32,000 bases of DNA, taken from the NCBI RefSeq assembly GCF_000010625.1, contig NC_010296.1, positions 4,680,001 to 4,712,000 of the forward strand, given 5' to 3'. The DNA is from Microcystis aeruginosa NIES-843. GTDB lineage: Bacteria; Cyanobacteriota; Cyanobacteriia; Cyanobacteriales; Microcystaceae. Each line of letters begins with the position of its first letter. Position 1 is the stretch's first letter. The notes under the pieces are model-generated. The model saw only the letters and a program-made list of their open reading frames with translations. It made no database searches and was not told the DNA's origin. Made by a program: the position numbers and the translations under genes. Shown here one piece after another: positions 1 through 32,000 of the stretch.

Positions 1-189
1 CCTTGTTGGATAAGACTTTTGGACTTTTTTCCCCTCAAAAAGTGCCAGCCATTGCGGGGATCGGGGGGAAAATTCCTGGACTTTTTCCCTGAAAATTAGG
101 TAATTTACCCGATGAAAATGGGTAAAACCCCACACCCCACACCCCACACCCCACACCCTGCCCCCAGGAAAAACTTTTTCAGCAAACCC
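1..189. mobile_element. MITE family A, partial copy cut by the window edge, inverted relative to 1341-1559
   Basis: Its reverse complement aligns with 1341-1559. It ends in the terminal repeat ...TTCAGCAAACCC and carries an internal (CCCCACA)n heptamer run at about 128-160. Confidence 0.7.
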
Positions 190-502
190 TACTTAATTTA
201 AATGAAACAGCCCTAGGGTTGGGGGGTTCTTGCCTCTTGCCTCGTCTCAACAAGCAATTTAAATTACGAACAGCTTAACTCAAGCAAGTTGATTATATTA
301 TGGAGATTTTTAATCTGCTTAACCCGAACTCAGGTTAATTTATTAGTTGGCGCATTATTTTGAATAAAATGTTCTCCAGCTTATTGAAAAGCAATCAGTT
401 ACGACAACGCTTGTAAATATGGTCATTTCAGATAAGTCTGATACAATCTAGACCGATAAAAACCCTAGGAAATCTGGCATTTATCTTCTCAATCTTATCT
501 TA

Positions 503-584
503 GACGCGGGATACTTTGATTAACAGCCTCTGGAGAAAATTTCCATTAATTTTGTCCAATTTGTTGACGAATTTATTCAATCAT
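503..584 (-). pseudogene. 5' remnant of a DUF4258-type toxin gene
   Basis: The DNA is homologous to 6581-6662, the start of the intact DUF4258 gene. It reads ATG ATT GAA TAA, so it stops after 3 codons. Homology ends at about 503. Confidence 0.6.
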
Positions 585-585
585 T

Positions 586-828
586 TCAGTCATAGCCGCC
601 TTTAATTTGAGCGTAAATATCCGTTGCTTTCATTTCACCAAATAACTGATCTTTAATTTCTAAATAATTTAGAGGTTGGGATGCTGTTTCTCTTAGAAAG
701 AAAGCCGCTTGAGCAATTCCCAATCTCTCCATGTTAGCCTGTACTGTAGAAGCAAGAGTTTTGTTATCTCCCATTACTCTGGGCAAAAATCTTAATGCTT
801 CGTTAACCGCATCAGCAGTAGGAAACAT
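586..828 (-). CDS. chimeric small ORF; its C-terminal ~46 aa belong to the 64-69 aa family at 1883-2092 and 6685-6879
   Basis: The C-terminus LGIAQAAFFLRETASQPLNYLEIKDQLFGEM matches the family. The N-terminal 32 aa derive from DNA repeated at 7118-7215, downstream of the intact PIN gene. This indicates a recombination joint. Confidence 0.4.
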   Translation of the reverse strand: MFPTADAVNEALRFLPRVMGDNKTLASTVQANMERLGIAQAAFFLRETASQPLNYLEIKDQLFGEMKATDIYAQIKGGYD

Positions 829-927
829 TTCTGCAAATCATCTTCCATTTCTGACTTATCCCTGTTCATAACCTTCTCGTTTGGTTCGCGTCACTTCCCT
901 TGCAATAAAGTTCCTCTGAGAAAGATG

Positions 928-1608
928 TCAGTCAAAACTAATATTTTGCCATAAATCTGCTCTGACAAATTTGGATAAATGACCTACATTTGTTGTTACA
1001 ATTATCAGATTTTTCACAGATAACGTGACAGCTTGTGCAATTAAAATCATATCACCATCAATTGTTTTATCTCCTGCTGTGGGTTGTCCTTGTTGGCGTG
1101 CCTGCGCCCAAAATAAAGCAGCTTTTCCCATTGCATCCATTGTAATGGCTAGGTATTCTATTAAGTTAGCTAACTCATCCAGTCGCTTAATTCCTTTAAT
1201 CTTGTTAGCGCGTAACAACTCTCGACGCACCTCATAATCAGCAATTTCTGGAAGAATAACCCTAATACCTGCTTTAATTAGCGTTTGTAGCCAACAATTA
1301 CAAGCTAGACTTTCAGGCGATCGCTTAGGATTAGTAATTAGGGTCTGCTGAAAAAGTTTTTCCTAGGGGCAGGGTATAGGGTGTAGGGTGTAGGGTGTGG
1401 GGTGTGGGGTTTTACCGATTTTGAGGGGGTCAATTACCTAATTTTCAGGGAAAAAGTACCTGAATTTCCCCCTGATCACTCCCATATCTGGTACTTTTGG
1501 ATTTCAAAAAAGTCTAAAAGTCTTATCCAGCAAGGTTTTTAGATTTATTCAGCCAGCCCTAATTAAACCGATAATTCCCGTATCTAATAAAACTACCCTA
1601 TTCACCAA
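928..1608 (-). pseudogene. PIN-domain (VapC-like) toxin, copy A, split by a 219-bp MITE
   Basis: Segments 928-1340 and 1560-1608 are colinear with the intact copy at 7323-7778. The MITE interrupts between them, with a TAATTA duplication on each side. Confidence 0.85.
1341..1559. mobile_element. MITE family A (219 bp)
   Basis: Terminal inverted repeats are GGGTCTGCTGAA...TTCAGCCAGCCC. A 6-bp target duplication TAATTA lies at 1335-1340 and 1560-1565. The uninterrupted target is visible at 7733-7738. An internal GGGTGTR heptamer run is present. Confidence 0.85.
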
Positions 1609-1886
1609 GTTACTCCCTTTAAGTGAGCCGGAAATAAAGGACGCTCAGATAAGCGATCTTGGTCAAGTGCTTCGATTAAATATTCACCGGTTTCTTGTTG
1701 TTCTTGTTCATCTTCTTCATCAATCCAAGATTGAAGTAAATTAACCAGTTTGGTCTGTTTTTCTTGTTCTAAAATAGTATCTTTAAGTAGCTTGAGGACA
1801 TAATCTTCTAGAGAAAGACCTTTCTCCCTCGCTTTTTGGCTGAGATATTGTTCGATTTCCGATGTTAAATTAAGAGTTAGTGTCAT
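1602..1886 (-). CDS. ribbon-helix-helix-type antitoxin, copy A (94 aa)
   Basis: It is paralogous to 5468-5770 and 7772-8074. The N-terminal strand-helix-helix pattern is LTLNLTSEIEQYLSQKAREKGLSLEDYVLKLL. Its stop overlaps the PIN start. Confidence 0.75.
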   Translation of the reverse strand: MTLTLNLTSEIEQYLSQKAREKGLSLEDYVLKLLKDTILEQEKQTKLVNLLQSWIDEEDEQEQQETGEYLIEALDQDRLSERPLFPAHLKGVTW

Positions 1887-2092
1887 AAGTCTTTAATCTG
1901 GTAGTAAATATCCTTCGCTGTCATTTCGCCAAATAACTGATCTTTAATTTCTAAATAATTTAGAGGTTGAGATGATGTTTCTCTTAGAAAGAAGGCCGCT
2001 TTAGCAATTCCCAATCTTTCTACGAGAGCTTTAACTCCCTCTTTTCTAATTTCCTCAATCTCAGGAATCGTCAAATCTGTTGGAACTTTCAT
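1883..2092 (-). CDS. small conserved protein (69 aa), possible HTH, function unknown
   Basis: The sequence is MKVPTDLTIPEIEEIRKEGVKALVERLGIAKAAFFLRE... The ATG at 2092 is preferred because the longer track ORF overlaps the upstream PIN gene. Its stop overlaps the next ATG (ATGA). Paralogues lie at 6685-6879 and 586-828. Confidence 0.6.
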   Translation of the reverse strand: MKVPTDLTIPEIEEIRKEGVKALVERLGIAKAAFFLRETSSQPLNYLEIKDQLFGEMTAKDIYYQIKDL

Positions 2093-2108
2093 AGTAATTT
2101 TTCTCAAT

Positions 2109-2558
2109 TCAAGCGTTGAAAATAATGGCGACAAACTCCACAGGAGTTTTAACAGCAAGAGTGCCACTGTATTTTTTAATCATTTGATCGTCGCAGGTAA
2201 TGAAGTAGTCTGCTTCTATAGCTTCGGCACAAGCAATATGCAAAGCATCTACTCCTTTAATTTTAGCAGAGGTTTCGATTTGCTGCGATCTTGCTAAGAC
2301 CTCTTCCGTAATCAGTTGAAAGTGCCTAGCTTGTTGCAGGACTAGCTCGACAAAAGTGCGGCGGTCGCTGTAAGGATTTCGCTGGGTTTCATATACTAGC
2401 GCATCAGAAGAGACAATTTCTATTGTTTCATTCTCCACCAGCAGGAAAATTAATTGCATCGAGATTGACTCCAAATAGATTCTGGCTTGAGTCTGATCGT
2501 CAAAGATTCGGTTGAGAACACTCGTATCAAGATAGACTTTCAATTTTACTTTAGTCAT
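2109..2558 (-). CDS. PIN-domain protein (149 aa), putative toxin
   Basis: PIN acidic motifs are present: VYLDTSVL, ALVYET, GVDALHIACAE, FITCDD. Confidence 0.8.
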   Translation of the reverse strand: MTKVKLKVYLDTSVLNRIFDDQTQARIYLESISMQLIFLLVENETIEIVSSDALVYETQRNPYSDRRTFVELVLQQARHFQLITEEVLARSQQIETSAKIKGVDALHIACAEAIEADYFITCDDQMIKKYSGTLAVKTPVEFVAIIFNA

Positions 2559-2582
2559 TCACACTTCTACTATTATAACCCC

Positions 2583-2621
2583 AAAAAAGCGATCGCACTT
2601 TATCAATAGAGCGCGATCGCT
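2583..2621 (-). terminator. HIP1-based hairpin followed by a U run (intrinsic terminator)
   Basis: On the minus strand: AGCGATCGCGCT - loop - AGTGCGATCGCT followed by TTTTTT. It lies downstream of the displaced PEP-CTERM 3' end. Confidence 0.6.
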
Positions 2622-2697
2622 GCTAATTTAAGGCTAGATTTGCCAGTTTTTTATTTTAATTTGCGCTTCAAGGCTGCACCCGCACCCAAAGCACCAA

Positions 2698-3876
2698 GGG
2701 AGCATCCCAGTTTTGCAATGAGTAAAAATACTCAGGCAATATCGCCGTTGAGATAAGCACAACGTAGCTTCAAATACTGAGGAACATTCTCTGCTTTCCA
2801 TTGTGCTCCCACAATTTTCATTCTTGCACCTATTTGCTTAATCTTTGACTCTACACTTCCAGAACCGATGCAAATCCCTTGTGATTGATAGAGTTCGTAA
2901 TTGGGTATTCTTTCTCGATGTTTATCGACATATTTGGTGAAATTTATAGCCTGTTTCTTTTTGCATCCCTCTAATTCCTCTAAAACTCTTTTCACCTCTC
3001 CTTTCCATAAATTCTCTTTGATTCTATTCAGACGCTTGTTTGACCCGCCTATTTTCTTCATATTCTCTACTAAATGATACCAATCCAATATTTCTCTCCT
3101 TTTAACACCGATTTTCTCCATCAGATTCCACACCCCATCATGACCATCTCCTAAACAGGTGACTACCTCTGTTAAGGGCTGACGGTTCACCCATTCCAGT
3201 AATTCTTCATTTTGCTGAAAAAATCCCGCACATTCTTGACCATGCAGACTTACTGCTTTGTAATCTCGACCTTGACTCGGTTGTCCTTTGGGCGTTCTGA
3301 TTCTGACTTTTCCGACCTCTACACTCAATGCTTCTACCGGACTCTTTGCTTCTGCTTCCTCAAATTTATATCTTTGTACAAGCCTCTGTTGACTACTGCC
3401 TGAAACTGCCATTCCTGTCGCCATTTTGATAGCTTTTTCCGCATCTTCAAAAGAGACTTTAGCCACTGCTCCTAAGCAACATTTCTCCAGCATGGGACTT
3501 AATCGATTATTCTTGCTTAATCCTAGTTTATCGGCTTGTTTCTCGCTTATCTTGACTTTCCCTATGATACTGCTTACGCTTTTGGTTCGCCCTGCTTGGG
3601 TTCCTGTTGCTGATTCAAAAAAAAATTGCCTATGGCAGGACCCAATGTAGTCAGCCAATGGTCTCGCAGGGCGGTTTCAATGCCCTCAAAGCTACGTAGT
3701 TGTTCTTCTGGGGTATTATCGACTAGAATTTGAGCAATGGCTTTTAAATGTTGATCTAGTTGTTCTTTTTGGTCTGTATTCATGATTCTACCGTTTAATT
3801 GTTTCTCTTTATTTTGCCTTAGCTAACGTTTTTAGTCTCTAAGCATTTATACTTATGGCAAAATTGGGATGCTCCC
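2698..3876 (-). mobile_element. IS element (1179 bp); DDE transposase; ISKra4/ISLre2-like assignment is tentative
   Basis: Imperfect ~30-bp terminal inverted repeats begin GGGAGCATCCCA. A 9-bp target duplication AAGCACCAA lies at 2689-2697 and 3877-3885. The intact target is visible in the paralogue at 10640-10650. Confidence 0.85.
2732..3783 (-). CDS. IS transposase in two overlapping frames (69 aa + 308 aa), joined by a -1 slip on a T9 run
   Basis: ORFs 3574-3783 and 2732-3658 overlap. The T9 run (A9 on the plus strand, 3617-3625) lies in the overlap. Motifs include LGDGHDGVWN, DWYHLVEN and IGSGSVES. Confidence 0.7.
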
Positions 3877-4696
3877 AAGCACCAATGGCGAGTAAACCTA
3901 AGACTGAAGCAGGTTCAGGTACATTTGCTTTGCGAAAAGCAACTTCACCAATAGCACAGCTAGGGAAACTAGCAGGGTTTGGTTGCGGACAGTCCGACAT
4001 ATCAAACCGGATATACCGGGTATTCACCGACGCAAAGGAGAACACGTCAGCTGGATAGTTGGCCAAAGGGTTATCGGTCGGTTTCAATCCTAATGCCAAT
4101 GGCGCAAAGTTTATGCCATCCGAGGAGTGAAATAAATTGAGAGTCCCTATGCCTGAAGTTTCCTCGTTCCAAAGCGCCAAGCGATCAATATTCGTTAGAG
4201 AGCCGAGGTCGTAAGTGACACTCGCACTCGTAGTGCCATAATTGCTGAACCATTCATAACCGGGAAAAGTGAGAGTATGCAGTGGATTTGTTGCTAAATA
4301 AGTGTCAAAGTCTGTGACACCGCTTACAAAGTTGCTGGACAAGCCAGCCTGGTTAATGGTTTCTGTGAGGGTACCGAACCCCGGTCCGCCGCTATTGATA
4401 ATACCGCTCGTTGGGCTAAAAATTACTCCAGCATCTGCTTTAGGAGCAGCAATAATGCAGGTAGAAAGGGCTGCTCCAGCAGCAGCCGTTGAAAATTTTT
4501 TGATCACAGTCGAAGTTTTCATGTTCAGAAAGTTTCCTCAAAACAAATAAATAAACAAATGTTCTGAATGCCCTTTAAAGGAGAAAATCTCAAATTAAGC
4601 GACATTGGCAAGGGAGAAAGACTGGTTTTTTCAAAATTGCCAATCACTAAATTTTAAGCTAGTTCCTCAATGACAAGACAGAGCCATAACGCGATT

Positions 4697-4724
4697 ATTA
4701 TACCCCCCCCCCCGATTTTGTCAA
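4697..4724 (-). promoter_or_regulatory. sigma70-type promoter TTGACA-N16-TATAAT with a G11 tract inside the spacer
   Basis: The minus strand reads cacTTGACAaaatcGGGGGGGGGGGTATAATaat, about 170 nt upstream of the PEP-CTERM ATG at 4522. Confidence 0.55.
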
Positions 4725-4798
4725 GTGTAAACCAACAGAAATTAAAAAAATTTTACAATTATTGTTGCCCTTGAGAGTAGGGTAGTAAAAAATAAAAA

Positions 4799-4998
4799 AT
4801 CTTTGGTTCTTCGTTGCCTGGTATGGTTTGATCGGGTGGCATAAATCGACTAAATCCTTATCTGGCAAGAGACTTAATTGATTAGTTCGTTCTAGAACGA
4901 AAACAATTGACAAATATCGCAGCAATCTCTTTCTCTATAAGGGTTTCATCTCTTATAATCCCGTCCCTTGCATAACACAAACCGAAGAACCAAATCTT
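4799..4998. repeat. MITE-like repeat family C (~200 bp)
   Basis: Short inverted termini are TTTGGTTCTTCG / CGAAGAACCAAA. A second copy lies at 11689-11886 and a fragment at 15535-15622. Confidence 0.45.
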
Positions 4999-5061
4999 TT
5001 AACCGGTTGGTCTTGGATTTTAGAATCTCTATGTCTGTCGGGAATTGAGAAATTTAGTATG

Positions 5062-5243
5062 GGGAGCATCTCACCTTTGCAATGAGCATAAATACTTAGT
5101 GGAAAAATAGGCTTTTCGAGGGTAATTCTTGTTTTAATTCTCCATGTACGCAGTCTTTAAAAGCCTCTATTTCGTTCCAAGACACGATTAAGAGTGGCTT
5201 TTAGGCTAAGTATAATTACTTATCGCGTAAGTGAGATGCTCCC
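5062..5243. mobile_element. 182-bp MITE derived from the IS at 2698-3876
   Basis: Its terminal repeats (GGGAGCATCTCAC...) match the IS ends over about 35 bp. A perfect 9-bp target duplication TTTAGTATG lies at 5053-5061 and 5244-5252. Confidence 0.8.
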
Positions 5244-5279
5244 TTTAGTATGTAGCTATACACGATTAATTACACACAT

Positions 5280-5474
5280 CTAACTACTAATCTTGTTAGC
5301 GCGTAACAACTCTCGACGCACCTCATAATCAGCAATTTCTGGAAGAATAACCCTAATACCTGCTTTAATTAGCGTTTGTAGCCAACAATTACAAGCTAGA
5401 CTTTCAGGCGCTCGCTTAGGATTAGTAATTAAACCGATAATTCCCGTATCTAATAAAACTACTCTATTCACCAA
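5280..5474 (-). pseudogene. PIN-domain toxin, copy B, truncated after ~61 codons
   Basis: It is colinear with the N-terminal part of 7323-7778 down to about 5288. Unrelated sequence follows. Confidence 0.75.
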
Positions 5475-5770
5475 GTTACTCCCTTTAAGTGAGCCGGAAA
5501 TAAAGGACGCTCAGATAAGCGATCTTGGTCAAGTGCTTCGATTAAATATTCACCTGTTTCTTTTTGTTCTTGTTCATCTTCTTCATCAATCCAAGATTGA
5601 AGTAAATTAACCAGTTTGGTCTGTTTTTCTTGTTCTAAAATAGTATCCTTGAGCAACTTTAGGACATAAGCTTCTAGAGAAAGACCTTTCTCCCTCGCTT
5701 TTTGGCTGAGATATTGTTCGATTTCTGATGTTAAATTAAGAGTTAGTGGCATGGGCTTGACTTGAATCAA
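5468..5770 (-). CDS. ribbon-helix-helix-type antitoxin, copy B (100 aa)
   Basis: It is near-identical to 7772-8074. Confidence 0.75.
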   Translation of the reverse strand: MIQVKPMPLTLNLTSEIEQYLSQKAREKGLSLEAYVLKLLKDTILEQEKQTKLVNLLQSWIDEEDEQEQKETGEYLIEALDQDRLSERPLFPAHLKGVTW

Positions 5771-5789
5771 TTTATCGTGTCTTTAACTA

Positions 5790-6023
5790 GGGTTTGCTGA
5801 AAAAGTTTGTTGGTGGGGTTAGGAGTCGGTCGTCAGGAGTCTCCGAGTCAGTAGCCGGTCGTTTCAGGCTTTGTTGCCCTCTTTTTTTGTACCAGTTTAT
5901 GTACTAAAAAAAGGATAATGCCAGGTTTTTGAAGGTCTTAATCCTATATTCTTGCACTAACATCGGATTTTAACAGGTCAAAAGTCTTATTTTAAAAGGG
6001 TTTTACCATTATTCAGCAAGCCC
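5790..6023. mobile_element. MITE family A variant (234 bp; same termini, different core)
   Basis: Termini are GGGTTTGCTGAA...TTCAGCAAGCCC. A 6-bp duplication TAACTA lies at 5784-5789 and 6024-6029. The empty site is visible at 8088-8093. Confidence 0.8.
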
Positions 6024-6037
6024 TAACTATTATAAAC

Positions 6038-6075
6038 AAAAAAGCGATCGCACTCTACAAATATAGCGCAATCGC
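6038..6075 (-). terminator. HIP1-type hairpin plus U run (weaker stem)
   Basis: On the minus strand: GCGATTGCGCT - loop - AGTGCGATCGC followed by TTTTTT. It lies 3' of the DUF4258 module. Confidence 0.45.
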
Positions 6076-6127
6076 CCCTAATTTAAGACTTCAATTGTTG
6101 CTCGATTTGCCAGTTTTCTATTAAACA

Positions 6128-6355
6128 CTAACTAGCAAAGTCAAATACTGGTGTTTCAATTACCCGTTTTGGTCGCTTATTTTCCCAGACAATTTCCTGC
6201 AAGCGTTCGACAGTTTCTGGTGCAAAAAAACGCTCTCCCGTTTCTACACAGACTCTAGCGGGGACATTTTCTATAATGAAAAAATTGCCATTGATTTCAA
6301 GGGTATAGGTAACTTCTTGTTCAATTAAGGTTTCTTGTCTAGAATTAGTTGACAT
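6128..6355 (-). CDS. YgiT/MqsA-like antitoxin partner of DUF4258, with zinc ligands apparently degenerate
   Basis: 75 aa with NVPARVCVETGERFF. It overlaps the upstream toxin-like gene by 11 nt. Confidence 0.6.
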   Translation of the reverse strand: MSTNSRQETLIEQEVTYTLEINGNFFIIENVPARVCVETGERFFAPETVERLQEIVWENKRPKRVIETPVFDFAS

Positions 6356-6662
6356 CTGGTGTTATCCTTGATTTAAAATCAATCCATAAATTTGGATCGG
6401 GTTCATATAGGGTAATAATTTTGAGCAAAGGGCGAGAGGGATAGCTACAATGAATGTGTAAGGCTCTATTAATTAGAGTAAATCCCAAAAGTAAACAGCT
6501 TGCACCATACTTATCAGCCGGATAATCTTCAATAATTTCGCTTTGTTCCATCGCCTCCCGTAATTCTTGAACACTGATCTGACGCAGGATACTTTGATTG
6601 ACAGCGTGTTGAGAAAATTCCCATTGGTTTTGTCTAACTTTTTGACGAATTTCCTCAATCAT
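6345..6662 (-). CDS. DUF4258-domain toxin-like protein (105 aa)
   Basis: The pattern is FSQHAVNQSILRQISVQELREAM..IIEDYPADKYGASCLLLG...ITLYEPD. Confidence 0.75.
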   Translation of the reverse strand: MIEEIRQKVRQNQWEFSQHAVNQSILRQISVQELREAMEQSEIIEDYPADKYGASCLLLGFTLINRALHIHCSYPSRPLLKIITLYEPDPNLWIDFKSRITPDVN

Positions 6663-6684
6663 TTCAGTGATAGCCGCCTTTAAT

Positions 6685-6879
6685 TTAATCGTAAATATCC
6701 GTCGCTGTCATTTCACCAAATAACTGATCTTTAATTTCTAAATAATTTAGAGGTTGGGATGCTGTTTCTCTTAGAAAGAAAGCCGCTTTAGCAATTCCCA
6801 ATCTCTCTACGAGAGCTTTAACCCCCTCTTTTCTAATTTCATCAATCTCAGGAATCGTCAAATCTGTTTGAATTTTCAT
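6685..6879 (-). CDS. small conserved protein (64 aa), same family as 1883-2092
   Basis: The sequence is MKIQTDLTIPEIDEIRKEGVKALVERLGIAKAAFFLRETASQPLNYLEIKDQLFGEM. It ends 22 nt upstream of the DUF4258 start. Confidence 0.6.
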   Translation of the reverse strand: MKIQTDLTIPEIDEIRKEGVKALVERLGIAKAAFFLRETASQPLNYLEIKDQLFGEMTATDIYD

Positions 6880-6996
6880 AGTAATTTTTCGGCTCTCCCG
6901 TATTTGTGGTGATAAGAAAAGGTTATCTAAGGGAGGGTGTATGCCATACGCCCCTACAGAAAAGGAATTTGCCAGGCTGTACTAGGATTATAACAC

Positions 6997-7033
6997 AAAA
7001 AGCGATCGCCCTCTACAAATATAGCGTGATCGC
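6997..7033 (-). terminator. degenerate HIP1-type hairpin plus short U run
   Basis: It has the same junction-module sequence as 6038-6075 but more stem mismatches. Confidence 0.35.
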
Positions 7034-7322
7034 ATCTAATTCGAGACTATAGCTTTATTCGCCATTCCCTTCGCTTTTTTATAAATACTCAATCCCGCCC
7101 CGCATTTCGTCAGGACTCAGCCTTGATGTTAGCCTGTACTGTAGAAGCAAGAGTTTTGTTATCTCCCATTACTCTGGGCAAAAATCTTAATGCTTCGTTA
7201 ACCGCATCAGCAGTAGGAAACATTTCTGCAAATCATCTTCCATTTCTGACTTATCCCTGTTCATAACCTTCTCGTTTGGTTCGCGTCACTTCCCTTGCAA
7301 TAAAGTTCCTCTGAGAAAGATG

Positions 7323-7778
7323 TCAATCAAAACTAATATTTTGCCATAAATCTGCTCTGACAAATTTGGATAAATGACCTACATTTGTTGTTACAATTAT
7401 CAGATTTTTCACAGATAACGTGACAGCTTGTGCAATTAAAATCATATCACCATCAATTGTTTTATCTCCTGCTGTGGGTTGTCCTTGTTGGCGTGCCTGC
7501 GCCCAAAATAAAGCAGCTTTTCCCATTGCATCCGTTGTAATGGCTAGGTATTCTATTAAGTTAGCTAACTCATCCAGTCGCTTAATTCCTTTAATCTTGT
7601 TAGCGCGTAACAACTCTCGACGCACCTCATAATCAGCAATTTCTGGAAGAATAACCCTAATAGCTGCTTTAATTAGTATTTGTAGCCAACAATTACAAGC
7701 TAGACTTTCATGCGCTCGCTTAGGATTAGTAATTAAACCGATAATTCCCGTATCTAATAAAACTACTCTATTCACCAA
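7323..7778 (-). CDS. PIN-domain (VapC-like) toxin, copy C, intact (151 aa)
   Basis: Motifs VLLDTGIIG, LPEIADYEV, IDGDMILIAQAV and TTNVGH. The start (TTG/GTG) overlaps the antitoxin stop. Confidence 0.85.
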   Translation of the reverse strand: MVNRVVLLDTGIIGLITNPKRAHESLACNCWLQILIKAAIRVILPEIADYEVRRELLRANKIKGIKRLDELANLIEYLAITTDAMGKAALFWAQARQQGQPTAGDKTIDGDMILIAQAVTLSVKNLIIVTTNVGHLSKFVRADLWQNISFD

Positions 7779-8074
7779 GTTACTCCCTTTAAGTGAGCCG
7801 GAAATAAAGGACGCTCAGATAAGCGATCTTGGTCAAGTGCTTCGATTAAATATTCACCGGTTTCTTGTTGTTCTTGTTCATCTTCTTCATCAATCCAAGA
7901 TTGAAGTAAATTAACCAGTTTGGTCTGTTTTTCTTGTTCTAAAATAGTATCTTTAAGTAGCTTGAGGACATAATCTTCTAGAGAAAGACCTTTCTCCGTC
8001 GCTTTTTGGCTGAGATATTGTTCGATTTCCGATGTTAAATTAAGAGTTAGTGGCATGGGCTTGACTTGAATCAA
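7772..8074 (-). CDS. ribbon-helix-helix-type antitoxin, copy C (100 aa)
   Basis: It lies upstream of, and overlaps, the intact PIN gene. It shows the RHH-like N-terminus and the acidic central stretch EEDEQEQQE. Confidence 0.8.
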   Translation of the reverse strand: MIQVKPMPLTLNLTSEIEQYLSQKATEKGLSLEDYVLKLLKDTILEQEKQTKLVNLLQSWIDEEDEQEQQETGEYLIEALDQDRLSERPLFPAHLKGVTW

Positions 8075-8465
8075 TTTATCGTGTCTTTAACTATTATAAA
8101 CAAAAAAGCGATCGCCGTCTATCAAGAGAGCGCAATTGCAGCAATTCCAAATTTAAGGTTTCATGACATAAAAATCCTTATGACAAGAGGGTTGTACAAT
8201 TCTTAACATTTGGATTGATCTCTGAAATGGCGCAAAATCGTTCCGAATTTATTTTTGCTGGCGCAATTGCTGCCAATAATCCTCGCCAAAATCAGCCGCC
8301 TGGATTGCACCAAAGATATCAATCTTCAATGTTCGATACGAGGCATTAGAGAGGAGTGAGAGAAGATGTTGTCATCGAAAATTTGGGTCTGAAACCCCGT
8401 CGTTCTACGACGGCTTTACCGTTAAATATTAGCGCATTTACACGATATATGCTAGAATGCGAGAT

Positions 8466-9654
8466 ATGGAAAAAGCCTATTCTTACCGATTTTACCCAAC
8501 ACCAACACAAGAGTCGCTATTGCGGCGCACATTGGGCTGTGTAAGATTAGTTTACAACAAAGCTCTCCACGAACGAACACAAGCTTGGTACGAAAAGCAA
8601 GAAAGAGTAGGCTACGCTCAAACTTCTTCAATGCTAACCCATTGGAAAAAACAAGAAGAATTAAACTTTTTAAACGAAGTAAGCTGTGTACCTTTACAAC
8701 AAGGGTTAAGACACCTACAAACAGCTTTTACTAATTTCTTTGCTGGTCGTACTAAGTATCCTAACTTTAAGAAAAAACATCAGGGAGGAAGTGCCGAATT
8801 TACCAAATCTGCTTTTAAATTTAAAGACAGACAAATCTATTTAGCTAAATGCACAGAACCTTTACCTATTCGATGGTCAAGACAAATACCAGAAAGCTGT
8901 GAACCAAGCACAGTAACAGTCAGATTACATCCATCTGGACGTTGGCATATTTCAATTAGATTTGATGACCCAACGATTAAGCCATTACCAGTAACAGATA
9001 AAGCCATTGGAATTGACTTAGGAATTAGTAGCCTCGTGATTACCAGCGATGGTGACAAAGTATCTAATCCTAAGCATTTTAAGAAACATTATCGGAGACT
9101 GCGAAGAGCATCTAAAAGTCTTTCTCGAAAACAGAAAGGGTCAAAAAATCGGGAAAAAGCAAGAATCAAAGTAGCCAAAATTCACGCTCAAATCACCGAT
9201 AGCAGGAAAGACCATTTACACAAGCTAACCACTCAATTAGTTCGTGAAAACCAAACGATTGTGGTTGAGAATTTAGCCGTCAAGAATATGGTCAAAAACC
9301 CGAAATTATCTCAGGCAATATCTGATGTAAGCTGGGGAGAAATCACCCGACAATTAGCCTATAAATGCCGTTGGTATGGGAGAAATTACATCGAAATAGA
9401 TAGATGGTTTCCTAGCTCTAAAAGGTGTAGTAATTGCGGGTATATTGCCCTTGAAAATGCCGTTAAATGTTCGAGAGTGGGACTGTCCAGACTGTGGGAC
9501 TCACCATGACCGAGATATTAACGCCAGTAAAAATATTTTGGCCGCAGGGCTTGCGGTGTCAGTCTGTAGAGCGACCATAAGACCAGAACAGAGTAAATCT
9601 GTTAAGGCAGGTGCGAAAAATCCTTCGGGAAAGAAGCAGAAACCTAAATCGTGA
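8466..9654 (+). pseudogene. tnpB: tnpB with a frameshift near 9448-9460
   Basis: It is colinear with the intact 395-aa copy. Copy 1 has ATTGCCCTTGAAAATGCC where copy 2 has ATTGTCGAAAAGATGCC, a 1-nt length difference. This splits the ORF into 8457-9509 and 9445-9654. Confidence 0.8.
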
Positions 9655-9697
9655 GGTTTGGGAATCGCCGTCCGTTTTACGGCGGCGAGGATGTCAA
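9540..9697 (+). ncRNA. putative omega (right-end) RNA scaffold of TnpB; 5' limit not determinable by eye
   Basis: This rests on the established TnpB architecture, in which the guide RNA overlaps the tnpB 3' end and right end. The conserved right-end hairpin is present. Confidence 0.35.
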
Positions 9698-9739
9698 GTC
9701 AGCTAAAATGGAAACGTAAAGTTAAACGAAATCAAACCG

Positions 9740-10015
9740 ATGAAACTTCGACAACCCCGATACAGCAAAGAAGAATTTGCTAGACGTGGCAACGACCTCT
9801 ATGAATCTCAGATTCGTTCTCAAGTCGAGGAAGGCAATCATGGTAAAATTGTCGCTATCGACATTGAAACTGGAGCCTTTGAAGTGGCTGATGACATCGT
9901 AACCGCATCAGAGCATCTCCTGGCCAAATATCCCGATGCTCAGACTTGGTTTATCCGAATTGGGCATCGGGCAGTCTATCATTTTGGCGCACGGAGTTTG
10001 AGAGAAACTCTATGA
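9740..10015 (+). CDS. small protein (91 aa), resembles DUF5678-type proteins (assignment from memory)
   Basis: The sequence includes GKIVAIDIETGAFEVADDIVTASEHLLAKYPDAQTWFIRIG. Its stop overlaps the next ATG (ATGA). Confidence 0.6.
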   Translation: MKLRQPRYSKEEFARRGNDLYESQIRSQVEEGNHGKIVAIDIETGAFEVADDIVTASEHLLAKYPDAQTWFIRIGHRAVYHFGARSLRETL

Positions 10016-10389
10016 TGTATGGCTCGGTAAATCAGAGTTGTGAGGCAATCCTTCCAGTTGTCGTGAAAAACGATACTAGAAGGCAACTCGTAGATGCAGT
10101 AATTGATACAGGTTTTTCAGGATTTTTGACCTTGCCTTCTAGTATTATTGCGGTTCTAGATTTAACCTGGAAGGGGCGTGATATCGCAACATTGGGAGAT
10201 GGCAGTTATTGTATTTTCGACGTTTATATTGCGAGGGTAATTTGGGACGGTCAGTATCGCACAATCGACATCAATACATCCGAAACAGTGCCTTTAATTG
10301 GGATGGGATTGTTGCGAGGCTATGATTTGCGAATTCAGGCGATTGAAGGCGGTTCCGTTACTATTGAACTATTGCCAATTCCCCACTAG
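10012..10389 (+). CDS. retropepsin-like (clan AA) aspartic protease, 126 aa
   Basis: It has a D-T-G active-site motif (AVIDTGFSGFLTLP) and a LIGMGLL flap-like motif. The ATG at 10012 was chosen for its ATGA coupling to the upstream gene. Confidence 0.7.
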   Translation: MMYGSVNQSCEAILPVVVKNDTRRQLVDAVIDTGFSGFLTLPSSIIAVLDLTWKGRDIATLGDGSYCIFDVYIARVIWDGQYRTIDINTSETVPLIGMGLLRGYDLRIQAIEGGSVTIELLPIPH

Positions 10390-10540
10390 AACCATAACCC
10401 AACCTTGTATAACGTTTCCAAATGAATTGTAAAAAGGAAGTTGACGGCGATAATCTCTATTTCGGTTAGTTCTCCAATCAACTCAAAGCCATTACCCATC
10501 TCATCATTCTAACAAAGATTAATAAAAATGTGGAATGCCC

Positions 10541-10581
10541 AAAAAAAAGCGATCGCACTTTATCAATGTAGTGCGATCGCT
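10541..10581 (-). terminator. intrinsic terminator built on two HIP1 sites
   Basis: On the minus strand there is a perfect 12-bp stem, AGCGATCGCACT / AGTGCGATCGCT, with a 10-nt loop, followed by T8. It lies 30 nt after the PEP-CTERM stop. Confidence 0.8.
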
Positions 10582-10610
10582 GCTAATTTAAGGCTAGATT
10601 TGCCAGTTTT

Positions 10611-11411
10611 TTATTTTAATTTGCGCTTCAAGACTGAACCTGCACCCAAAGCACCAATGGCAAGTAAACCTAAGACTGAAGCAGGTTCGGGTGTCTTTTG
10701 TGGCGGGTTAACTTGCCCTGGAAGTCCAAAGCGCAGGCTATCAATGGCAAAACCAGCAGGCTCAGGACCGATGAGACTGAACTGCAAACCTGCAATTGCC
10801 GCACTGCCATTGCTAGTGACTAAACCCATAAACTCAATGCCCGTGCCAGTATTGGATACTTGACCGAGAACTGAGCCATCTCGGGCAAAGGCTGTGATGG
10901 CAGTTGAGTTGGGAGCATCGAAGAAACCGCCATCTAACCCCACGCCGGCCATGTCTTTGTCGAATAAAACCGTTATAGGACCGTTAAATAAGGGAGTTCC
11001 CGACAGCACCGGGCTATTAGGTGCTGCTCCATCACTGTTGATGAAAGTTTTTGGGGAATTCGGATCCAGGGCCAGAGGGTTGGTGGGCGTACCGACAACA
11101 CAGCCAGTGGCAGCACCACCGGGGCAATCTACTCCAGGGTTAGCAGACAAACTCTGGCCTTGATAGAAGCCACCAAAGGTAACAGTTGGTGCCGTCAAGG
11201 GATTGCCGCCGTAAGCCGCCGGAGCATAAGTAGGGTTGACCGTACCCAGACCAAATTCACTAAAGGTGATCAATCCTGCTTGAGGAGTGAAGGAACTCTG
11301 CGGAATTCGGACGACACTGACCGCATTAGCAGGAAAGTTACTAAGGGCGAGAAATGCTGCCGATCCAGTAACAACCGTTGACAGTTTTTTAATTGCAATC
11401 GAAGTTTTCAT
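10611..11411 (-). CDS. PEP-CTERM sorting-domain surface protein (266 aa), intact
   Basis: There is a signal peptide (MKTSIAIKKLSTVVTGSAAFLALS). The C-terminus is PEPASVLGLLAIGALGAGSVLKRKLK. Confidence 0.85.
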   Translation of the reverse strand: MKTSIAIKKLSTVVTGSAAFLALSNFPANAVSVVRIPQSSFTPQAGLITFSEFGLGTVNPTYAPAAYGGNPLTAPTVTFGGFYQGQSLSANPGVDCPGGAATGCVVGTPTNPLALDPNSPKTFINSDGAAPNSPVLSGTPLFNGPITVLFDKDMAGVGLDGGFFDAPNSTAITAFARDGSVLGQVSNTGTGIEFMGLVTSNGSAAIAGLQFSLIGPEPAGFAIDSLRFGLPGQVNPPQKTPEPASVLGLLAIGALGAGSVLKRKLK

Positions 11412-11586
11412 GTTCAGAAACTTTCCTCAAAACAAATAAACAAACAAACAAATGTTCTGAATGCCCTTTAAAGGAGAAAATCTCAAATTAAGCGACATTG
11501 GCAAGGGAGAAAAATTGGTTTTTTCAAAATTGCCAATCACTAAATTTTAAGCTAGTTCCTCAATGACAAGACAGAGCCATAACGGG

Positions 11587-11613
11587 ATTCTACCCCCCCC
11601 CCGATTTTGTCAA
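11587..11613 (-). promoter_or_regulatory. paralogous promoter TTGACA-N15-TAGAAT with a G10 tract in the spacer
   Basis: The minus strand reads cacTTGACAaaatcGGGGGGGGGGTAGAATccc, upstream of the ATG at 11411. Confidence 0.5.
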
Positions 11614-11688
11614 GTGTAAACCAACAGAAATTAAAAAAATTTTACAATTATTGTTGCCCTTGAGAGTAGGGTAGTAAAAAATAAAAAA

Positions 11689-11886
11689 TCTTTGGTTCTT
11701 CGTTACCTGGTATGGTTCGATCGGGTGGCATAAATCGACTAAATTCTTATCTGGCAAGAGACTTAATTGATTAGTTCGTTCTAGATCGAAAACAATTGAC
11801 AAATCTCGAAGCAATCTCTTTCTCTATAAGGGTTTCATCTCTTATAATCCCGTCCCTTGCATAACACAAACCGAAGAACCAAAATC
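11689..11886. repeat. MITE-like repeat family C, copy 2
   Basis: It is colinear with 4799-4998. Confidence 0.45.
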
Positions 11887-12002
11887 TTGAATTAAGCGAC
11901 ATTGGCAAGGGAGAAAGACTGGTTTTTTCAAAATTGCCAATCACTAAATTTTAAGCCAGTTCCTCAATGACAAGACAGAGCCATAACGGGATTCTACCCC
12001 CC
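11882..12002 (-). repeat. partial duplicate of the PEP-CTERM leader, including -10 box and a G6 tract but no -35
   Basis: It matches 11478-11602 and 4580-4713. It ends ...TAGAAT preceded by GGGGGG and unrelated sequence. Confidence 0.7.
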
Positions 12003-12134
12003 GATTTAGGGCAGCTTTGGTTGGATTGTTAGACGAATTTTAAACGTTTTTAAAATTGTCCCACCTGCTGAGGTAATCCTAAACAAAATCGCCGCTCTTT
12101 AAATCTAACTTTAGGTAGAAACCAGGTATTTCTT

Positions 12135-12236
12135 TCGATAGATTATAGAGACTTATAGATATCTATATATAGATATATATACCTATATCTATATATAGAT
12201 ATAGGTATAGATTACAATCGATAGATTTCTCGTTTC
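12135..12236. repeat. TA-rich ATAGATAT-type low-complexity block with a perfect 28-bp palindrome (12181-12208)
   Basis: ACCTATATCTATATATAGATATAGGT is self-complementary. It is flanked by direct TCGATAGATT repeats. Confidence 0.7.
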
Positions 12237-12259
12237 TAGGCAGAGCCTAGAAATGTTTA

Positions 12260-12420
12260 TTGACATCCTCGCCGCCGTAAAACGGACGGCGATTCCCAAA
12301 CCTCACGATTTAGGTTTCTGCTTCTTTCCCTTGCGGGGTTTCGCACCTGCCTTAACAGATTTACTCTGTTCTGGTCTTATGGTCGCTCTACAGACTGACA
12401 CCGCAAGCCCTGCGGCCAAA
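12260..12420 (-). ncRNA. putative omega RNA scaffold of the intact TnpB; 5' limit approximate
   Basis: The reasoning is the same as for 9540-9697. The right-end hairpin CGCCGTCCGTTTTACGGCGGCG is conserved. Confidence 0.35.
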
Positions 12421-13490
12421 ATATTTTTACTAGCGTTAACATCTCGGTCATGGTGTGTCCCACAGTCTGGACAATCCCATTCTCGAACATTTAACGGCAT
12501 CTTTTCGACAATATACCCGCAATTACTACATCTTTTAGAGCTAGGAAACCATCTATCTATTTCGATGTAATTTCTCCCATACCAACGGCATTTATAGGCT
12601 AATTGTCGGGTGATTTCTCCCCAGCTTACATCAGATATTGCCTGAGATAATTTCGGGTTTTTGACCATATTCTTGACGGCTAAATTCTCAACCACAATCG
12701 TTTGGTTTTCACGAACTAATTGAGTGGTTAGCTTATGTAAATGGTCTTTTCTGCTATCGGTGATTTGAGCGTGAATCCTGGCTACTTTGATTCTTGCTTT
12801 TTCCCGATTTTTTGACCCTTTCTGTTTTCTAGAAAGGCTTTTAGATGCTCTTCGCAGTCTCCGATAATGCTTTTTAAAATGCTTGGGATTAGACACTTTA
12901 TCGCCATCGCTGGTAATCACGAGGCTACTAATTCCTAAGTCAATTCCAATGGCTTTATCTGTTACTGGTAAAGGCTTAATCGTTGGGTCATCAAATCTTA
13001 TTGAGATATGCCAACGTCCAGAAGGATGTAATCTGACTGTTACTGTGCTTGGTTCACAGCTTTCTGGTATTTGTCTTGACCATCGAATAGGTAAAGGTTC
13101 TGTGCATTTAGCTAAATAGATTTGTCTGTCTTTAAATTTAAAAGCAGATTTGGTAAATTCGGCACTTCCTCCCTGATGTTTTTTCTTAAAGTTAGGATAC
13201 TTAGTACGACCAGCAAAGAAGTTAGTAAAAGCTGTTTGTAAATGTCTTAACCCTTGTTGTAAAGGTACACAGCTTACTTCATTGAGAAAGTCTAATTCTT
13301 CTTGTTTTTTCCAATCGGTTAGCATTGAAGAAGTTTGAGCGTAGCCTACTCTTTCTTGTCTTTCGTACCAAGCTTGTGTTCGTTCGTGGAGAGCTTTATT
13401 GTAAACCAATCTTACACATCCCAAAGTGCGCCGCAATAGCGACTCTTGTTCTGGTGTCGGGTAAAATCGGTAAGAATAGGCTTTTTCCAT
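12303..13490 (-). CDS. tnpB: TnpB RNA-guided endonuclease (395 aa), intact
   Basis: RuvC motifs IGIDLGI, VVENL and HDRDVNASKNI are present. The zinc finger is CSNCG...CPDCG. Confidence 0.9.
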   Translation of the reverse strand: MEKAYSYRFYPTPEQESLLRRTLGCVRLVYNKALHERTQAWYERQERVGYAQTSSMLTDWKKQEELDFLNEVSCVPLQQGLRHLQTAFTNFFAGRTKYPNFKKKHQGGSAEFTKSAFKFKDRQIYLAKCTEPLPIRWSRQIPESCEPSTVTVRLHPSGRWHISIRFDDPTIKPLPVTDKAIGIDLGISSLVITSDGDKVSNPKHFKKHYRRLRRASKSLSRKQKGSKNREKARIKVARIHAQITDSRKDHLHKLTTQLVRENQTIVVENLAVKNMVKNPKLSQAISDVSWGEITRQLAYKCRWYGRNYIEIDRWFPSSKRCSNCGYIVEKMPLNVREWDCPDCGTHHDRDVNASKNILAAGLAVSVCRATIRPEQSKSVKAGAKPRKGKKQKPKS

Positions 13491-13704
13491 GTCTCATATT
13501 TTAGCATATATTTCGTAAATGTGCTAATATTTAACAGCAAAGCCGCCGTAAAACGGCGGGGTTTCAGACCCAAATTTTCGATGAGAGGCTCTGCCTCCTG
13601 AGTAATCTTTACAGAAGGCAGAGCCTTCAAAAATCATTCCCAAGCTCCGCCTGGGAATGAGACGGCGAAAATCATTGCCTCTTGCCTATCCTAACCATTA
13701 CTTA

Positions 13705-13879
13705 TAAGTAGGTAGGTGTTAAAAGTTGTCAGACACCCCCCTTATCAAGGGGGATCCCCCCGCCTATCGGCACCCCCCTTATCAAGGGGGGCAGGGGGGA
13801 TCGGCACCCCCCTTATCAAGGGGGGCAGGGGGGATCGAACCTAAAATCTATGTTTAATTTAATTACAACCAGCTACTTA
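13705..13879. mobile_element. MITE family B with internal G6/C6 hairpin repeats (3 cores)
   Basis: Inverted termini are TAAGTAGGTAGGTGTTAAAAGTT / AATTTAATTACAACCAGCTACTTA. Three CCCCCCTTATCAAGGGGG(G) cores are present. A second copy lies at 18629-18883. Confidence 0.6.
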
Positions 13880-13890
13880 ACAGCCAATCC

Positions 13891-14523
13891 CTAATCTCTC
13901 AATAACAGATATTCGCGAATCTCAAAAAAGTTATCCCAAGGAATATAGGGTTGATTTTCCGCTTGCAGATAATCGATTAAACGATCCCTAGCAAAAACTA
14001 GATCGGCCCTTCTAGCCATGGTAATATCGGTAACGGAATCACCGATCGCAATAGTTTCTACTCCCGAATATTTAGCCATAATCAAGGCTTTAGCCACTAA
14101 TTCCGTCTCATTTTCCCAATCGGAATGAACTTGCAAATATTCCCCTTGAGTATGAAGATTGACCCCATAAATTGCCGTCACCTTATCTAATAGTCCCTCC
14201 CGTTTTAAGACCGTTTCAATCATGCCTTGGATGCCACCGGAGATAATAATAAAAGGGATGGATTGCTCCTGTAAAAAAGCGAGGAATTCGGCTAATCCGG
14301 GGCGAATTGGCTTGCTTTCGGCATAGGCGAGAATATCGGCGTATTTTTGGCTCGGTATCGACTCTAGCAGTTGACGAACACCCCGGCGCAGAGTCAGAGT
14401 GCGAGCGTACATTTGGGGCATAATTTGGGCCGATAAATCGGGGGCGAATTCTTTGAGCATACCCGCAAAAGTTTCCACGGCGGTGATAGTGCCATCAAAG
14501 TCACAGAAAACAATTTTACTCAT
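13891..14523 (-). CDS. HAD-IB family phosphatase, MtnX-like
   Basis: Motifs FCDFDGTIT (motif I), ISGG and IGDSVTD. The C-terminal FARD..L pattern matches MtnX. Confidence 0.7.
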   Translation of the reverse strand: MSKIVFCDFDGTITAVETFAGMLKEFAPDLSAQIMPQMYARTLTLRRGVRQLLESIPSQKYADILAYAESKPIRPGLAEFLAFLQEQSIPFIIISGGIQGMIETVLKREGLLDKVTAIYGVNLHTQGEYLQVHSDWENETELVAKALIMAKYSGVETIAIGDSVTDITMARRADLVFARDRLIDYLQAENQPYIPWDNFFEIREYLLLRD

Positions 14524-14609
14524 GGGGTGACAAAATATCTGAAATTGGATATAATCGAAGGTTATGATTAATTTTACAGAGATTATCCGACTCTAGAGCT
14601 TCAACCCCC

Positions 14610-15428
14610 ATGAAATCCTATCTCGCCGCCGCCATTCAAATGACCAGTCAGCCGGATTTAGAGAAAAATCTCGCTGCCGCTGAAGAATTGATCGAACTTG
14701 CCGTGGGTAAAGGGGCGGAATTAATCGGTTTACCGGAGAATTTCGCTTTTATGGGGGCAGAAACCGATAAAATCGCCCAGGCCGAGACTATTGCTCTCAA
14801 AGCCGATAAATTCCTCCGCACCATGGCCCAACGGTTTCAAGTGACCATTTTAGGGGGTGGTTTTCCCGTGCCGGTGACGGGTATTCCCGATAAGGCTTAT
14901 AATACGGCTATTTTAGTTGATGGCAACGGTGCGGAATTAGCCCGTTATCAAAAAGTCCATCTCTTTGATGTCAATGTCCCGGATGGTAACACCTATCAGG
15001 AATCGAGTACAGTCATGGCAGGGATCGATTTACCGCCAATTTATGGCTCCGATAGCTTGGGCAAAATTGGTCTCTCGATTTGCTATGATGTGCGTTTTCC
15101 CGAACTCTATCGCTATTTATCGCAGCAAGGAGCCGATGTTTTATTTGTACCTGCGGCATTTACAGCTTTTACAGGGAAAGATCATTGGAAAGTTTTGTTA
15201 CAAGCGCGAGCGATCGAGAATACTTGTTATATAATAGCTCCTGCTCAAACGGGCAATAATTACGAACGCCGTCACACCCACGGTCACGCTATGATTATCG
15301 ATCCTTGGGGTGTGGTTTTAGCCGACGCGGGGGAAGAAGTGGGGGTGGCAATTGCCGAAATTAATCCCCAACGTCTGCAACAGGTGCGACGACAAATGCC
15401 GTCCCTGCAGCATCGTGTTTTTGTTTAA
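14610..15428 (+). CDS. carbon-nitrogen hydrolase (nitrilase superfamily, omega-amidase-like)
   Basis: The E-K-C triad context is GLPENF, YQKVHLFD and LSICYDVRFPE. Confidence 0.85.
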   Translation: MKSYLAAAIQMTSQPDLEKNLAAAEELIELAVGKGAELIGLPENFAFMGAETDKIAQAETIALKADKFLRTMAQRFQVTILGGGFPVPVTGIPDKAYNTAILVDGNGAELARYQKVHLFDVNVPDGNTYQESSTVMAGIDLPPIYGSDSLGKIGLSICYDVRFPELYRYLSQQGADVLFVPAAFTAFTGKDHWKVLLQARAIENTCYIIAPAQTGNNYERRHTHGHAMIIDPWGVVLADAGEEVGVAIAEINPQRLQQVRRQMPSLQHRVFV

Positions 15429-15534
15429 AATTCGATTCGACAATTTTGTCGATAAAAACGCCTAATTTTGGTATTTAACTCGGTAACCTAATTAGTTAAG
15501 CTAAAAGCTTTGATTTACTGAGTTTCTAACCTTC

Positions 15535-15622
15535 TTTGCCAGATTCTCAGGGTAAGCTCATCTAATAAGGATGTAGTCGATTTATGCCAGCCGATCAAAC
15601 CATACCAAGTAACGAAGAACTA
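15535..15622. repeat. fragment of repeat family C
   Basis: GTCGATTTATGCCAGCCGATCAAACCATACCAAGTAACGAAGAAC matches the reverse complement of 4803-4850. Confidence 0.5.
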
Positions 15623-15992
15623 GGTAAAAATATCCGTAAACTTTATTAACAATCTTCCTTGAAAATGTCTTGACTATCGCACCCCGAATCAGGGATCATA
15701 TGAAGATGTAGCGTTTCTCGTCAAGGTGAATTGTAAATTAAACCTTGCCGAAGTAAGAATTCTCAGTTGCGAAAACATACCTCATATATCCGAGAAACGC
15801 TGTAGAGCAGACAGGGATGCAATTCAGACTTGAATTGGCGAAATTCAAGTCTTGACTCTATTTATTGTCAACTTCAGTCCAAAAATACTCTGATGGTTGG
15901 ACACATATGCTCTCTGGACTTGTTCTAACAAGATTCCGGGCTAAATGAAAAATAATCCCATTTAGCTTCTCTAGACCGTTAAGGAGAAACCG

Positions 15993-16613
15993 ATGTCATC
16001 TTATACCACAGAATCAGAAAAAATTGATTTTCCGAAAACCCTAGACATAGCCACCGTTTGCGTCTATGGGCTAGGAATCCTCTCGGCGGGCCTATTTTTA
16101 TTTCTGCCCTTCGTCAACCTGCTGCATCCGAGTCCGTGGCAGCGATGGCTAGGCACAATTCACGGTTTTGGTTCCCTATTAGCCCTAGTCGTGATTGTTT
16201 ACGCTGGTCATCTCGCTTTTCCCCTGCTCAGAGGTTCTGGCAAAATTTTGCGGCAAATGCGAACCCTCACCTTCTGGTCCACCGTCCTCGCTTTTTTGGC
16301 GATCGCCACTGGCAATTTAGCCTATATGCGCTATCGGGCCGGTTTAGAGTTTGGCGGTGCGCGGGCATGGCTAAAGGAAAATTCGCCCCTCGGTCAATAC
16401 GTCCTCATGGAATACCACGAATTCAGCGTCCTTTTTACCCTACCCCTAGGCGTGGCCTGCACTTGGATTCTCTGGAAATACGGCGACTCAATCCTAGACA
16501 AAGCTAATCGACCGGTGTTAACGGTCACTTGCATTGCCCTGATGGCGATGATGTTTTTTGCCATGGGTGGACTCGTTAGCGGCCTCGGTGTTGCCAAAAT
16601 TCACGCCCTTTAA
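15993..16613 (+). CDS. polytopic membrane protein (206 aa), function unknown; conserved His in TM helices
   Basis: There are five to six hydrophobic segments. An AAGGAG Shine-Dalgarno lies 7 nt upstream of the ATG. His-containing helices include WLGTIHGFGSLLALVVIVYAGHL and EYHEF. Confidence 0.6.
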   Translation: MSSYTTESEKIDFPKTLDIATVCVYGLGILSAGLFLFLPFVNLLHPSPWQRWLGTIHGFGSLLALVVIVYAGHLAFPLLRGSGKILRQMRTLTFWSTVLAFLAIATGNLAYMRYRAGLEFGGARAWLKENSPLGQYVLMEYHEFSVLFTLPLGVACTWILWKYGDSILDKANRPVLTVTCIALMAMMFFAMGGLVSGLGVAKIHAL

Positions 16614-16881
16614 CCCATTATTTAGCTATTTTACCTCAAAAGTGAACAAAATTCAACTTTTGCTCGTTTTAGCTACGGTTTTCGGGTTATCTATCGCCGC
16701 TCCCGTCCTAGGGGGTGTAAACTTAGCCCCGATGGTACGGATAGGAAGGCGGCCAGCATTAGCAACCAAAGTCAAATCGTCGGTCATTTCCCTACTGCTG
16801 GTAATACGGTTGGGGACTTTTAGCGGTGGGACTTTTCGGTTTTAGACACTTACGAACTCTGAAAAAATAGGAACAAATCTG

Positions 16882-17190
16882 ATGACTCAACGTTACGTCG
16901 ATAGTCCTTGGTATGGAAAAATCTGGGCTTTTTTAAAACAATTTCCCCAAGGTTTAGCCGAAGGTGCCAAACGTTCCCCTGCCACTTCTGGCCCAGCAGC
17001 TGCGGCGATTATTAGTGCTGGTATTGGCTGTTTTTTAATGATGGTTGCTCACCATTTTTCCGATGCAGACCATTCAAAAACCGTAGAAACTTTTCTTTGG
17101 AATTTGGGTAGTTGGATACCTGGCAGTAAAAATCCTAGCAAAATGTGGGGCAATATCGGCAGTTATAGCGGCAAAGAAACGATGTTATAG
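16882..17190 (+). CDS. membrane protein (102 aa as read); its 3' end abuts the IS630 insertion
   Basis: There is a hydrophobic segment, AAAAIISAGIGCFLMMVAHHF. The stop TAG is formed at the IS junction. Confidence 0.55.
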   Translation: MTQRYVDSPWYGKIWAFLKQFPQGLAEGAKRSPATSGPAAAAIISAGIGCFLMMVAHHFSDADHSKTVETFLWNLGSWIPGSKNPSKMWGNIGSYSGKETML

Positions 17191-18135
17191 TCATTTCAAA
17201 TAAGTGTGAGACGAGGGAAAAATAAGGTAAAATCAAGAGAAACGAGCAACCCATACAGAAAAATGTCTTATAGCCTAGACTTGAGAAAAAAAGTAATCGA
17301 TTATGTAGAGAATGGGGGAAGCATAACCAAAGCCGCCGCTCTATTTAATATAGGAAGAGCGACGATATATAGATGGCTAGGTAGGGAAAAACTGGAAGCA
17401 ACAAAGGTAAAACACCGTCAGAGAAAGCTGGACTGGAAAGCACTGTCAAAAGATGTCCAAGAAAATCCCGAGGCAAGATTAAGAGACAGAGCCGAGAAAT
17501 TTGGAGTGAGACCAAGTGCCATTTGCTATGCCTTAAAAAACATGAAAGTTACCAGAAAAAAGAAGGAACTTCGTTATAGAGAAAGAAACCGAGAAGAAAG
17601 AATGAAATACTACAGAGTGCTGAGAGAATTGATTAAAATATATGGAAGTGAAAGCCTTGTATTTATTGATGAGTCAGGGTTTGAAGAATTTCAAGCCTGT
17701 TTTTATGCTTGGTCAAAAAAAGGGAAGAAAGTCTTTGGAGATAGACAAGGAAAACGAGGAAAAAGAGAGAACCTTGTCGCTGGTAGAAGAAAGGGAAAAA
17801 AAGACTTTATTGCACCGATGGTATTTACGAGAAGCCTGAATGCCGAAGGTTTTGAAGGGTGGTTATCTTTATATTTGTTGCCCTCTCTAACCATAACATC
17901 AGTATTAATTATGGATAATGCACCAATTCATCGGAAGACAGTCATTAAACAACTGGTAGAGGAAGCAGGTCATCAGGTCGTGTTTTTGCCAAAATACTCT
18001 CCTGATTTAAATGATATCGAACATGATTTTAGTGCATTAAAGAGGGCAAGAATGTATGCTCCTGTGGGGACACCCCTTGATGAAATTATTCGTACTTATT
18101 GTGTCGCCTAGTGTCTCGTTCTTATTTGAAATAAC
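17190..18135 (+). mobile_element. IS630-family insertion sequence (946 bp)
   Basis: Terminal inverted repeats are GTCATTTCAAATAAGTGTGAGACGAG / CTCGTTCTTATTTGAAATAAC. It is flanked by TA on both sides. Confidence 0.85.
17263..18111 (+). CDS. IS630/Tc1-type DDE transposase
   Basis: There is an N-terminal HTH (ITKAAALFNIGRATIYRWL). The catalytic residues lie in DESGF, MDNAPIH and LNDIEH, a D..D(~35)E arrangement. The track start at 17206 lies inside the terminal repeat, so the ATG at 17263 is preferred. Confidence 0.85.
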   Translation: MSYSLDLRKKVIDYVENGGSITKAAALFNIGRATIYRWLGREKLEATKVKHRQRKLDWKALSKDVQENPEARLRDRAEKFGVRPSAICYALKNMKVTRKKKELRYRERNREERMKYYRVLRELIKIYGSESLVFIDESGFEEFQACFYAWSKKGKKVFGDRQGKRGKRENLVAGRRKGKKDFIAPMVFTRSLNAEGFEGWLSLYLLPSLTITSVLIMDNAPIHRKTVIKQLVEEAGHQVVFLPKYSPDLNDIEHDFSALKRARMYAPVGTPLDEIIRTYCVA

Positions 18136-18313
18136 TATATTAATTGGCTGGTTGGTCAGTTGGCCGATACTGCATTATCTTTGGAAAGATCGCCAGATAA
18201 AAGCTAAGACCATTCTCTTTTGGTTTTTTGCCCTCATGATTGCCGCCACGGCCATGTCATGGCATCCACTATTTCCCTATTTACCCTTAACTTAAAGCCT
18301 AGGAGGTGACAAA

Positions 18314-18520
18314 ATGAACGCTCAAGTTAGAAAGGTTTCCTCGCGTAAAATGCACGATATCGTCTGGATATTAGTGGGACTTTTTGGTTTATTTGCTATT
18401 ACTTTTCCCCTGGCCATGTGGCGAGTGAGCAATATGGAAAAGTTTCAAGGTTCTCATGTGAAATCTTTAGTCGTAGAAGGAGAAAACGCTCCCCAATCTT
18501 CACAGCTTAAAACTAAATAA
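18314..18520 (+). CDS. small single-pass membrane protein (68 aa), function unknown
   Basis: A strong Shine-Dalgarno, AGGAGGTGAcaaaATG, precedes it. The TM helix is IVWILVGLFGLFAITFPLAMW. Confidence 0.55.
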   Translation: MNAQVRKVSSRKMHDIVWILVGLFGLFAITFPLAMWRVSNMEKFQGSHVKSLVVEGENAPQSSQLKTK

Positions 18521-18628
18521 ATCTGAGTTGTGGATAATCTGAGTTTTGGATAAGTCGAAACCCTGAGACTCAATCCAAATCTAAAACTCTGATTAACATA
18601 CAAAACTCTCCAAACTGTGAACAATTGC

Positions 18629-18883
18629 TAAGTAGGTAGGCGTTAAAAGTTGTCAGATGCCCCCCTTATTAAGGGGGGATTAAGGGGGGATCGGCACCCC
18701 CCTTATCAAGGGTAGATCCCCCCGCCTATCGGCACCCCCCTTATCAAGGGTAGATCCCCCCGCCTATCGGCACCCCCCTTATCAAGGGTAGATCCCCCCG
18801 CCTATCGGCACCCCCCTTATCAAGGGGGGCAGGGGGGATCAGACCTAAAATCCATTTTTAATTTAATTATAACCAACCACTTA
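18629..18883. mobile_element. MITE family B, copy 2, with five hairpin cores including 3 perfect 38-bp tandem units
   Basis: It has the same termini as 13705-13879. The unit GGCACCCCCCTTATCAAGGGTAGATCCCCCCGCCTATC repeats at 18693, 18731 and 18769. Confidence 0.6.
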
Positions 18884-20098
18884 TAATAACTTTTTAGCAA
18901 AATCGATCGCTTCCTGAAAAACTGTAACTTGGCCCTCAATTTGGGCAATTTGTACCTCGGTTAATAACTTACCGATAATCGGACTAGGTTTCAGGTGTAA
19001 ATGGTTGATTAAATCATCGCCCCTTAATAAAGGTCGGGGATGGGCGATAATATTATCGGGATCGAGATAGGAAGTCAACAGAGAAGCGACGATATTTTTG
19101 TTAATCCCCATCGATAGAGCAAAAAGGGCAAAGATAGGAAATACTTTTCCCGTATTTAGATAAATAAAATACTGTTCCCGCAGACTTAAATTATCTGCCT
19201 CCTTGAGGGGAGGTAAACACTTAATCACCGTGATTACCGTGCGAATTTCCCCCCTGGAATACTTGAGATCGATTAACTCTTTTTCCGCTTCTGCTAAAAT
19301 ATCCGATACCAATAGGGCCAATTTTGTCAACTGTAACTGAGAAGGGGAAAAGATAAAGTTTTCTGGTAACAAAGATTCTAAAAATCCCGCTGCCGCTTCC
19401 ACCCCCATAACTCGCTCCATTTTTGCGGGGGTAATCCGACGCAACCAGAGAGATAATAAGCCATCTTCCCAGGCACTTTTTAGCCATTTATTGCCACGGG
19501 AATTGAGCAAAAGGTAATTCAACTCGGATTGTACCCTTTCGGCGGCTACACGGTGCAATAAAGGGGCAAGAGAACGAATAGTTGCACGGGTATGGGGTTC
19601 GATCTCAAAGTCCAATTGAGCCGCTTGTCGATAGGCCCTTAATAATCTTAGGGGATCATCCTGGAGATTTTCGCGGGAAATCATCCGCAGGGATTGGCAG
19701 CCTAAATCTTTTAATCCCCCTAAAGGATCGAAAATTTCTTGGGTGTGGAGATTATAAGCGAGAGCATTAACGGTAAAATCCCGTCTTTTTAGGTCTATTT
19801 CTAGAGATTCTCCCTCCTGTTGTGCGAAATCAAGGGTCCCCTGGGGAAAAACGACGCGAGCAATTTGACGAACGGCATCTAAAACCACAAAACCGGCCTT
19901 ATACTGATGGGCAATAGTTTGGGCAATTTCGATCGCTTTTTCGGGAACCACAAAATCTAGGTCAATATAGTCTTTCTGACGGTTTAATAAAGCGTCTCGC
20001 ACAGCACCACCGACTAAATAAGCATTTTCTGGCAATTCTTGCCGATTAATCGCAAAAACTTCTTTAACTAAACTATCTAGGTTTTTTTGACAAGACAT
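18881..20098 (-). CDS. cca: CCA-adding tRNA nucleotidyltransferase / poly(A) polymerase family
   Basis: Motifs are YLVGGAVRDALLNR, DLDF and RRDFTVNAL. Confidence 0.85.
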   Translation of the reverse strand: MSCQKNLDSLVKEVFAINRQELPENAYLVGGAVRDALLNRQKDYIDLDFVVPEKAIEIAQTIAHQYKAGFVVLDAVRQIARVVFPQGTLDFAQQEGESLEIDLKRRDFTVNALAYNLHTQEIFDPLGGLKDLGCQSLRMISRENLQDDPLRLLRAYRQAAQLDFEIEPHTRATIRSLAPLLHRVAAERVQSELNYLLLNSRGNKWLKSAWEDGLLSLWLRRITPAKMERVMGVEAAAGFLESLLPENFIFSPSQLQLTKLALLVSDILAEAEKELIDLKYSRGEIRTVITVIKCLPPLKEADNLSLREQYFIYLNTGKVFPIFALFALSMGINKNIVASLLTSYLDPDNIIAHPRPLLRGDDLINHLHLKPSPIIGKLLTEVQIAQIEGQVTVFQEAIDFAKKLL

Positions 20099-20193
20099 CG
20101 AGAAGATAAATTTACAAAAATATAATTTTGACAGGCCCCATTTGGGGAGAGACTGAGCTAGATTAGCGGAAAAGACTTATAGAGTTAAACCTA

Positions 20194-20442
20194 ATGTGTA
20201 TTTGTATTAACTGCTATTTTGTTGATCGCTGTCTCACCTATCATGCCGTAGAAACACAACATCAGGAACGTCATCTCACCGAGACACCGGACTTTGAAGC
20301 GAAGAACCCTTCTATTAACGTTAACATTCGCACCAAGGAAGATTATATCGAAATGGAGTGGGATGTGGTGGGTTGTGAAAGCTTTTTACGCGAAACCGGT
20401 AAATGGTCTAGTTTGCGGCCGGGTGAACCAGTTCCCACCTAA
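20194..20442 (+). CDS. ycf34: Ycf34 (conserved cyanobacterial/plastid Fe-S protein)
   Basis: The N-terminus MCICINCYFVDRCLTYHAVETQHQERHL is characteristic. Confidence 0.85.
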   Translation: MCICINCYFVDRCLTYHAVETQHQERHLTETPDFEAKNPSINVNIRTKEDYIEMEWDVVGCESFLRETGKWSSLRPGEPVPT

Positions 20443-20552
20443 AACACCTGAACTACCCATACATATCTACTACAAGAGCCGAAAGTTAATCCCCAAATAT
20501 GTCTTGGACAGCCAACGATTCGAGGAATGCGTAATTTAAGAGCGAGGTATTT

Positions 20553-20810
20553 ATGGATAAAGAAGAAGAACTACTTGAACAATGGCGAGAATTGACCCCG
20601 GAAAAGCAACAAAAAGTTTGGCAATTTGTTCAAATACTTAAATCTGAGTCACAAACAACACCACAAGCTAAATTTATTCCCCAAACACCATTAAGCAAAA
20701 AGTTATGGGAAATCCGACATCGGGCGATCGCATCTGGATTGCAACTGCTCAATGAAGATGAAATAGAACAAGAACTTGCTGCACGTCGAGGAGGGTGCAG
20801 TGAGTCGTGA
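20553..20810 (+). CDS. antitoxin-like small protein (85 aa)
   Basis: Motifs WRELTPEKQQKVWQFVQILK and the C-terminal LNEDEIEQELAARRGG are typical of cyanobacterial VapB-like partners. It is followed by a PIN remnant. Confidence 0.55.
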   Translation: MDKEEELLEQWRELTPEKQQKVWQFVQILKSESQTTPQAKFIPQTPLSKKLWEIRHRAIASGLQLLNEDEIEQELAARRGGCSES

Positions 20811-20955
20811 AATTGCTGGCACTTACGGTTTAGCGGCGATGGATGCACTTCATGTTGCTGCTGCGCTGCAAATTCAAGCTGATGAACTAATCACCACCGA
20901 AAAGCCAACCAAACCAATGCACCGAGTCAGGGAAATTCAGATTGTTTCAATCTAA
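20800..20955 (+). pseudogene. C-terminal remnant (51 codons) of a PIN-domain toxin
   Basis: The frame reads VSREIAGTYGLAAMDALHVAAALQIQADELITTEKPTKPMHRV...*. The N-terminal ~80 aa of a normal PIN domain are missing. Confidence 0.55.
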
Positions 20956-20974
20956 TGTAAGGCTTTGGAGTAAT

Positions 20975-23689
20975 CTAAGAGTAAGGAGACCAGGGACCGA
21001 TGACGGTTTCTCCTCGCTTCTCTTTTTCTGCTAATTCCAGGTTTAAGGTTAATAGTTTCTCTAAAATATCTTCGTCAGCTTGGAAGTGATATGCTTCCAT
21101 TACTAGCTTGTCTAATTTCTGATGGAGTTGATACAGTTGGCTACTGGGTTCGTTAAAGAATTGGTTATATAGTTTGGTGATTCCCCATTGTTTTTTCTCC
21201 ATCTGTTGGCTGCGGTATTCGTGTAATTCGTTGGCGGTTTGACGGATTTTTTCGACAAGTTCCCGTGAAGGTGTCTGGGGAAAAGGGAAGGTTTCAAAAC
21301 AGGTTGTATTGGTGTAGGCTGTTCTGTCCTCAAGTGTAGATTTTTGGGTGTGCATCCAGGTTCGGTGAATGTTAGATAAAAGAATACCTAAGATATAATA
21401 ATCATCGGAAGCAACTACTACAGATTTATCTCCAGGAAGCCAGTCAAGGGGTGCTGGAATAAAAACCGCCCATTTAGAGACTCGTGGGACAGCAAAATAA
21501 AACGATTTTTTAACAATATATTCTCTCATTATTGAAGCATTCGATCCCATCTTCCACCAATTCTCTCTTCTGACTTTCATCCGATTTATCTCTCTTTCTG
21601 GCTTAACATTTACTTTAATATGCTCGAAAGGTAGTGTATATTCACTAGCATCCTCCAAACTCATATCATTAAAATCAATAATCCAGCGTTCTGGCTTACC
21701 GTGAGGATTTTGGGCTAGATTTGCTCCCATTGAAAACAACTTAAGGACATTCCTATTTTTAGAATCTTGTTTAATCCATTCATCAACTTGTTTTTCACTA
21801 ACTAGAAAACCTTTACCAACAGGAATCACTCCTTGAAAACATTGATTAAGATTAGCTTTTAATCGCGGAGATTTGGAGACATCTACAGTCGCTTTTAAAG
21901 AAGAATTAATTTGAGAAACTTGATGATTATCTAAATAATAACTTACTGGTTCAATTTTACTCCAATTGACAATACTAACATGAACATTAGCTTCACCAGA
22001 CCAAGGCTGAGTAGAAATCGCTTCATGAATGTGTCCACCATTATGAGTAATATAATCCAACGCTGCTACACGACTTTTTCCTTGACTAATAGAATTAGTT
22101 CCGACTAAACCCGCTCTTCCTTTCTCGTCTAATTGATCATGTGCTAGACGAAACCAATAGGAACAAAAATCAACCGAGTCTTTAACCTCAGAAAACCTTG
22201 CAAACACTTTATTAACATAATCATCACTGAGATTTAATCTCATGTGTTTACCTCCCAAAAATGGAGGATTACCGATAATTGCGTCCGCTTTTTGCCAATC
22301 CGTAAACAAAGCATCAGCACAAATAATATTACTATCCAAAGTATCCAAAGGTAAAGAAGCTTCCGTCAAATTAAACCTATCAATCGCCACCTTTCTGGCA
22401 ATCATTAAAGTCACCCGCGCTAATTCTACAGCAAAAGGATTAATATCCATTCCATAAAACTGTTTAGGCGTAACAAAACTAATCTGTAATTGGTCACTAG
22501 AAGAACGACGACGGTTAGCAATCTTTTCAATTAATAACTGTTCAATGCGCTTTAATTCTTGATAGGCGACATAGAGAAAATTACCCGAACCGCAAGCCGG
22601 ATCTAATACCTTATACTGCTGTAATTCTAACTGAAGTGTATTTAACTCGCCAATCGTCCCAGCTTGCTCAATTTTCTCCTCCCAGTAACGGCTAATAGTT
22701 GGGCGAACAATTTTCATAATATCCGCTTCTGAGGTAAAGTGCATCCCGTAAGTATGACGTTCTTCAGCATTAGCCGTCCCCTCAAAAATATTACCAAAAA
22801 TTGCCGGACGGATCTTACTCCAATCCTGACGCGCCGCCACATCCAGAAACTCTAATTCTTTATTAGTTAATTCAATCGGATGAATTATACTAAACAGTCC
22901 CCCATTAAAATAATCCACTCCCTGATACTTGCCAGCGGGGGTAATTCCGGGTTGGTTCATCTGTTGAAATAATCCCCCCAAGACATCATAGGAATTGCCA
23001 CCATTTAGACACTCTTGTACACAAGAAATAAATAAATCTCTCGGTAACAATCCTCGATCCTCAGCAAACATTGCCAAGACACACTGCAAAATAAATCGCT
23101 GGGCAGTCAACTCATCAAAACCGCTTTTATGACCGCGTTTTTTTAACAGTTGAAACAACTCACCCATCCGCCGCGCGGCCGTTTCTGTAATCTCGACTTG
23201 ATTATTCTGAAAGATAGGGGTGCGATTCCCTACTTCCATAAAATTGAAGGCACTGACCCGATTTTTCAAATCGTTGAGATTTACTCGATCTACCGGTTCA
23301 TCTATTTGAAGATCAAAATCAAAAATCCAGAACTGATCAAAATTACATAATAAGACATAGCGAGGGCGATTAGGAACCAATCGACTCCAGTATTCAAAAG
23401 CTTGGGGATAGTGCTTACTTAAATCTTCTCCTCGTTTTTTCATTTCAATTAAAACACGAGGTTTCCAAACTAAATCAGCAAATCCGGTTTTACCTTTCTT
23501 GCTACCTTTAGTAATCGCCTCCTCATAGGTTGCACCCGCTTCTAACGCACCTTTATGACCAAAAGCTCGAAAGAAACGGTCTAGGAAAATCTGAGCTTCT
23601 TTCTTTTCTTTGCCAGTAATATGCTGTTGACAAAAATCAATAAATTCCTGTAAGCTTTCAAGGGTAGTAGTCATCTTTTGCCTTTCCAT
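20975..23689 (-). CDS. MmeI-family type IIL restriction-modification enzyme (fused nuclease, N6-adenine methyltransferase and specificity domain), 904 aa
   Basis: There is an N-terminal D-X9-E-X-K nuclease motif (ADLVWKPRVLIEMKK). HFTSEADIMKIV is present. The SAM motif is DPACGSGNFL and the catalytic motif is GNPPFLGG. The single long ORF is intact. Confidence 0.85.
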   Translation of the reverse strand: MERQKMTTTLESLQEFIDFCQQHITGKEKKEAQIFLDRFFRAFGHKGALEAGATYEEAITKGSKKGKTGFADLVWKPRVLIEMKKRGEDLSKHYPQAFEYWSRLVPNRPRYVLLCNFDQFWIFDFDLQIDEPVDRVNLNDLKNRVSAFNFMEVGNRTPIFQNNQVEITETAARRMGELFQLLKKRGHKSGFDELTAQRFILQCVLAMFAEDRGLLPRDLFISCVQECLNGGNSYDVLGGLFQQMNQPGITPAGKYQGVDYFNGGLFSIIHPIELTNKELEFLDVAARQDWSKIRPAIFGNIFEGTANAEERHTYGMHFTSEADIMKIVRPTISRYWEEKIEQAGTIGELNTLQLELQQYKVLDPACGSGNFLYVAYQELKRIEQLLIEKIANRRRSSSDQLQISFVTPKQFYGMDINPFAVELARVTLMIARKVAIDRFNLTEASLPLDTLDSNIICADALFTDWQKADAIIGNPPFLGGKHMRLNLSDDYVNKVFARFSEVKDSVDFCSYWFRLAHDQLDEKGRAGLVGTNSISQGKSRVAALDYITHNGGHIHEAISTQPWSGEANVHVSIVNWSKIEPVSYYLDNHQVSQINSSLKATVDVSKSPRLKANLNQCFQGVIPVGKGFLVSEKQVDEWIKQDSKNRNVLKLFSMGANLAQNPHGKPERWIIDFNDMSLEDASEYTLPFEHIKVNVKPEREINRMKVRRENWWKMGSNASIMREYIVKKSFYFAVPRVSKWAVFIPAPLDWLPGDKSVVVASDDYYILGILLSNIHRTWMHTQKSTLEDRTAYTNTTCFETFPFPQTPSRELVEKIRQTANELHEYRSQQMEKKQWGITKLYNQFFNEPSSQLYQLHQKLDKLVMEAYHFQADEDILEKLLTLNLELAEKEKRGETVIGPWSPYS

Positions 23690-23761
23690 TGGAGTAGGGT
23701 GGGCGTTGTAGTGCGATCACCATCTTACACAATAATTCATCATTCATAATTACCCCTCCCT

Positions 23762-23798
23762 TCTCCTGTCTCGGAGTCTCCTGTCTCGGAGTCTCCTC
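23762..23798. repeat. 15-bp tandem repeat TCTCCTGTCTCGGAG x2.4
   Basis: This is a direct reading. It lies between the LptD-like stop and the RM gene start. Confidence 0.75.
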
Positions 23799-23801
23799 AG
23801 C

Positions 23802-26189
23802 TTAACGGGTTACTCCATCCACCACTGGACGGACATCGCTGCCCTCAAAATAGCCGGGGTTGCCTGTCCAGTTGAAATCCGACACGCGGATGTTGAGTAT
23901 TCCCAACTGCAGCACGGGGTTATAGCGCAAAATTAAACTATAGGTGCGACGACTCCATTCGAGAAAATATTCTGTACTGATTTCCTTAGCTTGATCGATA
24001 CTATAAATACTCTGGAAACCCACGCGAATCGGACCATATACCTGTTGAGTTATACCATAGGACATTGTTTGTTGATCAACAAAGCGATCGAAGAAAAAGG
24101 GTGATTGTCCGTTAACTAAACCCTGACTAAAACTGAGATTAAATCCAGTATAGTCGAAAAAATTGCGGGAAAAACGCCCAAACTGTCCCAATAATCCCAC
24201 GGTTCCCGTGACGGAATTTTGCGTCTCTCCATTGGTGTAATAACCGGTGACACCAGTGACACCAGTGACAATAGCAATATAGGGTTGAACGGGAAGAGGA
24301 GAAAATCTTAACCCTTGGTCGGGAGTCGGTGGTAAAGTAAGGGCAGACCAGAGTAAAAAACTGCGATTGAGGGAGACAGCGCCCTGAAAACGGCTTAAAT
24401 TAGTAACATTATCCGTTGCATTGGCCGCTAAGAGATTACTGCGATCGGTGGGTGCGTTAACATTCTGAACAGAAGCTTGATAACTGAGTCTAATATCCGT
24501 ATTCGGGACGACAATCACCGGTGAGGTCAAAATTGCCCCAAAACTGCTATTAACCGTCTGAAACCCTAAAGAACCGTTAAAGAGACGCTCGCGATAATTG
24601 TACTCCACATTGAGCAGATAGGGATCCTGCAACTGTCCGATCGTCTGTTGAAAGCGAATTTTAGAACGAACACTATTTTCGATCTGTTCCAAATCTAGAT
24701 TAGAAAAAGAAGCTGTCGCTTGCAAAAACGAGCGCTCGCCAAAATTAGTGGCAAAATTGCCCAATAAACCAAAAGCTTTCGGACTAAGGGCCGAAACTTC
24801 CCCACCTCCAGGGTTAGCTGAGGGAAAAGCATCGGGATTAAGGACTTTTTGCACTAAATATTGCGGTGTCAACTCGAAAAGAGTCTTCGGTGTCTCCACT
24901 AAAGTTAGGGGACTTTCTACGAAAAATCCGCCCCGATCCTCCCCATCATAGCCCGGAGCAATTAAAAAAGGACGACGACGACGGCGATCGAAAGTGAGAC
25001 TATTAATAAAAGTGGGTGCCACTACCCGTTGATCGAAAACCAACTGGGAATTACTCATCCGCAACTCATCGGTAAAGGGGCCGCTACTGCGAAAAGTGGC
25101 GGAATTAGCCCGAACTTCCAACTCAGGAGGGGAAAAAGGGTCATTAGTCAGACGCACATTAGTGGCATTCCACACCTTACCATCAAAATTCAAGCGTTCG
25201 GCCTGAAAACGGACACGATTAATCGTTCCCCCCGATGGACTACTAATATTCTGTCGATCGCGCCGACTGGGATCCTGTCCCCCGACGACAAATTGAAAAC
25301 CCTCTCCCGTGGTAATTCTCTGCAAGGGTTGATTTAATGCCAAACGATCGGTTAGGGTTGCAAAAGAACTACCGGCCCCCACATCCGTGGGCAGCGTTTG
25401 TCCTAAATCCCTAGCGGTGCTGGGTTGAAAAATCTCCCCATTAGCATTAAATACCACACCGCTATCCTGGACGAAATAATATTCAAAGCGATCGCCGCGC
25501 AGGATTTGATCTCCCCGGGTTAGGATCACCTGGCCCTCCGCTACCGCTAACTTTTCGGGAAGATTAATCTGTAAGCGATCGGCCGTTAGTACACTTTGGG
25601 CAAAACGCAGGGTGACATTACCTCTAGCGGTGATAATCTGCCGATTTTGGTCAAATTCCTGCTCATCGGCCACCAATTCTAGGGGCTTTTCCCCTTCTGG
25701 ATTAGCGGCCTGACCTAGGCCGTTATTGAGGGAAATCAAGTATTCTTGGCTGGTTTTTTCGCCTTTTTTCCGCACTAATAGCCGAGTTGAGCCATTTTTC
25801 TGGTTAAGAGCTTTTTGATTTAATCCTGAAACTATCTCGGTTTCGGGATGAATGGTGACATCAACGGCTGCGGGGGGTGGAGAATTCTGGACAGAAAGGG
25901 GTTTTCCTAAAGCTGCCGCATCACCCCCACTGCTAGGTAAAGGTTCTAAGGGAATACCCTGATCGGGAACCAAGGGTTTTACCTCGACGGTTTCCGGGGG
26001 TGGAGTGACGGTTAGGGGAATAGAAACGCTCTCTTCTGAAGGCTTTTTTGCTTCTAGAGGTGCTGGGGTGACAGGGAGGGGAATTACTGACGCGGGACTA
26101 TTTTCAGAAACTTGGCGCTCCTCCGTTTCCGGTTCGGCTACAGTATTAATCAGGGCAGGTGGTTCAACAGCTAAGAGAAAAAAAGACAT
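23802..26189 (-). CDS. LptD/OstA-like outer-membrane LPS-assembly protein (cyanobacterial OstA-N plus large beta-barrel region)
   Basis: An OstA-like N-domain is present (ITARGNVTLRFAQSVLTADRLQINL...GDRFEY). A Pro-rich linker precedes it and a long beta-rich C-terminus follows. Other lpt genes lie in the same window. Confidence 0.7.
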   Translation of the reverse strand: MSFFLLAVEPPALINTVAEPETEERQVSENSPASVIPLPVTPAPLEAKKPSEESVSIPLTVTPPPETVEVKPLVPDQGIPLEPLPSSGGDAAALGKPLSVQNSPPPAAVDVTIHPETEIVSGLNQKALNQKNGSTRLLVRKKGEKTSQEYLISLNNGLGQAANPEGEKPLELVADEQEFDQNRQIITARGNVTLRFAQSVLTADRLQINLPEKLAVAEGQVILTRGDQILRGDRFEYYFVQDSGVVFNANGEIFQPSTARDLGQTLPTDVGAGSSFATLTDRLALNQPLQRITTGEGFQFVVGGQDPSRRDRQNISSPSGGTINRVRFQAERLNFDGKVWNATNVRLTNDPFSPPELEVRANSATFRSSGPFTDELRMSNSQLVFDQRVVAPTFINSLTFDRRRRRPFLIAPGYDGEDRGGFFVESPLTLVETPKTLFELTPQYLVQKVLNPDAFPSANPGGGEVSALSPKAFGLLGNFATNFGERSFLQATASFSNLDLEQIENSVRSKIRFQQTIGQLQDPYLLNVEYNYRERLFNGSLGFQTVNSSFGAILTSPVIVVPNTDIRLSYQASVQNVNAPTDRSNLLAANATDNVTNLSRFQGAVSLNRSFLLWSALTLPPTPDQGLRFSPLPVQPYIAIVTGVTGVTGYYTNGETQNSVTGTVGLLGQFGRFSRNFFDYTGFNLSFSQGLVNGQSPFFFDRFVDQQTMSYGITQQVYGPIRVGFQSIYSIDQAKEISTEYFLEWSRRTYSLILRYNPVLQLGILNIRVSDFNWTGNPGYFEGSDVRPVVDGVTR

Positions 26190-26233
26190 GACTGCACGAG
26201 TCGGCGATCAAAATAGAGGACGAGCGAACCTCA

Positions 26234-26590
26234 TTGACATCCTCGCCGCCCTAAAAGTGCGGCGATTCCTAAACCTCACGATTTAAGTTTCTGCTTCCAC
26301 CACCGTCGCATACCACAGTTAAAAAACCATGTACTGTCTTACACAGAGTCCACAGACTTTCGCCCCATTTCAGAAGCCCGATTCCGTGTGTCCCACGGTA
26401 CGTTGACCGCCTATAGCTTCTTGTACTTGTTGCGCGCGACTTTTTACCCGGCCAAGCTTTTCTGGTCGGAACCCCCTAAGCCGAGTTTTCAAGGTGCTGC
26501 GCCGTCCACTTGGTTTTCGAGACTGGCCTTTTAATTCTAACGTAAAGCCAACCTAGAACGGCGGGGTTTCAGACCCAAAATTTCCGATGA
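26234..26590 (-). mobile_element. 357-bp IS605-family mini-element (decayed tnpB core, both end hairpins retained)
   Basis: The right end ...GGCGAGGATGTCAA and left end TCATCGGAAATTTTGGGTCTGAAACCCCGCC... match the two full copies. The interior keeps short tnpB-like stretches such as GTGTGTCCCAC but has no ORF. Confidence 0.7.
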
Positions 26591-26682
26591 TACTACCATG
26601 ATCATTATTTCTGGGGAGACAGGGGAAGTTCGATAACTTGTTCCCTGTGCCTCTACCCTAGAACCAGTTTGATAATTGTCTT

Positions 26683-26799
26683 CTACTCAAAGTCTTTGCG
26701 TCCGGGGTTACGGGTAGGATCGCCAGAAAGGAAGCCAAAGATAAAAAGTAAGACAAAGAAGGAAACAACGATATAAACGGCGATTTTTAGGGTTAACAT
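26683..26799 (-). CDS. psbI: photosystem II reaction-centre protein I (38 aa)
   Basis: The translation is [38 protein letters not shown]. An AAGGAG Shine-Dalgarno lies upstream. It is below the ORF-track size cutoff. Confidence 0.9.
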
Positions 26800-26903
26800 T
26801 ACTAAGACGTTCTCCTTAGACTAGATTAATTCAATAACAGGGGTGAGCATACCTTGACCTACTTTACCCTATTTGGGCGATCCCTGAACAGAGAAAAGCG
26901 ATC

Positions 26904-26994
26904 GGTTATCAGTCGTCAGTTATCAGTTATCAGTGAGCAGTGATCAGATGTGAGTTTTTAGTGGACAGTCTTATCAGTGATCGGTTATCAGTGG
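26904..26994. repeat. heptamer-periodic GTNNNCA repeats (GTTATCA GTCGTCA GTTATCA GTTATCA GTGAGCA GTGATCA ...)
   Basis: This is a direct reading and resembles STRR-type cyanobacterial short tandem repeats. Confidence 0.6.
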
Positions 26995-27101
26995 GAGAAG
27001 AGAATATTAAAGGACAGTTTTCTGCTGTCTTTTCACTGTTTACTGGTTACTGTTGACTTATCACTGAAAATACGACTAAATAGCCTATTTTTAGCCAATT
27101 T

Positions 27102-27941
27102 ATGAATAATCTCGGTAAATTGTATGTGGTGGGAACGCCGATCGGTAATTTAGACGATCTGACTTTCCGGTCCCTGGCAACTCTCAAAAAAGTCACTCTA
27201 ATTGCTGCCGAAGATACCAGACACACCGGCAAATTATTGCAGCATTTTGATATTCTGACCCCTCAAATTAGTTACCACGAACATAATCGTCTTTCCCGTC
27301 TCGATGAGTTATTAAATATTCTCAGCCAAGGTCAGGATATCGCTTTGGTTACTGATGCGGGAATGCCGGGGATTTCTGATCCGGGTTATGAGTTAATTAA
27401 AGCTTGTATAGAAGCTCAGATCGAAGTGGTTCCCATCCCCGGAGTAACGGCGGTAATTACTGCTTTAGCGGTGTCGGGATTACCCACGGAAAGATTCTGT
27501 TTTGAAGGATTTCTTCCGGGTAAGGAAAAGCTGAGACAAGAACACTTAGAGAGTTTAAAAACTGAAACGAGAACGATGGTTTTTTATGAAGCACCTCACA
27601 AACTTATTAAGACTTTGGAGGATTTACGAGAAACTTTCGGACCAACGAGAAAGATAGTTTTAGGTCGGGAATTAACCAAGCTTTACGAAGAAATTTGGCG
27701 AGGAACTGTCGCCGAGGCGATTAATTTATATCGAGAGAATAAAACTCCTAAAGGGGAATTTACTATCGTAGTTATGGGCAACAATCGGTTCGATACTATC
27801 CAATTATCCGACGAGGAATTAAAACGGGAATTAAAACAAATTATCGAAGGAGGAGTTAATCGATCGCAAGCCAGCAGACAATTAGCACAGGTTACTAATT
27901 TATCCCGCAGTCGTTTATACAAATTAGCTTTAGAAATTTGA
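27102..27941 (+). CDS. rsmI: 16S rRNA (cytidine1402-2'-O)-methyltransferase
   Basis: The sequence LYVVGTPIGNLDDLTFRSLATLKKVTLIAAEDTRHTGKLL is characteristic, as is the length. Confidence 0.9.
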   Translation: MNNLGKLYVVGTPIGNLDDLTFRSLATLKKVTLIAAEDTRHTGKLLQHFDILTPQISYHEHNRLSRLDELLNILSQGQDIALVTDAGMPGISDPGYELIKACIEAQIEVVPIPGVTAVITALAVSGLPTERFCFEGFLPGKEKLRQEHLESLKTETRTMVFYEAPHKLIKTLEDLRETFGPTRKIVLGRELTKLYEEIWRGTVAEAINLYRENKTPKGEFTIVVMGNNRFDTIQLSDEELKRELKQIIEGGVNRSQASRQLAQVTNLSRSRLYKLALEI

Positions 27942-27977
27942 TGATTATCAATTTTTATTCCCACCGCTAACCCTCGA

Positions 27978-29147
27978 TTATTTAGCCGATTGAAGTAACA
28001 AAATTCCCCCGGCAGTTAATCCTAAAATATTGGGCAACCAAGCGGCCATCAAGGGGGTTAAAACTCCGCCAATGCCTAAGGAACTGGTGACAAAAGATAG
28101 GAGATAATAGGAGAAAATTAGGACAATACAAATACCGAAACTGGTGGCTTTGTTAGAATTTTGGGGACGTAATCCCAAGGCTGCCCCAATCATCCCAAAA
28201 ACTAAACAAACAAAGGGTAAAGATATTTTCTGCTCGATTTGAACCTGTAGTTTTCTAATTTTGGTGGGATTGCCGCTTAATTGCAGTATTTCTAGGTATT
28301 CCCGCGCTTGTCTCAGGGTCATTTCCGAACCATCTCGCGCCCGAAAAGCTAAATCTAAAGGGGTACGAGGTAGGGCTAATTGTTGATGTTGAAAGCGGAC
28401 AATATTACGATAGGAACCCTTAGGATCAATTAGATAAATTGTGCCGTTATAAAAATCCCAAATATTTTTTTCAATATTCCAAGAAGCTGATTCTGAGGTA
28501 ATAATTTGATTAACTTCCGGCTGGGTGCGATCGAGAATGGTTAAACCTAGCATCTCTTGACCGTTAAATCTTTCGGCATAAAATAACCTTCTTAATACCG
28601 TTTGGGGTTCCCCTCCATCCGGTTGCCGCACTTTGCCGTATTCAGGATAAATAATATTATCTTCAATAAAAGATTTGCGATTTGGTCGCAGAGCTTTCGT
28701 CATGGTAGCATTAGCTTCATAACTGGCAGCCGGAGCCACATAATCATTAAAAACGTAGGTTAATCCCGTCACTATTAAACTTAGCACAATGGCGGGAATT
28801 ATTAGGCGATAAACACTAATTCCAATACTTTTCAAAGCAATTAATTCGCTATCACTGGCTAAACGACTGTAGGCCATTAAAGCCGCTAAAAGTATCGACA
28901 TCGGAAAGGCTAAAACGATAAACTCTGGCATTTTTAATAAGAGAATTTTTAAGGCCAAAGTAAAAGGTAAACCCGATTCAGTAATCCGTCGCACTAAATC
29001 AAATAAAGTACCGATCGCCACTCCCAAAGAAGTGAATAAACCCATACCAAATAAAAAGGGCAATAATAACTCGACAAAAATATAGCGGTCTAAGATGCTA
29101 AATCCGGGTATTCTACTTAAATTTCCTTGCCAATTGCCAACTTTCAT
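27978..29147 (-). CDS. LptF/LptG-family LPS export permease (YjgP/YjgQ)
   Basis: 389 aa with N- and C-terminal TM bundles around a periplasmic domain. It is adjacent to lptB. Confidence 0.8.
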   Translation of the reverse strand: MKVGNWQGNLSRIPGFSILDRYIFVELLLPFLFGMGLFTSLGVAIGTLFDLVRRITESGLPFTLALKILLLKMPEFIVLAFPMSILLAALMAYSRLASDSELIALKSIGISVYRLIIPAIVLSLIVTGLTYVFNDYVAPAASYEANATMTKALRPNRKSFIEDNIIYPEYGKVRQPDGGEPQTVLRRLFYAERFNGQEMLGLTILDRTQPEVNQIITSESASWNIEKNIWDFYNGTIYLIDPKGSYRNIVRFQHQQLALPRTPLDLAFRARDGSEMTLRQAREYLEILQLSGNPTKIRKLQVQIEQKISLPFVCLVFGMIGAALGLRPQNSNKATSFGICIVLIFSYYLLSFVTSSLGIGGVLTPLMAAWLPNILGLTAGGILLLQSAK

Positions 29148-29178
29148 GATATAATGCAGCGATTTTTATTAATAACAA

Positions 29179-29907
29179 TTATCTGAAAAAATTATCACCC
29201 AAATAATACTGACGCACCAGAGGATTATTATAAAGTTCTTCGCCACTTCCCGCCGCTAAAATCTGCCCTTCGCGCATAATATAAGCCCGATTAGTGATAG
29301 CCAAAGTTTCTCGCACATTGTGATCAGTAATTAAAATTCCCATCTGACGATCCCTTAAACCAGCAATCATCGCTTGAATCTCGGACACGGCGATCGGATC
29401 CACCCCCGCGAAAGGTTCATCTAATAATAAAAATCTCGGTCCGTTGACTCCCACCGCTAAAGCGCGAGCTAATTCTGTCCTCCTTCTTTCTCCTCCGGAA
29501 ACGTAGGCTCCTTTAGTGCGAACAATCTTATCGAGGCGAAATTCTTTTAATAAATCATAGAGACGATTTGCCCGTTGGGAAAAGGGAACCCCCGACTGTT
29601 CTAGGGCTAACTGAATATTTTCTGATACAGTTAAATAACGAAAAATACTGGCCTGCTGCGTCAGATAGCCAATACCCAGACGCGCCCTCTGATTAAGGGG
29701 TAATTTGGTAATTTCTTTTTGATCGAGCCAAACGCGCCCTTGATTCGGTTTAATTAATCCCGTGGCGATATAAAAAGTTGTGGTTTTCCCCGCACCATTT
29801 GGTCCCAATAACCCGACAATTTCCCCCGGGGCAACCGTAATACTCACCCGGTTAACCACGAGCCTTTTACCGTAGGATTTATGGATATTTTCTAATACTA
29901 AAGTCAT
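29179..29907 (-). CDS. lptB: LPS export ABC transporter ATP-binding protein
   Basis: Walker A is GPNGAGKTT, the signature is VSGGERRRTELARAL and Walker B is LLLDEPFAGVDP. Confidence 0.9.
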   Translation of the reverse strand: MTLVLENIHKSYGKRLVVNRVSITVAPGEIVGLLGPNGAGKTTTFYIATGLIKPNQGRVWLDQKEITKLPLNQRARLGIGYLTQQASIFRYLTVSENIQLALEQSGVPFSQRANRLYDLLKEFRLDKIVRTKGAYVSGGERRRTELARALAVGVNGPRFLLLDEPFAGVDPIAVSEIQAMIAGLRDRQMGILITDHNVRETLAITNRAYIMREGQILAAGSGEELYNNPLVRQYYLGDNFFR

Positions 29908-29915
29908 CTTTATCC

Positions 29916-30033
29916 GGTGTTGGGTGTTGGGGAAGTGGGGAAGTGGGGGGGTGGGGTGTAGGGTGTAGGGTGTGGGGTGTGGGGTGTAGGGTGTGGGGTG
30001 TGGGGTGTAGGGTGTAGGGTGTAGGGTGTGGGA
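29916..30033. repeat. G-rich heptamer array; 11 perfect GGGTGTR units at 29954-30030 preceded by degenerate units
   Basis: This is a direct count. The same heptamer occurs inside MITE family A. Confidence 0.85.
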
Positions 30034-30052
30034 AGAATAACTAAAAATAATC

Positions 30053-30080
30053 TCCTGACCCCTGACTCCTGACTCCTGAC
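30053..30080. repeat. YCCTGAC heptamer x4
   Basis: The sequence reads TCCTGAC CCCTGAC TCCTGAC TCCTGAC, immediately 3' of the LptA/C-like stop. Confidence 0.7.
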
Positions 30081-30082
30081 TA

Positions 30083-30583
30083 TCACTGCGGGTTAATCAT
30101 TGGGGCAGCGGGGAGGGAAGGGGAAGGTATGGGTGCGGGTGTCGGAGAAGCAGCCGGTTGGGGGGAAGTTTCGTTATCTTGGACTAAATAAATTGACTCC
30201 ACCTGCTGACTGGTTTGGGGAGTAGCGATAAATCTGCCCTCATCGACAAGATAAGTCATCGTTTCGGCGCGGATACTGTTGCCTTCCTGCAAAACGTAAA
30301 CGTTACCCGTCATCACTAAACGACGTTCGCGGCTAAAATACTGAGCTTGAGCAGAAGTGGCCTGCATTTTGCGGGCGGGATAGAACACTTGTACGTTACC
30401 CCTCGCAGTAATTACCCCCGTTTTTGAGTTCGCCTCCTGAATATCCGATCGCACTGTCATGGCATTACCTGGTACAATGTTCTGCTGTGCTTTGACTAGG
30501 GGAGAATTGCCCAATCCCATGATTAAGCCAGCAGAAACGAGGGCAACTAGCCATCCTCTGATTTTTGCGTATCTTGCTCTCAT
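30083..30583 (-). CDS. LptA/LptC-like periplasmic OstA-N domain protein
   Basis: There is a signal/anchor (WLVALVSAGLIMGLG). The OstA-like repeats are ITARGNVQVFYP...MTGNVYVLQEGNSIRAETMTY. The tail is Pro-rich. Confidence 0.7.
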   Translation of the reverse strand: MRARYAKIRGWLVALVSAGLIMGLGNSPLVKAQQNIVPGNAMTVRSDIQEANSKTGVITARGNVQVFYPARKMQATSAQAQYFSRERRLVMTGNVYVLQEGNSIRAETMTYLVDEGRFIATPQTSQQVESIYLVQDNETSPQPAASPTPAPIPSPSLPAAPMINPQ

Positions 30584-30632
30584 AGAAATGTCACCTATAG
30601 ACGTAATTGTATTGACTAACTAATCTAGCTTT

Positions 30633-31058
30633 TTAGAGAACGGGTTGACTTTTGAGGATTTTCGGCAGAGAACAGATAGATCGATCGAGGTGGGGATGAG
30701 GATGTTCCTGATTGCTTTTCATCGCTTCTAGCACTGCCGGTAATGCTTGGGGATCAAGATTCTGTAAAAAGTTTAATAGATCCAAACTCTCCCCAACCAA
30801 GTGCGTCACGTTGATCCCCTCGTAATCGGGTTGATAGTGTTGCAAACGTCTAACCCCTTCTCCCAAAAGGATTACCGCTCCGCGCCAGTTATTATTTTCC
30901 AGATGGTAACAAGCGACAGCAATCTGCAAAATGCCTTGATAAAAGGTTTTTTCAGGCTCTGCGGACTCCATCCACAAAGCCTCCAGGGTATCATGACAAG
31001 CATAGAATTGCTGGCGATTAAATTCGTCGATTCCTTGGCCAAAAGCGGTGGCTGTCAT
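30633..31058 (-). CDS. DUF309-domain protein
   Basis: The sequence FNRQQFYACHDTLEALW...FYQGILQIAVACYHLENNNWRGA fits the family. Confidence 0.7.
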   Translation of the reverse strand: MTATAFGQGIDEFNRQQFYACHDTLEALWMESAEPEKTFYQGILQIAVACYHLENNNWRGAVILLGEGVRRLQHYQPDYEGINVTHLVGESLDLLNFLQNLDPQALPAVLEAMKSNQEHPHPHLDRSICSLPKILKSQPVL

Positions 31059-31067
31059 TACCCTAAA

Positions 31068-31427
31068 CTAATGCCCCTTCATCGATTCGCGGACTTCTTG
31101 GATATAGTCGAGGGAAATTATCTGTTCTTCCCCAGCAAACTCGTTATCGGGGGTAATAAATAGCATACAGTGACATTCTTTCCGTTCCCGCATCGGTACA
31201 CAGGGACAATTCCAGAAAGTATTTTTTACCTCCGCTTCTTTGTCTTCGTAGTGACGACAGGGACATAAAGGAGCGCCTAATTCGTCCTTATGACGCGCTA
31301 ATCCCTCAATTACTACGGCTGTCACCGAGAGATCGCTACAGAAATAAGTATTTGTACGTCTAGCGTACTGTTCGGCAAAATTCTTCATCGCCTCAAGACT
31401 CTTATCCGTGTCTGTGATCTGGCTCAT
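31068..31427 (-). CDS. ftrC: ferredoxin-thioredoxin reductase catalytic subunit
   Basis: The cysteine pattern CPCRHYEDKEAE...WNCPCVPMRERKECHCMLF is characteristic. Confidence 0.9.
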   Translation of the reverse strand: MSQITDTDKSLEAMKNFAEQYARRTNTYFCSDLSVTAVVIEGLARHKDELGAPLCPCRHYEDKEAEVKNTFWNCPCVPMRERKECHCMLFITPDNEFAGEEQIISLDYIQEVRESMKGH

Positions 31428-31682
31428 AGTTATCTTATCTCCCTAGCTTTCTACAAAAAAACTTTTTACTATCCTATCTCGATCCGCTTCCCCTTGGCTG
31501 AGGGGAATTTTTAGAATCTCTTTTGATTTTGCGACCGCTCCCCTTGTTAATCTAATACGATAAAAAGACTCCCTTTGGCCAAAAGCTCGATTTTTTGGCC
31601 AGCAAATCGGAATTATGGGGGCAAAGTTCCTCAAAACCTGTCCTTGATTCCCGCAATCTCTGTCCCCTATCACTACCAGAAC

Positions 31683-31982
31683 ATGATTTTATCTTTCTTG
31701 GAGACAAATAAAATTTCTGACGATAATACACCTTGGTGGCTGAAAATTACCTCCCTTTCCCCCCACTGTATTTACTATTTTGGTCCCTTTGCTTCTTTTG
31801 AGGAAGCACAACAGCATCAGGGGGGTTATCTACAAGATATAGAGTCCGAAGGAGCGCAAGGAATTAGTCTTTCGATCGAGCGGAGTAATCCCCATTATTT
31901 GACCGTTTTTGACGATGGAAATCAGGATCTAGCTAAAACTTTGACTTCCCATGCTCGAACCTTTTCTCGCTTTATTTCTTAA
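31683..31982 (+). CDS. DUF1816-domain protein (99 aa from the ATG at 31683)
   Basis: The sequence WWLKITSLSPHCIYYFGPFASFEEAQ is characteristic. The longer track ORF start lies in the divergent promoter region. Confidence 0.65.
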   Translation: MILSFLETNKISDDNTPWWLKITSLSPHCIYYFGPFASFEEAQQHQGGYLQDIESEGAQGISLSIERSNPHYLTVFDDGNQDLAKTLTSHARTFSRFIS

Positions 31983-32000
31983 GTCTCCCTGTCCTCTTTG

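Follow-up and report, generated by a model that had tools for sequence, protein, structure and literature searches.

A hypermutable G-run in the spacer of a sigma-70 consensus promoter as a candidate switch for PEP-CTERM protein genes in Microcystis

The stretch of DNA analyzed here, referred to as the window, comprises 32,000 nucleotides of Microcystis aeruginosa NIES-843, and all coordinates below are positions within it. Two related genes on its minus strand are the subject of this study. Gene 1 (3839..4522) encodes a protein of 227 aa with a signal peptide, an F5/8-type-C (discoidin)-like domain, which is a weak match, and a truncated PEP-CTERM tag. Gene 2 (10611..11411) encodes a protein of 266 aa with a signal peptide and a complete PEP-CTERM tag that scores 18.1 bits with TIGR02595 against a cut-off of 16. 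The gene 2 protein is identical in Microcystis viridis NIES-102 (AP019314.1), a genome that is 97.5-98.8% identical to the window across the locus. The tag of gene 1 halts at ...VPEPASVLGLLAIGA and is followed by WEHPNFAISINA, the protein thus ending ...LLAIGAWEHPNFAISINA; the full signal of an exosortase substrate, namely PEP motif, hydrophobic helix and basic cluster (TIGR02595, PF07589), is not present in it, and no PEP-CTERM model matched. Intact orthologues of gene 1 (91-94% identity; P0127-P0133) end ...LLAIGALGAGAALKRKLK. An inserted element at 2732..3873 (minus strand), carrying UPF0236-family transposase ORFs of 69 aa and 308 aa that are apparently split, severs the end of the gene 1 tag. 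Given that homology to gene 2 ends at 3874, that the transposase ORFs lie directly downstream and that the orthologues are intact, gene 1 is, as judged from these alignments, a PEP-CTERM gene whose sorting signal was cut by the insertion. The same truncated protein is present in nine metagenome contigs, indicating that the allele is widespread. An earlier note on this DNA had called the gene downstream of the G-run a PEP-CTERM surface-protein gene; the signal peptide and the intact orthologues agree with that description, but the tag of this particular allele is truncated by the insertion sequence. More generally, all genes preceded by the conserved cassette described below start with the signal peptide MKTSTVLKKLS..., and gene 2 and other alleles pass the TIGR02595 PEP_CTERM model, from which we infer that their products are surface-exposed or secreted. 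No exosortase was seen among the window ORFs scanned.

Upstream of gene 1, the minus strand from 4724 to 4697 reads TTGACA-AAATC-GGGGGGGGGGG-TATAAT. The -35 hexamer occupies 4719..4724, the fixed part of the spacer, AAATC, 4714..4718, the G11 homopolymer (C11 on the plus strand) 4703..4713, and the -10 hexamer 4697..4702, the latter being followed by an extra AAT peculiar to this allele. The spacer is therefore 16 nt long, 11 of them G, exactly the layout that the earlier note had read here. When compared with the sigma-70 (group 1) consensus, in which TTGACA and TATAAT are 17 +/- 1 nt apart, the gene 1 promoter scores 12/12, and the next best site found by the promoter scan between 3500 and 12500 scores 10/12. 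It is the sole perfect sigma-70 consensus within the window: TTGACA-N15-19-TATAAT occurs once, and was found in none of 100 dinucleotide-preserving shuffles. The start of gene 1, at 4522, lies 174 nt 3' of the -10, and from 4522 to 4697 the promoter scan detected no other consensus-like site on the strand of the gene. Gene 2 is preceded by a paralogous promoter (11587..11613, minus strand), composed of TTGACA(11613-11608)-AAATC-G10(11593-11602)-TAGAAT(11592-11587), with a 15-nt spacer, a -10 that matches at 5/6 positions and an overall match of 11/12 at this spacing. Thus the second promoter does share the layout with a different tract length, as had been noted, but it is not a perfect consensus. 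In both promoters a homopolymer longer than 8 nt separates the -35 from the -10, and no other C or G homopolymer in the 32 kb exceeds 7 nt, the length of the third longest. Likewise, all G/C runs of at least 8 in 154 kb of Microcystis DNA fall within the cassette; as this DNA was picked for carrying the cassette, only the sequence around it counts as background. The idea that G-runs are a general habit of the genome is therefore ruled out, none of at least 8 being found outside the cassette in the 154 kb.

The promoter is part of a conserved cassette of about 290 nt, which runs from an upstream block over the -35, the G-run and the -10 to a leader of roughly 170 nt and the opening codons of a signal peptide, and which precedes many different PEP-CTERM genes. 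Alignment indicates that the cassette begins at TTTACTACCCTACTCTCAAGGG and stops about 10 codons into the signal peptide; its signature on the minus strand is ...TTGACAAAATC, the G-run, TAnnAT and then the leader sequence GTTrTkGCTCTGTCTTGTCATTGAGGAAC. The upstream block (TTTACTACCCTACTCTCAAGGGCAACAATAATTGTAAAA...; 4725..4795, minus strand) is common to all copies, and the flanks diverge 5' of it. The two copies in the window are 93-98% identical over about 480 nt 5' of the ATG, and their coding regions are divergent. Beyond the cassette we find unrelated mature domains in proteins of 223, 230, 233, 257, 258, 266 and 271 aa, all of which end VPEPASVLGLLAIGALGAGxxxKRKLK and pass the PEP-CTERM model.

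Further copies were collected in two ways. A 21-mer ending just 5' of the run, and blind to the run itself, was found at 5 places in a one-genome-per-species set of Microcystis and in 9 metagenome contigs; about 20 more contigs came from looking up proteins identical or orthologous to those of the genes. A family census with a chimeric query of signal peptide plus PEP-CTERM tag gave 12 candidates only and was of no use. The compared genome and metagenome copies are labelled L002-L040. Copies obtained with the 21-mer contain TTGACA by construction, and the hexamer is unchanged in copies from searches that did not require it (L029-L031, L033-L038). In the alignment, TTGACA is conserved no better than the neighbouring positions, hence its conservation alone is uninformative. 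The -10 of all copies that have cassette plus leader is TAnnAT (TATAAT, TAGAAT, TAAAAT, TATGAT). Positions 1, 2, 5 and 6 are constant, and positions 3-4 together with the next 3 nt are the most variable outside the run. A constant TA..AT amid variable bases is the pattern expected of a working -10, and, though the cases are few, it suggests that this element is functional.

The predicted leader of about 168 nt (4523..4690, minus strand; its start near G4690 is inferred) shows 92% column identity among alleles, and includes a Shine-Dalgarno sequence, GAGGA, at 4535-4539. A second simple repeat, (TTTG/TTTA)n, is situated just 5' of the Shine-Dalgarno of both genes (4540-4559 and 11429-11452, minus strand). 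It varies by 4 or 8 nt among alleles, giving rise to leaders of 167, 171 or 175 nt, and might affect translation or leader structure. Folding of the leader yielded a z-score of -1.65, no better than shuffles; the aligned leaders, at 92% identity, are too alike to reveal covariation, and their fold contained 0 covarying pairs. The leader may nonetheless be of importance. A known RNA element was rejected as well, given that no Rfam family matches at gathering score in the whole window, the hit in 4450-5050 being a chance match (E = 0.24). A small ORF in the leader, ATGGCTCTGTCTTGTCATTGA (MALSCH*), is also ruled out, since it is not conserved and other alleles read GTTGTTGCT.

The length of the run differs markedly between copies. 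In about 30 genome and metagenome copies it ranges from 7 to 15 nt, in addition to a remnant with G6, while the flanks are 96-98% identical. The shortest form, GGGGTGG, stands before TAAAAT with a 12-nt spacer (L027). G8 is found with TAAAAT and a spacer of 13 nt (L014, L017, L020), G9 with TAAAAT or TAGAAT and 14 nt (L015, L021, L026, L033, L034, L036, L038), and G10 with TAGAAT or TATAAT and 15 nt (gene 2 of the window, L013, L019, L007, L029-L031). Spacers of 16 nt are formed by G11 with TATAAT or TAAAAT (gene 1 of the window, L002-L004, L006, L008, L023, L028) and by the interrupted run G5AG5 with TATGAT in NIES-102 (L010); those of 17 nt by G12 with TAAAAT (L024) and by GGTG9 with TAAAGT (L016, L022, L025). 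At the upper end, G15 with TAGAAT has a spacer of 20 nt (L018). Copies that precede the same gene differ too. Upstream of the gene for the 223-aa protein the run is G8 in one copy (L017) and G15 in another (L018), the two being 97.2% identical over 2465 nt; upstream of that for the 233-aa protein it is G9 (L021) or G12 (L024), and the run is the sole indel in 1348 nt. Gene 2 orthologues have G10, G10, G5AG5, G11 and G10, and for gene 1 the allele truncated by the insertion sequence has G11 six times and G10 once, the intact allele G9 in all four cases. The earlier note had proposed that a slipping tract would leave different lengths in related copies, and that strain assemblies be compared for tract length; its expectation holds well beyond the two copies of the window (8, 9, 10, 11, 12 and 15, the interrupted forms and G6), with lengths that differ even before the same gene and flanks that are near-invariant. 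Hypermutability of the run is thus well supported by these comparisons. Consensus assemblies of the same lineage mostly agree, as G11 is found in 5/6 contigs of one study, G10 in 3/3 and G9 in 4/4, which indicates that switching is not extremely fast. The sixth of the sister assemblies with G11 differs in having G10, and the run is also the place where two contigs (L009, L040) break off. The shortest runs belong to the two cassettes that are unable to drive a PEP-CTERM gene, namely the G6 remnant and the copy with GGGGTGG (L027), in which the gene is replaced. The runs before intact genes that are interrupted, and hence stabilized (L010; L016, L022, L025), have spacers of 16 and 17 nt. Both observations hint at a function beyond mutability, though the cases are few.

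Most copies of the cassette are, by their genomic context, alleles of one chromosomal site, so that the term paralogous does not suit many of them. In ten of them (L014, L017-L021, L023, L026-L028) the cassette is found about 255-425 nt 3' of the same HAD-hydrolase gene, itself preceded by the same CN-hydrolase gene. The window shares this arrangement, with the HAD gene at 13891-14523 (minus strand) and a TnpB insertion sequence plus a MITE inserted between it and the cassette. When copies at this site are compared in pairs, they are 96-98% identical from the HAD gene up to a point about 20-45 nt inside the coding sequence. The mature domains that follow are dissimilar, and the match resumes in the PEP-CTERM coding end and continues beyond it. 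The region 3' of the conserved HAD-hydrolase gene (window 10611-14523 and the same ten copies) appears as a replacement hot spot, in which unrelated PEP-CTERM mature domains (proteins of 223-271 aa) are placed between a shared 5' block of promoter, leader and about 10 codons and a shared 3' block of tag and downstream DNA. It looks as if the middle segment were swapped by recombination at the conserved ends. At a second type of site, a 94-aa RHH-like ORF lies upstream; here we find gene 1 with its orthologues, a gene-2-like allele (L029-L031) and a fusion to a TerD-family gene. Such a fusion occurs in M. wesenbergii-type contigs (L016 6075-6400, L022, L025), where the upstream block through the -10 (GGTG9, TAAAGT) is followed by another leader and by a gene of the TerD family (MAVSLTKGQRVSLEK...). 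This fusion resembles promoter capture, a suggestive likeness seen in few cases.

Mobile elements are frequent in the neighbourhood of the cassettes. A MITE-like element of about 205 nt, with imperfect terminal inverted repeats of 24-30 nt, is located just 5' of both of them, at 4796-5000 and 11691-11883. L029 and L038 have an empty site at this place, and in L019 a MITE copy inside the coding sequence cuts the protein to 51 aa. The remnant cassette (11891..12007, minus strand) consists of AAATC (retained at 12003-12007), G6 (11997-12002), TAGAAT (11991-11996) and a partial leader of about 115 nt, with no -35 and no gene, and has G6 in NIES-102 (L010) too. It adjoins the TnpB insertion sequence and is connected via a MITE to the gene 2 cassette, and it probably arose from recombination between two MITE copies. 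Two IS605-type TnpB (OrfB) genes are present in the window, at 12303-13490 (minus strand) and 8457-9509 (plus strand). About 13 kb away from one of them, short matches to its flanks at 26253-26297 and 26544-26584 have no TnpB ORF, and are possibly a non-autonomous derivative.

A change in the length of a comparable tract has been reported in culture. In a preprint of 13 July 2026 on resequenced subpopulations of M. aeruginosa NIES-298 (bioRxiv 10.64898/2026.07.12.738045), the variant (C)12->11 at 3,210,317 of NZ_CP184724.1, annotated 'intergenic (-199/-259)', is one of only three variants common to the cyanophage-resistant subpopulations. It sits between a leftward PEP-CTERM gene, 199 bp from its start, and a Uma2 endonuclease gene. 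Breseq called it in two subpopulations, with 96.0% and 94.0% of the 150-180 reads carrying it, and not in the other six. The authors gave the variant low priority for being 'far from any gene', and did not connect it with a promoter. They also reported that phage adsorption was unchanged in the resistant cells (10.64898/2026.07.12.738045), making a causal role of the variant in resistance doubtful; it may be a hitch-hiker. Is the NIES-298 tract the cassette described here? The genus is the same, the gene is a PEP-CTERM gene, the poly-G is on its sense strand, and the distance of 199 nt compares with the 189-193 nt expected here for a run of 12, in a leader whose TTTG repeat varies by 4-8 nt. 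In contrast, the neighbouring Uma2 endonuclease gene is a context absent from the compared loci. Judged by geometry, namely strand and distance, the tract may be a copy of this cassette, the fit being good to about 10 nt. What the preprint contributes is an example of such a tract changing its length in culture.

Taken together, these features mark the G-run as a promising, though not demonstrated, candidate for a stochastic switch that would turn PEP-CTERM gene expression on and off, or adjust its level, through spacer length, and we lean, by a modest degree, towards this reading of the sequence. According to the proposed mechanism, the run would supply the variable portion of the spacer in a promoter of sigma-70 type (group 1), the spacer being 5 + n for a run of n. 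In Microcystis the cassette would drive the expression of variable PEP-CTERM proteins, sorted by exosortase and either secreted or placed in the envelope. Slipped-strand mispairing during replication would presumably alter n, and each change would shift the -35, as well as the A/T-rich upstream block, relative to the -10. Extrapolating from known sigma-70 promoters, porA and opc, a run of 11-13 (spacer of 16-18 nt) is predicted to allow strong transcription, a run of 10 (15 nt) weak transcription, and a run of 9 or less (spacer of 14 nt or less) or of 14 or more (19 nt or more) little or no transcription. Consequently the level of the protein would differ from lineage to lineage, in some cases down to none, and probably also in a minority of the cells of a single lineage. 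By this spacing rule gene 1 (G11, TATAAT) would be set 'on' and gene 2 (G10, TAGAAT) 'low'. A role in varying the cell surface, with effects on exposure to phage and grazers or on colony formation, is plausible, yet speculative. More tentative still, and in our estimation rather doubtful as a whole, is the view that Microcystis has true contingency loci, in which a slipping G-run in a shared cassette switches or grades interchangeable PEP-CTERM surface proteins at a domain-swapping hot spot, giving a surface heterogeneity of blooms relevant to cyanophage infection, grazing or colony formation.

Does the length of the run matter for expression? The tract may be hypermutable yet neutral, the gene being transcribed from the -10 alone or with another factor, so that length has no meaningful effect on expression and the variation would be mutational noise at a conserved intergenic site; this, the main rival, we regard as possible, though less likely. 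About half of the copies have spacers of 12-15 nt, including three copies with G8 and all four intact gene 1 contigs, whose G9 (14 nt) would be 'off' by the spacing rule, and a neutral tract fits these observations equally well. The best-scoring copy of the promoter (G11, TATAAT) precedes a gene with a broken sorting tag, the -35 is conserved no more than its surroundings, and consensus lengths are mostly stable within a lineage; on this view the run would slip simply because any G run of at least 8 does. Most mapped cyanobacterial promoters have no recognisable -35, and many work with a -10 alone, hence the -35 may not matter here. With G8 or G9 we find by eye no alternative -35-like hexamer 17 nt from the -10, the hexamers at that place matching TTGACA at 0-1/6 positions. 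Against neutrality, such a tract should gain interruptions and shrink; instead all cassettes before PEP-CTERM frames keep at least 8, pure except for G5AG5 in NIES-102, and the shortest runs are those of the two dead cassettes. Moreover, a perfect TTGACA 16 nt from a perfect TATAAT is unexpected by chance, as the shuffles demonstrate, and a change in length also moves the A/T-rich upstream block with respect to the -10.

It is less probable, and in our view improbable, that the hexamers are not the promoter at all, transcription starting elsewhere, upstream or within the 170-nt conserved region, with the hexamers incidental to a recently spread repeat or recombination module and the G-run a junction between modules. 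Breakpoints do cluster at the run, given that the remnant starts at AAATC-G6 and the TerD fusion stops just past the -10, and the region is dense in MITEs, IS elements and duplications. Yet the gene's strand has no other promoter-like site between the hexamers and the ATG, the TerD fusion retains exactly the upstream region to the -10, as promoter capture would, TA..AT is preserved amid local variability, and most copies share a single orthologous site, whereas a mobile repeat would be scattered. As for errors of sequencing or assembly in the homopolymer, we give them hardly any credence as the source of the length differences. Long-read genomes do miscount homopolymers, and the single G10 versus G11 among the sister assemblies and the contigs that break in the run could be such errors. 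As the whole story, an artefact is ruled out by the range of lengths, which spans 7 nt from G8 to G15, and by the agreement among short-read assemblies made independently for one allele (G10 in three, G9 in four and G11 in five); the change in NIES-298, at 94-96% of reads in two subpopulations and uncalled in six (10.64898/2026.07.12.738045), argues in the same direction.

The spacer-length switch proposed here would be of the porA/opc/fim/vlp type, in an unexpected organism and ecological setting. In Neisseria meningitidis, one-nucleotide changes in the spacers of porA (poly-G) and opc (poly-C) reportedly grade expression between high, intermediate and none. The spacer between -35 and -10 of these genes is largely made up of a homopolymer, G or C, about 9-14 nt in length, and the Microcystis run has the same position, a similar range and polymorphism between strains. 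On the other hand, Neisseria is a host-adapted pathogen and the products are a porin and an adhesin, whereas Microcystis is a free-living bloom former whose cassette carries a 170-nt conserved leader and precedes a PEP-CTERM/exosortase substrate; the dependence of output on length is here a prediction by analogy. Closest to the Microcystis cassette in overall architecture are the vlp genes of Mycoplasma hyorhinis, which are said to combine a conserved block of promoter, leader and signal peptide, with poly-A between -35 and -10, and differing mature parts, so that in both a conserved 5' block stands before variable bodies. The vlp genes are clustered paralogues that switch independently and have a poly-A tract, whereas in Microcystis the tract is of G, two copies were seen per genome in the two genomes compared, and the diversity is mostly one of alternative alleles at one site in different strains. 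In Bordetella pertussis, slippage of poly-C upstream of the -10 reportedly switches expression of fim2 and fim3. There too a C/G run lies 5' of the -10 of genes for surface structures, and paralogous genes have runs of different length. Unlike in Microcystis, the fim run spaces an activator (BvgA) site from the -10, and not a consensus -35; no activator site is known in the Microcystis cassette.

Phase variation by simple sequence repeats (SSR) is regarded as a device of host-adapted pathogens. Searches of the literature on Microcystis and cyanobacteria found no prior description of SSR-mediated phase variation, of contingency loci with homopolymeric tracts or of slipped-strand switching, in agreement with the earlier note, which knew of no such mechanism for cyanobacterial PEP-CTERM genes; in one paper (PMC13232611) homopolymers are mentioned for read trimming only. 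Microcystis genomes hold dozens of PEP-CTERM genes, with 62 clusters reported in strain FD4, and these genes are expressed more highly in colonies than in single cells. If the proposed mechanism is true, no cyanobacterium would have been shown to use SSR-based phase variation before, and a cheap stochastic switch on PEP-CTERM genes would help to account for differences among clonal cells of a bloom in their formation of colonies and susceptibility to phage. Intergenic homopolymer variants would also have to be treated differently in resequencing studies, the one published instance having been discarded for its distance from any gene; the NIES-298 variant, set aside in a study of phage resistance, would then merit a second look.

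Repeats of other kinds are found in the window. A module of RHH-antitoxin-like and PIN-like ORFs is present three times at 97-99% identity (1560-1859, 5426-5725 and 7730-8029, and 1197-1340, 5288-5431 and 7592-7735), indicating that duplicated toxin-antitoxin units make a patchwork of the surroundings of the cassette. Tandem arrays of a G-rich 7-nt unit, (GGGTGTA/GGGGTGT)n, which are telomere-like and potentially quadruplex-forming, lie at 1352-1424 and 29934-30041. Tandem 38-nt repeats of CCCCCC...GGGGGG palindromes (ATCGGCACCCCCCTTATCAAGGG...) occur at 13728-13879 and 18652-18883, about 5 kb apart and each beside a gene end.
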